A stretch of DNA of 64,000 nt from Trueperaceae bacterium (GTDB lineage: Bacteria > Deinococcota > Deinococci > Deinococcales > Trueperaceae), in assembly GCA_965215565.1 (NCBI GenBank), contig CBDCDZ010000004.1, positions 2,016,001 to 2,080,000 on the forward strand, in the 5' to 3' direction. This document shows positions 1-64,000 of this stretch, one piece after another. Both the position numbers and the translations under genes were made by a program. The first letter of the stretch is position 1, and each line of letters opens with the position of its first letter. A model generated the notes under the pieces. It had not been told where the DNA came from, did not search any database, and saw only the letters and a list, made by a program, of their open reading frames with translations.

Positions 1-875
1 GCACGCCCGGCACCAAGATGACCAATACGGGCTGGCTCGGGCGGCACTTGAAGAGCGCGGCGTGGCAGAACAGCTCGCCTTTTCGCGCCGTAGGCATGGG
101 CGCGATGCTGCCCGCCTCGCTGCGCGGCGGCACCCCGCTTTCGCTGCGCTCGATTGCGGACTTCCACCTGCGCGGACGCCACGGCGAGGTGCAGCGCATG
201 GAGCGGATGCTCGCGGACCTCTACACCCTCCATATGCCGGACGAGAGGCTGGGACCACAAGCTGATCTCGTCTTCGAGACGGTGGAGATGTTGGACGCGC
301 TCGAGACGCACACCTATCAGCCTGCGGGCGGCGCGTCCTACCCGGACGACCATCACGGCTTCGGCAGGGGTCTCTCACAGATCGCACAGCTCATCAAAGC
401 GGAAGTGGGCTTGGAGGTGGCGTGCTTGGACTTAGGCGGTTGGGACACGCACGAAGAACAGGGCACCTTGGACGGCACCTTCAACTACCTCTTGGACACG
501 CTGGCACGCGGCTTAGAGGCGCTCTACACCGACTTGGGCGACAAGATGAAGCGCATTACAGTTCTCACCATGAGCGAATTTGGGCGGCGCGTGCAGGAGA
601 ACGCGAGCGCGGGCACCGACCACGGACACGGCAACGTGATGATGCTCATGGGCGGCGGCGTGAGGGGGGGGCAGGTCTACAGCAAGTGGCCCACCCTCAC
701 CGCAGACGCCCTTAGTGACGGCGATTTAGCTATTACGACGGACTACCGCGACGTGCTGGCGGACGTCGTCTCGCAGCGCCTTAACAACGACAAGCTGGAC
801 GAGATTTTTCCAGGGCACAGCGTGACTTCGCTCGGGCTCGTCGACCCCTTAGAAACGGAGGAGGCGCGTGCTTAG
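1..875 (+). CDS. DUF1501 family protein (5'-truncated by the window edge)
   Basis: Motifs GGWDTH, MSEFGRRVQENASAGTDHGHG and DLAITTDYRDV. The frame is open back to the window start. Confidence 0.85.
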   Translation, partial: TPGTKMTNTGWLGRHLKSAAWQNSSPFRAVGMGAMLPASLRGGTPLSLRSIADFHLRGRHGEVQRMERMLADLYTLHMPDERLGPQADLVFETVEMLDALETHTYQPAGGASYPDDHHGFGRGLSQIAQLIKAEVGLEVACLDLGGWDTHEEQGTLDGTFNYLLDTLARGLEALYTDLGDKMKRITVLTMSEFGRRVQENASAGTDHGHGNVMMLMGGGVRGGQVYSKWPTLTADALSDGDLAITTDYRDVLADVVSQRLNNDKLDEIFPGHSVTSLGLVDPLETEEARA

Positions 876-1662
876 GTCCTTGCGGCAAGGAGGACGTTAC
901 CTTCTTTTTACATTGCTCCTCACCTGTTTTCTTGGTGTTTTGGCGCAGGAGGAGTCGGGCGGGAGCGCTGAATCTTATGACGAAAGAAGAGCGCGGCTCA
1001 TTGCGCTAGTGGCAGAAACCGAGGACTTCGCGGACTGGCTCTCGGACTACGAGGGTTGGCAGGGCAGGGCGTGGCCCAAAGAGGAGGACGACGAGGACGG
1101 GCTCTGGTACGTCGAATTCAAGGACGAGGACGACGAGGAGTGGCTCGGCTACGCCGACGTGGACGTAGCGGGCAACATCGAGAACGCCTTTATTCCGCGC
1201 CCGCTGCCTGACAATGAACTCACTGAGGGCAGCGCGCGCGTGCGCGAACTCGTCCTGGCGGACCCCGAAGTCGCGGCGCGCCTGACCGATCCGCTCCTCT
1301 GGAACATCGAGGTGAACTACGACCGCTTCGACGTGAATTGGGACGTGAACTTCTATAGAGGTTTGGAGCACCTGCGCGTGATTGCGAAACTCCAAGACGA
1401 TGAATTCTATATCGAAGAGGTCCGCAACGAGCGCACCTTTGGCGAAGAGGACGCGGTGGAATACGCCAAAGATGAGGCCGTTCGTCTAGCATATGAAGAG
1501 GTAGGCGACGCTTTAGAAGGACTGGACGACTGGCGCACCTATGTGGAGCATCAGGGCGGCGCTACATGGAGCGTGTCGTTCGTAGCGGGCGAGACGGAGC
1601 GGTTTTACGCGCTGGTGGATGTGGAGGGCGAGCAGGTGTTGGAAAGTTACGCGCGGGAGTAG
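868..1662 (+). CDS. Acidic secreted hypothetical protein with three weak internal repeats
   Basis: GTG start after GGAGGAGG, overlapping the upstream stop. Signal-peptide-like N-terminus and recurring W..WxVxF segments. Confidence 0.7.
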   Translation: MLRSLRQGGRYLLFTLLLTCFLGVLAQEESGGSAESYDERRARLIALVAETEDFADWLSDYEGWQGRAWPKEEDDEDGLWYVEFKDEDDEEWLGYADVDVAGNIENAFIPRPLPDNELTEGSARVRELVLADPEVAARLTDPLLWNIEVNYDRFDVNWDVNFYRGLEHLRVIAKLQDDEFYIEEVRNERTFGEEDAVEYAKDEAVRLAYEEVGDALEGLDDWRTYVEHQGGATWSVSFVAGETERFYALVDVEGEQVLESYARE

Positions 1663-1789
1663 TCAGCGCCGTTTGCTCGGCTCGAGACTACCACCCAAAC
1701 TATTCCAGCGGGTATTATCACAGGTGTTATTGAGACTATGACGGCTCGAGACCGTATGGTTCATTCTTAGAGAGCGTACCAAGAGGTGC

Positions 1790-2935
1790 TTGTTGACTAC
1801 CAAAAACGCCAAACTGAGCTTAAACCTGGACGCTTTGGAAGAGGCCGCCGCGCAGCGCATGGGCGTCGCCGACTTCGGCTCCTCTCACTACCGGACAGGT
1901 TTGGAGAGGCTCCTTTCGTCTGCCAAAGAAGACGCAGGGCTCAACGCCCAGGGCGAGATGGTCTTGAGCCGTTTGATTTTGAACGCCTTGGAGAACCGCC
2001 TCGCCTTTGTAGCTGCGCGGAAGTCACCGGAGCGTTTTGCAGCGACTTCGCGGCCACCGCTTATCGTCATGGGGCTGCCACGCACCGGCACGACGCACCT
2101 GCACAGGCTCCTCGCCTCAGACGCACGCCACCGCGCCGCGCCCTTCTGGGAGGTGGTTTCGCCGCTGCCCCGTGACGCTCAGGATTCTCCGGCGCGCAGG
2201 GAGCAAAGGGCGAACGAATTTTTAGACTTGCTTGGCTGGTCCAACCCTGACATTGCCCATCACATCGAGGCTGACTTACCCGAGGAGTGCCGCTACATGC
2301 TGAGCATGACCTTCGAAAGCGCTCTCTTTTGGGATGTCGCGTCGGTTTACGGGTATCTCGAATGGTACGAGGCGCAAGACAGGCGGGAGAAGTACCGGGA
2401 GTACGCAGACGTGCTCAGGGCCTTGCAACAGCGACAACCCGACAAGAGGTTGGTCTTGAAAGAACCTGCACATACGGATGCGTTGGACGCGCTGCTCGAG
2501 GCTGTCCCCGACGCCCTCATCGTCCAAACCCACCGCGCTCCCGAAGACCAGTGCGCGAGCTGGTGCAGCTTAAACCACAAGACGCGTGAAATCGGGACGG
2601 ACACCTTGGCACGAGCACCCGGCACGCGGGCGAACTTAGACCTCTTGGAGACGATGATCGAAAGGAACTTGCGCTCGCGAGAGCAGTATCCGGGGCGCGT
2701 GTACGACGTTCGCTACGCCGACTTGGTGAGTGACCCTATTGGTGTGGTCAAAGGGATTTACGCGCACTACGGGCTCGAGGTCACTTCTGAGCTAAGCGAT
2801 TCGTTAGAGCGCTATGTCAAGGAGAATCCGCAACATAAGCACGGCAAACACAAATACAGCTTGGAGGATTTCGGGCTGAGCGCGTCCGATATTCAGCGCC
2901 GTTTTGGAGACTACGCTGCGGAATTTGTGGACTGA
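1790..2935 (+). CDS. Sulfotransferase family protein
   Basis: PAPS-binding loop GLPRTGTT, plus LVLKEPAH, IVQTHR and YADLVSDP motifs. Confidence 0.85.
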   Translation: MLTTKNAKLSLNLDALEEAAAQRMGVADFGSSHYRTGLERLLSSAKEDAGLNAQGEMVLSRLILNALENRLAFVAARKSPERFAATSRPPLIVMGLPRTGTTHLHRLLASDARHRAAPFWEVVSPLPRDAQDSPARREQRANEFLDLLGWSNPDIAHHIEADLPEECRYMLSMTFESALFWDVASVYGYLEWYEAQDRREKYREYADVLRALQQRQPDKRLVLKEPAHTDALDALLEAVPDALIVQTHRAPEDQCASWCSLNHKTREIGTDTLARAPGTRANLDLLETMIERNLRSREQYPGRVYDVRYADLVSDPIGVVKGIYAHYGLEVTSELSDSLERYVKENPQHKHGKHKYSLEDFGLSASDIQRRFGDYAAEFVD

Positions 2936-2984
2936 CGCCGTTCATCAGCGTCAGCGCTCTTATCCCTAAACCGAGTCAAAGGCG

Positions 2985-3202
2985 TTATACGGATTCCGAT
3001 TGATTACTGCATAAACTCCTTCGGAGTTGATTCCGTAATCATCGGAATCCGTAGCTCTTTATTCTCGCAAAGGAGCCTTCAGCCGGGGCTGATAAGCTTA
3101 ACGACGACGCGCGTAGCTTCAAAGATGATACCTCTGGCTGAAGACTCTTCCGCTCGGGTTAAACACGAAATAAAGTTTCGTGTTTAACCGGAAACGGTAT
3201 TA
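2985..3202. repeat. SRE-like modular hairpin element, copy 1 (ends TATACGGATTCCG ... CGGAAACGGTATTA)
   Basis: Nested inverted repeats. Shares sequence with 59211-59339 and 27581-27615. Confidence 0.8.
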
Positions 3203-3685
3203 CACGCCGGGTAACTCAACCGCACTCGGGAAGTCCGGGAAGAGGTTGGAGCTGTCTATTTCGCCGCGGTGGTTGAAGAAGGTGACGCGCCCTTCCAAGC
3301 TGCACGTCCACACCTCCTTCGCACCTTTCGCAAGGTAGAGATGGCGCTTTAGCGCCATCTCCGCGTCTGAGTTGGAGGGCGAAACGATTTCAACACAGAG
3401 TTCCGGTGCAATACCGAAGGGCGTTTCCAGGCCATTTTGAGAAAAGAAGTCGGCTGAAATCCACACAACATCAGCCACCTTGACTCCCTTCGAGGTTCTC
3501 AAGGAACATTCTGAAATGACAACGCCTCCACTTTTCAACCGAGTAAGAAGAAATGCAATCGCTGTTTGTATAGCACCGTGCAGGTTAGAAGCAGGGCTCA
3601 TAACGACGTTGCCCCATTCGTTAAGCTCAATCTTGAAGGGAAGATTTTGCAGCGTCTCATCTTTGATAACCTCTGACCATTCCAT
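3200..3685 (-). CDS. Uma2 family (PD-(D/E)XK) endonuclease
   Basis: Motifs MSPAS..H, VKVADVVW, APELCVEIVSPSN and YLAKGAKEVW. Confidence 0.9.
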   Translation of the reverse strand: MEWSEVIKDETLQNLPFKIELNEWGNVVMSPASNLHGAIQTAIAFLLTRLKSGGVVISECSLRTSKGVKVADVVWISADFFSQNGLETPFGIAPELCVEIVSPSNSDAEMALKRHLYLAKGAKEVWTCSLEGRVTFFNHRGEIDSSNLFPDFPSAVELPGV

Positions 3686-3773
3686 ACGTCTATTCTACTC
3701 GAGTTCTCCCCACCTACACCTCTTTAGTAGCGAAACACACACCCCTCTTGAAAAAATGTTATATACTTTTCTT

Positions 3774-3944
3774 ACCACAGAAAGGAGGTGGTCCGAATTT
3801 TACAAAATGACATGACCAGTGGAGGTACCCGCCGAGGGTAACTGACCATGTCCCGGACTGAGGGACTTTCGCTAAAGAGTTGTTTATCCTCAGTACCAGG
3901 CGGGCACCGACAGCCTCGAGATCGTCTCGAGGCTGTTTCCTTTT
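3774..3944 (+). ncRNA. Candidate small structured RNA / micro-ORF transcript with a 16S-complementary 5' end
   Basis: TATACT at 3762-3767 and AGAAAGGAGGTGGTCC at 3779-3794. Internal stems, then a terminator hairpin at 3909-3937 followed by T's. The flanking genes are on the opposite strand. Confidence 0.55.
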
Positions 3945-4062
3945 GCCCTTGTCGTTTGGCGGTGTACCACGTTTTGCGTGTGGCGTTGCGCTAATATTTA
4001 TGAGAGAGGTAGCTCGGTCCCCGCATGGACGCAAAACGGGACACCTCAGACCTCTTGTACTT

Positions 4063-4518
4063 TTAGAGCGTTAAATTGTACGTATAGAAAGACGTGTCTT
4101 TCTTCCACCCGAGCGCTTCATAAAGTTTTTGCGCTTGCTCATTCGTGACCTCCGTCGCAAGCATCAGCCGCGCCGCGCCCGTTTCTTTTCCGAAACTCGC
4201 CGCACGCTCCATGAGCACTTTTGCTACCCCTTTACGCCTTGCCTGCTCCGTTACGAAGAGGTCATTCAAAATCCAAATCTGCGCCATCAAGACGGACGAA
4301 AACGAGGGGTAGAGCTGCGCAAAGCCGGCGGGTTTACCGTCTGAAAACGCGATGAAAACGACCGAATCCCCTTGCGAGAGCCGCTCGTACAAAAACGCCT
4401 TTGCCCCCGACGTGTCGGAGGCTTGGCGGTAGAACTGCCTGTAACCGTCGAAAAGTTGCGTGAGTTCATCTAAGTGCTGGAGTCCAGCTTGGACGACCTT
4501 TAAGTCTGAATCAGCCAC
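4063..4518 (-). CDS. GNAT family N-acetyltransferase
   Basis: Acetyl-CoA motif WILNDLFV..ARRKGVA and N..AQKLYEALG. Confidence 0.9.
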   Translation of the reverse strand: MADSDLKVVQAGLQHLDELTQLFDGYRQFYRQASDTSGAKAFLYERLSQGDSVVFIAFSDGKPAGFAQLYPSFSSVLMAQIWILNDLFVTEQARRKGVAKVLMERAASFGKETGAARLMLATEVTNEQAQKLYEALGWKKDTSFYTYNLTL

Positions 4519-5089
4519 GTCTTCCTAGCAGTTTCCAGGCGGTGGGTAGGAGGCTCGAGGCTAAGAGTAGCTTGAGCACGTCTCCAGGGATGAAAGGATA
4601 CAGTCCGGCTTGCAAGGTTGCTTGCGCACTCGGCGTAAGCTGAGAGAGCCACAAAAGTCCGGGGATGTAGATGACGATGTTACCTAAAAGCATGGCGAGC
4701 GCGGTGGTGGAGAAACGCCTGTCCAGGCCTCTTTGTGCTAAATAGCCAACTAGAGCAGCAGCGAGAAGGTAGCCGAAGAGGTAGCCTCCCGTTGCGCCCG
4801 TCATGTACGACCAGCCTGCACCACCCGAAAAGACCCCTAGACCAAGTCCGCCTGCAATAAGGTAAAGGACCATCGTTAGGCTGCCGAGCTTGAGACCATA
4901 CGCCGCACCAATCAGTAGAACACCGAAAGTGGCTCCGGTAATAGGCACGGGACCAATCTCAAAACGAACGTGGGCGAGGAGCGCCATCAGCGCGACACCG
5001 AGCGCGAGCTGCAAGGGGATGCGCAAGGCGTCTTGGCGAATGGGGATGAGGCGGTGGATAAGGGGACGGGCGAGGGTTGGACTTGTCAT
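4511..5089 (-). CDS. bioY: Biotin transporter BioY (ECF S component)
   Basis: Motifs PVPITG.TFGV, GATGGYLFG and PFIPGD..K. Start set at the ATG after GGAGG. Confidence 0.9.
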   Translation of the reverse strand: MTSPTLARPLIHRLIPIRQDALRIPLQLALGVALMALLAHVRFEIGPVPITGATFGVLLIGAAYGLKLGSLTMVLYLIAGGLGLGVFSGGAGWSYMTGATGGYLFGYLLAAALVGYLAQRGLDRRFSTTALAMLLGNIVIYIPGLLWLSQLTPSAQATLQAGLYPFIPGDVLKLLLASSLLPTAWKLLGRRG

Positions 5090-5111
5090 TGAAGGACCTC
5101 CTAAAGTCTGT

Positions 5112-5227
5112 TTTGCAAAATCTTCCAAAGTTACTGAGCTTGTATCGCGCAGATATCATCTCAATAGCGTGAATCCAAGTCAGCGTCTTCTCGAGTGAAT
5201 ACGTCGCTGACCAGATGATACCTGCTA
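5112..5227 (-). mobile_element. MITE family A copy (TAGCAGGTATCATCTGGT terminus); distal end approximate
   Basis: The reverse complement begins TAGCAGGTATCATCTGGTCAG, matching the copies at 17644, 46646 and 62732. Confidence 0.65.
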
Positions 5228-5365
5228 TAAAGCGAGAGCCAGTATAACGTCAAAGTACTTCGCCGTCTAAGCCCGTTCTATTAAGGTGCAACACATAGCG
5301 TGCCATAACGTTCTCGGTGACACGTCAGCTTAGTTAGCGAAGCAGCCTTGTTATGATTTACAAAG

Positions 5366-5968
5366 ATGAATAAACCTCTTGTCTTTGTCACCGTTACGCT
5401 GCTCATGTTCATCCCTCACGCCCTTGCTCAAACCTGCGACTATCAGCCGTCCATACCCCAAACCGCTGAAGAGCGCGAAGAGGCGGCGCGGCGGCAGCGT
5501 TACCGCGAGCGGCTCTCTATGTATCAGGCGATGCTCCCGAACACGCCGGCGGCGCAACTCCTCATGCCCGTGACAGGCGTGCGCGTCGCTGAGGTTGCAG
5601 ACACGTGGGGCGCACCGAGAGGGGGCGGCAGAACGCACGAAGGTCAAGACATCTTCGCGCCGCGCGGCACGCCGATTTACGCCGCGGCGTCCGGCTACAT
5701 CTACCGCATCGGCACGGGCAGCTTGGGCGGCAAGCTCGTGTTCGTCGCCGGGGCGGGCGGCAGGCGCTACTACTACGCGCATCTGGACGACTGGGCAGAC
5801 ATCGAAGAGGGGATGTACGTCACGACGGACACGGTATTAGGCTTTGTGGGTAACAGCGGTAACGCCGTGACCACGCCGCCGCACCTGCATTTTGGGGTGT
5901 ATAGCGGCTCGAGGCGCACCTGCGACCGAGAGGTCATCGACCCGCTGCCACTCCTCGTAGACCGCTAA
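5366..5968 (+). CDS. M23 family metallopeptidase, secreted
   Basis: HEGQD, YYAHL and HLHF Zn motifs plus a signal peptide. Confidence 0.9.
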   Translation: MNKPLVFVTVTLLMFIPHALAQTCDYQPSIPQTAEEREEAARRQRYRERLSMYQAMLPNTPAAQLLMPVTGVRVAEVADTWGAPRGGGRTHEGQDIFAPRGTPIYAAASGYIYRIGTGSLGGKLVFVAGAGGRRYYYAHLDDWADIEEGMYVTTDTVLGFVGNSGNAVTTPPHLHFGVYSGSRRTCDREVIDPLPLLVDR

Positions 5969-6085
5969 GAATTTGAGCACGCACCGTTCGGGGTAGGCTG
6001 CGCACACAATCACGCTTAAAACCTTGCTTCGATACGCCCGGTTCCCCTTACATCCCCTCAGAATTAGGCTGACTATACTAACCGC

Positions 6086-6583
6086 ATGTCAGAACCTGCA
6101 AACACAGCACCACTAAAGGTATGCACCTCCGAATGGGTCAGCACGGTGGACCTCGTCTTTCCCAACCAGGTCAACCCGCTGGGCACGCTCTTCGGTGGGC
6201 GGGTCTTGGAGCTGATGGATATCAACTCGAGCATCGCCTGTTGGCGCTTCTGCCGAATGCCCGCCGTGACCGCTTCGACGGAGCCCGTGGACTTTCGCAA
6301 CCCCATCTACGTGGGTGACATCATCGAAGTGAAGAGCCGAGTAGCGTATGCGGGGCGCAGCAGCATGATCGTTAGAACGGAAGTCTACAGCGAAAACCCG
6401 TCAGAAGGCGAGCGCAAGCTCTGCACGATCGGACACATGAGCTTCGTCGCCATCGGCGAGGACAAGAAGCCGCGCCCCGTGCCAGACCTGCGCGTCGAGA
6501 CGGACGCCGAGCGCCGCCATTTTGAAATTGCCAAAGAGGTCAAAGAGGGCATTGCGAGGAGGCGGGCGCAGCCGATGGCGTAG
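6086..6583 (+). CDS. Acyl-CoA thioesterase (hot-dog fold)
   Basis: Motifs NPLGTLFGG..L..MD, VTAS, VDF..P and GRSSM. Confidence 0.9.
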   Translation: MSEPANTAPLKVCTSEWVSTVDLVFPNQVNPLGTLFGGRVLELMDINSSIACWRFCRMPAVTASTEPVDFRNPIYVGDIIEVKSRVAYAGRSSMIVRTEVYSENPSEGERKLCTIGHMSFVAIGEDKKPRPVPDLRVETDAERRHFEIAKEVKEGIARRRAQPMA

Positions 6584-6934
6584 CGTTTTAAGCGGTCAGT
6601 AGCTAGGAGTCAAAACCGCTCTTTTGAAAAGCTGGCGCGTTTACGAAGTTTTCCTTCGGGAACTAGCTCGACTAGATTAAGCGTAAAGGCTTGCCTAACT
6701 ACTGAACACTGCCTCTTGACGGCTTATCTATCTGCCTAATGCTCCGTTCAACCGTCAAACAGCGGTCACTTTGCAAGCTAACGAAACGTTTGAGGCTCGA
6801 GCCGCGATTAAGGTAAGCGTGTAAGGGGGTTAGCTTACAAATCAGCTCAGTACAAGATGATTGGTACAGATTGGTACAAGGTGAGACGAAACACCGCCGC
6901 TCGAAAAGCGTAAAGTATTTCACAGGAGGAGAAC

Positions 6935-8926
6935 ATGCCACAAACGATAGAGAAAAACGTCAGCGAACTTCAGCAGCGCGCCATCAACGTGATCCGTGCG
7001 CTCACCATTGACGCCACCCAAGAGGCGGGCTCCGGTCACCCCGGAATGCCGATGGGCGCAGCGCCGATGGGTTACGTACTGTTCAAAGAGGTCATGAACT
7101 TCAACCCTAAGAATCCGCAGTGGGCGAACCGGGACCGCTACATCCAGTCGGCGGGGCACGGCTCGATGCTGCAGTACAGCTTGGCGCACCTCACGGGCTT
7201 CGACCTCACGATGGATGATTTGAAAGCGTACCGCCAGTGGGAGAGCAGGACACCGGGGCACCCCGAGCACTTCCTGACGCCAGGTGTCGAAACCACCACC
7301 GGGCCGCTCGGACAAGGTCTGGCGACGGCGGCGGGAATGGCGCTCGCGGAGGCGCACCTAGCCGCGATCTACAACCGCGACGGTCATGAAATCGTGGACC
7401 ACTACACCTACGTCATCGCCTCGGACGGCGACATCATGGAGGGCGTCACGGCGGAGTCGGGCTCGCTCGCCGGTCACCTGGGCTTGGGCAAGCTCATCGT
7501 ACTTTATGATGATAATCACATCACCTTGGACGACCAAGCGGACGTTTCGTTCAGCGAGGACACCATGAAGCGCTACGAGGCGTACGGCTGGCACACCGTG
7601 CGCGTCGAGGACGGCAACGATGTCGCCGCTATCGAAGAAGCGGTTCAAAACGCTAAAAATGAGACGAGCAAGCCGAGCATCATCTCGGTGCGCTCGATCA
7701 TCGGCTTCGGCGCGCCCAACGAGAACACCTCCGAGGTGCACGGCTCGCCCTTAGGTGACGACGGCGCGAAAGAGGCGAAGGAGAACTTGGGCATCGACTG
7801 GGACCCCTTCACCGTGCCTGACGACGTGAAAGAGCACTACTTGGAAGCAGTCGAGCGGGGCGAAAAAGCCGAGCAGGAGTGGCAGGCGCGCTTCGACAAG
7901 TATAAAGAGGAATTTCCCGACCTAGCCAAGCAGTTTGAAGCGGTCATGGCGGGCGAGTTGCCAGACGACTTAGAGCAGTATCTCCCCAAATTCGAGACGG
8001 GCGAAGCGACCGCGACGCGCAAAGCCTCCAACGCAGCCCTGAACGCTTTAGCGAAGCACATCCCTCAACTCTTAGGCGGCTCAGCCGACCTAGCAGGCTC
8101 GACGAAAACCGATATCGACGACACCGAGGTCATCTCTCGCGGCAACTACGCGGGGCGCAACATCTACTTCGGTGTGCGCGAGCACGCGATGGCCGCCGCC
8201 GCCAACGGCATGTCGCTGCACGGCGGCTGCAAGCCGTTTGTGGGCACGTTCCTCATCTTTTCGGACTACTTGCGCCCGAGCTTGCGCCTAGCGGCGCTGA
8301 TGGACCAACCCGTTATTTACGTCTTCACGCACGACTCCATCGGGCTCGGCGGCGACGGACCCACGCACCAGCCCATCGCGCAACTCATGGCGCTTAGAGC
8401 CATCCCGCACATGAACGTGATTCGTCCCGCTGACGGCAACGAAGCGGCGCAGGCGTGGGCGTACGCGGTGGGCGGAGAGCATCCTACGGCGCTCGTCTTT
8501 ACCCGTCAGGATGTGCCCAACTTGGACGTGCCGCAAGGCAGCGTCAAAAAGGGCGGCTACATCATCTCGGACTCGGACGGCTCGCCCGATGTGATCCTGA
8601 TCGCGACGGGCTCAGAGGTGCATAAGTGCCTGGAGGCAAAGGAGCAGATGTCAGGCGTAAACGTCCGCGTGGTGAGTATGCCCTGCTTCGAACTCTTCGA
8701 CGCGCAAGACGAGTCTTACCGCGAGTCGGTCTTGCCTTCTTCGGTAAGAGCGAGAGTCGCTGTCGAGGCAGGCGCGACGCTCGGCTGGCACAAGTACGTC
8801 GGCTTGGACGGCGCAACGGTCACCCTAGACCGCTTCGGCGCGTCGGCAGATGGCGACGTCGTGATGGAGAAGCTCGGCTTCACGCCTGATAACATCGCGA
8901 AGGTGGCGCAAGGGCTTCTGAGCTAG
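6935..8926 (+). CDS. tkt: Transketolase
   Basis: Motifs [32 protein letters not shown] and [15 protein letters not shown]. Confidence 0.98.
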
Positions 8927-9024
8927 TCACGTAGCAGCTTCATCAAACCTAAACCGTCCCTCCCTAGACTAGCGAGGGGCGGTATTCTTTGTAAGATAGA
9001 AAGAATAATCTACAGGAGGCGTTC

Positions 9025-10761
9025 ATGGCACTACGAAACATTACGACGAAAACCCTACGACTCGTTCTTATCGTGGGGCTTACCTTAGGTAGCTTCGCCG
9101 CCGCGCAAGACCTAGCCGAGCTGTTGCCCGAAGACACCATCTTCGCGCTCGGAATGCAGGGGCTCAGCGAGGCGGACGAGCGGTTGGAGCCCTTCCAGGC
9201 TGAATTCGAGCGGTTGGAAGTCGGCGAGGCGCTCACGACCTTATTCGAGTCGCAGGACGTGGGCGCGACGGGTGGTATGGGCGGCGAAGAGATACCCAGC
9301 GAGGTAGACGCGCTCCTCAGCTTAGAGGTCTTAGGGCAAGAGGCGTGGATTGCGCTTTCCGCCTCGTCCTTTAGCCCGCTACCCGCAGCGACGCTCATCA
9401 CGCAGCTTACGCCCGAAGCGGTGGAGCAAGTCGGTCCACTGCTCGAGCAAGCCAACGCTCAAGAGAATCCCGAGAGTTTCACCGAGGGCGACTACACCTT
9501 CTACCAACTTCCTATCGAAGACGCCGACCCCATCCAAGTCGTCGCCTACGCGCAAGCCGACGACCTCTTGATGATCTCTACGAACCCCGAGGTGCTGCGC
9601 GGCGTACTGCGGCGCTTGGGCGGCGCGGGCGAGCCGAACTTCGCGGAGAGCGAGGGCTACGCGCAGACGCTCGGCACACTGGAGAATGGCACGTTCTACG
9701 GCTACCTAGACTACGCGGGCATCGCCGACGTCGCCGAGCCCTTCTCGCAAGGTTTCGGCTTCGATCAGCTCGTGACGCGGCTCAGTTCAGCCTTTCAAAC
9801 GGCGGGCGTGACGGGCGGTGTGGCGCGGCTCACGGATGAGGGCGTCATCACAGAGGGCTTGCAAGCGGTCAACGAGGCGGGCGGCGATAGCGAGTTGTAC
9901 GACCTCTTGACGCGCGGCGACGCGGCGGACTTAGACACACAACGTTTCGCACCTGAAGACGCGCTCGGCTACAGCGTCAGCGCTACTGACCTCTCCGGCT
10001 GGTACGACTACCTCAACAGCTTGGCGACGAGCGTGCCCGAGTTGGGCGGCGACTTAGATAGCCTCCTCTTGTCGTTTACGGGCATCAACTTGCGCCAGAC
10101 CTTTTTCGACTGGACGGACGGACAAGTCGTCACGGTGACGACGGGCTTAGGCGAGGTTGCCGAGCCGGGTGTGCCGAGCGAAAACCTCTTGGGCGAAGCG
10201 GTCTACCTCATCCGGGCGAGCGACGAGGGCGAAGCCGAGGAGGGCTTAGCGGTGCTCTTCGAGAGCCTCAGCCAGTCCATCGCCGCCTTTAGCGATCCGA
10301 TGGGCGGCTCGGGCGGGGCAACGTCGAGCACGGCGCAAATCGGCGACGTGGAGGTCACCCAATACGACATCACCGACGGCGTCAGCCTCTCCTACGCCGT
10401 CACGGACGGCTACGCGCTCATCGCCACGACAGAGGACGCGATGCGGAGCGTTTTGGAAGCGGAGGAGCCCTTAGACGTGGACTTAGGCGTCGTGCCGGAG
10501 GACGCCAGCAGCGCCGCCTACTCGGACGCCCAGGCGACTTTGGAGGGCTCGGCGCAGCAGATCGGCAGCCAGTTGGAGCTTGCCGCCGGTCTAGGCGGGG
10601 CGTCGGGGCTCAACTTCGACGAGGTCGAGAACGCGAGCAGCGTCTTAGAAGAGTATCTCAGCTTCGTCGCCTCGAGGCTCGGCGACAGCGTTAGCTACAG
10701 CGAACGCGCGGACGAGGGGATTACCTCGTACAGCGAAACCGAGGTGGACTGGGAAGAATAG
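9025..10761 (+). CDS. Large acidic secreted protein (DUF3352-like)
   Basis: Signal peptide ending AAA-Q, 578 aa, AGGAGG Shine-Dalgarno. The family call is only a resemblance. Confidence 0.6.
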   Translation: MALRNITTKTLRLVLIVGLTLGSFAAAQDLAELLPEDTIFALGMQGLSEADERLEPFQAEFERLEVGEALTTLFESQDVGATGGMGGEEIPSEVDALLSLEVLGQEAWIALSASSFSPLPAATLITQLTPEAVEQVGPLLEQANAQENPESFTEGDYTFYQLPIEDADPIQVVAYAQADDLLMISTNPEVLRGVLRRLGGAGEPNFAESEGYAQTLGTLENGTFYGYLDYAGIADVAEPFSQGFGFDQLVTRLSSAFQTAGVTGGVARLTDEGVITEGLQAVNEAGGDSELYDLLTRGDAADLDTQRFAPEDALGYSVSATDLSGWYDYLNSLATSVPELGGDLDSLLLSFTGINLRQTFFDWTDGQVVTVTTGLGEVAEPGVPSENLLGEAVYLIRASDEGEAEEGLAVLFESLSQSIAAFSDPMGGSGGATSSTAQIGDVEVTQYDITDGVSLSYAVTDGYALIATTEDAMRSVLEAEEPLDVDLGVVPEDASSAAYSDAQATLEGSAQQIGSQLELAAGLGGASGLNFDEVENASSVLEEYLSFVASRLGDSVSYSERADEGITSYSETEVDWEE

Positions 10762-10783
10762 CCAACTATAAAAACGCGGATGT

Positions 10784-10814
10784 GTAGAGGCTGAGGGTAG
10801 ACCTCAGCCTCTAT
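10784..10814. repeat. GTAG-type REP-like palindrome / possible terminator
   Basis: GTAGAGGCTGAGG-gtaga-CCTCAGCCTCTAT immediately after a CDS. Confidence 0.5.
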
Positions 10815-10934
10815 CGTTGCGGTTTTTAGCGGCTCGAGTCCACTCGGTGCAGCAACCGTGAGGACGAGATAAGCTATACTCCCTACGGACTCTTTATCTA
10901 CCGCATCCTCGGGTCCACACTTTTTGGAGGAAAT

Positions 10935-11396
10935 ATGAAGCGTTATCTTGTCGTACTTTTAGCCGTCATCGGGTTGAGCAGCGCCTCGGCTCAGTCTGAC
11001 CCGTTCGTAGGGGGAAGTCTTGACATCGAAGTTATTGCGGGCGACGCCGCCATCGCTTTAGACGCTCAAATAGGGGACTACGGGCTTTTCGATTCGTTTG
11101 GCGCAAGGGGCACCGTAGGCTTAGGCGTTAGCCCGGATATCTATGTCAAGCTCGGAACCGATGTGCTCTTTCCGTTTAGTACCAGCAACAACGAACTAAC
11201 CCCCTACGCGGGTGCCGGCCTAGGGTTTATCACAGGTATCGGCACGTACTTCAACTTTCATGCGCTCGGCGGTGTAGAGTTTGAAGTTGCCGATCAGTTC
11301 GGTCTCTTCGGCGAAGTTGCGCCCGGTCTCTATATCCGTGGTGGCACGGGCTTCGGCATCAGCTTGCGCTTCGGCGGAAACTACCACCTCGACTAG
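10935..11396 (+). CDS. Small outer-membrane beta-barrel protein
   Basis: Signal peptide (SSASA-Q), alternating beta strands, PYAGAGLG and C-terminal RFGGNYHL. Confidence 0.7.
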   Translation: MKRYLVVLLAVIGLSSASAQSDPFVGGSLDIEVIAGDAAIALDAQIGDYGLFDSFGARGTVGLGVSPDIYVKLGTDVLFPFSTSNNELTPYAGAGLGFITGIGTYFNFHALGGVEFEVADQFGLFGEVAPGLYIRGGTGFGISLRFGGNYHLD

Positions 11397-11424
11397 ATTT
11401 ACTACAAAGCGACAGTCAATTCAT

Positions 11425-11455
11425 AAGAAGCTGAGCAGTGCGCTCAGCTTCTTTT
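11425..11455 (+). terminator. Intrinsic terminator
   Basis: AAGAAGCTGAGC / GCTCAGCTTCTT stem followed by T's. Confidence 0.7.
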
Positions 11456-11573
11456 CGTGGGCACATAGCGCAACTCTTCATAGGCAAAACGAGGCTACGT
11501 TGCCCTGTGTCAAATATGGAAAAGTTTATGTTGACTCAAACTCGAGCGTGCTACGTTCTCCCAGGAGGATGAC

Positions 11574-12089
11574 ATGAAACGCATGAGTATCGTTCTTTTG
11601 ATATTGACAGTTTTGAGCAGCGCTTCGGCGCAGTCGAGCGAGTTCATCGGACTAGGCGTCAAGGCTGAATTTGGTCCAGCGGTGCCGGGCTTCTTCAACC
11701 CGGACGACACTTACATCCCTTTCCCACCTGAGGCACTTATGCTCGAGGTACAAGCGGGCGACTACAACCTCTTCGGTCCGGTTGGGTTTCGGCAAACCAT
11801 CGCGACGGACCTCTTCTACTTAGAGCTGGGCGGCGACTTGCTCGTTCCCTTGACGACGAGCCCGCGCATCTACCTTGGCGGCGGAGCCAGCTTAACGGCG
11901 GGCGACGGCACGGTTTTAGCCGTACGCGGCGTGGCGGGCGCGGAGTTCCTGCTTGCGCGGCAGCTCGGCCTGTTCAGCGAATTCAACCCTGGCTACTACA
12001 TCGCGAGAGGGAAAAGCAACTTTGACGGCACCTACGGCGCTGAAAGTTACGGCTTTAAAGTGCGCTTCGGCTTCAACGTGCATCCGTAG
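11574..12089 (+). CDS. Small outer-membrane beta-barrel protein, tandem paralog
   Basis: Shares LSSASAQS, GDY.LF..G.R, G.EF....Q.GLF.E..PG and RFG.N.H with the upstream gene. Confidence 0.7.
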   Translation: MKRMSIVLLILTVLSSASAQSSEFIGLGVKAEFGPAVPGFFNPDDTYIPFPPEALMLEVQAGDYNLFGPVGFRQTIATDLFYLELGGDLLVPLTTSPRIYLGGGASLTAGDGTVLAVRGVAGAEFLLARQLGLFSEFNPGYYIARGKSNFDGTYGAESYGFKVRFGFNVHP

Positions 12090-12705
12090 CGTTTAGCTGA
12101 GACCAGAGTACGTTTAGCCGCTCCTCGAGTCTCTCCCTATCCCCACTGTTATCCACCACGTAATCCGCCCGCTCCACCTTCTCCTCTAGTGGCATCTGCG
12201 CTTCGTCCCTCGCCCTGACCTCTTTCTCGCTCAAGCCGCTACGTTCCTGTACCCGCTTCACACGAACTTCTAAAGGTGCGTTCACTACGATAACCGTGTC
12301 CAGACCTCTTTCCAGAGCGTTTTCATAAAGAAGAGGAATGTCCACCACGATGATGGCGGGCGGCGACGAACGCTGCTCGAGCGCCTCCGCCCGCCGCTCA
12401 CTCTCGCGCCGCACCCACGGGTGGATGATCCCGTTCAGCGTCTCCCTCGCCGCCTCGTCGCCGAAGACGCGCTCCGCCGTTTTCGGGCGGTCAAGCTCGC
12501 CCTCTTTGATGAGGTCTTCGCCTAGCGCGTCCGCGATTTTTTGCAGCACCTCCGGGTCTCGCGTCGCCTCGCGTGCGAGTACGTCCGAGTCGATGAGCGC
12601 CGCGCCCTTCTCCACTAAAAGCTGCGCCACCGTGGACTTACCCGAGCCGATGTTGCCCGTCAAGCCGACTCGTCTGGGTTTAAGATCAGGTTTAGAAGAG
12701 GTCAT
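12073..12705 (-). CDS. coaE: Dephospho-CoA kinase
   Basis: GLTGNIGSGKST, LN.IIHP, DIPLLYE, QM..EEK and AD.VVDN motifs. Confidence 0.95.
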   Translation of the reverse strand: MTSSKPDLKPRRVGLTGNIGSGKSTVAQLLVEKGAALIDSDVLAREATRDPEVLQKIADALGEDLIKEGELDRPKTAERVFGDEAARETLNGIIHPWVRRESERRAEALEQRSSPPAIIVVDIPLLYENALERGLDTVIVVNAPLEVRVKRVQERSGLSEKEVRARDEAQMPLEEKVERADYVVDNSGDRERLEERLNVLWSQLNATDAR

Positions 12706-12717
12706 ATAATAGGGGCA

Positions 12718-14073
12718 ATGCGGCTCTTCTCGAGGCTATTGGGCAATGAAACAGAACTGGATAGCGTAGACATGTCCCAGTTTACGCCACTGCCCACGCT
12801 GGATTCTGGGGGCGGTTATCTGGTCGGCGGCGCGGTGCGCGACACGCTCTTGGGGCGAAAGACGAACGACTTGGACTGGGTAGTCCCCGACCCCGAGCGG
12901 AGCGCGAAGGAGGCGGGGGACGCGCTCAGCGGCAGCGCGTTCGTGCTGGACGCGGCTCGTGGACACTGGCGCGTCGTAGCGGGGAACGAAACGCGAGACT
13001 ACGCGCCGCTGACGGGCGAGATCGAGGCGAACTTGGCGCTGCGAGACTTCACTATCAACGCTTTAGCGCTGGATTTAGAAGGCAATCTCACCGACCCGAC
13101 AGGCGGACGTGAGGACTTGAAAACGCAGACGCTCAGGATGGTGAGCAGGGAGAACCTTTACAGCGACCCCTTGCGACCTCTTCGCGGCGTGCGCTTCACG
13201 GTGACATTGGGGTTCGCGTTAGATGGGGGAACGCTCAAAGCTATCCGAGAACACGCCGCCGCGCAGCTCACCGAAGACGAACCTCTTCCCGCCTGGGAGC
13301 GTGTGGGCGACGAACTGGGTCAGCTCATCTCGAGCGGACGAGTGGCGGGGGGCGTCCAGCGTCTTCACGAATTGGGGCTTCTAAGGGTCTACCTCCCCGA
13401 ACTCGCCGCCGCCGAAGGCGTCGAGCAAGGCAGCCTGCACCACCTGGACGTGCTGAACCACTCCGTAGAGGCGCTCAACCAGCTCCTGCACGGCTTCCCC
13501 GACGCCGACCTCGCGCTGCGCTGGGGTACGCTCTTGCACGACATCGGCAAGCCGCCGACGCGAGACTACGACGAATTTAGAAAACGCATGACCTTCTACG
13601 CGCACGACAAAGTCGGTAGCGACATCGCGAAGAGGGTGCTGCGCCGCTTACGCCAGCCGAGCGAACTTGCCGAACGGGTGGGCGCACTCGTGCGCTACCA
13701 CATGTTGCCGCTGCCTAAAAACCAAAAGGAGGCGCGGAGATTTGTCTACCGCCGCCGCGAGCTACTGCCCGACCTCTTGAAGCTGATGATCGCCGACCGC
13801 GAGGCGGCGCGGGGGCGCAGGGCGTCGGCGGCGGGACGGCAGGCGTACCGCTTGGCGCTGGGGCGCGTGCTAGAGATTCTCGCCGAGCCTGCGCCCGAGA
13901 AACCTCTTTTAGACGGACGCGACGTGATGGCGCTTTTAGGTCTCGAGCCAGGCCCCAGAGTCGGCGAGGCGGTGCGCTTCGTGCAGGAGGCTGAGGCGGT
14001 GGGGGACGTGCGAAATCGAGGCGAGGCGGAAGAGGTCCTGCGGCGCTACGCGCGTGAACAGGGCTGGATGTGA
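12718..14073 (+). CDS. Class II tRNA nucleotidyltransferase with HD domain (possibly CC-adding); start may be 12772
   Basis: VGGAVRD..LG....DLD, RDFTINA, DPLR.LR..RF, ERV..E and LLHDIGKP motifs. Confidence 0.9.
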   Translation: MRLFSRLLGNETELDSVDMSQFTPLPTLDSGGGYLVGGAVRDTLLGRKTNDLDWVVPDPERSAKEAGDALSGSAFVLDAARGHWRVVAGNETRDYAPLTGEIEANLALRDFTINALALDLEGNLTDPTGGREDLKTQTLRMVSRENLYSDPLRPLRGVRFTVTLGFALDGGTLKAIREHAAAQLTEDEPLPAWERVGDELGQLISSGRVAGGVQRLHELGLLRVYLPELAAAEGVEQGSLHHLDVLNHSVEALNQLLHGFPDADLALRWGTLLHDIGKPPTRDYDEFRKRMTFYAHDKVGSDIAKRVLRRLRQPSELAERVGALVRYHMLPLPKNQKEARRFVYRRRELLPDLLKLMIADREAARGRRASAAGRQAYRLALGRVLEILAEPAPEKPLLDGRDVMALLGLEPGPRVGEAVRFVQEAEAVGDVRNRGEAEEVLRRYAREQGWM

Positions 14074-14561
14074 ACGTTCGGCACATCAGACCAGGCGACG
14101 CCGAGGCGTTTTTAGCGCTCGGCAAGAGGTTGGACGCCGAGACGAAGCTGATGATGCTGGAGCCCGGCGAGCGCACTTTAGACGTACGCGAGCAGCGTAG
14201 CAGACTCGAGGGCTTGGGGGAAAACGAAGCGATTTTCGTAGCTGAGGAGGACGAAGCGCTCATCGGCTTTCTCGCGCTTCGTGGCTATCAACCTCGGCGT
14301 AAACGCCACTGCGCGTACGTCGTCATCGGCGTTGTACAGGCGTATACGGGTCAGGGAATTGGGACCGCGCTTTTCAAGAATGCCGAAACGTGGGCGGAGG
14401 AACGCGGCGTGACCCGCTTAGAACTCACCATCATGACCCACAACCGCGCAGCCCTTACGCTCTACCACAAGCGGGGTTTCGTGGTTGAAGGACTGCTGCG
14501 CAACAGCTTGAGGGTGGACGGGCGCTACGTTCACGAGTACAGCATGGCGAAGCTTCTTTAG
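14070..14561 (+). CDS. GNAT family N-acetyltransferase
   Basis: GQGIGTAL, RLELT...N..A..LY.K.GF..EG motifs. Confidence 0.9.
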   Translation: MNVRHIRPGDAEAFLALGKRLDAETKLMMLEPGERTLDVREQRSRLEGLGENEAIFVAEEDEALIGFLALRGYQPRRKRHCAYVVIGVVQAYTGQGIGTALFKNAETWAEERGVTRLELTIMTHNRAALTLYHKRGFVVEGLLRNSLRVDGRYVHEYSMAKLL

Positions 14562-14736
14562 CAGGTATACCCGCTAAAGCAGGGCACAGGTCATCTGGTC
14601 AGAGACACGCTCACTTTATAAAACGATGTTTCCTGCGGAAAACTGCGTAACTAACACGCACTTCAAGGGATGAGACCCTTGCCGGAGGCAAAACTTCGTA
14701 AGCGCTCAACTGTCTCAATGTATCGTGAAACTGCTG
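14558..14736 (+). mobile_element. MITE family A copy (degenerate, preceded by a collapsed end-to-end footprint at 14558-14577)
   Basis: Aligns along its length with 17644-17801 (TCATCTGGT, AAACTGCGTAACTA.CACGCAC, CAAAACTT..GTAAGCGCTCA.CTGTCTCA). Confidence 0.7.
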
Positions 14737-14737
14737 T

Positions 14738-15784
14738 TTAATCTAGCTCGGGCGAATCCCCGAGCGTGTCCTCGATATAAAGTCTTCGCACCAGCACCAG
14801 AATCACCGCTGCAAGGGGTGTCGCGACGAGCAGACCTAAAAAGCCGAAGAGCACCCCGAAGATGAGCACCGAGGTGAGCGTCACGGCGGGCGGGAGCGAG
14901 ACGGTGCGCTGCTGGACCAAGGGGACCAAGAGGTTGCCCTCCAACTGCTCGATGGCGATAAAAAGCCCGATAACCCAGAACACTTGCCCTGTCCCATTCG
15001 TGAAGGCGAGCAAAATAGCGGGTACGGCGGCGATGAAAGGACCGATGACGGGGATGAACTCTAAGAGTCCGGTGAGGATGCCCAGCGAGGGCGCTAAGGG
15101 CACGCCGATGAGCCAGAGCCCGACGCCCGCCACCACGCCGATGACCGCCATCGACACGAAGCGCCCCAAGAGCCACTCGCGGAGCGTCTGCACGACCTCG
15201 TCCGTGACTTCCGCCGCGCGTTCGCGCCGCTGCGGGGGCACGAGCTTGAGGAAACCGGCGCGGTAGAGCGCGGGGTTGCTCGCCAGAAACACGCCGACGA
15301 AGAGAATGAAAACAGTGTGCGTGAGCGCGTTGAGCGTGGTGGAAAAGGTGCCCGTGATCCGCGCGAGAAAGTTGCTGCCCTCGCGCACGGACTGCAAGCG
15401 GTTGAGGAGCGGCTCCGTCCAGGCGTATTGGTTGACCGCCTGCCTCACCTCATCCACCGCTTCGGGGAGTTGCTGCACAAGCCCGCTGATCTGGTTCGCG
15501 AGTTGCGGCGCGAGAAAATAGCCGCCTGCGCCGAAAAGCGCGACGAGCAGCACGATGACGGCGGCGAGCGACGCGCCCGCGGGCAGGGGCGTGCGGCGCG
15601 TAAATGGGTGGGCGAGCGTGCGTAGCAAGATGGCGAGCAAGAGCCCGATAAAGAGGAGCAGCAAGATGTCGGCGACGCGCCAGGCAAAGAGGACGAGTCC
15701 CGCGAGGAGCCCGACGACTAAAACGGTGTAGAGTAGCCGCCTCTGGTACGTTGTCTCTTCGTCTCGGTTCACCCTGCCCCCCAC
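14738..15784 (-). CDS. AI-2E family transporter
   Basis: Hydrophobic protein with FIPVIGP, QLEGN.L.P and G.LFG.LG.L.A.PL motifs. Confidence 0.9.
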   Translation of the reverse strand: MGGRVNRDEETTYQRRLLYTVLVVGLLAGLVLFAWRVADILLLLFIGLLLAILLRTLAHPFTRRTPLPAGASLAAVIVLLVALFGAGGYFLAPQLANQISGLVQQLPEAVDEVRQAVNQYAWTEPLLNRLQSVREGSNFLARITGTFSTTLNALTHTVFILFVGVFLASNPALYRAGFLKLVPPQRRERAAEVTDEVVQTLREWLLGRFVSMAVIGVVAGVGLWLIGVPLAPSLGILTGLLEFIPVIGPFIAAVPAILLAFTNGTGQVFWVIGLFIAIEQLEGNLLVPLVQQRTVSLPPAVTLTSVLIFGVLFGFLGLLVATPLAAVILVLVRRLYIEDTLGDSPELD

Positions 15785-15974
15785 ATCAGTGACTTCGCTG
15801 ACAGAGATACTACCTCAATTTGGATGAGAGAGGGCGAGAGGTGAAGGATAAGTAGGTGCGCCGAGATAATCTAAACTAGAGAATGTCAACGGAGTCCGTT
15901 TTGAGCGCAAGAATCTCGAGATGCTTTAGATCATTGAAGCCTAAGTACTTAGCTGAGCAGTTAAACTTGGTCTC

Positions 15975-16943
15975 ATGCCTACCCTGCTCCTCAACCGTCA
16001 AGAGGTACAAACGCTCTTGGACCCCGCTGCGCTGCTCGAGCCCTTTAGAGAAGCGTTCAAAGCTCACTCGTCAAGCCGTACCCTACCCGCTCAGAAGGCA
16101 CGCTCACCGCTGCCGGAAGGGGGCTCGAGCGCAACCGTTCTCTTCCCCGGTATTCCCGCGTACACCGTCAAAGTCCACGCGAAGTTTCCGGGGCAAACGC
16201 CGAAGGTTCGGGGGCTCGTCCACCTGCGCGACCTCTCGACGGGAGCGCTTCTGGCGGTGCTAGCGTCCGGCTATCTCACCGCCGTTTGCACTGCTGTAGC
16301 GACGGCGGTAGCGGCGGATGTGCTAGCGAGACCCGACGCCACGCGGCTCGCCATCATCGGCGCAGGCGTGCAGGGCGAGCAGGGGGTGAGGTTGCTGGGA
16401 GAGGTGCGGCGCGTCGAGCAGGTTAGGGTGTTCGATACGGCTCCCTTTAAGACAGGTCCGTTCGTGCAGCGCGTCGCGGCGGTGACGGGCGCGAAAGTCA
16501 CCGCCGCCGACTCTCTCGCCGAAGCCGTCTCGGACGCGGACCTCATCGTCTGCGCGACCCAATCTACAACCCGGTCGCAGCGCCCCTTCCTCACCTCGGG
16601 CATGGTCTCGGCGGGTGCACACGTTACGACGTTCGGCACCGGTGAACTTGGTGAGCCCGGCAAGGCGGAGGTCTCAGCGGACCTTATCGAAGAGAGTGTG
16701 TTCGTCTGTGATGACAGAGGTTTAGCGGCGGAGATGGGCGCGCTCGGTAACGTCGGGTTGAGCGAAAGTGCGGCGCACGCCGAACTCGGTGAGGTCATCG
16801 CAGGGACGAAAGTGGGACGCGAACGGACGTCGCAAGTGACGATCTATGGCGGGGTAGGGCTCGCTTGGATGGATTTGTTGGCGGCGTGGCAGGTGTATGA
16901 GCGCGCGTTAGGGACGGGGCGGGGACAAGAGGTTGGCTTTTAG
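15975..16943 (+). CDS. Ornithine cyclodeaminase / mu-crystallin family protein (atypical active site)
   Basis: IIGAGVQG Rossmann motif, AD.IVCAT, ELGEVI.G...GR and G.A..DL.AA. Confidence 0.85.
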   Translation: MPTLLLNRQEVQTLLDPAALLEPFREAFKAHSSSRTLPAQKARSPLPEGGSSATVLFPGIPAYTVKVHAKFPGQTPKVRGLVHLRDLSTGALLAVLASGYLTAVCTAVATAVAADVLARPDATRLAIIGAGVQGEQGVRLLGEVRRVEQVRVFDTAPFKTGPFVQRVAAVTGAKVTAADSLAEAVSDADLIVCATQSTTRSQRPFLTSGMVSAGAHVTTFGTGELGEPGKAEVSADLIEESVFVCDDRGLAAEMGALGNVGLSESAAHAELGEVIAGTKVGRERTSQVTIYGGVGLAWMDLLAAWQVYERALGTGRGQEVGF

Positions 16944-16944
16944 C

Positions 16945-17460
16945 ATGAAGCGTGTAGCCATCATCGGCTCGGGCGGCGCGGGCAAGTCCACGTTAGCGAA
17001 AGAGGTGGGCGAGAAGCTCAACCTACCCGTCATCCACCTAGACCAACACTTCTGGAATGCGGGTTGGACCGAAACTCCGGTTCCTGAATGGGAGCGGCGG
17101 CACCGAGATTTGCTGGCGCAGGAACGCTGGGTGATGGACGGTGACTACGGCGGCACGCTGGACGAGCGCTTAGACGCTGCCGACACCGTTATATTCCTCG
17201 ACATGCCGAGGTTTTTCTGCGTGTGGCGCGTGCTGAGACGCTGGCTCACCTACCGCAACACCACGCGCCCCGACATGGCTCCCGGCAACCCCGAAAAGCT
17301 CGACGCGGGCTTCTTCCGCTACGTCTGGAACTATCCCAAAACGCGGCGTCCGGTGGTTTTGGAAAGGCTCGAGAGGTTAAGAGAGAAAACCGTCATTCGC
17401 TTAAAGAATCCACACCAGGTTGAAGTGTTCCTGAAGGATTTGCGAGCCTACAACCCGTAG
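16945..17460 (+). CDS. FlaR-like P-loop kinase ('DNA topology modulation protein')
   Basis: IIGSGGAGKSTLA, HLD..FW..GW, W.MDG.Y, ADTVIFLD and RPDMAPG.PE motifs. Confidence 0.85.
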   Translation: MKRVAIIGSGGAGKSTLAKEVGEKLNLPVIHLDQHFWNAGWTETPVPEWERRHRDLLAQERWVMDGDYGGTLDERLDAADTVIFLDMPRFFCVWRVLRRWLTYRNTTRPDMAPGNPEKLDAGFFRYVWNYPKTRRPVVLERLERLREKTVIRLKNPHQVEVFLKDLRAYNP

Positions 17461-18137
17461 ATGTCCGCCAAGTTCAGCGAGAGGTCGACGCAGGAAAAAT
17501 GAATAGTCCCGCCGACAGTAACCTCTCGCGTCCAGCCGCTTTCTTGTCTGACGTAATGCTCGAGCCTCTCCTCTATACTTGAGACGATGAGGTACGTCTG
17601 CAACGTCGGGGTACTCTGATACGCCAGGAGCTTTTCACGTCTATTAGCAGGTATCATCTGGTTTGAAACGTTCTCACTGTTCGAAGTGGCGTTGCTAGGC
17701 AGCAAACTGCGTAACTAGCACGCACGTTCGGTGATGATGCTTTTGGCGCTGCCAAAACTTCCGTAAGCGCTCATCTGTCTCAGTATGACTTGGAACCGCT
17801 ATATCTACCAACTCAGTGCTTTTTGAAAGCACTTCAACTATCAGGCAGGGTTTCATCTTGACGAGTGGGTCCGCGTCCTCTTTACACACCACCATGACGC
17901 CGGGGTAATAAAACGCACCGCTTGGCGTACGCACCTTCATGTCACTCGCGAAGACACGGCAGCCCTTCTCCCTGGCGCTCGCCCACAGCTTGACCACTAA
18001 ACCCAGCGCGAGCTGGTTGTGCCTGTCCGTCGTTCCTGCTAGAGCAAAGATTTCGCCCGCCACGTAATTGTGCTTGACGGGGCTGTCGGCTTCTAGCTCG
18101 AGTCCTCCACATTCAAGAGGGGATGTTCAAGCGCCAT
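17448..18137 (-). pseudogene. Uma2 family endonuclease pseudogene
   Basis: Frameshift near 18102 and a 158-bp insertion at 17644-17801 splitting VEVLSKSTELVD / RREKLLAYQ. YPG replaces the usual YPD. Confidence 0.85.
17644..17801 (+). mobile_element. MITE family A insertion with TA target duplication
   Basis: TA at 17642-17643 and 17802-17803, with ends TTAGCAGG...CCGCTA. Removing it restores the local Uma2 frame. Confidence 0.85.
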
Positions 18138-18236
18138 GTTCTACCACCCCTAAGTATAGCTCCATAGCAGGGCGCGTTCCACTTTAGGGCTCGCTTCGCG
18201 TGATACGGTTGTTGGGTAAAGAGAAGGGGGTTCGTC

Positions 18237-18791
18237 ATGGGTTCACAAGCTAACGACGTCGCCGACTGGCTTTTAATGCCGTGGAGCGTCATACCGCTCA
18301 TCATCATCACAACCGTAGGGGTATATAGCGCTATCATCTTGCTCACCCGAATCAATGGACTGCGCTCATTTTCAAAGATGTCGGGTTTCGACTTCGCGAT
18401 GACGGTGGCGATTGGCTCGCTTTTTGCTACCACGATTGCCACCGGGACGCCGGGTATGCTCCAGGGCATCACCGCGCTCGCCACCATCTTCGCGTGTCAG
18501 CGTATCGTGGCGTTTTTGCGCTCGAGGGACGACGACTTGCGCAACCTCATCGACAACGAGCCCGTGCTGCTCATGGACGGCACGACGATTTTGCATGAAA
18601 ATTTAACGCGCGTGCGCGTCACCGAAAAGGATTTATACGGTAAGCTGCGCGAGGCGAACGTGGTAAACGTCAAACAGGTTCGCGCGGTGGTGCTGGAATC
18701 CACCGGCGACATCTCCGTGCTCTGCAACTTACCGGACCCGGACGACGAGCTGAGTGGAGCAGTCATGACGGGCGTTAAAAAGCGGGCGTAA
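18237..18791 (+). CDS. DUF421 / YetF family membrane protein
   Basis: GLRSFSKMSGFDF, P.LLM.G, LREAN and VLESTGDISV motifs. Confidence 0.9.
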   Translation: MGSQANDVADWLLMPWSVIPLIIITTVGVYSAIILLTRINGLRSFSKMSGFDFAMTVAIGSLFATTIATGTPGMLQGITALATIFACQRIVAFLRSRDDDLRNLIDNEPVLLMDGTTILHENLTRVRVTEKDLYGKLREANVVNVKQVRAVVLESTGDISVLCNLPDPDDELSGAVMTGVKKRA

Positions 18792-18845
18792 GCTCGCGTC
18801 ACCGCTCTTTCCACATGCAGACTCTCTACAAAAGGAGACCCGCTT

Positions 18846-19385
18846 ATGTCAACTTTAGCCGACTGGTTTCTGACCTCTTGGGCTAGCGTTCTGCTCATCG
18901 TTTTGTCAACGGTAGGCGTCTACACGGTTATCATCGCTCTCACACGCTTCAACGGACTGCGCTCGTTCTCCAAAATGTCAGGTTTTGACTTCGCCATGAC
19001 GGTAGCGGTGGGCTCGCTTTTCGCGGGGACGATTATTTCGAACGACCCGCCCCTCCTTCGCGGCGCGGTGGCGCTCGCCAGCATTTTTGCAGGACAGCGC
19101 CTTGTTGCGTCTTTACGGGTGCAAGGTAAATCGATGCGGCAACTTATCGACAATGAGCCGCTCTTGCTGATGAAGGGCGAAACCATCTACCACGAGAACC
19201 TCAAAAAGGCGCGCGTCACCGAAGATGACCTCTACGGCAAGCTGCGCGAGGCGAACGTGCTCAACCTGAGCCAAGTTCGCGCCGTCGTGTTCGAGTCTAC
19301 AGGCGATGTGTCGGTTCTGCACGGCGACGAGAACGGACCCGAACTCAGCGACGAGATTATGAGCGGAGTGCAAGAGCGTTACTAA
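18846..19385 (+). CDS. DUF421 / YetF family membrane protein, tandem paralog
   Basis: Same motifs as the upstream gene. Confidence 0.9.
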   Translation: MSTLADWFLTSWASVLLIVLSTVGVYTVIIALTRFNGLRSFSKMSGFDFAMTVAVGSLFAGTIISNDPPLLRGAVALASIFAGQRLVASLRVQGKSMRQLIDNEPLLLMKGETIYHENLKKARVTEDDLYGKLREANVLNLSQVRAVVFESTGDVSVLHGDENGPELSDEIMSGVQERY

Positions 19386-19434
19386 AGACGCTAGGCACCT
19401 CGTCCTCTTCGCGCCAAGCCTGCTCACGGGGCTC

Positions 19435-19968
19435 TTGGGGGGCGGATGGTTGTTGTGGCGTCCACTCGAGCTAGAAGCCGATGCCGACCTCTTGACCGTG
19501 CTACTCGTCGCTGCTGGGCTCGCAGCCGGGCTCTTGGGCGGCGCGTGGCTCTTAGAAAAGCTGCTCCCCTCCTTCCGCACCGCGAGTAAGCTTCTGGAGC
19601 GTGTCCTGTCTCGTTTGCCTATCTCGCTGCCGCTCGCGTTGACCTTTGCCGCGCTCACCTCCGTTTCCGAGGAACTCTTCTTTCGCGGCGCGCTCCTCTC
19701 GCTCTTCGGCGCGTCGCCCTTTGGCGTCTGGGGGCAAGCGCTCATCTTTGGGCTTCTGCACCCCGCACCGCTCAAGGGTTGGAGCTATACGGTCTACACC
19801 TTTGTCGCGGGGTTGGCGTTCGGCTACGTGACGCTCCTGACGGGCAGCCTGTGGGCGGCGATGCTCGCGCATTTCTTCGTCAATCTGCAAGGCTTTTTAG
19901 AGGTGCGGCGTTCGCAGCGCCGACGGAACGAGAGGTTAGCCGCGGCGAACAGCTCGAGCCAGTATTAA
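19435..19968 (+). CDS. CPBP (CAAX/Abi) intramembrane metalloprotease; start uncertain (frame open from ~19363)
   Basis: EELFFRG, FGLLH and GSLW..M.AHF..N motifs. Confidence 0.9.
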   Translation: MGGGWLLWRPLELEADADLLTVLLVAAGLAAGLLGGAWLLEKLLPSFRTASKLLERVLSRLPISLPLALTFAALTSVSEELFFRGALLSLFGASPFGVWGQALIFGLLHPAPLKGWSYTVYTFVAGLAFGYVTLLTGSLWAAMLAHFFVNLQGFLEVRRSQRRRNERLAAANSSSQY

Positions 19969-19974
19969 ATAAAG

Positions 19975-20150
19975 TAGCAATTCTACGTAACGTTGCTTGA
20001 ACGTAGTTATTCCCGGAGGGAAACTTCGTAGGCGAAGCAACACTTCTCGCTTATGCGAGTTTTCGCTTGGTGAAGGGTATCGTCTCCGAAAGTGCGTGCT
20101 CGTCGGTGGTCTCAAACGTGAGCGTGTTTGTGACCCGGTAGTACCTGCTA
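19975..20150 (-). mobile_element. MITE family A copy
   Basis: The reverse complement begins TAGCAGGTACTACC..GTCA and ends ATTGCTA. It contains CACGCTCAC and AGCACGCACT, shared with other copies. Confidence 0.6.
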
Positions 20151-20169
20151 TTGGTTTAGACTCGAGCCT

Positions 20170-21159
20170 ATGATTCGCCGCATCTTCGCCTCTGCTGTTT
20201 CTCTTTACGTCGCCCTCCTAATCTTGCTCGCGCTACTGAACGCCGCGCTCGCCGATCCGCCCGTCTGGGTGGCGCTCCCCAACATCTTTACCGCGCTCTG
20301 GTTTTTACCGCTCGCCTTACTCATCCCCTTAGTCTTTCTCATTAAGTCTTTCCAACTGAAAGTCGCGACACTCGCGTTTTATGTGCTTTTTATCTTGATG
20401 TTCGGCCCGTGGCTTCTGCCTAGAGCTGTCCCGGAGACGGACGCACCCACCCTGCGTTTCGTCACGCTCAACCAGTTGGCGAACAATAACAGTGCGGAAA
20501 GCATTATAGACGCAGTGACCGCACACGGCGCGGACGTTATCGCCATCCAAGAACTTTCACCCGCAGTCGCGGACGCGCTAGCCGAACTAGGGGACTATCC
20601 GCATCAAGTCCTAAATGCCTACGAGACGCTCCGCAATGAACCTTCGGTAGGTTTGGGCGTCGTCAGCCGTTATCCGCTATCCGCTGAAACGTACGACCCA
20701 CAAACGAGAGTCCAAGAGGTCTTCGTGCGCGTAGAGGACCAAACCGTCACCCTGCTCAACGTCCACCCGCCAACGCCTTTTGGTAACGATCTGCCCCCGG
20801 AAGTTCTTCTGTCTACGGTGCGCAGCTACGACGCGGGCGTGCGCAACGACAACTTAGTGGGTATTTTGGAACTAGCGGACGACGCGCAAGAACCCGTCGT
20901 CATCTTGGGCGACTTTAACCTGAGCGACTTCGAGGCGGCGTATAGGGATTTCGCGGTGGTGTTCGAGAACGTCTACCGCGCTGCCGAGGGCGGTTTCGGC
21001 TTTACCTTTCCTGCGAATAGAGACCTGCCGCCCTTCCCCTTCATCCGCATCGATCACATCTGGGTCTCAGAGGAGCTGACGCCACTACGCGCCGGGACGG
21101 ACTGCCGCGAAACGGGCTCGGACCACTGTCTCGTGTGGGGCGAGGTAGCGCTGCCCTAA
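20170..21159 (+). CDS. Endonuclease/exonuclease/phosphatase family protein with N-terminal TM helices
   Basis: DVIAIQE, SRYP, NVH, ILGDFN, RIDHIW and GSDH motifs. Confidence 0.9.
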   Translation: MIRRIFASAVSLYVALLILLALLNAALADPPVWVALPNIFTALWFLPLALLIPLVFLIKSFQLKVATLAFYVLFILMFGPWLLPRAVPETDAPTLRFVTLNQLANNNSAESIIDAVTAHGADVIAIQELSPAVADALAELGDYPHQVLNAYETLRNEPSVGLGVVSRYPLSAETYDPQTRVQEVFVRVEDQTVTLLNVHPPTPFGNDLPPEVLLSTVRSYDAGVRNDNLVGILELADDAQEPVVILGDFNLSDFEAAYRDFAVVFENVYRAAEGGFGFTFPANRDLPPFPFIRIDHIWVSEELTPLRAGTDCRETGSDHCLVWGEVALP

Positions 21160-21457
21160 ATTTCCTAAATTGAGGTGAGGCTCGAGCCCCCGCAGCAGGG
21201 CTCCTTTTTATCAATCCGTTTATCAACCTGCGCTGAACGTCCTAAAAAGTCTTACGCGCGCTGCCAAACGTGAGACTTGGGGCTATACTCGAGCCTCACG
21301 TACGTGGTAAAAAATACACACGGGAGCTACTGTCACGCTATTTTATGCGTTTTGTACAGATTTCTTTACACACCTCGTAGCCGCCGTTCTTACGCGCCGC
21401 GTTTCTAACCCACCCATTTCTGATCACCGTGTTTTTGACCTCAAAAGGAGAGCACCC

Positions 21458-24400
21458 ATGAACCGAACTAGGCTAGGACTCGTTGACCCGTCCTATGAGC
21501 ACGCGAACTGCGGCGTGGGCGTTCTGGTTGACCTCAAAGGGACTCAGCGGCACAGCTTGGTGCAGCAGGGTTTGGACCTCTTAGCCGATCTCGACCACCG
21601 CGGCGCGCGGGGCGCGGAGGAGGCGACGGGCGACGGCGCGGGCATCATGATGCAAGTTCCTCACGCCTTTTTTAGCGACCTCTTGCCCGCTCTAGGTGGC
21701 GCAGGCAGCTACGGCGTCGGTCAGATGTTTATGCCGCGAGAGGACGAAAAGCGCGGCACCTTACGAGACCTCATCTGCGAGGTCGTCCAGGCATCGGGTT
21801 TCGGCGTCGTCGCCTGGCGCGACGTCCCTACCGACCACACGGGTCTCGGCGAGACTGCCCTAAAGAGTGAACCCGCTGTGGCGCAGCTTTTTGTCAAACC
21901 AGAGGAGGATTTAGGGACGGAAGCGTTTGACGCGCAGCTCTATATGTTACGCCATAAGATCGACCAAGAGGTCAGGTTGAGAGCGCCGGAGGATGTGGAC
22001 GCGCTCTACATCTGCTCGCTCGACAGGCGGCGCATCGTCTACAAAGGACTGCTGACCTGCCATCAACTGAGGACGTACTACCCGGACCTTTCGGACGGGC
22101 GTTTCACCTCGAGCCTCGCGCTCGTCCACGCCCGCTTCTCGACGAACACGCTGGGCGCGTGGAAGCTCGCGCACCCGTACCGCACCATCATTCATAACGG
22201 CGAAATCAACACGCTGCGCGGCAACTGCAACTGGATGCGGGCGCGCGAGGCGGTTTTAGCCTCGGACAAACTCGGCAATATAGGAACGCTCACGCCGCTG
22301 GTGTCGCAGGGCTCGAGCGACACCGCCGCACTGGACAGCGTATTAGAACTCCTCATCGCCGCCGGACGCGATTTGCCCCACGCGCTGCGGATGCTCGTCC
22401 CCGAAGCGTGGCAAAAGGACGAGACGATGAGCGAAGAGCGCCGCGCCTTTTACGACTATCACTCTACGCTCGTGGAGCCCTGGGACGGACCCGCTTTAAT
22501 CGCTGTAACCGACGGTAGCCGCGTCGCCGCCGTTTTGGACCGCAACGGGCTCAGACCCTGCCGCTACTTGGTGACGAAGTCGGGGTTGCTCGTCATGGCG
22601 AGCGAGGCGGGCGTGTTGCAGATTCCGCCCGAAGAGGTCCAGTTCAGGGGGCGCTTAGAGCCCGGACAGATGTTCTTAGCGGACACGGATGAAGGGCGCA
22701 TCGTCCCCGAGGGGGAGATTTTCGGCGCGCTGACCGACGAGAAGTACGCGCGGTGGTTGGAGGACAACCGCCTCAAGCTGCGCGACCTCTTGGGTGAAGA
22801 ACCAGATGAAGCACCAGCAACGGACGAGGACAAGGGCTCACCTGAAACGCTGCGCGGCTACCAGCGCGCGTTCGGCTACACCTCAGAAGAGCTTCGCTAC
22901 CTCCTCACGCCGATGGCGAACGAGGGTAAAGACCCCGTCGGCGCGATGGGCAGCGACACGCCGCCGGCGGCGCTGTCCACCCACGACAGACCGCTCTCAC
23001 GCTACTTTACGCAGCTCTTCGCACAGGTCTCGAACCCGCCGCTGGACTACCTCCGCGAATCCCTCGTGACCTCGCTGCAAACCCATATCGGCAGGCAGCG
23101 CAACCTCTTGGACGAGACGCCCGCGCACTGCCGGCGGCTCCTCTTAGACTCGCCCATCTTGACCTCTCGGGAGGTCCAAGTCATCAAGGGGTTGCGCCGA
23201 GACGGGCTCTACGCCTGCACATTAGACCTCACGTACGGGGTAGAAACCTCGTTGGAAGAGGCTTTAGAATCCCTCCGTCAGAGCGCGGGCGAAGCGATTC
23301 GCGACGGGTGTGAGCTGCTCGTCTTGTCCGACAGGGAGGTGAGCGCGTCGCGGCTGGCGGTTCCTAGCCTCTTAGCGGTGGGCGCGGTGCATCATCACCT
23401 CATTCGCAAAGGGCTCAGGGTGCACGTGGGGCTCGTCCTAGAGTCCGGCGATCCGCGCACCGTCCACGACTTCTGCACGCTGATCGGCTACGGCGCGGAC
23501 GCGGTGCATCCCTGGCTCGCCTTTGCGAGTATCTCCAAAATGGCAGGCAAGGCGCTCGCGCCTGACGCAGCCACCGCCATCGACCGTTACAGGGCGGCAC
23601 TCGAGGACGGCATCCTCAAAGTCATGTCGAAGATGGGCATTTCGACCTTGGAGAGCTACAAGGGTGCACAGGTCTTTCAGGTCATCGGCTTGGACTTTGG
23701 CCTTACCGATGAGTATTTTGAAGGGACCACGGCGCACGTGGAGGGCGTCGGCTTGGCGCAACTCGAGCGCGACCTCTTAGAGCGGCACGAGGCGGCCTTT
23801 GAGGACGCGGCCGTAGGGACGGGGCTCGAGCAGGGCGGTGACCTCTACTGGCGGCGCGACGGCGAGTTGCACCAGTGGAACCCACTGACCATCGGCAAGC
23901 TTCAGCACGCGGTCCGAGCGGACGACGCGGAGGCGTATAAGACCTTTGCGGCGTTCATCAACGAGCAGGACACGCGGCTGCAGACACTCTCAGGGCTCCT
24001 GGAATTAGACACTTTGGATGAGCCGCTTCCCTTAGACGAGGTTGAGCCCTGCGCGAACATCATGAAGCGCTTTGCGACGGGCTCGATGTCCTTTGGCTCC
24101 CTGAGCGAAGAAGCGCACGAGTCTTTGGCAGTCGCCATGAACCGCATCGGCGGCGTCTCCGGCACGGGCGAAGGGGGCGAGCCCGCGGAGCGGTTCGGCA
24201 CGGAGCGCGCGTGCTCGATGAAACAGGTTGCCTCGGGGCGTTTCGGCGTGACGATCGACTACTTGGTGAACGCGGCGCAGTTGGAGATCAAGATGGCGCA
24301 GGGCTCCAAGCCCGGTGAAGGGGGCGAGCTGCCCGGCGGCAAGGTGGACGACACCATCGCCCACGTGCGCTTCACCACCCCCGGCGTCGGGCTCATCTCG

Positions 24401-26005
24401 CCGCCGCCGCACCACGACATCTACTCCATCGAGGACTTGGCGCAACTCATTCACGACCTCAAATGCGCGAACCCCGAGGCGGAGGTGCACGTCAAGCTCG
24501 TCTCGAAGGCGGGCGTCGGGACGATTGCGGCGGGCGTGGCGAAGGCTCGAGCCGACGCGATTCTCATCAGTGGCGACTCGGGCGGCACGGGCGCATCCGT
24601 GAAGACGTCCATCAAGTCAGCGGGCGCACCCTGGGAGCTGGGTCTCGCGGAGGCGCACCAGTCGCTCCTAGCGACGCGGCTGCGTTCGAGGGTACGGCTG
24701 CGCGCAGATGGCGGTCTAAAAACGGGGCGTGACGTCGTCGTCGCCGCCCTACTCGGCGCGGAGCAGTACGGCTTCGGCACCGCGCCGCTCGTCGCCTTGG
24801 GCTGCGTGATGCTCCGTAAGTGCCACTGCAACACCTGTTCGGTAGGCGTCGCCACACAAGACCCGGAGTTGCGCAAGCGGTTCGCGGGCGAGCCCGAGCA
24901 CGTGGTCCGCTACATGGGCTTCATGGCGCAAGAGGTGCGCGGCATCATGGCGACGCTGGGCTTTCGCACGGTGGACGAGATGATCGGGCGCGTGGACAAG
25001 CTGCGCCAGAAAGAGGTCTCGCACCCCAAGGGCACGCGCTTCGACCTGTCGCAACTCCTCCACAACGAACCTTCTGAAGACGCGCCGCGCAAGACGCGAG
25101 AGCAGAACCATAAGTTGGACGAGAAGCTGGACTTAGACCTCATCGAAGGGGCAGAGGCGGCGTTGGAGAGAGGTGAAAGGGTTGTGCTCGAATCCAACAT
25201 ACGCAACTCTGACCGCACGCTCGGGACGATGCTCAGCTCGAGAATCGCCAAGCAGCAGGGCGGCAGTGCTCTCAAAGACGACACCATCACTGTCAATCTA
25301 ACAGGCTCTGCCGGGCAGAGCTTCGGCGCATTTTTAGCCAAAGGCGTGACGCTCCACCTCACGGGCGAGGCGAACGACTACGTCGGTAAGGGGCTCTCCG
25401 GCGGTAAGATCGTCGTCGAGACGCCCCCCGAGGTCTCCTATACGCCAAACCAGAATATCCTCATCGGCAACGTGGCTCTCTACGGCGCGACGCGCGGCGA
25501 GGCGTACTTTAACGGCGCGGCGGGCGAGCGCTTCGCGGTGCGCAACTCGGGCGTCTTGAGCGTGGTGGAGGGCGTCGGCGACCACGGCTGCGAGTACATG
25601 ACGGGCGGGGTGGTGGTGGTGCTCGGGAAGACGGGCAAGAACTTCGCGGCGGGGATGAGTGGCGGCGAGGCGTTCGTGTGGGACGAAGCGGGCGACTTCG
25701 AGGGGCGCGTGAACGCGGCCCGGGTGAACTTGGAGCCCTTGGAGCGCGAGCGGGACGTGAGGATGGTCAGGCGGCTCTTGGAGAACCACGCCGTCTACAC
25801 CGACAGCAGCAAGGCGAGGGAGATTCTGAGCGACTGGGACGCGGAGAGGAAGCGGTTCGTCAAGGTGATGCCCGAGGCCTACGCTGAAGCGGTGGAGCGC
25901 TTGGAAAGCGAGGGCAAGCAGGTCTTACCCGACGCGCCACCCTCACCCGAACAAAGGCAGGCGCAATCTCAAATTCAACACGCGCAAGGAGACGAGTCGT
26001 TATGA
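21458..26005 (+). CDS. gltB: Glutamate synthase large subunit
   Basis: CGVG N-terminal nucleophile, HRGA, H.RFSTNT, KQVASGRFGV, IKMAQG.KPGEGG, CxxxxxCxxxxC and GXGXG repeats. Confidence 0.98.
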   Translation: MNRTRLGLVDPSYEHANCGVGVLVDLKGTQRHSLVQQGLDLLADLDHRGARGAEEATGDGAGIMMQVPHAFFSDLLPALGGAGSYGVGQMFMPREDEKRGTLRDLICEVVQASGFGVVAWRDVPTDHTGLGETALKSEPAVAQLFVKPEEDLGTEAFDAQLYMLRHKIDQEVRLRAPEDVDALYICSLDRRRIVYKGLLTCHQLRTYYPDLSDGRFTSSLALVHARFSTNTLGAWKLAHPYRTIIHNGEINTLRGNCNWMRAREAVLASDKLGNIGTLTPLVSQGSSDTAALDSVLELLIAAGRDLPHALRMLVPEAWQKDETMSEERRAFYDYHSTLVEPWDGPALIAVTDGSRVAAVLDRNGLRPCRYLVTKSGLLVMASEAGVLQIPPEEVQFRGRLEPGQMFLADTDEGRIVPEGEIFGALTDEKYARWLEDNRLKLRDLLGEEPDEAPATDEDKGSPETLRGYQRAFGYTSEELRYLLTPMANEGKDPVGAMGSDTPPAALSTHDRPLSRYFTQLFAQVSNPPLDYLRESLVTSLQTHIGRQRNLLDETPAHCRRLLLDSPILTSREVQVIKGLRRDGLYACTLDLTYGVETSLEEALESLRQSAGEAIRDGCELLVLSDREVSASRLAVPSLLAVGAVHHHLIRKGLRVHVGLVLESGDPRTVHDFCTLIGYGADAVHPWLAFASISKMAGKALAPDAATAIDRYRAALEDGILKVMSKMGISTLESYKGAQVFQVIGLDFGLTDEYFEGTTAHVEGVGLAQLERDLLERHEAAFEDAAVGTGLEQGGDLYWRRDGELHQWNPLTIGKLQHAVRADDAEAYKTFAAFINEQDTRLQTLSGLLELDTLDEPLPLDEVEPCANIMKRFATGSMSFGSLSEEAHESLAVAMNRIGGVSGTGEGGEPAERFGTERACSMKQVASGRFGVTIDYLVNAAQLEIKMAQGSKPGEGGELPGGKVDDTIAHVRFTTPGVGLISPPPHHDIYSIEDLAQLIHDLKCANPEAEVHVKLVSKAGVGTIAAGVAKARADAILISGDSGGTGASVKTSIKSAGAPWELGLAEAHQSLLATRLRSRVRLRADGGLKTGRDVVVAALLGAEQYGFGTAPLVALGCVMLRKCHCNTCSVGVATQDPELRKRFAGEPEHVVRYMGFMAQEVRGIMATLGFRTVDEMIGRVDKLRQKEVSHPKGTRFDLSQLLHNEPSEDAPRKTREQNHKLDEKLDLDLIEGAEAALERGERVVLESNIRNSDRTLGTMLSSRIAKQQGGSALKDDTITVNLTGSAGQSFGAFLAKGVTLHLTGEANDYVGKGLSGGKIVVETPPEVSYTPNQNILIGNVALYGATRGEAYFNGAAGERFAVRNSGVLSVVEGVGDHGCEYMTGGVVVVLGKTGKNFAAGMSGGEAFVWDEAGDFEGRVNAARVNLEPLERERDVRMVRRLLENHAVYTDSSKAREILSDWDAERKRFVKVMPEAYAEAVERLESEGKQVLPDAPPSPEQRQAQSQIQHAQGDESL

Positions 26006-27480
26006 GCGAAAACCACCCGAGCGGCTACCTAGAGACCTCCCGCAATCCCATCGGCAAGCGCCCCGCCGACGAGCGTACTGGCGACTACCACGAGATTTAC
26101 CTGCCGATGTGGGACGAAGCGCAGCTCAGCACGCAGGGCGGGCGCTGTATGGACTGCGGCGTGCCTACGTGCATGGGCGGCTGTCCTATCGGGAACCTCA
26201 TCCCTGAGTGGAACGATTTGGTTTATGAAGAGGACTGGCGAGCGGCGCTAGAACGCCTTCATGCGACGAACAACTTCCCCGAATTCACAGGTTACACCTG
26301 CCCTGCGCCCTGCGAAGACGCCTGCGTTTTGGCCTACAACGACGACCCCGTGACGATTAAGAGCATCGAACGCGCCATCGTGGATAAGGGCTGGGAAGAG
26401 GGCTGGATCGTGCCGCAGCCGCCCACCGAGCGCACAGGCTTCTCGGTTGCCGTCGTCGGCAGCGGACCCGCCGGGCTCGCCGCCGCGCAGCAGCTCAACC
26501 GGGCGGGGCACCGCGTCACCGTGTTCGAGCGCGACGACACCATCGGCGGGCTCATGGTCTACGGCATCCCTGACTTCAAGTTCACCAAGCACCAAGTCGA
26601 GCGGCGGGTGGAGCAGATGAAGGAGGAGGGTATAAGCTTCTGCTGCGGCGTCGAGGTGGGTAAAGACGCGACGTTGGAAAAACTGCGTGACGACTTCGGT
26701 GCGGTCTGCCTAACGGTAGGTGCACAGCAACACCGCGACCTCTCGCTGCCGGGACGCGACCTTGGAGGGATTGAACTGGCGATGAACTACTTGCCCTTGG
26801 AAAATCGTCGCCAAGCGGGGCGTCCGGTCGAGGGGATGATCAGCGCGGAGGGCAAGAACGTCATCGTTTTAGGCGGCGGCGACACGGGCGCGGACTGCGT
26901 CGGCACAGCGCACCGCCAAGGCGCGAAACAGGTGGTGCAGATCAGCATCAACGAACAGAAGCCTTTAGAGCGTCCTCACGACAACCCCTGGCCCGAAGCG
27001 CCGCAGACTTACGAAAAGACCTACGCCCAAGAGGAGGGCGGCGAAGAGGTCTTTAGCGTGAACAGCGTGGCGTTTTTAGACACGGACGGTGATGGCGTCG
27101 TCAACGCGCTGCAAGCGGAGCGGGTGGACTGGATTCGAGATGAAAGCGGCAGCCGGGTGGATAAAGAGGTCTTAGAGTCCGATATTCATATTCCCGCCGA
27201 CTTGGTTTTAGTTGCCATCGGTTTTACAGGGGCGCAGCTTAGCGTGTTTGAGGGAAGCGGGTTAGGGGTAACAGATAGAGGCACCCTCAAAGTAGACGAG
27301 ACGATGATGACGAACTTAGAGGGCGTCTTCGCCGCTGGCGACGCGAACCGGGGACAATCATTAGTTGTGTGGGCCATCGGCGAAGGTCGCGACGTAGCGC
27401 GGCAAATCGACAGCTACTTAATGGGGCAGTCGCGCTTACCCTTCAGCCTGCGGACGCAGCATCTGCCGCTTGGGATGTAG
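26002..27480 (+). CDS. gltD: Glutamate synthase small subunit
   Basis: RCMDCG.P.C..GCP, NNFPEFTG..CPAPCE..C, GSGPAG, GGGDTG.DC and RGQSLVVWAI.EGR motifs. Confidence 0.97.
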   Translation: MSENHPSGYLETSRNPIGKRPADERTGDYHEIYLPMWDEAQLSTQGGRCMDCGVPTCMGGCPIGNLIPEWNDLVYEEDWRAALERLHATNNFPEFTGYTCPAPCEDACVLAYNDDPVTIKSIERAIVDKGWEEGWIVPQPPTERTGFSVAVVGSGPAGLAAAQQLNRAGHRVTVFERDDTIGGLMVYGIPDFKFTKHQVERRVEQMKEEGISFCCGVEVGKDATLEKLRDDFGAVCLTVGAQQHRDLSLPGRDLGGIELAMNYLPLENRRQAGRPVEGMISAEGKNVIVLGGGDTGADCVGTAHRQGAKQVVQISINEQKPLERPHDNPWPEAPQTYEKTYAQEEGGEEVFSVNSVAFLDTDGDGVVNALQAERVDWIRDESGSRVDKEVLESDIHIPADLVLVAIGFTGAQLSVFEGSGLGVTDRGTLKVDETMMTNLEGVFAAGDANRGQSLVVWAIGEGRDVARQIDSYLMGQSRLPFSLRTQHLPLGM

Positions 27481-27580
27481 CCTTAGAAGGAACAGTGCGC
27501 GTTACAAAGAGGGTGTGCTAGGTTGATAAATATCTACGCCTGCTTTCGCCTCCGCTAACAGCCCTTCCACTAATCTAAAG

Positions 27581-27615
27581 GAATACGGATTCCGCACTTG
27601 CCGGAATCCGTATTC
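27581..27615. repeat. Minimal SRE-like element (14-bp arms GAATACGGATTCCG / CGGAATCCGTATTC)
   Basis: Perfect inverted repeat with a 7-nt loop. Same core as the 2985 and 59211 elements. Confidence 0.75.
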
Positions 27616-27786
27616 TCATGAGGTTCGGTGTGAGGTATCGAATATCACCGAATAAGTACTAACGTATATATTTTGGTTTAGGCGTACTCAGAATTTTGTA
27701 AGAGTCCGTCCTTTACACTTCACTTCGGGAACTCATAGAGGTCAGGGTTCTCTACCTGCTACGCCATCTTAGAAGGGACCCTCTTT

Positions 27787-29034
27787 ATGGACATGGATAC
27801 TCTCAACACGGTTTGGATCGTTTTATGTGCGATCTTCGTCTTTTTCATGCAGGCGGGCTTCGCGATGTTGGAGAGCGGCTTCGTACGCTCGAAAAACGCG
27901 GTCAACGTCATTATGAAAAACTACATCGACATGAGCATCGGCTCGCTCGGCTTTTTCGCGGTGGGCTTCGGGCTGATGTTCGGCGTGAACCAAACGGGCT
28001 TTTTCGGCGCGAGCAACTTCTTGCCGCAAGGAGGTTCGCCCGAGTTCTACGCCTTTTTATTTTTCCAGATGATGTTCGCCGCCACCGCCGCGACTATCGT
28101 GAGCGGGGCGCTCGCCGAGCGCATCCGCTACTGGCCCTACATCTTGGCGGCGGTCTTCGTCACGAGCCTCATCTACCCCGTTTTCGGGAGCTGGGTGTGG
28201 GGCGGTTACGAGAGCGCGACTTCGGGCTGGCTCGCCAACATAGGGTTCGTCGACTTCGCGGGCTCTTCGGTGGTGCACGCCGTCGGCGGCTGGTGCGCGC
28301 TCGCAGGCGTGATCGTGCTGGGTCCGCGTATGGGCCGCTTTCGGCAGGGCGGGGCGCGCTCGACAGCTATCCCTGGTCACAACCTGCCGATGGCGTCACT
28401 CGGCGCGTTCATCCTTTGGTTCGGCTTTTTCGCTTTCAACGCGGGCAGCACCCTAGACGCGAGCGGCAACTTGGGCGCAATCGTGCTCAACACGCACCTC
28501 GCAGGCGCGAGCGGCGTGATGGGCGCGGTCCTCTTCACGCTTATGTTAGGCCGCCCTCTGCTGATGCAGTACCCCATTAACGGCGGCTTGGCGGGTCTCG
28601 TCGCCATCTGCGCGAGCGCGAACCTCGCTTCGCCGCTCCTCGCCATCCTTATTGGGCTCGTCGCAGGCATCGTGATGGTACTCGGTACGGACCTCTTGGA
28701 GCGCTCCAAGCTCGACGACGCGGTGGGCGCAGTGCCCGTACACGCCTTCGCGGGCACGTGGGGCGTTTTGGCGGTCAGCTTTGTAGACGGGTTTAGTCTG
28801 AGCCAGCTCACCGTGCAGGCGATCGGCGCGGCTGCCGCGTTCGCCTGGGCCTTCCCCGTCGCCTTGGTGGTCTTTGTCGGCATCGGGATGCTCGTAAATC
28901 TGCGCGTGAGCACGTCCGAGGAGCGGCGCGGGCTCGACTACAGCGAACATCATGAGCTGGGCTACCCCGAGTTCCAGTCGGGCCTGCTCCACCAGGGTCA
29001 AGACGACGAGCCTGAGCTGGACTTAGCCGCATGA
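27787..29034 (+). CDS. amtB: Ammonium transporter
   Basis: MQAGF..LE.G..R.KN, FQ..FA, DFAG..VVH, LGPR.G, GHN and DDAVGA.PVH motifs. Confidence 0.95.
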   Translation: MDMDTLNTVWIVLCAIFVFFMQAGFAMLESGFVRSKNAVNVIMKNYIDMSIGSLGFFAVGFGLMFGVNQTGFFGASNFLPQGGSPEFYAFLFFQMMFAATAATIVSGALAERIRYWPYILAAVFVTSLIYPVFGSWVWGGYESATSGWLANIGFVDFAGSSVVHAVGGWCALAGVIVLGPRMGRFRQGGARSTAIPGHNLPMASLGAFILWFGFFAFNAGSTLDASGNLGAIVLNTHLAGASGVMGAVLFTLMLGRPLLMQYPINGGLAGLVAICASANLASPLLAILIGLVAGIVMVLGTDLLERSKLDDAVGAVPVHAFAGTWGVLAVSFVDGFSLSQLTVQAIGAAAAFAWAFPVALVVFVGIGMLVNLRVSTSEERRGLDYSEHHELGYPEFQSGLLHQGQDDEPELDLAA

Positions 29035-29672
29035 ACACCTCTTTGGACCAGAAGCGCGGTCTCATCTACGCCGCGTTTCGCGATCTCTTAGGCGAGGAGC
29101 AGGCGGCGCGGGCGGTGGACTTCTGGGACACCTGGGACGACAGGGCGCGGACCTCGTTCACACCGCTTCGCTTCGCGCAGGCGGTCCAGAAGGAGCTGGG
29201 GCTTTCCACCGAGACGAAGCGGAAGCTCATCCAATCGATGATCGGCTACAAGGTGTCTGACGAACACGCGCAGTCCTTGGAGGAGGCGAGCGCGCCCACG
29301 AACCTCTCCACCCCGAGCGGGGCGCAATTCGCGTCCGCCAAGCCCAACATGGCACCCTCCATCGAGTCGGAGCAGTACATCATCTTCACCGCGCTGCTCT
29401 ACCCCCTGCTCACAAGGTTGCACCTCTCCGAGCGGCAGTTCTTGGAGAAGATGCACCCCAAGTCGCGCACTGACGTGAAGAGCCTCCTGGAGGGCTCGCA
29501 GCCGATGATGCGCAACCCGGAGCGCGTGATGAGCAACTGCCTAGACCGCGTGTACGAACTTCTCTGCGACGAGTACGGACCTGTCAAAACGGACCAGATC
29601 ATCGCCCGCTCCGTCGCGCAAGCCGAGCGGCTGCCTGAGGCGGACCTCTTCTCGCCCCGAAAACTGCTCTAA
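29031..29672 (+). CDS. Hypothetical soluble protein translationally coupled to amtB
   Basis: ATGA overlap with the amtB stop. 213 aa with a Ser/Pro/Ala-rich central linker. Confidence 0.7.
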   Translation: MNTSLDQKRGLIYAAFRDLLGEEQAARAVDFWDTWDDRARTSFTPLRFAQAVQKELGLSTETKRKLIQSMIGYKVSDEHAQSLEEASAPTNLSTPSGAQFASAKPNMAPSIESEQYIIFTALLYPLLTRLHLSERQFLEKMHPKSRTDVKSLLEGSQPMMRNPERVMSNCLDRVYELLCDEYGPVKTDQIIARSVAQAERLPEADLFSPRKLL

Positions 29673-29698
29673 GTGCTGCGCAAAATTTAGACGACTAA

Positions 29699-29732
29699 GT
29701 GCCGAAGATACTGCTGACTTTATCTTCGGCAC
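29699..29732. terminator. Hairpin between convergent genes (likely terminator)
   Basis: GTGCCGAAGATA / TATCTTCGGCAC 12-bp stem. Confidence 0.55.
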
Positions 29733-29786
29733 ATTTCATTTAGGCACTCCGATACAATCTCATACGGATTCTACATCAAACTGCGT

Positions 29787-30956
29787 TCAGCCCAGAAACT
29801 CCTGAATTCGCGTGACTGCTCGAGCCAGCACTGCCGGCTCTCGCACCAGCGCGATGCGCACATATCCCTCACCCTCTTCACCGAACGCTCGCCCTGGATT
29901 GAGGCACACACCCGTCGCCTCGGTAAGCTTCAAGGTAAAATCAAACGAATCGGTGAGACCTTTTGGCAGCTTCGTCCAAACATACATACTCGCCTTGGGC
30001 ATCGGTGTATCCCAACCGATACCGTTAAGCGTCTCGACGAGCATGTCGCGCCGCGCTTCGAAAACGTCCGCTCTCGTTTCAGACGTACCCGCTTCTAAAG
30101 ACGCCACCGCCGCCCGCTGAATCCCCACGTACTGGTTGAAGTCGATCGCGCCTTTAGCCTGAGCGAGCGCGGCGACGGCGTCCGCGTTGCCCACCGCCCA
30201 GCCCATCCGAAAGCCGCCCATGTGAAACGACTTCGAGCAACTGTAGAGTTCGATGGCGGTCTCCAGCCCGCCCTTCTGCGTCAAGGCCGAGGGGGCGCGG
30301 TAGTCGCCGAAGACCATGTCCACATAGGGGAAGTCGTGGACGAGCAAGATACCGTGGTCATGACAAAAGGTGACGGCGTCTTGCATAAACTCATCTGTAG
30401 CGACAGCGGCGGTGGGGTTGTTCGGATAAGAGAGCACCATGACCCGAGCCCGTTTCGCTACGTCCGCCGGAATCACTGAGAGGTCAGGTAGATACTCGTT
30501 CCCTTCTAGGAGCGGCATCGTCGCCATCTCTAGACCCGCCAGCGCAACCGCGCCGTAGTACGACGGGTAACCGGGATCAGGCGCTAAGATGAGGTCGCCG
30601 GGGTCGGTAGTTGCTAATAAGAGGTTCGCAAAGCCCTCCTGCGAGCCGATGAGCGAGAGGACGTTCTCGTCCGGGTTCACCGAGAGGTCGTAGCGCCGCA
30701 AGAACCAGTCCGCGACGGCGCGGCGGAGGACCTCAGTGCCGGAGAAGAGGCAGTAGCCGTAGGTTTCGGGAAGATAGGTAGCGTCTCTAAGCGCTTGCAA
30801 GGCAGCTTGCGGCGGCGCTAAATCGGACGAGCCTACCGAGAGGTCGATGAGGTCTAACCCCTTCGCCTTTGCGCGGCTCTTGGCGCGGTCCATCGTATTG
30901 AAGACGCTCGCAGGCATCGCCTTGACGCGCCCCGATGCCCAGCGGTTGGCGTTCAT
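29787..30956 (-). CDS. PLP-dependent class I/II aminotransferase (LL-DAP aminotransferase-like)
   Basis: GSQEG, PDPGYP, YPNNPT, HDFPY, S.SKSF.M.GFR.G and G.GYVRIALV motifs. Confidence 0.9.
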   Translation of the reverse strand: MNANRWASGRVKAMPASVFNTMDRAKSRAKAKGLDLIDLSVGSSDLAPPQAALQALRDATYLPETYGYCLFSGTEVLRRAVADWFLRRYDLSVNPDENVLSLIGSQEGFANLLLATTDPGDLILAPDPGYPSYYGAVALAGLEMATMPLLEGNEYLPDLSVIPADVAKRARVMVLSYPNNPTAAVATDEFMQDAVTFCHDHGILLVHDFPYVDMVFGDYRAPSALTQKGGLETAIELYSCSKSFHMGGFRMGWAVGNADAVAALAQAKGAIDFNQYVGIQRAAVASLEAGTSETRADVFEARRDMLVETLNGIGWDTPMPKASMYVWTKLPKGLTDSFDFTLKLTEATGVCLNPGRAFGEEGEGYVRIALVREPAVLARAVTRIQEFLG

Positions 30957-31615
30957 GCTTTTAGCGCCTCCCCTCGCATCGCCCGCAAGCTCGCCAAGCT
31001 CTCCTCGACCTCGTCTCTCGGTAAGTTGCCTGCCTCTAACTCTTCATCCGGTAGCGTCAAGAGGTGCGTATAAAACTCGAGCCCCTCCTCTAAAAGCTCC
31101 GGGCTTGCGGTTCGCTCCAACATTTCAAAAAGCCTATCTTCCGCAGAGGCAAAGTCTCCTTTGAGCGCGTCGTACCTAAATACACGCTGTTCGGTTGAGA
31201 GAGGTAGGGCGTCAAACATCTCTATAAGTTGCGCCACTTTCGCCTCGTAAAAGGGGATGAGCCCGGCTTCGGTGATGAGCGCGTGGAGGTACAGCTCGAG
31301 CGTCTTGAGATAGTCTTGTGCGGACACGCCCACACCTCGAGAGGTCTTCACGCGCGCTTCGGCGTAGAGAAGTTCGCCCATCAAGAGGCTCTTCTCGACC
31401 TCCAAAACGCCCGTCGTGCTGAGCAGATTCAAGAGGTCATCCGTGGACAAGCGGTGGACCATCTGAGCGTCTGAGCCGGTGTTCTCGCGGTAGGCGGTAT
31501 TGATGAGCGTGAGCGCTTCGTCCGCGCGTCCGTGCGCGCTCAAGTGCTCGACCTCGGCGAGCGTCTGCTCCAAGCGTTCGGTCATGCGGGTTAAGAAGTC
31601 GTCTTTAAGCGGCAT
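30953..31615 (-). CDS. Conserved hypothetical helical protein (DUF6483-like)
   Basis: G.FA.AED.LF and L..GNLPR.EVEE motifs. Start set at the ATG 6 nt after TACAAT. Confidence 0.65.
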   Translation of the reverse strand: MPLKDDFLTRMTERLEQTLAEVEHLSAHGRADEALTLINTAYRENTGSDAQMVHRLSTDDLLNLLSTTGVLEVEKSLLMGELLYAEARVKTSRGVGVSAQDYLKTLELYLHALITEAGLIPFYEAKVAQLIEMFDALPLSTEQRVFRYDALKGDFASAEDRLFEMLERTASPELLEEGLEFYTHLLTLPDEELEAGNLPRDEVEESLASLRAMRGEALKA

Positions 31616-31784
31616 AGGAGTATTGTACGCTTTTGTGCTCGGAGAGAGGTTTTCGTGATGGCTCGGGTGTGACACATTCGACCTCTCGAGTTACTAACAG
31701 GTTAGGGCTGCCGTAACCGCGCCGTAACCGGAGGAGGCTACCCTTTGGTTGAGCAAGGACAGACCTGCTCGAAAGGAGCCAGAC

Positions 31785-32513
31785 ATGAATAAGAAACTCA
31801 AGCAAGGAATGATAGCGTTGACCGTAACGGGTCTTTTAGTCGGCGGTGGTGTGGTTGGGGCGCAGACCGGCGGCGCGGCGAACGGAGCACAGAATAGCAG
31901 CGTGTCAGAAGGCGCGCCAAACACCAACCGTGCTTTCGAGGGTAGAGGTCAGAGAGGACAGCGCGGTGAATTCGGAAGCGGGCTTCGCGGGCTCTTCCTC
32001 GGGCGTTTGGCCCTCGGCACAACCGTTGAAGTCGCGCTCTATGACGGCAACCCCGAGGAAGACGGAAACGTTTTAGAGACGCTGAACTTCACCTACGGCG
32101 AGGATAGCGAGGCGGCGTTTGCCGAACAACTCGCTGAAGCGCGGCAAAACGCCCAATATGTCCAAGTCGAGGTGGGCGAGCAGACGCGCACGCTCAACCT
32201 CTCGCAAGTCGAGGACTTCGTGGAAGGGCGCGGGCTTTTACCCCGTGAGTTAGCCTTTAGACGCGGCTTGGAGGACGGCGATACCGTCACCGCCACATTT
32301 TTTGACGGCGACCCCGAAGCGGGCGGGAGCGAGCAGCAGGCGCTCACCTTTACCTACGGGCAAGACAGCGCGGCAGGTTTTGCGGATAGCTTTACCGACG
32401 CCGCGCAAGACGCCTCGTTCGTCACTGTGACGACGAGCCCGCAGAGTTACACAGTAGACCCTTCGGCAAGGGCGGAAAGGGGTCCTCGAGACTTCGGTGG
32501 ACGTAGCCGGTAA
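31785..32513 (+). CDS. Exported protein with two ~60-aa internal repeats
   Basis: AAGGAG Shine-Dalgarno and a signal peptide. Repeats read V...YDGNP..G....L.FTYG.DS.A.FA and V...FDGDP..G....L.FTYG.DS.A.FA. Confidence 0.75.
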   Translation: MNKKLKQGMIALTVTGLLVGGGVVGAQTGGAANGAQNSSVSEGAPNTNRAFEGRGQRGQRGEFGSGLRGLFLGRLALGTTVEVALYDGNPEEDGNVLETLNFTYGEDSEAAFAEQLAEARQNAQYVQVEVGEQTRTLNLSQVEDFVEGRGLLPRELAFRRGLEDGDTVTATFFDGDPEAGGSEQQALTFTYGQDSAAGFADSFTDAAQDASFVTVTTSPQSYTVDPSARAERGPRDFGGRSR

Positions 32514-32555
32514 ACTTGTCCTCGAGCGGTAAACTGTAAGCGTAAGCAGCGCGGT

Positions 32556-32583
32556 GTAGGGGCGATTCGTGAATCGCCCCTAC
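32556..32583. repeat. GTAG-type REP palindrome
   Basis: GTAGGGGCGATTC-gt-GAATCGCCCCTAC. Confidence 0.8.
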
Positions 32584-32618
32584 GAAACGGCGTTGCTGGC
32601 AAATGGGAAGGTAAGTGA

Positions 32619-33278
32619 ATGAGGCTTCTTCTAGTCGAAGACGAACCCAATATCGCCAAGCCCGTGGTGCGCGCCTTAGAAGCGCAGGGTCACAGCGTGC
32701 GCCACGCGGCGGACTTGGGGGAGGCTCGGGCGCTCTTTCTCGAGTTCGAGCCCGACCTCATGCTTTTAGACGTGCGTTTGCCCGAAAGTGAAGACGGCGG
32801 CTTCATCTTCTCTAACGAGGTGAGGGAGGCGGGCTACAGCGGTCCCATCCTCTTCATGACTGCCCGCGACGCTTTAGAGGACCGCGTGACGGGCTTAGAC
32901 GAAGGGGGTGACGACTACGTAGTCAAACCGTTTGATTTGCCCGAGCTGTTAGCGCGGGTGCGGGCGCTTTTGCGGCGCGTGAACGAAACGAAGATGAGTT
33001 TCATCAATAAGGGCGCGTTGACGCTCGATTTGGCGAGCCGCACAGTGCGCTGGGAGAGCGTTCTCGTCAGCCTCTCGAGTCGCGAGTATGCGCTTTTGGA
33101 GCGTTTAGCCCTCTCGCCGGGGCGCGTCTACAGCACGGAAGAGTTGGTGGATTTGGTGTGGGGCGACGAGGTTAGTGACGCGGGCGTGGTCAAGGTCTGC
33201 GTGCATCATCTCAGAAGCAAACTCGGTAAGGACGTCATTCGCACCGTGCCGGGTGGCTACCACTTGGGGCTGGAATGA
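32619..33278 (+). CDS. OmpR/PhoB family response regulator
   Basis: MRLLLVEDE, LLDVRLP, TARD, DDY.VKPF and winged-helix IRTV.G.Y motifs. Confidence 0.95.
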   Translation: MRLLLVEDEPNIAKPVVRALEAQGHSVRHAADLGEARALFLEFEPDLMLLDVRLPESEDGGFIFSNEVREAGYSGPILFMTARDALEDRVTGLDEGGDDYVVKPFDLPELLARVRALLRRVNETKMSFINKGALTLDLASRTVRWESVLVSLSSREYALLERLALSPGRVYSTEELVDLVWGDEVSDAGVVKVCVHHLRSKLGKDVIRTVPGGYHLGLE

Positions 33279-33316
33279 ACGGAAACGTGATGCTTTCAGC
33301 CGAAAAGCTAACGTTG

Positions 33317-33406
33317 ACCACCATGAGTAGAAACGTGATGCTACCACCATGAGTAGAAACGTGATGCTACCACCATGAGTAGAAACGTGATGCTACCACC
33401 ATGAGT
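33317..33406 (+). repeat. 26-bp tandem repeat (ACCACCATGAGTAGAAACGTGATGCT) x3 plus a 12-bp partial copy
   Basis: Perfect copies start at 33317, 33343 and 33369. The partial copy at 33395 contains the kinase ATG. Confidence 0.95.
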
Positions 33407-34729
33407 TTGCGAACACGTCTCGCTCTCTTTATCGCGGTAGCGGTAGCCGTGGCCCTTCTTTTACAGGGCGTTTCAGGGTATCTCGTCTTTCGGCAACAGG
33501 CTTATGCCAGCCTAGATAACGACTTGAGGCTCTATCTCACTCAAGTACGTAGGGCGTTACCACGGAACCAAGGACCCCGGCGAGGCGACTTCGGTTTTCT
33601 GCCGAGAGACTACCTTGCTAAGGTGCGTTTTATCCGTGATGGAGAGGTTATCGCGGCGCAAGACGATTTTCCTGAAGGGATTCCGCTCGAGCTAGGCGAG
33701 CGGCCGCGGACGTACGGCATCTGGCGGGTGGGCAGCCAAACGGAGGACCTGCCAGGCAGAGTCGGCGTAGACCCACTTGACGTCCAAGTCGCGCTCTCCT
33801 CTCGTGACCTCTTGCGCAGCCTAGAGCGCTACCGACGCACCCTCGCCTTTACAGTATTGAGCGTATCAGCACTGGGCGCACTCCTCGCGTTTTGGCTCAG
33901 CCGTCCTGCTTTACGCCCTTTAGAGCACCTTTTGAGTGTGGCGCAGCGCGTCGCCACCTCGGGTAACCTCTCGCTCCGCGTGCCGACGGGGGGCGGCGGC
34001 GAACTCGGCACCCTGAGCGAGACCTTCAACCGAATGCTGTCGCGCCTCGCCGCCTTTAGAGCGCGCGAGAGCGACTTCACCAGAAGCGCATCCCATGAAC
34101 TGCGCACGCCACTCGCCTCGATGACCTTGCACCTGAGTTCGTACCGCGAAGGCTACGCGGACGCCGAGGAGACCGTCGCCGTGTTGGAGGAAGAGGTGGG
34201 GCGCATGACGCACCTCACGGAGGCGCTTTTGACGCTCGCTAGGGAGGGGCGCACGCAGCAGATCGGGGTGGACGCGGCGGGGTTGGCTCGAGAAACCGCC
34301 GAACGAGCAGGCGTCGTCTACCAGGGACCAGCTTCTCTAACCCTTTCAGGTGATCCTATCCTCTTACGTCAAGCCTTGTCGAATCTCATAGAGAACGCGC
34401 AGAAACACGCGCCGGGAACGAAGGTCATTGAGTTGAAAGCTTCTGTAGACGAGGCGCAGCCCTACGCCCTCTTGAGCGTTTCCGACGCCGGGCCGGGCAT
34501 GTCGAGTGAAGAGATGAGGCGAGCCAGTGAAGCGTTCTACCGCGCCCCTGGCACGCGAACGAAGGGGAGCGGTTTAGGGCTTACGGTCGTGGCGCAGGTC
34601 GCGCAGGTGCACGGGGGGAGGCTCGAGCTAAGCCCGAACCATCCTAGCGGCTTACGAGCAACGATGTGGCTGCGCCTCGCTGAGCAAGACGAACCACACC
34701 AAAGCCGCACCCCTCGATTATCAACCTGA
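33401..34729 (+). CDS. Sensor histidine kinase (2 TM, HAMP, HisKA, HATPase)
   Basis: ASHELRTPL, NLIENA.KH, VSDAGPG and GSGLGL motifs. Confidence 0.95.
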   Translation: MSLRTRLALFIAVAVAVALLLQGVSGYLVFRQQAYASLDNDLRLYLTQVRRALPRNQGPRRGDFGFLPRDYLAKVRFIRDGEVIAAQDDFPEGIPLELGERPRTYGIWRVGSQTEDLPGRVGVDPLDVQVALSSRDLLRSLERYRRTLAFTVLSVSALGALLAFWLSRPALRPLEHLLSVAQRVATSGNLSLRVPTGGGGELGTLSETFNRMLSRLAAFRARESDFTRSASHELRTPLASMTLHLSSYREGYADAEETVAVLEEEVGRMTHLTEALLTLAREGRTQQIGVDAAGLARETAERAGVVYQGPASLTLSGDPILLRQALSNLIENAQKHAPGTKVIELKASVDEAQPYALLSVSDAGPGMSSEEMRRASEAFYRAPGTRTKGSGLGLTVVAQVAQVHGGRLELSPNHPSGLRATMWLRLAEQDEPHQSRTPRLST

Positions 34730-34740
34730 ATTCAACTGTG

Positions 34741-34849
34741 GTAGTGGCTCTAAGTCAAATCGTATACTCCTGCTGCTATCTCTACGTGATGAACAAGGGG
34801 TTTCAACCCCTTGTTTTGACACCTGTATCATTCCAGGTAAAGCCACTAC
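34741..34849. mobile_element. MITE family B copy 1 (ends GTAGTGGCT / AGCCACTAC, central palindrome ACAAGGGG..CCCCTTGT)
   Basis: The reverse complement aligns with 42678-42794 and 46147-46262. Confidence 0.75.
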
Positions 34850-34854
34850 TTCAA

Positions 34855-36423
<1,569 letters not shown>

Positions 36424-36650
36424 AAGACCTCCTGGGCTGTCTCGTTTGCAGCCAGGATACATCAAAATGCGGGTCAGGGAAGGGCGCGCAAGCTCTTGTA
36501 CCTGAGCCGGGCATTCTTCCGTAGACCTCTTTCACACGAACCTCTTGGGCCTCAAAGTTCACTCGTAGCACCGCTTCCGAATGCCGCTCGCAGACGTTAT
36601 CTCGAGCAAAGCGTTCTCAACCCGCCGAAACTGCCTTTAGGACAAAATCT

Positions 36651-37604
36651 CTAGGACAGGGTCTCGAAGCGCCCTAGTGCTCTGAATCTCTCATAACGCT
36701 GCTGCAAAAGTTGCTCTTCTGACATCTGAGAGAGCAGCTCTAACTCGCCTCTTACGCGCTCTTTGACGCACTCCAAAGCCGTCTTAGGATCGCGGTGCGC
36801 TCCGCCTACGGGCTCCTTGATCACGCTGTCGATGACGCTTAGCTCCAACAAATCCTTCGCGGTAAGCCGCAGCGCCTCCGCCGCTCTTTCCGCCTCGCCC
36901 GCGTCGCGCCACAAGATGGCGGCGCACGACTCCGGGCTGATCACCGAGTAGATGGCGTTTTCCAACATGAGCACGCGGTTCGCCACGCCGATGGCGAGCG
37001 CCCCGCCCGAGCCGCCCTCACCGATGACGACGGTCACGGCGGGCACTCTGAGCTGGCTCATCCGCTGAATGCTCTCCGCGATGACCCACGCTTGCCCCTG
37101 CTCCTCGGCGGCGATGCCCGGATACGCGCCTGGCGTGTCGATAAAGGTCACAACAGGTAGAGCGAACTTGTCCGCGAGGTCAAACATCCGCATCGCTTTT
37201 CTGTAGCCTGACGGATGCGCCATGCCGAAGTTGCGCTGGATATTCTCCTTGGTATCGCGCCCTTTTTGCTGGGCGAGCACGACGATGCTGCGCCCCTCGA
37301 GTTGTGCGAGTCCCGTCACTAAAGCCGCGTCGTCACCTAACGTCCTATCGCCATGCAACTCGGTGAAGTCCGTGAAGAGGTGTTGCACGTAGTCGAGCCC
37401 CGTCGGACGCCCCGCCGCCCGCGCCACCTGCACGCGCTGCCAACGGGTCAGCCCTGAGAAAATCTCCTCTTTAAGCCGCTCCAGGCGGTTTTCCAAAAGC
37501 CCGATCTCTTCGCTGAGGTCGATGTTTTGCTCCTCGGCGTAGGCGCGCATGTCGCCGATGCGCGCTGCTAAGTCGTCGATCGGTTTTTCAAACGCCAAGG
37601 GCAC
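36651..37604 (-). CDS. accA: Acetyl-CoA carboxylase carboxyltransferase alpha
   Basis: [36 protein letters not shown] and YSVISPE motifs. Confidence 0.97.
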
Positions 37605-38484
37605 GCGGCGGCTCCTCTTGAGTGTGGTCTTGGACCGAAGGGGTGTTCCTCAGCAGACGGACGTAGCTTGCCAGCTTTGCTTTAAGTTCACCCCGCGGCA
37701 CCACGTCGTCTAGCATCCCTTTTTGCAGCAGAAACTCGGCGCGCTGAAAGCCGTCGGGCAACTCCTGCTTGATGGTCTGCTGGATGACGCGCGGTCCCGC
37801 GAAGCAGATGAGCGCTCCCGGCTCCGCCACGATGATGTCACCGAGCGTCGAGAAGCTCGCGGTGACGCCGCCCGTCGTCGGATCGGTCAAGACGCTGATG
37901 AAGGGGAGGCGCTTTCTGGCGAGGCTTTCTAGGGCGACGGTGGTCTTCGCCATCTGCATGAGCGAGAGCGCGCCCTCTTGCATCCGCGCGCCGCCTGAAG
38001 CGGTCACGGAGATAAAGCTGCGCCCCTCGTCAGCGGCGCGTTCGGCGGCTCTGGCGATCTCCTCGCCGACAACCGAGCCCATTGAGCCGCCCGCGAAGAA
38101 GAAATCCATCACGGCTAGAGCGACAGGTTCGCCCTCCAACCTAGCCGCGCCTGTAATAATCGCGTCAGGTCTGCCTTGCCGCGCCTTGAAGCGCGCCAAA
38201 CGCTCGGGGTAGGGCTCGGTGTCGGTAAAAGAGAGCGAGTCCTGCGCGCCTACCCGCCCGGACCAAGGCTCAAAGGTGTCTGCGTCGGCGAGCATCGCCA
38301 AGCGCGTGTCGGCGGGCATCCTGTAGTGGTGCCCGCACTCGGTGCAGAGCGAGAGGTTCTCCAAGAGGTCCTTGCGGTAAACCTGCGCGTTGCAGCTCTC
38401 ACACTTGAGCCAAAGCCCGGCGGGGCTGTTGTCGTCGTCGCTGCGCGTCGGGCGCTTGCGGCGAAACCAGCGTTCTAAAGTCAT
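37588..38484 (-). CDS. accD: Acetyl-CoA carboxylase carboxyltransferase beta
   Basis: CxxC..CxxC Zn ribbon plus [27 protein letters not shown] and FAGPRVI. Confidence 0.97.
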
Positions 38485-38754
38485 CGTTTACTCCCTGAGC
38501 TGAGCGCGCTCAGCCCCTCTTACTCGCTAAAACAGTTAAGTGGCGGTCTGCGCCGCGTCAATGTGGAGCTATTGTAACAGCACCTTAGCGGCTTTTGTGA
38601 CAATGCACACACATACGCACGATACACACGGGAATCGTGTGTGAAAGATATGCAATTTGCAGGTTGACAGAAGATGTCGGAGAGCTGAAACAAATTCAGC
38701 TCGGCCGCAAGCAGCGGCTCATTGACAAAAGAAGTCTAAACAAAAGAACACGAC

Positions 38755-38823
38755 AAAAAAGAACCTTGAGAGGACCTCCGCCGGGGGGGCAGCGGGGTGC
38801 GGAAGTGCAACCCTCAAAGCTCA
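38755..38823 (-). ncRNA. Candidate ~70-nt sRNA with a C-rich loop
   Basis: Minus-strand promoter TTTACA (38858-38853), 17-nt spacer, TAAAAC (38835-38830) preceded by TG. Followed by a long hairpin and a U6 tract. Confidence 0.5.
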
Positions 38824-38894
38824 GTGTATGTTTTAGCACATCTCGAGCCGTCTGTAAACCCTCGAGCGGTTCCTACTGAACATCTGTGCACAGC

Positions 38895-40052
38895 TCAAAC
38901 GACGTTTTGCTCCACGCGGTCTCTCGGCGGGCTCGAGCCCGCCTCACCTCCCGCAAAGCGCGATAACCGAAAGTCTTTCAGGTCGAACTCGTGCGTGCTC
39001 CCTAAAACTTCCGCCGCCAGGATGTGCCCCGTCGCCGGGCTATGCTGCACGCCGTGACCCGAAAAGCCGCAGACGTTGAAAAAACCGGGTGACGTGTGCG
39101 CCTCGCCTAGGATCGGCAGGTGGTCGGGCGTCACCGCGTAGAGCCCCGCCCAACACGCTTTCGCGTCCAAGCCCGCACGCTCCAAAAAGGGAAAGCGCGG
39201 TAGCGCGAGTTCTAAGAGGTGCTCCAGCCACGCCCAATCCACACCCTGACGCTTACTCGGCGGCTCGCCCTCGTTGGCGAGCCCCATGATGAAGCGCGTT
39301 CCTTCGCTGCGCAGCCACACGCCCGTCTCCACGTCGATCATCAGCGGGCTCGGGTGCGCAAAGTCCGGCAGTGACCCTGTGACGTAGACGTTGCGGCGGT
39401 AGGGCAGAACGGGGAGGTTCAAACCTGCGAGCTTCCCCACCTCTCCCGCGTAAGCGCCCGCCGCGTTCACCACGGCGTCCGCGTAGAACGTCTCCGTGTT
39501 CGTTTCGACGCGCCACTGCCCGCGCTGGAACGAGAGACCTCGCACCTCGGCCTGCAGGTGAAGGCTCGAGCCCTCTTCTTTTGCTCCCCGCAAATAGCCT
39601 ATCGTCACCGCGTGCGGGTCCACCACACCGTCATCCAAACCCAAACTCGCGCCCGCCAGCCCCTCCGTATTCACTGGGAACCGCGCCGCTAACGCCCCTA
39701 CATCCAAGAGGGCGACGCTTGCCCCCATCCTCCGCTGCATCCGCGTCTGAGCTTGCCACGCGCGCCACTGCTCCGGCGAGACGAGAAAGAGGTAGCCCAC
39801 CTTGCGGTAGCCCGCGTCCACGCCCAAGTCTTTTCCAAAGGTGGAGAAGACTTGGGCGCTGTAGCGCGACATCGCGACGTTGACATCGTGGCTGAACTGG
39901 TGCCGGATACCCGCCGCCGACTTACCCGTCGCCTCCGTCCCTGGCGCGGCGGCGCGCTCTAAAACGCGCACCTCCGCGCCCCCTTTCGCCAAGTGATAGG
40001 CGCAACTCGCACCGACGATGCCTGCCCCGATGACAACAACCGCTCTACTCAT
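38895..40052 (-). CDS. FAD-dependent oxidoreductase (DAO / sarcosine oxidase beta-like)
   Basis: IGAGIVG.S.AY.L, T.KSAAG, VVNAAG, WAGLY..TPD..P.LG and GFSGHG motifs. Confidence 0.9.
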   Translation of the reverse strand: MSRAVVVIGAGIVGASCAYHLAKGGAEVRVLERAAAPGTEATGKSAAGIRHQFSHDVNVAMSRYSAQVFSTFGKDLGVDAGYRKVGYLFLVSPEQWRAWQAQTRMQRRMGASVALLDVGALAARFPVNTEGLAGASLGLDDGVVDPHAVTIGYLRGAKEEGSSLHLQAEVRGLSFQRGQWRVETNTETFYADAVVNAAGAYAGEVGKLAGLNLPVLPYRRNVYVTGSLPDFAHPSPLMIDVETGVWLRSEGTRFIMGLANEGEPPSKRQGVDWAWLEHLLELALPRFPFLERAGLDAKACWAGLYAVTPDHLPILGEAHTSPGFFNVCGFSGHGVQHSPATGHILAAEVLGSTHEFDLKDFRLSRFAGGEAGSSPPRDRVEQNVV

Positions 40053-40111
40053 TCCCTACTGTAAAACTTTTCACGGTATTTTGTTGAGGCGCGAGAGCGT
40101 ATAGTAAACGA

Positions 40112-41395
40112 ATGCGAGTTTTACGCGGCAAAGAAGAAGCGAAACGCGCGCTGAGGCGCGGGGCAGCAGACGAGGACGCGGCGGCGCGTGACTCGGTCTT
40201 GATGACGCTGCGGCGCGTGCGTGAAAAAGGCGACGCGGCGCTCTTTGAGCTTACAAAGCGGTTTGACGGGGTTGACTTGGACGATGTTCTCGTACCGAAA
40301 GAGGCGTTCGCAGAGGCTGAGCGGTCCGTGTCTCCCGAGCTTGGGCGCGCTATCGGAAAAGCGGCGGCAAGGGTTCGCACCTTTCACGAGAAGCAGCCCT
40401 CGAGCGGCTTTTTGGAGCAGATGGACGGCTCTTTGCTGGGTCAAATCGTGCGCCCCTTAGAGCGCGTGGCGTGTTACGTACCGGGGGGCAGCGCACCTCT
40501 TTTCAGCACGCTCCTCATGACGGCGGTGCCCGCGCAGGTCGCGGGCGTGAAAGAGGTCGTGGTGGCGACGCCGCCGCGTAGAGACGGGAGCGTCGCGCCG
40601 GAGATTTTAGTCGCGGCCTCGCTTTTAGGCCTTACAAAGGTCTACCGGATGGGCGGCGCGCAGGCGGTGGCGGCGCTCGCCTACGGCACCGAGACGGTTC
40701 CCAAAGTGGACAAAATCGTCGGACCAGGCAACCGCTATGTGGTGCTCGCCAAGGGACTCGTCTACGGCGACGTCGGCATCGAATCGCTCCCCGGACCCAC
40801 CGAAACGCTCGTCTTGGCGGACGCTTCCGCTGACGTTCATCACATCGCGGCGGACCTCTTGGCGCAAGCCGAGCACGTAGGGGCGCAACCCGTCCTAGTC
40901 ACGCCGAGTCAACCCCTTTTAGAAGAGGTCGAGAGGGAGATAGAGCGGCAACTTCAGACGCTCTCGACGAGGGAGAGCGCCCAGGAATCGGTGGAGATGC
41001 GCGGCTTCGCGGTGCTCGTTTCGGATATAGATGAAGGCTTAGAAGTCGCCAACGCCTACGCGCCCGAGCACCTCTGCTTGCTCATAGAGGACCCCTGGGT
41101 GAAAGTGCCGCAGGTGGAGCACGCGGGCGGTATCTTTTTGGGCGCGTACAGCATGGAGGCGCTGGGCGACTACGCCGCCGGACCGAGCCACGTGATGCCG
41201 ACAGGTGGGACGGCGCGGTTCTCGAGCGCCGTCAACGTCCGCGACTTTCAAAAGGTCATCCCGCTCGTTAATTTGGGTCAGAAAACGCTGCAAGAGATAG
41301 GACCCTACGCCGCGAAGATGGCGAGGGCCGAAGGGTTAGAAGCGCACGCGAGAGCCATCGAGTCACGCCTCTCTCCCGTAGAGAGCGAGGACTAA
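40112..41395 (+). CDS. hisD: Histidinol dehydrogenase
   Basis: [40 protein letters not shown] and GDY.AGP.H..PT motifs. Confidence 0.97.
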
Positions 41396-41401
41396 AGCCC
41401 T

Positions 41402-41974
41402 ATGTTTGCTGGACCCGTGCTCCGAGCGGTGGGTGCGCTGCCGCTCTTTTTGCTCGCGGTGACGCTGCAGAGTGCCTTCGGCATCTGGTGGTATCCGGTG
41501 TCGGCGCAACCCGCTTGCGCCGCCGACACGCTCCTCGTCATGGGCGCGGCGCAGTACGACGGGACGCCCTCGCCCGCCTTTGCTAGGAGACTCGACAAAG
41601 CTCTAGACCTGTACAAGCAGGGCTGCGCCGAGCGCGTCGTGGTGACGGGCGGCAAGAGGGAGGGGGACCGCTTCACCGAGGGCGACGCAGGCGCCGCGTA
41701 CCTCTTTGCGCGGGGCGTCCCGGAAGAGGACCTCTTGGCAGAGACGAAGAGCAGGAGCAGTTTTCAAAACCTCAGCCTGAGCCTTCCTCTCATTCGACAC
41801 GACAGCGTCCTCATCGTCACCGACGACATGCACGCCTACCGGACGCAGTGGCTCGCGAGCCACCTAGCACTGGACGCGAGCGTCGCGCCCGTCGAAACGG
41901 GACCGCCCCGCTTGGGCTACGCGCTGCGCGAACTTTCAGGGCTCGTCGCCTACACCTTCGGCGTCTTTCGCTGA
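41402..41974 (+). CDS. YdcF / DUF218 family protein
   Basis: VMGAAQY.G.PS....RL, TGG, E..S.S..QN and VTD..H..R motifs. Confidence 0.85.
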   Translation: MFAGPVLRAVGALPLFLLAVTLQSAFGIWWYPVSAQPACAADTLLVMGAAQYDGTPSPAFARRLDKALDLYKQGCAERVVVTGGKREGDRFTEGDAGAAYLFARGVPEEDLLAETKSRSSFQNLSLSLPLIRHDSVLIVTDDMHAYRTQWLASHLALDASVAPVETGPPRLGYALRELSGLVAYTFGVFR

Positions 41975-41991
41975 CGGCCGGCGTCACCCCT

Positions 41992-42669
41992 ATGATCCGC
42001 AGCGAAACGCTCCAACTTCCCATCTCCTACCGCTATGACCTCGTCATTCCCGAAGAGCCCGCGCCGCTGCTCGTCGCGCTGCACGGTTACGGGCAGAATA
42101 AAGAGGTGGCGCTCCGCTTCGCGCAGCAGGTCCAGAGGCGCACGCAGCGTGACTGGACGCTCGCTGCCCTGCAAGCGCCGCATCCGCACCACATCTATAA
42201 GGAGGACGGTTTGGGCGCAGGCTTTAGCTGGGTCAGCGCGTTCGAGCCCGCCGAGGACGTGCGCAACCACCACCGCTTCTTGTCGCACGTGATAGCGCGC
42301 GCCTATAACGAGGGCTGGACGGACCGTCCCAGCGCCTTTTTGTTCGGCTTCTCGCAGTCGGTGAGCCTGAATTACCGCTTCGCCGCCGCGCATCCCGAGC
42401 GGGTGCGGGGCGTCGTCGCGGTGGCGGGGGCGACGCCGTCGGATTGGGCGAAAGACGAAGCGGTCAGCCTCTCGCCCCCCGCCCTCCACGTCGCGCCGAC
42501 TGAGGATGAGGCGTACCCATTAGAACGGGCTCGAGCCTTTAGAGCGCAGCTAGACGCGAAAGGGGATGACGTGACCTGGTCCGAGTTGCCGGGCAAGCAC
42601 CGCGTTCCGAGCGCGGCGTATCCGCTCATCGCAAGGTGGTTGGAGGAGAGGTTGGCTCGGGGCAGTTGA
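41992..42669 (+). CDS. Alpha/beta hydrolase (phospholipase/carboxylesterase-like)
   Basis: ALHGYG, nucleophile elbow GFSQ, Asp in TEDE and His in GKH. Confidence 0.85.
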   Translation: MIRSETLQLPISYRYDLVIPEEPAPLLVALHGYGQNKEVALRFAQQVQRRTQRDWTLAALQAPHPHHIYKEDGLGAGFSWVSAFEPAEDVRNHHRFLSHVIARAYNEGWTDRPSAFLFGFSQSVSLNYRFAAAHPERVRGVVAVAGATPSDWAKDEAVSLSPPALHVAPTEDEAYPLERARAFRAQLDAKGDDVTWSELPGKHRVPSAAYPLIARWLEERLARGS

Positions 42670-42677
42670 ACCTTTGG

Positions 42678-42794
42678 GTAGTGGGTAGGGGCTCGTGGTA
42701 AATGACGCAGGTGTCAAAACAAGGGGTTGAAACCCCTTGTTCATCCCATCGAGATAACAAAAGGAGCACGAGGTAGCCGTCTTAAACCCACGAC
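42678..42794. mobile_element. MITE family B copy 2
   Basis: CAGGTGTCAAAACAAGGGGTTGAAACCCCTTGTTCATC is identical to the reverse complement of copy 1. Confidence 0.75.
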
Positions 42795-42883
42795 TCTATG
42801 TGACAGATTTAGATTTGTGTAACAGACCTCTTCTCCGTGCGGCGTTGGACAAAAGAGAGGCGTTTCCGCTAAACTTAGGCATA

Positions 42884-42937
42884 GTGAATCGCTCGAGAAC
42901 ACCGCGCAGTTTCAAATGGCATCACCAACGCTGGTAG
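42884..42937 (+). CDS. Trp operon leader peptide (MNRSRTPRSFKWHHQRW)
   Basis: 17-codon ORF with two Trp codons, directly after TGGACA-N18-TAAACT and upstream of trpB. Followed by a GCTCTTAGC / GCTAAGAGC stem. Confidence 0.7.
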   Translation: MNRSRTPRSFKWHHQRW

Positions 42938-43047
42938 TGCTAGAAGCCGTTAGCTCTTAGCGGTCAACTCCTAGCTAAAAGCTAAGAGCCGTTTGTAAGT
43001 TTCCACACTTCATATCAATAAAAACCAACCCTTTACCGGAGGTTTTC

Positions 43048-44265
43048 ATGTTCCCCCTGCCCAACGCGCGCGGGCGCTACGGCGAATTCGGCGGACGCTA
43101 CGTCCCTGAAACGCTCATCCCCGCTCTAGACGAACTCACCGAAGCGTACGACAACGCTGCTGCCGACGCTGACTTTCAAGCCGAATTTCGGCATTATTTA
43201 GAAACGTTTGTCGGACGTCCCAGCCTACTCTACTTGGCGGAAAATCTGACGAAGCACTGCGGCGGCGCGAAAATCTACCTCAAGCGCGAAGACTTGAACC
43301 ACACAGGCGCGCACAAGATCAACAACACCGTCGGGCAGGCGCTTTTAGCGAAAAAGCTCGGCAAGGCGCGCGTCATCGCGGAGACGGGCGCGGGACAGCA
43401 CGGCGTGGCGACGGCGACGGCAGCGGCGTTGTTCGGTTTGGAGTGCGTCGTCTACATGGGCGAAGAGGACGTGCGGCGGCAAGCGCTGAACGTCTTTCGG
43501 ATGAAGCTTTTGGGCGCGGAGGTGCGCGAGGTCACGAGCGGCACGCGCACGCTCAAAGACGCGACGAACGAGGCCATTCGCGATTGGGTCACAAACGTGA
43601 GGGACACCTTTTACATCATCGGCTCGGTGGTGGGACCGCACCCGTACCCGAAGATCGTGCGCGACTTTCAGAGCGTGATCGGGCTCGAGACGATGAGCCA
43701 ACTTCAAGCGAGAGAGGGGCGGCGCACCCCGGACGCCGTCGTCGCGTGCGTCGGCGGCGGCTCGAACGCCATCGGACTTTTTGCCCCTTACGCTTATATG
43801 GACGACGCCGAGCGCCCTAAACTCTACGGCGTCGAGGCGGCGGGGCACGGCGTCGGCACGCTCTCGCACGCGGCGAGCATCTCGGCAGGTAAAAAGGGCG
43901 TGCTACACGGCGCGCTCATGTACCTGATGAGCGACGGCGACGGGCAGATTTCGCCCGCGCACTCCGTCTCGGCGGGGCTCGACTACCCCGGCGTCGGACC
44001 GGAGCACTCGTACTACGCGGACGCGGGATTGGCGCAGTACGTCGGCGTGGACGACGCGCAAGCGCTAGAAGCGTTTCGGACGCTGAGCGAGATCGAGGGC
44101 ATCATCCCCGCCTTGGAAACGGCGCACGCCGTCTACTTCGCGACGCAACTCGCGCCCAAGATGTCCCCTGACGAAGTCATCGTCGTCAACCTCTCGGGGC
44201 GCGGCGACAAGGATGTAAACGAGGCGATGCGCGTGCTCAAGATGGGCGAAGAGGTAGCGTCGTGA
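43048..44265 (+). CDS. trpB: Tryptophan synthase beta
   Basis: [33 protein letters not shown] and [11 protein letters not shown] motifs. Confidence 0.98.
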
Positions 44266-45062
44266 GCCGCATCGACGCCGCTTTTGAACGCGCGAAAAGC
44301 GAAGGGCGCGCCGCCTTTGTACCCTTCTTGACTGCTGGCTATCCCGATGAAACGACGTTTTTAGAGGCGGCAAGGGCTCTCTTAGAAGTCGCTGACGTTT
44401 TAGAGGTCGGGCTGCCGTACTCCGATCCGCTAGGTGATGGTCCCACCATTCAGCGCTCCTCGGAGCAGGTTTTAGGGCAGGGGATGACCACGCAAAAGAC
44501 CCTGGGCCTCATCAGCGAACTACGTAAGTCGAGCGACAAAGCCATTGTGATGATGACGTATTACAACCCCATCTACTGCTATGAGCGCGGCGAGACAGGT
44601 TTCATGGAGGACCTCAAGGCGTCGGGCGCAGACGGCGTCATCTTGCCCGACCTGCCGCCCGACGAGGGCGACACGCTCATCCAAGCGGCGCGGGACAACG
44701 ACTTGGACACGGTCTTCTTGGTTGCGCCCACCTCGACAGAAGCGCGGCTCGAGCTTGTCACTGGGGCGTGCCGCGGCTTTATCTATGCCGTCTCCGTGAC
44801 AGGGGTAACGGGCGCGAGAGAGGCGCTGCCCGCTGACGTGCCCAACCTGGTCTCGAGGGTCAGAGCCGTGAGCGATTTGCCCGTCGCCGTAGGCTTCGGC
44901 GTCGCGAACGCACAGACCGCCAAGCCCGTCGCCGCCGTCGCGGACGGCGTCGTCGTCGGCTCAGCGTTGATTGCGGGTCTAGCGCAAAACCGAGACATCC
45001 GCCCGCTCGCGCAAGAGATTGCGCAGGCGTGTCGGAAAGAGGTGGCGGTGGAGGTTTTGTAA
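44262..45062 (+). CDS. trpA: Tryptophan synthase alpha
   Basis: [33 protein letters not shown] and DGVVVGSA motifs. Confidence 0.97.
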
Positions 45063-45121
45063 GAATAGGGAGACGAGTTACGTTTTCAGAGAAGTCAGGG
45101 TTCAAAACCATTCGTTCGTGA

Positions 45122-45275
45122 CTAGGCTCTGTTGACTTTTCAAACTGTCCTCTATAAGGCTTGCCTTTTTGCACGCAAGAAGTAGGAAGCAAGAAGACCA
45201 TAGAGCACATAGGTTTACCTTGTCTGTGGGGGCGATGAGCAACGTTCTCAAAGGGCAAATGTCAACACAACCTAG
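45122..45275. mobile_element. MITE family C with IS5-like terminal inverted repeats
   Basis: Imperfect 19-bp inverted repeat CTAGGCTCTGTTGACTTTT / AAATGTCAACACAACCTAG around an AT-richer interior. Confidence 0.6.
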
Positions 45276-45356
45276 AGGAAATCCTCTGAGGTTTCGCAAG
45301 ATTACACGATCAGCTCGACTGAATCCATCAGCGCTTTTATACTGGCTACCGCACCC

Positions 45357-45977
45357 TCAAAACGCCTCTCGCACCGACACCTCGTCCCCCAGACGGCGGT
45401 ACGCCTCTTCGGACAGGAGCAAGTCGGCGTTGGTCACGTCGCCGCTCACGACGCGCACCAAAAGGGGTTGGCTCCGCTCGGAGCGCAAGAGCAGGAGTTG
45501 CCCCGGCTCGTGAAAGCGCGAGGCGATCTGAAAACCGCTCAAGCTCGCCGAGGGCGCGGCGCTGAGGCGCTCGGGCGCAGCGCTAAGCAGTTCTAGTCGG
45601 ACCCTAGCCGTGCCGCTGCCAATCATATTGATGCGCTCCGCCGCCGCCCTCGAGAGGTCGATGACGCGCCGCCCCACGAAGGGTCCCCTGTCGTTGATGC
45701 GCACCACCACGCTGCGCCCATTTCCCAGATGCGTCACCCGCACGAGCGTGTCGAAAGGCAGCGTCTGGTGCGCCGCTGTAAGTTGCGAGGGATCGAAGAT
45801 TTCGCCGTTGGCGGTGGGACGCCCAACGAAGTTCGGTCCGTACCAAGACGCCGTGCCGTCCTGATAAAAGGTGGCAGCGCCCGCGGTTGTGCTTGCCGGA
45901 TTAGACGTAGCGGAGCGCGTCTGCGGGGCGCAGGCGATGAGGCTGAGCAAGAGGATAAGGGGCAAGATGCGGTTCAT
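45357..45977 (-). CDS. rlpA: RlpA family lipoprotein (DPBB lytic transglycosylase)
   Basis: Lipobox LIAC plus G.ASWYG, TANGE, TAAH.TLP and VRINDRGP...R.IDLS. Confidence 0.92.
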   Translation of the reverse strand: MNRILPLILLLSLIACAPQTRSATSNPASTTAGAATFYQDGTASWYGPNFVGRPTANGEIFDPSQLTAAHQTLPFDTLVRVTHLGNGRSVVVRINDRGPFVGRRVIDLSRAAAERINMIGSGTARVRLELLSAAPERLSAAPSASLSGFQIASRFHEPGQLLLLRSERSQPLLVRVVSGDVTNADLLLSEEAYRRLGDEVSVREAF

Positions 45978-46146
45978 ACGCCACTATACCTAGTGGTCGA
46001 GCGGTTGAGATTAGGACTAGGTAGGGTTACGCTTTCGTGACCGTATTGCTTTCGTCCTCTCCCTAAAAGTCCGTGTCAGGCGAGAGGTTCGCTATTCGGC
46101 CGCCCGACAGCAAAAACGCAGCGGTCAGGAAACCGCTGCGTCAAGA

Positions 46147-46262
46147 GGTAGTGGCTTTATCTGGAGTGATACAGGTCCTAAAGCAAGGGGTTGAAACCCC
46201 TTGCCCATCACGCGGAGACAGCAGAAGAATCACACGGTAGCGTTCGACTTAGGACCACTACC
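46147..46262. mobile_element. MITE family B copy 3
   Basis: Ends GGTAGTGG / CCACTACC with central GCAAGGGGTTGAAACCCCTTGC. Confidence 0.75.
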
Positions 46263-46321
46263 CGTCAAGAAAATATCCGCTCGAGTTAAGGGCAGTTTGT
46301 ACAAGACACCTCAACCTCTCA

Positions 46322-46513
46322 CTACATCCAGAGCCGACGCGCCAACTCCTGCTGGGCGAGCACGAACGCCTCGTAATCCTCGATGCGGGCGGTACCTTCG
46401 GAGATAGATTCCTCGCACGTCGCGATGACTTCGCGTAATTCCTGATTGGAGAGCTGCGGGATGCTCTCATGAACGTTGCTCGGACCGATGTTAAATTCAC
46501 TGTGTTGAACCAT
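46322..46513 (-). CDS. Small hypothetical helical protein (63 aa)
   Basis: Strong Shine-Dalgarno AAGGGAGG 8 nt before the ATG. Confidence 0.6.
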   Translation of the reverse strand: MVQHSEFNIGPSNVHESIPQLSNQELREVIATCEESISEGTARIEDYEAFVLAQQELARRLWM

Positions 46514-46645
46514 AGACCTTGCCTCCCTTGGTACCTAGAGAGTAGCAGAGTGATTCTTACACAATTCTCACAAAGAGATTTTAGGGCTTTAATGTTCCTT
46601 CATTGCGGGTTGGACGAGGGTAAGGGTCAACCAGGTTTGACTTTA

Positions 46646-46780
46646 TAGCAAGTATCATTTGGTTTGAGCCAATCTGAGAGGAGAGCGCACGCTTGCCAGG
46701 CAGCAAACTTGCGTAACTAGCACGCACTTAATTGTGATGATACTTGCGTGATTCAAGCTCAGTACTTACATTAGTTGCTT
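46646..46780 (+). mobile_element. MITE family A copy; distal end approximate
   Basis: Starts TAGCAAGTATCATTTGGT after TA and contains AGGCAGCAAACTTGCGTAACTAGCACGCAC, as at 17697. Confidence 0.7.
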
Positions 46781-46973
46781 CATAGCGCTCTAGTTGGGGC
46801 GCAGGATAAGGGCAGAGGGTTGTCAAGGGTTGGTCACGCCCTCGAGCCTGCTCCACTATCCCTAGCCGCCTCTTTCTCTAATCGACAACCGACTAACCTG
46901 AGTTCGAACAACGTCTCGCATAATTCTTCGCAGGCAAAAGCTGGAGCTACACAAGGCCATGTATGCTAGCCCT

Positions 46974-47732
46974 ATGATCGATACCCACTGTCACCTCGAC
47001 TACTGTGAAGACCCCGAACGCGCTGCCGACGCAGGTTTAGACGCCATCGTCAGCGTCGGCACGACCTTAGAGCGCTGCAAGAGGACGCTGCAACTCGCTG
47101 AGAAGTTCGAGCATGTGTGGGCGGCGGTAGGCATCCATCCGAACGACGTAGAGGAGGCGGCTGAACCTCTTATCCGCGAGCAGATTGAAGCGCTCGCGCG
47201 TCACCCCAAAGTCGTCGCCATCGGCGAGACGGGCGTAGACACTTACTGGGACAAGCACCCCGTCGCGCTGCAGCGCGAGAGCTTCGCCTGGCAAGCCGAA
47301 CTCGCTAAGCGGTTGGACAAACCGCTCATCTTGCACGTGCGCGACAAAAAGGGATTGGAGGACGCCTCTTTAGAGGCGGCTCACCTCATCACCGAAGCCG
47401 CGCATCCCAAAGGTATTTTGCATTGCTTCAACGGTCACGAGGGACTGCTGGAGGCGGGGCTGGCGCTCGGCTGGTACGTCTCTTTCGCGGGCAACCTTAC
47501 CTACAAAAACGCCAAGCCGATTCAAGCCGCCGCCAAGCGTGTTCCGCACGAACGGCTCCTTGTCGAGACGGACAGCCCCTACCTCACGCCGCGGGCGAAG
47601 CGCGGCGAGCGTAACGTTCCAGGGAACGTGCGGCTCACCGCCCGGTTTCTAGCGGAGCTGCGCGGGGAGAGTTTGGCGAGCACCGAAGAGGTGACCGACG
47701 CCAACGCGAGGCGCGTGTACAGTCTGCCTTGA
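46974..47732 (+). CDS. tatD: TatD family hydrolase/nuclease
   Basis: IDTHCHL, GIHP, AIGETG.D, LH.R, HCF and ETDSPYL motifs. Confidence 0.92.
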   Translation: MIDTHCHLDYCEDPERAADAGLDAIVSVGTTLERCKRTLQLAEKFEHVWAAVGIHPNDVEEAAEPLIREQIEALARHPKVVAIGETGVDTYWDKHPVALQRESFAWQAELAKRLDKPLILHVRDKKGLEDASLEAAHLITEAAHPKGILHCFNGHEGLLEAGLALGWYVSFAGNLTYKNAKPIQAAAKRVPHERLLVETDSPYLTPRAKRGERNVPGNVRLTARFLAELRGESLASTEEVTDANARRVYSLP

Positions 47733-47917
47733 CGTTCGAATTTGAGCAGAACGGCGAAGCTGCGCGCGTGTCGCACCGGGTTGAGTACGGTGTATTCTCT
47801 TGCAAGATGTTTCTAGGTATTTGCATACTCTTTACAGCCTGATAAACGATGCTTTAGGATAAACCTGCAACAGCTTAGAGAAATTAGGTGCAGGTCTCGA
47901 GCCCAAGGGAGAAGAGG

Positions 47918-49648
47918 ATGAACCTATCTGTTCAGGCGTTAATCGCGTTTACGCCCATCCTAGCCGCTGCGGTTATGCTCGTCGGGCTGCGCTGGCCCGC
48001 CCGCTTTGCCATGCCAATCGTTTACGTTGTAGCGGCGATTCTCGCGCTGGCGGTGTGGGGCGTGCCTTTCGCGCAGGTCGCCGCTTCGACAGTCGAAGGG
48101 CTCTTTATCACCTTCGACATCTTGTTCATCATCTTCGGGGCGATCTTACTTTTGAACGCGCTCGAGCAGTCCGGCGCGATCCAGACCATTCGGGCGAACT
48201 TCGTCAGTATCAGCACCGACCGGCGGGTCCAGATCGTCATCATCGCCTGGCTCTTCGGCTCCTTTTTGGAGGGCGCGGCGGGCTTCGGCACCGCCGCCGC
48301 CATCGCCGCGCCCCTCATGGTCGCGCTCGGCTTTCCGGCGATGGCGGCCGTGGTCGTCGGCATGATGATCCAGAGCACGCCCGTGACCTTCGGCGCGATC
48401 GGCACGCCTATCGTCATCGGCGTGACGGGCGGGCTAGAAAGCTCGCAAGCTACGGCTCAGTTGGAGGCGGCCGGGGTCTCCTTCGACAGCTATTTGCAAC
48501 TCGTCACGGCGGAGTCCGCCATCATTCACGGCATCGTCGGCACGCTCATTCCCCTTTTCATGGTGATGATGGTAACGCGCTTTTTCGGCAAAAACGATTC
48601 GTGGACCGAAGGGCTGTCCATCGCGCCCTTCGCAATTTTTGGCGGGCTCGCCTTTACGGTTCCCTACATGCTTACGGGCATCTTTTTAGGGCCGGAGTTC
48701 CCCTCGCTCATTGGCTCACTAGTCGGTCTCGCTATCGTCACTTTTGCGGCGCAACGCGGCTTTTTGTTGCCGGAGGATACCTGGGACTTTCCGCCCAGGG
48801 ACGAGTGGAGCGAGCGCTGGCTCGGCAGCATAGAAGATCAACTCGACACCACCACCGAAAAGGTCATGTCCACCTGGATGGCGTGGACGCCCTACGTACT
48901 CCTCGCCCTGCTCCTGGTCGCGAGCCGCATCATCACGCCCTTTAAGGACGCGCTGCAAGCCCCGACATTCAACCTGCCGAACCTCTTCGGTACGGAGATT
49001 ACACCCGCAACCTCGCCGCTCTACTTGCCCGGTTTTATCCTTATCATCGTCGTCGCGATTACCTTTTTCTTGCACCGCATGTCAGGTGAAGGGCTCAGCA
49101 AAGCCGTGCGCACCTCGGGGCAGACCCTCCTGGGCGCGGGCGTCGTCCTCGTCTTCACCGTGCCGATGGTGCGCATCTATATCAATTCGGACATGAACGC
49201 GGCTGACTTAGCGAGTATGCCCGTGGCGATGGGCGAGTGGGTCGCGCTGGTCGCGGGCGGCGTGTGGCCCTTTTTCGCGCCGACGATTGGTGCATTAGGC
49301 GCGTTCATCGCAGGCAGCAACACGATCAGCAACCTCATGTTTAGCTTGTTCCAGTTCAGTGTGGCGCAGCAGCTCGCGGTTTCTACAGCGGTCGTGGTGG
49401 CGCTGCAAGCGGTGGGCGCGGCGGCGGGCAACATGATTGCGATTCACAACGTGGTGGCGGCGTCCGCGACGGTGGGGCTTTTAGACCGAGAAGGTGACGT
49501 GCTGCGCCGGACGATTTTGCCGACGATTTACTACGTTGTCTTTGCAGGGATTTTGGGGATGGTTGCGATTTACCTCTTGGGCGTTTCTGCGCCCGAACTA
49601 GGCGGAGCGCAAGCGGCGGCGGAGGTATCGGCTCGGCCATCGCCGTAG
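47918..49648 (+). CDS. L-lactate permease family transporter
   Basis: [38 protein letters not shown] and Q.VG.A.GNM motifs. Confidence 0.92.
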
Positions 49649-49761
49649 CGATAAGCTGGTCAGTGGGAGCGATTCATGAACTATACACCGCGCAAACGAA
49701 ATGTTTGGAGCGAGCAGTGTAGAAAGTATAAGTACCGTGAGTTCAGAAAGAGAACAAGAGG

Positions 49762-50025
49762 TTAAAGTTTTTTGCCTGCCCATTCCTCAAGGCAGCAAAA
49801 GAACATTACCGACAAATTTCCGCTAGACCAATCCACAAAGCGTTCTGTTTCATTGTCATTTAGAACACGAGAGGTCGTCAAGTTGAGGTTGGCAGCCTCT
49901 TTCTCAATCATCCAAAAAGGCGTGCCTCCGTCATTAGTGAATAACTGAGGACGTATTACAACAACATCGCTCTCATGCCAGAACTTATCGCCTTCCCACG
50001 CCTCTCTAACTGCCCTACTGACCAT
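49762..50025 (-). CDS. Short hypothetical ORF / gene remnant in a low-GC patch
   Basis: ATG downstream of GGAGG. The composition is unlike the neighbouring genes and no motif is recognised. Confidence 0.3.
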   Translation of the reverse strand: MVSRAVREAWEGDKFWHESDVVVIRPQLFTNDGGTPFWMIEKEAANLNLTTSRVLNDNETERFVDWSSGNLSVMFFCCLEEWAGKKL

Positions 50026-50193
50026 AGCTAGCCGTCGCCCTCCGTATATATTGGGATGTCGAGAACAGGGCTCTCCTATGTAACGCATTGAGAAAAGTTT
50101 AGCACGAAGTTTCATCGCTGAACGGTGCAAAAGCTGTACAGAACGCTTGAATATGATCATGTGAGTGAGATTCGTGAACCTCTCCTACTCCAC

Positions 50194-52116
50194 TTAATCC
50201 GCCGCCTGTGACCTCTCCTGATACTGCAACTCGTAGAGCTTGCGGTAGTACCCCTCTTCTTCTAACAGCTCGAAGTGGTTGCCCTGCTCGATCAACTTGC
50301 CCTTTTTCATGACCATGATGCGGTCGGCGTCTTGGATGGTCGATAAGCGGTGCGCGATGATGATGCTCGTGCGCCCTTGCATGAGCTTCTCCAAGGCGTC
50401 TTGGATAAGCTCCTCGGTTTCGGTGTCTACGTTGGCGGTGGCTTCGTCTAAAACCAAGAGGATGTCAGGATTTTGGACCAAAGCCCTGGCGAACGCAATA
50501 AGCTGCTTTTGCCCTGTGGAGAACCCCGCACCTCTTTCCAACACTGGGCTGTCATAGCCTTGCGGCAACTTTTCGATAAAGCCGTGCGCGTTGACGAACT
50601 TAGCAGCTTTGACGACGCGCTCTAAAGGAATCGAATCGTCATTGAGCGTGATGTTGCTCCTTACCGTGCCGCTGAACAAGAACGGGTCTTGCAAGACGAT
50701 ACCCACGTGCCGCCGCAGTTCGATTTGGTCGTAGTCGCGCACGTCCTTGCCATCGATTTTGATAGACCCGCGCTGCACGTCGTAAAAGCGGCTCACGAGG
50801 CTGATGATCGTTGTCTTACCTGCGCCTGTATGCCCAACGAAGGCGACGGACTCCCCTGGCTCAATCGTGAAGTTCAGGTCGCGCAGCACCCACTCGTCCT
50901 CTTGGTAGGCGAACGACACATCTTCGAACTTGATCTCGCCACGGAACTTGCTCTCGAAGTGGGCGGGGTCGGGGCGGTTCGTGACCGCTTCGGGCGTGTC
51001 CAAAAGTTGAAAGATACGTTCAGACGACGCCATCGCTGCCTGCAAGATGTTGTAGCGGTCGCTCAGGTTCTGGATCGGGCGGAAGAAGTCCCCGGAGTAC
51101 TGCAAAAACGCCGTCAGCACGCCAATCGTCACCGCGCCCCCTGCGTTAGGTCCTAAAATCTGCGTCGCGCCGTAAAAGAGAATCATCGCCGTAGCGAGTG
51201 CGCCGATGAGTTGCACCGTCGGGAAGAAAAGGCTGAACCATCTGACCTGCTCGATGTAGGCGTCTAAAAGGCGCAAGTTCATCTCGTCGAAGCGCTTTTG
51301 GTTGCGCTCCTCGCGGTTGAAAAGCTGAATCGTCTTCATCCCCGAGAGGTTTTCAGACAAGTACGAGTTCGAGCGCGACAAGCGAAGTCGCACGGCGCGG
51401 TAAGCATCGCGGATGCGCTTGCGCACGTAGTTGAGGATGAAGTAGAGCACGGGCATCACCGTCAGGGTGATGAGCGCGAGCTGCCAGTTGATGCTGAACA
51501 TGTAGACCGTCAAGCCGATCAAGAGACCGAAGTCCGCCACCATGCCCACCACGCCGTCCGTGACCATGCGCTCGATGGCTTCGATGTCGGAGGTGATGCG
51601 GGTGATGAGGCGTCCGACGGGGGTGCGGTCGAAAAAGCCCATGTGCATCCGCTGGACTTTGGAGAAAATCTCCTTGCGGATGTCGTAGATGACGTGCTGC
51701 CCCATCCACGAGACGAGGTAGGTGTAGCCGTAGCGCAGCCCGAAGTTGAGGAGGCGGAGGCCCATGTAGACCGACACAATAACGAGGATGCCCTCGTAGC
51801 GGGCGTCCACCGAGAGGTTGGTGAAAGGCTCGCTGACCGGGCGGATGTAGCGGTCGATGATGAGCGAGATGAGGTAGGGGAAGACGGGGACGATGGCGCT
51901 GTAGACCAAAAGTAAAGCCATCGCACCAAAGACCTGCTTGCGGTAGGGGCGCAAGTAGACGAGTAAGCGCTTGGTGATGTCCCAGTCGAAGGTCTTTTGA
52001 AACGCTTCGCCGTCCTCATCGAAGTCTCCCTCGCGGCGGAGCTGCTTGACGCGCTTTTTACGGTTGCGCTCGGCTTGGCGCTTCATCTCCTCAACGCTGT
52101 AGCTGATTTTAGACAT
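50194..52116 (-). CDS. ABC exporter ATP-binding/permease subunit (degenerate signature)
   Basis: Walker A GHTGAGKT, signature FSTGQKQ and Walker B LDEATA. Confidence 0.95.
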   Translation of the reverse strand: MSKISYSVEEMKRQAERNRKKRVKQLRREGDFDEDGEAFQKTFDWDITKRLLVYLRPYRKQVFGAMALLLVYSAIVPVFPYLISLIIDRYIRPVSEPFTNLSVDARYEGILVIVSVYMGLRLLNFGLRYGYTYLVSWMGQHVIYDIRKEIFSKVQRMHMGFFDRTPVGRLITRITSDIEAIERMVTDGVVGMVADFGLLIGLTVYMFSINWQLALITLTVMPVLYFILNYVRKRIRDAYRAVRLRLSRSNSYLSENLSGMKTIQLFNREERNQKRFDEMNLRLLDAYIEQVRWFSLFFPTVQLIGALATAMILFYGATQILGPNAGGAVTIGVLTAFLQYSGDFFRPIQNLSDRYNILQAAMASSERIFQLLDTPEAVTNRPDPAHFESKFRGEIKFEDVSFAYQEDEWVLRDLNFTIEPGESVAFVGHTGAGKTTIISLVSRFYDVQRGSIKIDGKDVRDYDQIELRRHVGIVLQDPFLFSGTVRSNITLNDDSIPLERVVKAAKFVNAHGFIEKLPQGYDSPVLERGAGFSTGQKQLIAFARALVQNPDILLVLDEATANVDTETEELIQDALEKLMQGRTSIIIAHRLSTIQDADRIMVMKKGKLIEQGNHFELLEEEGYYRKLYELQYQERSQAAD

Positions 52117-52207
52117 AACGTTCTCCTGTCGAACGTGATTGCATTAGGTTTCTTTTACTGAGAATTGGGGGTGCGAGCGCGTCCAGACGCGCTCGCACCT
52201 CAACCCC

Positions 52208-54061
52208 TCACGCCGCGTCTAACGACTCCTCCAACTGCTGTCGCCTGTCGATGTCGGCGTACCAGCCATCCAGGGCGATGAGTTCCTCGTGCGAGCCCTC
52301 CTCGAGGATGCGCCCTTCTTCCAAGACGATGATACGGTCCGTATTCTGAAAGCCCGAGACGCGGTGCCCGACGATAATGCTGGTGCGCCCCGGCATCACC
52401 TCAGCGAGCCCGTCTAGGATGAGCGCTTCGGTCTGGGTGTCCACAGCGGAGAGGGCGTCATCCAGAATGAGGATGTTCGGATTGCGGATAATCGCCCGCG
52501 CCATCGCCGTGCGCTGCCGCTGACCACCCGAAAGCGTCACGCCGCGCTCGCCTAAACTCGTATCGTAGCCTTGCGGAAACTCTTCTACGTCGCCTGCAAG
52601 CTGCACGAGCCGCGCGACCTCTTGCGCTTTTAGCTTGAGCGCTTCGTCCGTGTCGTCAGGGATGCCATAGGCGATGTTATCCGCAATCGTATCCGAGAAG
52701 AGAAAGGGTTCTTGCGGCACCAGTCCGATGTGGCTGCGCAGGACTTGAAGCGGATACTTTTTGACGTCCACTCCGTCAATCAGCACCGTACCCGAGGTCG
52801 GGTCGATGAGGCGCGTGATGAGGTTGACGATGACGGTCTTGCCCGAGCCCGTATGCCCGGTGACGCCGATGCTCTCCCCCGCCCGGATGCGAAAGGAGAC
52901 GTTCTCCAAGGCGCGGAACTCGCCGAAGTCCACCGTCACGTCGCGGAATTCGATCTCGCCGCGCACGGTATTGAGGCTGTAGTCCGTGTTCTCGTCGTCC
53001 TGGATGTCGGGCTCCGCGTCGAAAATCTCCTTGAGGCGTCCCCAAGAGGTGTAGCCGCGCTGGGCGACGTTGGCAATCCAGCCGAGCGCCAAGAGCGGCC
53101 ACTGAATCAGCGCGAAGAGCAAGACGAAGTCAACGAACGAGCCGACACTCAAATTACCACCAAGCCCGAGCGTAAAGCGCCCGCCGACGAGTAACAGCGC
53201 AGAGATGGCGACGCCGAAGAGGAGTTCCATGAGCGGGAAAAGAGGTCCGTCCACCTTGGTTAGGGAGAGGTTGCGGCGGATGAACTCGTCGTTTAAGCGT
53301 CCGAAGGCGTCCGTCTCGCGCGCTTCGATGCCGAAGCCCTTGACGACGCGGATGCCGCTGAAGTTCTCCTGCGCCATCGCCGAGACGTTGGAAAACTGCT
53401 CCTGCACACGCTCGTAGCGGTGATAGACCATCCGCAAGAGGATGAAGAAGCTGACCGTAATAACGGGAATGATGAGCAGCGTCATCAGGGTCAAGTTGAC
53501 GTTGAGGTTGAACATCCGGTAGAGCGTGAAGCCGATGAGCAAGAATGTGTTGATACCCTGAAAGACGCCCACACCGATGAGCTGGCGCACCGCGCTCAAA
53601 TCCGCCGTGAGCCGCGCCATGAGGTCGCCGACGCGCGTGTTGTCGTAGTAATTCGTACTGAGGTCGGTGAAGTGGCCCATGAGGTCGTGGCGGATGTCAA
53701 ACTGGATTTCCCAACTGGCGTTGAGGATGGTGCGGCGCACCAAGATCATGGCATAGGCAGCGATACCCGCGACGAGCGCCAGCCCGATGATGTAGAGCCA
53801 GATGCTCGGGTTTTCGGGGGTCGTCGTGAGGTTGCGGTAGAGGTCTTGAAAGGTTTCTACATTGCTGAATAAACCGGCAAAGTAAGCCCAGGGAGGGGTA
53901 AGCGTCATCACTTCACGGTTAAAGGCGTCGATGGCGTTACCGATAATTCTGGGCGTTTGCACCGTAAAGAAGCTGTAAACGACGAGCATGAAGATGCCCA
54001 CCGAGAACTGTCTCGGGTAGCGGCGGATATAGGCGTAGAGTTCTTTCGTCATTTTTAGCAT
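52208..54061 (-). CDS. ABC exporter ATP-binding/permease subunit (degenerate Walker B)
   Basis: GHTGSGKT, LSGGQRQR and LDDALS. The adjacent pair suggests a TmrAB/BmrCD-type heterodimer. Confidence 0.95.
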   Translation of the reverse strand: MLKMTKELYAYIRRYPRQFSVGIFMLVVYSFFTVQTPRIIGNAIDAFNREVMTLTPPWAYFAGLFSNVETFQDLYRNLTTTPENPSIWLYIIGLALVAGIAAYAMILVRRTILNASWEIQFDIRHDLMGHFTDLSTNYYDNTRVGDLMARLTADLSAVRQLIGVGVFQGINTFLLIGFTLYRMFNLNVNLTLMTLLIIPVITVSFFILLRMVYHRYERVQEQFSNVSAMAQENFSGIRVVKGFGIEARETDAFGRLNDEFIRRNLSLTKVDGPLFPLMELLFGVAISALLLVGGRFTLGLGGNLSVGSFVDFVLLFALIQWPLLALGWIANVAQRGYTSWGRLKEIFDAEPDIQDDENTDYSLNTVRGEIEFRDVTVDFGEFRALENVSFRIRAGESIGVTGHTGSGKTVIVNLITRLIDPTSGTVLIDGVDVKKYPLQVLRSHIGLVPQEPFLFSDTIADNIAYGIPDDTDEALKLKAQEVARLVQLAGDVEEFPQGYDTSLGERGVTLSGGQRQRTAMARAIIRNPNILILDDALSAVDTQTEALILDGLAEVMPGRTSIIVGHRVSGFQNTDRIIVLEEGRILEEGSHEELIALDGWYADIDRRQQLEESLDAA

Positions 54062-54254
54062 GAATTCCCCTACCCAAGTCGATTTTGATGGTCGCGGTGG
54101 TCGTGATTGATATTGATTTGTGGAGGCTCGAGGCGTCAAAAGCGCTAAGCAGCCTGTGATAGTAGCACGTTTCCAAAAGGCGAAGTTGACGCCCGCTAAC
54201 ACAACATGTAGAAGGGACGTAGCTAATCCACCGGCAGCACGCCGCTCTATTGAT

Positions 54255-55895
54255 TCACGAATCACTCCTACGCCGCCTGAAGAAATCGCTGAGCAGTTCA
54301 CCCGCCTCACGTGCTAAGACGCCGGGGCGCACCTCGATTTCTCTCTTCCAGGGCGACCTCCGCATATCGCTCACACCGCCCAGTGCACCTTCGCGCAGAT
54401 TCGGTGCCCCGTAGACGAGGCGGGGCAGGTGGGCTTGCAAGGCTGCGCCGAAACACATGGGGCAAGGCTCGAGCGTCACATAGAGCGTACACCCCGTCAA
54501 GCGCCAATCGCCTAGCTGGTGCGCCGCGTTTCTGAGCGCACGCACCTCAGCGTGGGCGGTGGGGTCGTGTTCGGCTTCGGTGGCGTTGGCACCCGAGCCG
54601 ATGACGCGCCCCTCATGAACGACGACCGCACCGATGGGCAGCTCTCCCCTAGCGGCGGCGGCTCGAGCCTGCTCTAAAGCCAAACGCACCCAGCGGACAT
54701 CACTGTCCTCTTGAGTTCGGGCGACGCGCACGTCCGCCGCTACCCCTTCAACCCACAACACCTCTTCCTCCGACGCGAGTAGGCGCAGCGTCCCGCGCGC
54801 CTCACGCGGGACTTTACGCCCAATCAAGAGGTCGCTCAGCTTCTTGCTGCCACCCGCTAAGCGGATGCGGTCACCGGGGCGGCGCGTGCGGTAGGTGGTG
54901 TTCGGAAAGGCGGCAAGCTTGGCGGGGTCAACTTCGGGTGGCAAAGCTTGAAGCGGGGCAAACTCGGAAGGCAATTCTGATGTGTTGGGAACAACCTCGA
55001 GCCGCCCGTACGCCAACCGCGCCGTTTTGTCTTTAGGCAGCGAGAGCCGAAAGGGTGAAGCGGTCATGAGGTGTTCACGGAGTGTCTCGACGTGAAAGAG
55101 GTCGGGCGGAACCTCGGCGCGGCGCAGGAGTTCGGCGATAGCTTCGCGTTGCACGGCGGCGTCTTCTTTCTGCAAGGCGCTGATGGGCAAGCCCTCCTCG
55201 AACAACCTCGCCGCGAGCCTTTCAAAGTGCGCTGCTTGATCGCGTTGTAAGACGGCAAGCTGTGCGAGTTGCCCCGCGAGGTTGGGGTAGCGCGCCCTCA
55301 AAAGCGGCAACACCTCGTGGCGCAACCACGCTCTCGTCTTGGAGAGGTCGGCGTTGCTCGCGTCCGTTCGGTAAGTCTGTCCGATAGTCGTCAAGTAACG
55401 CTCGAGGTCCTCTCGTGACCTCTCGAGCAGCGGACGCACCACCCGTCTCTGCTTGGCGGGCATCCCGCGCAGATAGGCGGCACCTCTTAGAAGCTGCATC
55501 AGGACCGTTTCCGCTTGGTCGTCTCGCGTGTGTCCGGTCACGACGGCGTCCGCGCCGAGGCGCTTCGCGGTGCGCGTGAGAAAGGCGTAGCGCAGCCGCC
55601 GCGCGGCGTCCTCTAGGTTCCACCCTTTCGCGCGGGCGATGCGGGCAACCTCGGCGCGTTCGGTGTGAAGAGGTAGGGAGAGGTCCGCGCAGAGTGACCT
55701 TACGAATTCGGCGTCCTCACCCGAATCAGGGCGCAAGGCGTGGTCGAAGTGAGCAATCTCTAAACGGTAGTCCAGGCTCCCGAGCAGCCTGAGCAGCGCC
55801 ACCGAGTCGGAGCCGCCCGAGACCGCCACGAGGAGCGTTCGGGCGGTTGGCTCGAGCCTCTTTATGCGCGCTTCTACGTGCTGCTCTAAAGTCAC
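54255..55895 (-). CDS. tilS: Fused tRNA(Ile)-lysidine synthetase / tRNA adenosine deaminase (TilS-TadA)
   Basis: N-terminal AVSGGSDS, AR..RY, GH..DDQAET and RPLL motifs. C-terminal GELPIGAV, HAE and TLEPCPMC motifs. Confidence 0.93.
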   Translation of the reverse strand: MTLEQHVEARIKRLEPTARTLLVAVSGGSDSVALLRLLGSLDYRLEIAHFDHALRPDSGEDAEFVRSLCADLSLPLHTERAEVARIARAKGWNLEDAARRLRYAFLTRTAKRLGADAVVTGHTRDDQAETVLMQLLRGAAYLRGMPAKQRRVVRPLLERSREDLERYLTTIGQTYRTDASNADLSKTRAWLRHEVLPLLRARYPNLAGQLAQLAVLQRDQAAHFERLAARLFEEGLPISALQKEDAAVQREAIAELLRRAEVPPDLFHVETLREHLMTASPFRLSLPKDKTARLAYGRLEVVPNTSELPSEFAPLQALPPEVDPAKLAAFPNTTYRTRRPGDRIRLAGGSKKLSDLLIGRKVPREARGTLRLLASEEEVLWVEGVAADVRVARTQEDSDVRWVRLALEQARAAAARGELPIGAVVVHEGRVIGSGANATEAEHDPTAHAEVRALRNAAHQLGDWRLTGCTLYVTLEPCPMCFGAALQAHLPRLVYGAPNLREGALGGVSDMRRSPWKREIEVRPGVLAREAGELLSDFFRRRRSDS

Positions 55896-55933
55896 TACGC
55901 CATTATCGCCTATTCAGCCCGCTATACTGAGCC

Positions 55934-57094
55934 ATGACCGTTACCATCATCGTACTCGATTCCGTCGGCGTCGGCGCGCTGCCCGACGCCGAGTCCTTCG
56001 GCGACGCGGGCGCGCACACGCTTGACCATACATTGGAGAAAACAGGCGTAGAGCTGCCGAACTTTCAGAAGTTAGGGCTGGGGAATATCCAGAGCGTCTC
56101 CTCCATACCTCCTGCTGACACCCCTTCGGGCGCTTACGGACGCCTCAATGAAGTCTCTCCCGGCAAAGACACCACGACGGGACACTGGGAGTTTATGGGC
56201 GTGCACCTCGAAGAGCCTTTCAACACCTTTGAGTGCTTTCCGCAAGAGGTCATGGACGCTTTTGATGAGGTGACGGGTACCGGGCATCTCGGCAACCGCC
56301 CCGCTTCGGGCACGCAGATTATCGAAGACTTGGGAGCCGAACACCTCCAGACAGGGCGACCCATCGTCTACACGAGCGCCGACAGCGTCTTTCAGATTGC
56401 GACGCACGTCGACGTCACGCCGCTCCAGACGCTCTACGAGTGGTGCGAAGGCGCGAGGGAGATTTTGAGGGGGAAGTACGCAGTTGCCAGGGTCATCGCC
56501 CGTCCTTTCAGGGGTGAACCCGGCTCCTTTACACGCATCGGCGAGGCGCGCAAAGACTTCTCGCTGACGCCGCCGCACCCAACCGTGCTCAATGCGCTAC
56601 GAAACGCTGGAGAAGAGGTCATCGGCATCGGGAAAATCCCGGATATCTACAACCACAGCGGCTTCACCCAAGAGATTCATACAGATTCGAACTTGGACGG
56701 CGTCGAGAAGACCTTAAATGCGATGCGAGCGCGCCCGAACGGGCTCATCTTTTGCAACCTCGTCGAATTCGACTCGCTCTACGGGCACCGCCGTAACCCG
56801 CAGGGCTACGCCGAGGCGCTCGGAGAGGTGGACGAGCGGTTGCCGGACCTCTTAGACGCGGTGGGCGAGGGTGACATGCTCTTCTTCGTGAGCGACCACG
56901 GCAACGATCCGACATGGCACGGCACGGACCACACGCGGGAGTACGGGCTCTTGCTTGCTTACGGTGGGCGGACCGCCGAGTTGGGCACGCGCGGGAGCTT
57001 CGCCGACTTAGGCGCGAGCGTGGCGGCGCTTTTAGGGGTGACGTGGGATGGCGCAGGCGAGAGCTTTGCGGCGCAGCTACAGGGCCCATCTTAG
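55934..57094 (+). CDS. deoB: Phosphopentomutase
   Basis: [33 protein letters not shown] and DHGNDPT..GTDHTRE motifs. Confidence 0.96.
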
Positions 57095-57640
57095 GACGGC
57101 CCTAGCCCCCACGAGCAGCAGCGCCAGGCTGGAAAACGCGAGGTGCTGCGCGAACGATACGAGGTTACTCTGCCGCCACGTCCGCGCGAGTTCGCTTAGA
57201 GAGGGCTCTACGACAAATAAGAGTTGCGCTTCAGCGTCCGTTATAGAGATGATGTCACTCGTTGTAGTAACGTAAAGAGGTTCCAACACCTCGTCCTCAG
57301 CAAGCGTGCCCACTTGCAAGCTCACGACGTATGTGTAGGCGTTTTCGGGAAACCCCAAATAGGTTTCGGGGTCCAGGTAGCGCGCGTCCAAGTCTAGCAG
57401 TAGGGCGGCGCGCCGCCCTTCGCACGAACCTTTCACCTCGTAGCGCACGTCGGCGCGGCTCAGCGTAGCCTCCAACTGCTCACGTAACTCGCGCTTAAAA
57501 GGCGCTGTCTGAGGCGCGCCCGGTCCTGAAACTTCGGTTTCGACCGAGCGCGGCTCTAAGCAGAGCGTGGTCCTTTCTAGCTGCGGCTCAATGCGCCCGT
57601 GATCTGCGGACGCAAAAGCGAGCAGGGTGCAAAGGGGCAA
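57077..57640 (-). CDS. Hypothetical exported/membrane-anchored protein; start uncertain (possibly ~57661)
   Basis: Signal-like N-terminus, two Cys and a C-terminal TM segment. Confidence 0.55.
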
Positions 57641-57657
57641 GAGGTGTAGAATGCGGC

Positions 57658-59004
57658 TCAGTTCTGCGGGACTCCTCTATACGTTTCCTCTTGGAAGCTA
57701 CCCTCGGCACTGTTTCCGACTGATCCACCTGTCACATAGATATTTCCGTTCATCGCGCCGCTCACCATAGACTGAAGAGGGGTGGGCAAATCGGTGAGCG
57801 AAGTCCACTCGTCCGCCGCTGGGTCATAAGCAAACACGTCGCGAACGGCGTCTAGGTGGTTCACCTCGCCGCCCACCACAATGATGCGCCCGTCCAGAGC
57901 GAAGCTCGAGTTAGAGATGTGGCTGAGCCCTTTGGGCAGGCTTTGCACCGCGCTCCAGGCGTCCGCCGCCGGGTCATAAGTGTGCACGTCAGCGTAGGTC
58001 GTGAGCGCGCCGTCATGGTCCGTCTGTCCGCCGATAGCGTAGATTTTGCCGTTCAAAACCGCCGAGCCCAAGTGATTGCGCGGCGCAGGCAGGGGCGCAG
58101 CTATCGTCCAGGAGGTCGCGCCGTTCGCTAGGTCGAGGACGAAGTGATAGGCGACGTCGCTCTGGCGGTTCGCACTCGTCCCGCCGAAGTAGTGGAGCTT
58201 GCCGTTTAAGACTTCCATCTGTCCCGCCGAATGACGGTTGTTGGGTCCGCTCTCATCGGTCTGCGGCAGGTCAGGTAGGCGGCTGTAGCCGTCCTCGGAA
58301 ACATCGTAGCGCCACACTTCGGGCGTGCCGAAAATCTGAAAGTCGCCGTCCTCGTCCGAGGTGTAGCCGCCTGCGAAAAAGATATCCTCGCCGTCCGTCG
58401 CCGTGCCCGCGTGCGTCACGCCGCCGTAGCCCGTACCGTTCATCGGCGGCATATCCGCAAGAGAGGTCCAGGTGTTTTGCTCGGGGTCGTAAACGTAGGC
58501 GCGCGCGGTCGGCGTAAAGTTGCCCTCGCGCACCTCCAAGATGTCGAAGCCGCCGAAGACGTACATCTTGCCGTCCACCACCTCGCCTTGCGCCTCCGCA
58601 ACCTTATATTCCTGCGGCGCGACGCGCTCCCAGGTGAGATCGGTGAACGCGGGCTCGGGTTCCGTCTCGCTTACTGTGACCGTCGTCGCTTGCGCATCAT
58701 CCTCTTCGCCGTCGCTGACCGTGAGCGTCACTCCATACTCTCCGGCGGCGTCGTAGGTATGCGCCACCTGGACGCCCTCGCCTGTCTCTCCGTCTCCAAA
58801 GGTCCAAGCGTAACTGAGCGCGTCGCCTTCGGGATCACTCGAGCCCGAAGCGTCGAAGATCACCTCCAAAGGCGCGTCGCCGCGCTCGGGCGTCGCACTA
58901 AAGGCGGCGCTGGGCGCTTCGTTGGGTGGGACAGGCTCTACCTCGGGTTCGCAGGCGATGAGAAAGAGCAGTAGAAAGAGAAAAGTTAAGTTGTGTATAC
59001 GCAT
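57658..59004 (-). CDS. Lipoprotein with PKD domain and Kelch beta-propeller
   Basis: Lipobox LIAC, PKD motif Y.W.FGDG...H.Y...G.Y.V.L.V.D, and six Kelch repeats (G..Y..GG...YDP....W). Confidence 0.9.
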   Translation of the reverse strand: MRIHNLTFLFLLLFLIACEPEVEPVPPNEAPSAAFSATPERGDAPLEVIFDASGSSDPEGDALSYAWTFGDGETGEGVQVAHTYDAAGEYGVTLTVSDGEEDDAQATTVTVSETEPEPAFTDLTWERVAPQEYKVAEAQGEVVDGKMYVFGGFDILEVREGNFTPTARAYVYDPEQNTWTSLADMPPMNGTGYGGVTHAGTATDGEDIFFAGGYTSDEDGDFQIFGTPEVWRYDVSEDGYSRLPDLPQTDESGPNNRHSAGQMEVLNGKLHYFGGTSANRQSDVAYHFVLDLANGATSWTIAAPLPAPRNHLGSAVLNGKIYAIGGQTDHDGALTTYADVHTYDPAADAWSAVQSLPKGLSHISNSSFALDGRIIVVGGEVNHLDAVRDVFAYDPAADEWTSLTDLPTPLQSMVSGAMNGNIYVTGGSVGNSAEGSFQEETYRGVPQN

Positions 59005-59210
59005 GATGCCCCCCTGGGTAGCAGATAGTCGCGCCTTGGAACACGGGCGATTTAACTCGAGCGAATATAGACAAACGCTCTTGGTTTGACGATTTGCCGC
59101 AATGAAGCTGCGCGGTGTATAAGCGCAAACACTTCACCAGTAACGTAAGTTCTTATAATAACCCCGGACCTGAGTGCGCCTTTGGACCTATGAACACTTC
59201 GTTAAGAGTT

Positions 59211-59339
59211 TTATACGGATTCCGGTGAGCACGGAAGAAACTCCGAAGGAGTTTATGCAGTAATCAATCGGAATCCGTACTTTTTCATCTCGCATCCGCT
59301 CCGGGTAATTCCTACGGGAATTACCCGGAAACCGTATTA
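59211..59339. repeat. SRE-like modular hairpin element, copy 2
   Basis: Ends TTATACGGATTCCGG / CCGGAAACCGTATTA. The reverse complement of the first hairpin matches 2988-3028 exactly. Confidence 0.85.
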
Positions 59340-59383
59340 CCTCGAGCCGAGTCCATTTGACGCAAGCAGCGTCACGGCGCAAT

Positions 59384-59410
59384 AAAAAAGCTCGAGCTTG
59401 GGCTCGAGCC
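59384..59410 (-). terminator. Intrinsic terminator of the rplQ operon
   Basis: GCTCGAGC-4nt-GCTCGAGC stem followed by T6 on the minus strand. Confidence 0.7.
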
Positions 59411-59428
59411 TCTTCAGACTGTGGGCGT

Positions 59429-59794
59429 TTATTCAGCGTCGTCAGTGACGAGTTCGATAAGCGCTTCTTGCGCCCCGTCGCCGCGGCGCTGCTCTAGGCG
59501 GTAGATGCGCGTGTAGCCACCCGGACGCGACGCGAAGCTCGGCGCGATATCGTCCATGAGTTTACGCACGACCTCTTGATCGTGAATCTCGCGCAGCACC
59601 AGGCGGCGAGCGTGCAAATCGCCCCCCTTAGCTGTCGTGATGAGCTTCTCAACGTAAGGGCGGAGGTTTTTCGCCTTCGCGAGCGTGGTTTTGATGCGTC
59701 CGTGACGTAAGAGCGCCGTCGTCTGAGCGCGGTTGAGCGCGATACGGTGGCTACTGCTGCGGTTAAGCTTGCGTCCGCTAATTTGATGTCTCAT
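59429..59794 (-). CDS. rplQ: 50S ribosomal protein L17
   Basis: MRH...RKLNR..SHR, I.TT..KAK and RPGGYTRI motifs. Confidence 0.98.
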
Positions 59795-59875
59795 TCTCGA
59801 TCCTCCCTACAGAAGTAGCAGGAACGGACCACGAAAGAGGGGTGGCCCTTAACTGCTAACCGTACAAACTTGGGT

Positions 59876-60811
59876 CTATTCCTTGAGCGACAGCCCACGC
59901 GAATTGAGCTGCTCGATGATCTCTTCTAGTGACTTGTCACCGACGCCGCCCACTTTTTTGAGGTCGCGTTCGCTGAGCGCTAAAAGCGCGTCCACCGAGT
60001 CGATACCCTCTTCTTGGAGGGAGTGAAGGACGCGGCTAGATAAGTCTAAGCTCTCTAAGCTCATGCGCACGGGTTCGCTCTTGGTGATGGTGGACTCGTC
60101 CGCGACTTGCGTCGGTGCGCTGACGACGGGTACAGGCTCCTCGACTTCGCCCTCGCCACTAAAGACGCTGAGCTGGTTGCGCATCGTCTCAACCGCCATG
60201 TTGAGCGCCCGCTCCGGCTCGACGCTGCCGTCCGTCCAGACGCGCAAGACCAAGCGGTCAAGGTCAGTTTTTTGCCCGACGCGGGTGTCTTCGACGCGGT
60301 AGGCGACGCGGCGCACGGGCGTGTAAACCGCGTCCACCGGGATCGAGTTGATGCGGTCTTTCGTCGCGTGAATCTCGGCGGGGATGTAGCCCACACCGGG
60401 CTCGACGCGCACTTCCATGATGAGCTTGCCGCCCGTCAAGGTGGCGATGTGAAGCTCGGGGTTAATGACTTCCGCGCCCATCGGCACTTCGAAGTTCGCC
60501 GCTGTGACCTCGCCCGACTCTTCGGCGCGGAGCATGAGGGTGACGGGCTCGTTGTCGTGCAGCTTGACGACTAACTCTTTGAGGTTGAGGATAATCTGCA
60601 TGACATCCTCTTTAACGCCGTCAATCGTGGAAAACTCGTGTAAAACGTCCTCGATGTAAACGCTCGTGACCGCTGTACCGGGGATGGACGAGAGCAAGAT
60701 GCGGCGGAGCGGGTTGCCCAAGGTGACGCCGTAACCGCGTGGCAGCGGCTCAACGACGAACTCACCGTATCTGTCGGTGGCGTTGCTGGTAAATTCTGGG
60801 GTGATTTGCAT
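59876..60811 (-). CDS. rpoA: RNA polymerase alpha subunit
   Basis: EPL.RGYG.TLGN.LRRILLSS.PG, HEFSTI.GVKED and IPVDA.Y.PV motifs. Confidence 0.98.
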   Translation of the reverse strand: MQITPEFTSNATDRYGEFVVEPLPRGYGVTLGNPLRRILLSSIPGTAVTSVYIEDVLHEFSTIDGVKEDVMQIILNLKELVVKLHDNEPVTLMLRAEESGEVTAANFEVPMGAEVINPELHIATLTGGKLIMEVRVEPGVGYIPAEIHATKDRINSIPVDAVYTPVRRVAYRVEDTRVGQKTDLDRLVLRVWTDGSVEPERALNMAVETMRNQLSVFSGEGEVEEPVPVVSAPTQVADESTITKSEPVRMSLESLDLSSRVLHSLQEEGIDSVDALLALSERDLKKVGGVGDKSLEEIIEQLNSRGLSLKE

Positions 60812-60913
60812 GAAACTCCTGAAGAGGTGAAAGGACTGAGTGCTGAGGACTGAGTAAAACCTCTTTTCTCCCTACGAGGTTTTCAACTACTCAGTCTTCA
60901 GTCCTCTTCTCTT

Positions 60914-61543
60914 TTACCTAGAATAATACTCGATAACCTGAAGCTCATTCACCGGCACCACGAGGTCTTCTCTCGCGGGTGGGCGCAGGAACTTGCCCTT
61001 CAAGTTTTCGGGGTCAAACTCGAGCCAGGGCGAGAGCTTGCGGCGGCGGGTCGCCTCGACGTTCTCGCGAATCAAACCGAACGAGCGCGCGCTCGGCAAG
61101 ACCGAGACCTCTTCGCCGGGGTTGACGGGGTAGCTGGCGACATCTAAGCGTCTGCCGTTCACACCGATATGCCCCTGGTTGATGAACTGACGCGCCTGAG
61201 CGCGGCTGCTGGCGATACCTAGACGGTAAACGATACTATCCAAACGGCTTTCCAGAAGGGATAGGAAAACTTCTCCCGTTGCGCCTTCTTGCCTAGTGGC
61301 TTCGTCGAAGAGGTTCTTAAACTGCTTCTCGCTCATGCCGTAAAAGCGGCGGAGCTTCTGCTTCTCGCGCAACCGGATACCGTAGTCGCTCATCTTGCGG
61401 CTGCGGCGCTGTCCGTGTTGTCCGGGCGGGTAGGGACGCTTCTCTATGGCGCACTTCGCGCTGTAGCAGCGGTCCCCCTTGAGGTAAAGCTTCGTCCCCT
61501 CGCGGCGACAGAGCTTACAGACGGGTCCTGTGTAACGTGCCAT
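60914..61543 (-). CDS. rpsD: 30S ribosomal protein S4 (Zn-binding, four Cys)
   Basis: MARYTGPVCKLCRREG, PGQHG, LESRLD and VIEYYSR motifs. Confidence 0.98.
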   Translation of the reverse strand: MARYTGPVCKLCRREGTKLYLKGDRCYSAKCAIEKRPYPPGQHGQRRSRKMSDYGIRLREKQKLRRFYGMSEKQFKNLFDEATRQEGATGEVFLSLLESRLDSIVYRLGIASSRAQARQFINQGHIGVNGRRLDVASYPVNPGEEVSVLPSARSFGLIRENVEATRRRKLSPWLEFDPENLKGKFLRPPAREDLVVPVNELQVIEYYSR

Positions 61544-61707
61544 GAATCTCCTTCAAAAAATAGGGTGAGGTGGTCTCTTAACGTTTCTACTGAGAAAGCT
61601 TGTCAGCACTTCAGCATAGGTGAAGGCTGAAAGCCTTCGAGCTTCGCTCTAACCTATGTCAGCATGTCAGGTTTCGGTTTTCCCTGACAAGCTGAAGTGC
61701 TGAGTTG

Positions 61708-62106
61708 CTACATCCGTTTACGCTTACGCAGCCTGCAGCCATTATGCGGAACCGGCGTCGAGTCGATGATCGAGCGCACGTTCACGCCCGTGCCTTGAAT
61801 CGAGCGGATGGCTTGCTCGCGCCCCGAGCCTGTGCCGCGAATGACGATGTCGAGTTGCGATAAGCCCATGTTCTGCGCCTTGCGCGTGGCGTCGGCGGCG
61901 GCGAGTTGAGCGGCGTAGGGCGTGCCTTTTTTCGAGCCCTTGTAGCCGATGCTGCCCGAGCTAGACCAGGCAACGGGGTTGCCGTCCATATCGGTGATGG
62001 TGACAATCGTGTTGTTGTAGCTCGCGTGGATGAACGCTTTGCCCTCGGTGAGGTTGCGTTTGACGCGCTTTTTGGCGCTTCTGCCTCTTGCGGGTGTCTT
62101 AGCCAT
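61708..62106 (-). CDS. rpsK: 30S ribosomal protein S11
   Basis: NNTIVTITD, KGSKKGTPYAAQ and TPVPHNGCR motifs. Confidence 0.98.
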   Translation of the reverse strand: MAKTPARGRSAKKRVKRNLTEGKAFIHASYNNTIVTITDMDGNPVAWSSSGSIGYKGSKKGTPYAAQLAAADATRKAQNMGLSQLDIVIRGTGSGREQAIRSIQGTGVNVRSIIDSTPVPHNGCRLRKRKRM

Positions 62107-62483
62107 TATTTCGTCGCTTTCTTCTTACCGGCAACCGTGCGGCGCGGACCTTTGCGGGTGCGGGCGTTCGTCTTACTGGACTGACCGCGCACAGGTAGAC
62201 CGCGGCGGTGACGCAGACCGCGATACGAACCGATGTCCATAAGACGCTTGATGTTCAGTTGAATCTCGCGGCGCAAGTCACCTTCAACTTTGTAAGTGTT
62301 CTCGATGATTTCGCGGAGCTTAGCGACTTCGGTTTCCGCTAAGTCTTTCACGCGGGTGTCGGGGTCAACTTCGGCTTGGGTGAGGACGGTCTGCGAGCGG
62401 CTCGGACCGATGCCATAGATATAAGGAAGCGCCGCCTCGACGCGCTTCTCGCGGGGTAAATCAACGCCTGCAATACGTGCCAT
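62106..62483 (-). CDS. rpsM: 30S ribosomal protein S13
   Basis: [25 protein letters not shown] and TNARTRKG motifs. Confidence 0.98.
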
Positions 62484-62485
62484 GC

Positions 62486-62602
62486 TTAACCTTGCCTTTG
62501 CTTATGCTTGGGGTTCGACGAGCAGATGACGTACACCTTGCCGTGCCGACGGATGACTTTACACCTGTCGCAGATGGGTTTAACGGATGCGCGAACTTTC
62601 AT
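62486..62602 (-). CDS. rpmJ: 50S ribosomal protein L36 (not in the ORF track)
   Basis: Translates as [38 protein letters not shown]. Confidence 0.97.
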
Positions 62603-62624
62603 GTGTACACCTACTTTCCTATTT

Positions 62625-62732
62625 CTCTAATTCTCATTGCTGAGTTTGAATAACGCAGCTATCATCTTAGTATGTGAGTTCTAGTCGATTCTTTCTCGAG
62701 TGAGCCCATCTCTGACCAGATAATACCTGCTA
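62625..62732 (-). mobile_element. MITE family A copy inside the ribosomal operon; distal end approximate
   Basis: The reverse complement begins TAGCAGGTATTATCTGGTCAG and aligns with the 5227 copy. Its TAG is the infA stop. Confidence 0.65.
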
Positions 62733-63017
62733 TTTTCTGTAAACGATGCGCCCTTTTTCAGGGTCATACGTGCTGATTTCTAAAACGACGCGGTCTCCAG
62801 GAAGGATGCGGATGTAGTGGCGGCGCATCTTGCCGCCGACGTGGGCTAAGATTTCGGGACCAGCGTCGAGTTGGATTAAAAACGTCGTGTTGGGGCGCGC
62901 CTCTAGGACGACCCCTTCGGTACGTATCGTGTCTTGTGTGGTCTCTTCCGGGCTCTCCCGCTCTTTGCGGGGTCCACCGCGGCGGCGAGCGCCACTGCCG
63001 GATTTTCTACGCGCCAT
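62730..63017 (-). CDS. infA: Translation initiation factor IF-1 with basic N-terminal extension
   Basis: [21 protein letters not shown] and YD..KGRIVYR motifs. ATG follows GGAGG. Confidence 0.95.
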
Positions 63018-63819
63018 AAGCGCCTCCTTCCGCCACAAGCGCGCGGGGCGCTTGGTTGTGAGCGGTGAGAATTCGCGGACCGTCAACGGTAATCGCGACG
63101 GTGTGTTCGAAGTGCGCGGAGAGGCTGCCATCTGCGGTGGGAGCCGTCCAGCCGTCCTGTAAGATACTGACCGTGGTTTCGCGTTGCGTCACCATCGGTT
63201 CAATCGCCAAGACGAGACCGGGGCGTAAACGTGGACCTGTTCCTGCGCGTCCATAGTTGGGTACGTCGGGACCTTCGTGAAAGCTACTGCCGATGCCGTG
63301 ACCGACAAACTCCCTGATTATCCAAAAGCCTGCCGCCTCAACAACGTCCTGGATTGCCACGGAAACGTCGCCGAGCCGGTTGCCTGCTTGCGCGGCTTCG
63401 ATGCCTGCGTAGAGCGAACGCTCCGTAACATCCAAAAGCCGCTGTGCTTCAGGCGAGACCCGACCTACGCGGTAGGTCTTCGCCATATCTGCAGCATACC
63501 CCTTATAGAAGGTGCCGATGTCAACGGAGAGAACATCACCTTCCTTGAGGGGCTTGTTATCTGGGATACCGTGAACGACGATATCGTTGACTGAGGTGCA
63601 GAGCACGCCGGGAAAGGGGACGACAGAGTCGGAGGAGCCCCGGTAGCCCTTGAAGGCGGGGCGTCCACCACGCGAGCGAATTGCCTTCTCCGCAATCCGG
63701 TTGAGCTGCGCCGTCGTCGCGCCAGGTTTGATGTGCGGTTCGATACTCTCTAAAGCCTCACGGTTCACCACAGCAGCCTCCGCCATCAGCTCGATCTCGG
63801 CTTGGCGCTTCAAGATCAA
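63007..63819 (-). CDS. map: Methionine aminopeptidase type I
   Basis: SVN..VVHGIP, VDIG, D.A.T, GHGIG..FHE.P, AIEPM and SAHFEHT motifs. Confidence 0.96.
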
Positions 63820-64000
63820 GGCAGGACCTCGGAGATGCGGGCGAAGACCTCTTCGACGGAGCCCGTGCCCTCCACGCGGCGGAGTTTGTTTCTCGAGTCG
63901 TAGTAGTCCACGAGCGGCTTCGTCTTCTCTTCGTAAGTTTCCATGCGGTTATTGACGGTCTCTTTGTTGTCGTCCGCGCGTCCTTCTTCTTCGGCACGTT
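63816..64000 (-). CDS. adk: Adenylate kinase, C-terminal fragment (continues beyond the window)
   Basis: Translates ...EEGRADDNKETVNNRMETYEEKTKPLVDYYD...VEGTGSVEEVFARI, in the expected position upstream of map. Confidence 0.92.
   Translation of the reverse strand, partial: RAEEEGRADDNKETVNNRMETYEEKTKPLVDYYDSRNKLRRVEGTGSVEEVFARISEVLP

Follow-up and report, generated by a model that had tools for sequence, protein, structure and literature searches.

The RNA gene and its surroundings

The window, which is the whole 64-kb stretch of DNA analysed here, comes from a Trueperaceae genome of 4.49 Mb that is 99.99% complete. In it, two protein genes on the minus strand flank a short unit on the plus strand, with the following features (SD, Shine-Dalgarno sequence).

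3200-3685, minus strand: Uma2-family putative endonuclease gene, neighbour of the RNA gene
3762..3767, plus strand: predicted -10 promoter box TATACT (TAnnnT spacing kept in homologues)
3774..3944, plus strand: predicted transcript of ~171 nt from A3774 (start placed by -10 spacing and onset of conservation)
3775..3778, plus strand: 5' strand of P0, CCAC, pairing with GTGG 3819-3822
3779..3794, plus strand: extended SD (SD1) AGAAAGGAGGTGGTCC, 16 nt against the organism's own 16S 3' end (from the 16S gene), one G-U pair
3789..3818, plus strand: P1, TGGTC 3789-3793 with GACCA 3814-3818, its A/U-rich loop containing the start codon (97.2% of cells paired)
3797..3841, plus strand: conserved 14-codon frame, ATT start 3797-3799, TAA stop 3839-3841, literal translation ILQNDMTSGGTRRG
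3821..3826, plus strand: second SD (SD2) GGAGGT, inside the frame at the P0/P2 junction, ending 13 nt upstream of the stop
3824..3908, plus strand: long rod built on P2 (3824-3833 with 3899-3908), the stop codon being buried in its further pairs (pairing in the alignment)
3844..3853, plus strand: internal anti-SD GACCATGTCC just after the stop, able to pair back on SD1 or SD2 in an alternative closed fold
3856-3863/3888-3894, plus strand: stem in the variable apical part of the rod
3909..3944, plus strand: predicted intrinsic terminator, 13-pair stem 3909-3937 and T-rich tail
4063-4518, minus strand: GNAT acetyltransferase gene, neighbour of the RNA gene

The motifs, both stems and the terminator that were quoted in a preliminary description of this DNA are all where it had placed them, and the two neighbours lie, as it said, on the other strand. 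Its principal claim, that of a stand-alone structured RNA gene of ~170 nt with extreme complementarity to the 16S rRNA tail, also holds: the fold of the region beats 200 of 200 shuffles (z -4.4) and homologues, the check that it had itself proposed, are present in 65 of 69 genomes of the Trueperaceae family. A scan of the region for sigma-70 promoters returned no sites; TAnnnT is found exactly 6 nt upstream of a conserved ACCAC in 73 of the 76 distinct homologues. Homologue lengths range from 142 to 185 nt (median 166.5, n = 76 distinct copies), and each unit is closed by a terminator, the hairpin and T tail standing at the same place with a different sequence. Rfam at its gathering cut-offs and ARAGORN find no match in the whole window. 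A higher read depth over the RNA in two runs of undefined kind (one sample, contigs) was set aside as evidence, because the summed copies of related organisms explain it equally well.

Both same-genus genomes (L009, L010) lack the Uma2 gene at this position, so that it appears to have been inserted recently. Immediately beyond the terminator, at ~3960-3977, is a short dispersed repeat, GGTGTACCACGTTTT, of which the genome has nine exact copies and which is present upstream of infC too; the stretch 3929-3990 has six weak matches elsewhere in the genome. The repeat is possibly REP-like or the remnant of a mobile element. Directly upstream of another homologue (L011, genome G005) lie two ORFs that resemble, by eye, an IS5-type transposase pair.

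The extended Shine-Dalgarno sequence

The organism's own 16S gene ends in GGATCACCTCCTTTCT (the mature 3' end being taken from the gene sequence), and SD1 pairs with it along its whole length with one G-U pair, as had been proposed from the typical bacterial 16S terminus. With R at the wobble position the 16-mer occurs twice in 4.49 Mb, at the RNA locus and on the opposite strand of the 16S gene. Paired with the last 15 nt of the 16S gene end it forms a duplex of -25.6 kcal/mol, which ranks second among the 9,238 GGAGG sites of the genome (median -11.8), behind the rRNA gene itself. Against the last 11 nt only, three other genomic sites score slightly better; the distinction of SD1 thus resides in its 3' extension. 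In many copies from the sister families f2 and f5 the extended SD takes the perfect form, GATCC, in place of the single G-U pair of the window copy. In one genus of the Trueperaceae (g35; L279-L281) both elements are weakened, SD1 lacking its upstream purines and SD2 being GAAGGT; these copies keep the frame, the ATT start and the stop (L279 by translation, L280 and L281 by eye). An extended SD of this quality can also serve an ordinary gene: at locus L217 a 16-nt perfect extended SD is the extreme ribosome-binding site of a 69-codon ORF, which we take to resemble the gas vesicle protein GvpA.

A conserved frame that never starts with AUG

According to the preliminary description SD1 is followed only by micro-ORFs (ATG-ACA-TGA at 3807-3815 and a 9-codon ATG frame at 3812-3841) and has no normal coding sequence to serve. 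Both ORFs exist, but a longer frame of 14 codons was overlooked, which starts at ATT 8 nt downstream of GGAGG (3784-3788) and of which the 9-codon ORF is the tail. The search for homologues, by a pattern that required neither frame, start nor stop, yielded 95 loci, which reduce to 76 distinct ones when compared along their first 110 nt. Each of these has an in-frame start 7-9 nt after GGAGG (ATT in 42, ATA in 19, ATC in 15, ATG in none) and a stop six codons beyond the second GGA (TAA in 57, TAG in 17, TGA in 2), for a frame of 12-15 codons. SD1 does, then, have a reading frame to serve, with an AUU at SD distance in the window copy. There is no in-frame stop among 1,082 codons, compared with 87 and 70 in the other two frames, the latter counts being partly due to conserved letters. 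The distance between SD1 and SD2 takes all values modulo 3 (61, 11 and 4 copies), and start to stop remains in frame throughout. In five of the 76, TAG immediately precedes the ATH start, which excludes a start further upstream. Copies that the pattern missed and that were found with a model keep frame, start and stop as well. For all 90 distinct Deinococcota copies the tally is 81 ATT, ATA or ATC and 8 CTG, at 7-9 nt, 1 TTG at 10 nt, and no ATG. The sister families f2 and f5 (L268-L278, L282) mostly have CTG, at 8 nt, and some of the f2 copies are very compact, at about 130-145 nt.

Two other candidates for the start were rejected. The ATG at 3812 is present in only 24 of the 76 homologues and is 23 nt from GGAGG; a GTG inside SD1 is out of frame in 15 of the 76 and is interrupted by an in-frame TAG in five.

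Initiation factor IF3 discriminates against AUU and AUA starts, and its gene, infC, is autoregulated. The organism's own infC (C4 ~3,558,950, minus strand; L287, locus 2001-1999) has ATA as its start, 8 nt behind GGAGG. It agrees with the RNA in spacing and in type of start, so that starts of this kind are in use in the organism where control by IF3 is to be expected. We regard the 14-codon frame as very probably translated.

A second Shine-Dalgarno sequence before the stop

SD2 sits within the frame, its end 10 nt from the last sense codon in the window copy, and its duplex with the 16S tail is worth -10.7 kcal/mol. Metagenomes, scanned for GAGGT at 18-45 nt behind an extended SD, contain at least 119 such loci, 111 of them distinct among the matches listed; the pattern itself demands an SD2-type GAGGT, and the copies are kin rather than independent samples. 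Among these 111, a stop lies 10 nt (53 loci) or 11 nt (52 loci) after GAGG, and in all 105 it closes an 11-19 codon frame running from SD1. The six others listed are two CC2171 members over the Rfam cut-off, in which a later GAGG stands 11 nt ahead of the stop, two CC2171-like loci with a G run 8-10 nt before the stop, and two ordinary genes of 69 and 73 codons. The starts of the 105 were read as GTG (52), TTG (30), ATG (18), CTG (4) and ATA (1) by a script that favoured NTG; with ATG in 18 of these listed distant relatives, the class as a whole does not require a non-canonical start.

The distance from SD2 to the stop is accordingly 10, 11 or 13 nt in three sub-families, which read SD2 in two frames and differ in their C-terminal peptides. 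By way of background, GAGGT stands at one of these three spacings in 1.9% of 2,524 long ORFs of the organism's own genome. SD2 is weakened to GAAGGT in three of 26 model-found copies. Its letters also build parts of helices P0 and P2, and, the homologues not being independent, the fixed spacing between SD2 and the stop may be inherited structure.

Predicted open and closed folds

The helices P0, P1 and P2 with its extension were examined on 57 of the 76 copies, where 92.9% of cells are paired, as against 32-56% when slid. P0 is 100% paired and invariant in these 57 aligned homologues; from one sub-family to another its third pair varies between A-U, G-U and G-C, and the 11-nt sub-family fits it less well. 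P1 changes on one side only. P2 and its extension are 89.5% and 89.8% paired and include three pairs with changes on both sides, and the apical part of the rod varies in length and sequence. In all there are 14 cells with both-side changes, a number reached by none of 500 shuffles, but they fall in 3 of 24 pairs, which 170 of 500 shuffles reach; covariation inside the Trueperaceae is thin. In the modelled fold P0 and P1 together would loop out the purine core of SD1.

For the window copy this consensus fold has a free energy of -68.1 kcal/mol, 2.6 above the minimum of -70.7. Other treatments are less favourable to it: RNAalifold on a MAFFT alignment gives two local hairpins, without covariation, instead of P0/P1/P2, and single-sequence ensembles assign median probabilities of 0.03, 0.06 and 0.12 to P0, P1 and P2. 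These ensembles favour the three helices so weakly partly because the anti-SD beyond the stop competes for the same partners. The pairing of the anti-SD with SD1 is stronger than in shuffled sequence in 74 of the 76 homologues (-14.7 kcal/mol in the window copy), and in the minimum folds SD1 and SD2 are each paired to it in 32 of the 76. Given that competition the RNA would likely take two alternative folds, one of them with SD1 open.

Distribution

The gene is single-copy in the 65 family genomes that have it, and the four genomes in which it is missed are 86-94% complete. Of the 65 copies, 49 were found by the pattern, 2 by BLAST only and 14 by a sequence-only model (one of these is cut by a contig end). 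BLAST finds a homologue in 20 of 24 family genomes and nothing convincing in 16 genomes from other families. In 185,579 genomes scanned there were 74 loci: those with a taxon name all carry Trueperaceae, Truepera or other Deinococcota labels, and the remainder are labelled 'uncultured bacterium'. With a second pattern the RNA was found in 10 of 103 genomes of sister family f2 and in all five of f5; the same pattern found no copy in 61 genomes of f4 or 12 of f3. Within f2 it matched 10 of the 11 genomes that do not belong to the largest genus and none of the 92 that do; to judge by its size, this genus is probably Deinococcus. That no copy was found in f2's largest genus or in the f4 and f3 genomes searched implies that the RNA is dispensable in close kin. 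Its neighbouring genes differ between genomes, which marks it as an independent unit, and it is in the two SDs and the frame that its sequence is chiefly conserved.

Some matches were discarded: those of the first pattern in f2 and f4 are at chance level (a reversed control pattern matched equally often), and model matches with E > 0.01 were left out as homologues, three of them having been inspected and found to lack the architecture. A distant blastn search of a plasmid collection with 81 nt gave three short exact matches, one of which is a Nonomuraea gerenzanensis member of the Ms_IGR-5 family.

Relatives in other phyla

The preliminary description could not assign the RNA to a known kind. 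Such a kind has in fact been described, in the form of rreB and rreR, small mRNAs of Alphaproteobacteria with a function that has stayed unexplained (Hahn 2016, RNA Biol, PMC5711450; here and below from the accessible portion of the article), and the Rfam scan, which gave nothing at the gathering cut-offs, did give sub-threshold matches to two families, Ms_IGR-5 and CC2171. In common with rreB and rreR, the Trueperaceae RNA is a stand-alone unit of ~165 nt with promoter and terminator (here as sequence signals only), has 16-17 nt of complementarity to the 16S 3' end (the rre genes are defined by a perfect match of at least 16 nt; here 16 nt pair, one of the pairs being G-U) and has a short clade-conserved ORF directly behind the extended SD (12-15 codons, 76 of 76). 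It shares with rreB a 14-codon frame behind a weak start and an SD that lies partly in a hairpin. The rre start, on the other hand, is GTG at 7 nt (ATG in Azospirillum), its first base being the last of the complementary stretch, whereas the start here is ATT, ATA or ATC (CTG in the sister families), at 8 nt and outside the complementary stretch; and the hosts are Deinococcota instead of Alphaproteobacteria. The accessible main text of PMC5711450 mentions neither a second SD nor an internal anti-SD, and the terms Actinobacteria, Deinococcus, IF3, 'internal' and CC2171 do not occur in it.

The match to Ms_IGR-5 (RF02471, an actinobacterial sRNA) is the only sub-threshold one to that family in the genome. 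It scores 28.8 bits against a cut-off of 45 (E 8.3e-5) and covers 3774-3942 on positions 1-184 of the 184 of the model. The architecture agrees from end to end: a 5' extended SD, a loop-closing hairpin, a rod closed by a GGU/ACC helix, and a terminator. True members of the family carry a frame of 12-15 codons in which GAGG precedes the stop by 11 nt; they read SD2 as GAG-GTG at a spacing of 11 nt and start at TTG, ATG or GTG, in contrast to the GGA-GGT, 13 nt and ATH of the Trueperaceae RNA. When 20 picked loci were scanned with Rfam, six were above the Ms_IGR-5 cut-off (L187, L148, L213, L222, L256, L159), one of them from the actinomycete Nonomuraea gerenzanensis. IGR-5 is expressed in M. 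smegmatis as ncMSMEG15794c (PMC10454040), has an NAD cap there at a start on A and counts as uncharacterised (bioRxiv 2021.12.14.472595), and Ms_IGR-5 is expressed in S. lividans (PMC8079986), according to the accessible portions of these papers. CC2171 (RF01867, a Caulobacter sRNA) matches at 18.7 bits against a cut-off of 75. It resembles the Trueperaceae RNA in its 5' extended SD, its consensus SD-GAUCCA-GUG being an rre-type binding site, and in two members a frame of 25 codons has GAGG at 11 nt from its stop; it differs in its 3' fold and GTG start. CC2171 is expressed in M. extorquens (bioRxiv 2022.01.24.477521, accessible portion).

Two better understood systems offer themselves for comparison. 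In the same genome, the infC mRNA has an SD and a non-canonical AUH start at 8 nt, like the RNA, but it makes a protein and regulates itself, while the RNA has no downstream gene to control. The STAB-SD 5' stabilisers (cry3A) have a strong 5' SD that would hold a 30S subunit and, with no start codon, protect the long coding mRNA behind it; the Trueperaceae RNA has a conserved start, a terminator follows, and both neighbours are on the opposite strand, so that the RNA is not of that type.

The literature searched consists of freely available papers with few subscription titles. Within it, no paper links the rre, Ms_IGR-5 and CC2171 families or describes the AUH start or the spacing of the second SD, and no follow-up on rreB after the original paper was found. 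Mycobacterial ribosome-profiling supplements (PMC4633059, 12 of 13 files) have no row for the IGR-5 frame. The leads of SEP7 of Sinorhizobium and of scr4389 as a Streptomyces counterpart yielded, respectively, nothing relevant and no confirmation, and the accessible portions of PMC11701678, PMC10117765, PMC8388888 and PMC8058203 hold nothing bearing on the RNA. We are confident that the RNA is a mini-mRNA of the rre/Ms_IGR-5 kind. With a start other than the GTG of the rre genes, and scores below both Rfam cut-offs, it is filed as a variant and not as a member. To judge by sequence comparison, its non-AUG start and the spacing between SD2 and the stop would be newly described features of a class that is itself known and unexplained.

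A proposed mechanism and its competitors

We propose, tentatively and at somewhat under an even chance of the whole being right, that the 171-nt mini-mRNA binds free 30S subunits through SD1 and releases them only upon successful initiation at AUU, a rare event for which IF3 would act as the gate. The looped-out purines of SD1 would seed pairing with the 16S tail, as has been proposed for rreB; the strong duplex and the poor start codon would then hold a 30S initiation complex, in which the 16S 3' end may also be shielded from RNase R. (An SD oligonucleotide protects 30S subunits from RNase R (PMC10901742), and the genome has one RNB-family gene, with an 824-codon frame.) Once there is too little IF3 for the free 30S subunits, the situation known from the autoregulation of infC, the ribosome would initiate and unwind the rod. 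With the stop codon in the A site, SD2 would lie 10 nt upstream of the P-site codon, where the ribosome could re-anchor and pause. This passage of the ribosome would refold the RNA and set off its degradation; for rreB it is the start codon that promotes decay, the half-life increasing from 10 to 37 min when that codon is made a stop (PMC5711450). The act of translation, and not the peptide, is likely the working part.

Another division of labour within the same RNA is possible, but we consider it unlikely: the SD front end would serve as a stabiliser or licence, somewhat as in STAB-SD, and the 3' rod or a CCUCC anti-SD would act in trans on mRNAs or bind a protein once translation opens it. 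Half of the RNA does lie 3' of the stop, the pairing of the rod is conserved, CCTCC occurs at the internal anti-SD in 48 of the 76 homologues, and Rfam lists the relatives as sRNAs. What this leaves unaccounted for is that conservation centres on the two SDs and the frame and that the apical region is so variable in length and sequence. The window copy, moreover, has no CCTCC and still pairs its own SD1, which points to a role in cis.

Slightly less probable again is a functional peptide of 12-16 residues, made at a very low and tightly controlled level. The frame is fully conserved, but the N-terminal half of the peptide varies freely in sequence and length and the C-terminal half is fixed largely at the nucleotide level; its T-S-G-G-(A/T)-R-R-G is kept despite some silent changes (CGT/CGC, GGG/GGC), yet most silent positions are fixed too (GGT in 90 of 90 copies, GGG in 85 of 90), as an RNA constraint predicts. 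Sister sub-families read SD2 in another frame and have unrelated C-termini. The precedent of the rre genes cuts both ways: the RreB and RreR peptides are conserved within their own clades, but synthetic RreB is unstructured and its overproduction has no effect on growth (PMC5711450).

The preliminary description had wavered between a micropeptide mRNA with extreme ribosome affinity and an anti-SD sponge, and with the frame kept in all 76 homologues the former was nearer the truth. A start-less or practically untranslated sponge, storing 30S in bulk and shifting translation toward leaderless mRNAs, would need no strictly kept frame, start and stop, and we rate it as distinctly improbable. The facts that lend it some colour are that SD1 is the strongest match to the 16S tail (last 15 nt) in the genome outside the rRNA gene, that SD pairing protects 30S from RNase R (PMC10901742) and that rreB co-sediments with 30S, is mostly 30S-bound and binds even without its start codon (PMC5711450). 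The same paper attributes the weak translation of rreB to its extended SD and GTG, finds rreB at a level far below that of ribosomes, and reports that 20-fold overproduction leaves growth unchanged, which its authors take as evidence against simple ribosome sequestration. That a sponge works in bulk to favour leaderless mRNAs is unlikely.

The decayed 5' end of a deleted gene (an outcome that the preliminary description had itself allowed for), a chance match or a CsrA-titrating RNA can be dismissed, since the adjoining Uma2 gene missing from two same-genus genomes and the GGA motifs of the RNA weigh little against a single copy, set among varying neighbours, in 65 of 69 family genomes, a terminator of its own, a fixed stop, and a 99.99% complete genome with no csrA (no PF02599 match, PF02599 being matched in three of 14 controls).

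What the RNA may mean

Beyond the proposed IF3-gated binding and release of 30S at a single locus there is a wider reading, more speculative, which we think will probably not hold in full: that rre, CC2171, Ms_IGR-5 and the Deinococcota RNA would form one cross-phylum class of ribosome-handling RNAs, with docking sites for the initiating and the terminating ribosome. The Deinococcota version, its start having become strictly non-canonical, would then be an IF3-gated gauge and parking place for 30S, protecting the 16S tail against RNase R and signalling the stringency of initiation by refolding or decay. The rre mini-mRNAs have been without a known job since 2016, Ms_IGR-5 and CC2171 are catalogued as non-coding, and in the Trueperaceae gene callers and Rfam both miss the gene. 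Two features that are fixed and can be mutated make its function testable. One is the start, for which none of the 90 Deinococcota copies uses AUG; the other is the placement of SD2 within reach of pairing with a terminating ribosome, which is common to sub-families whose frames and peptides differ. Should the mechanism be true, a widespread bacterial RNA would handle the 3' tail of the 30S subunit at both ends of the translation cycle.
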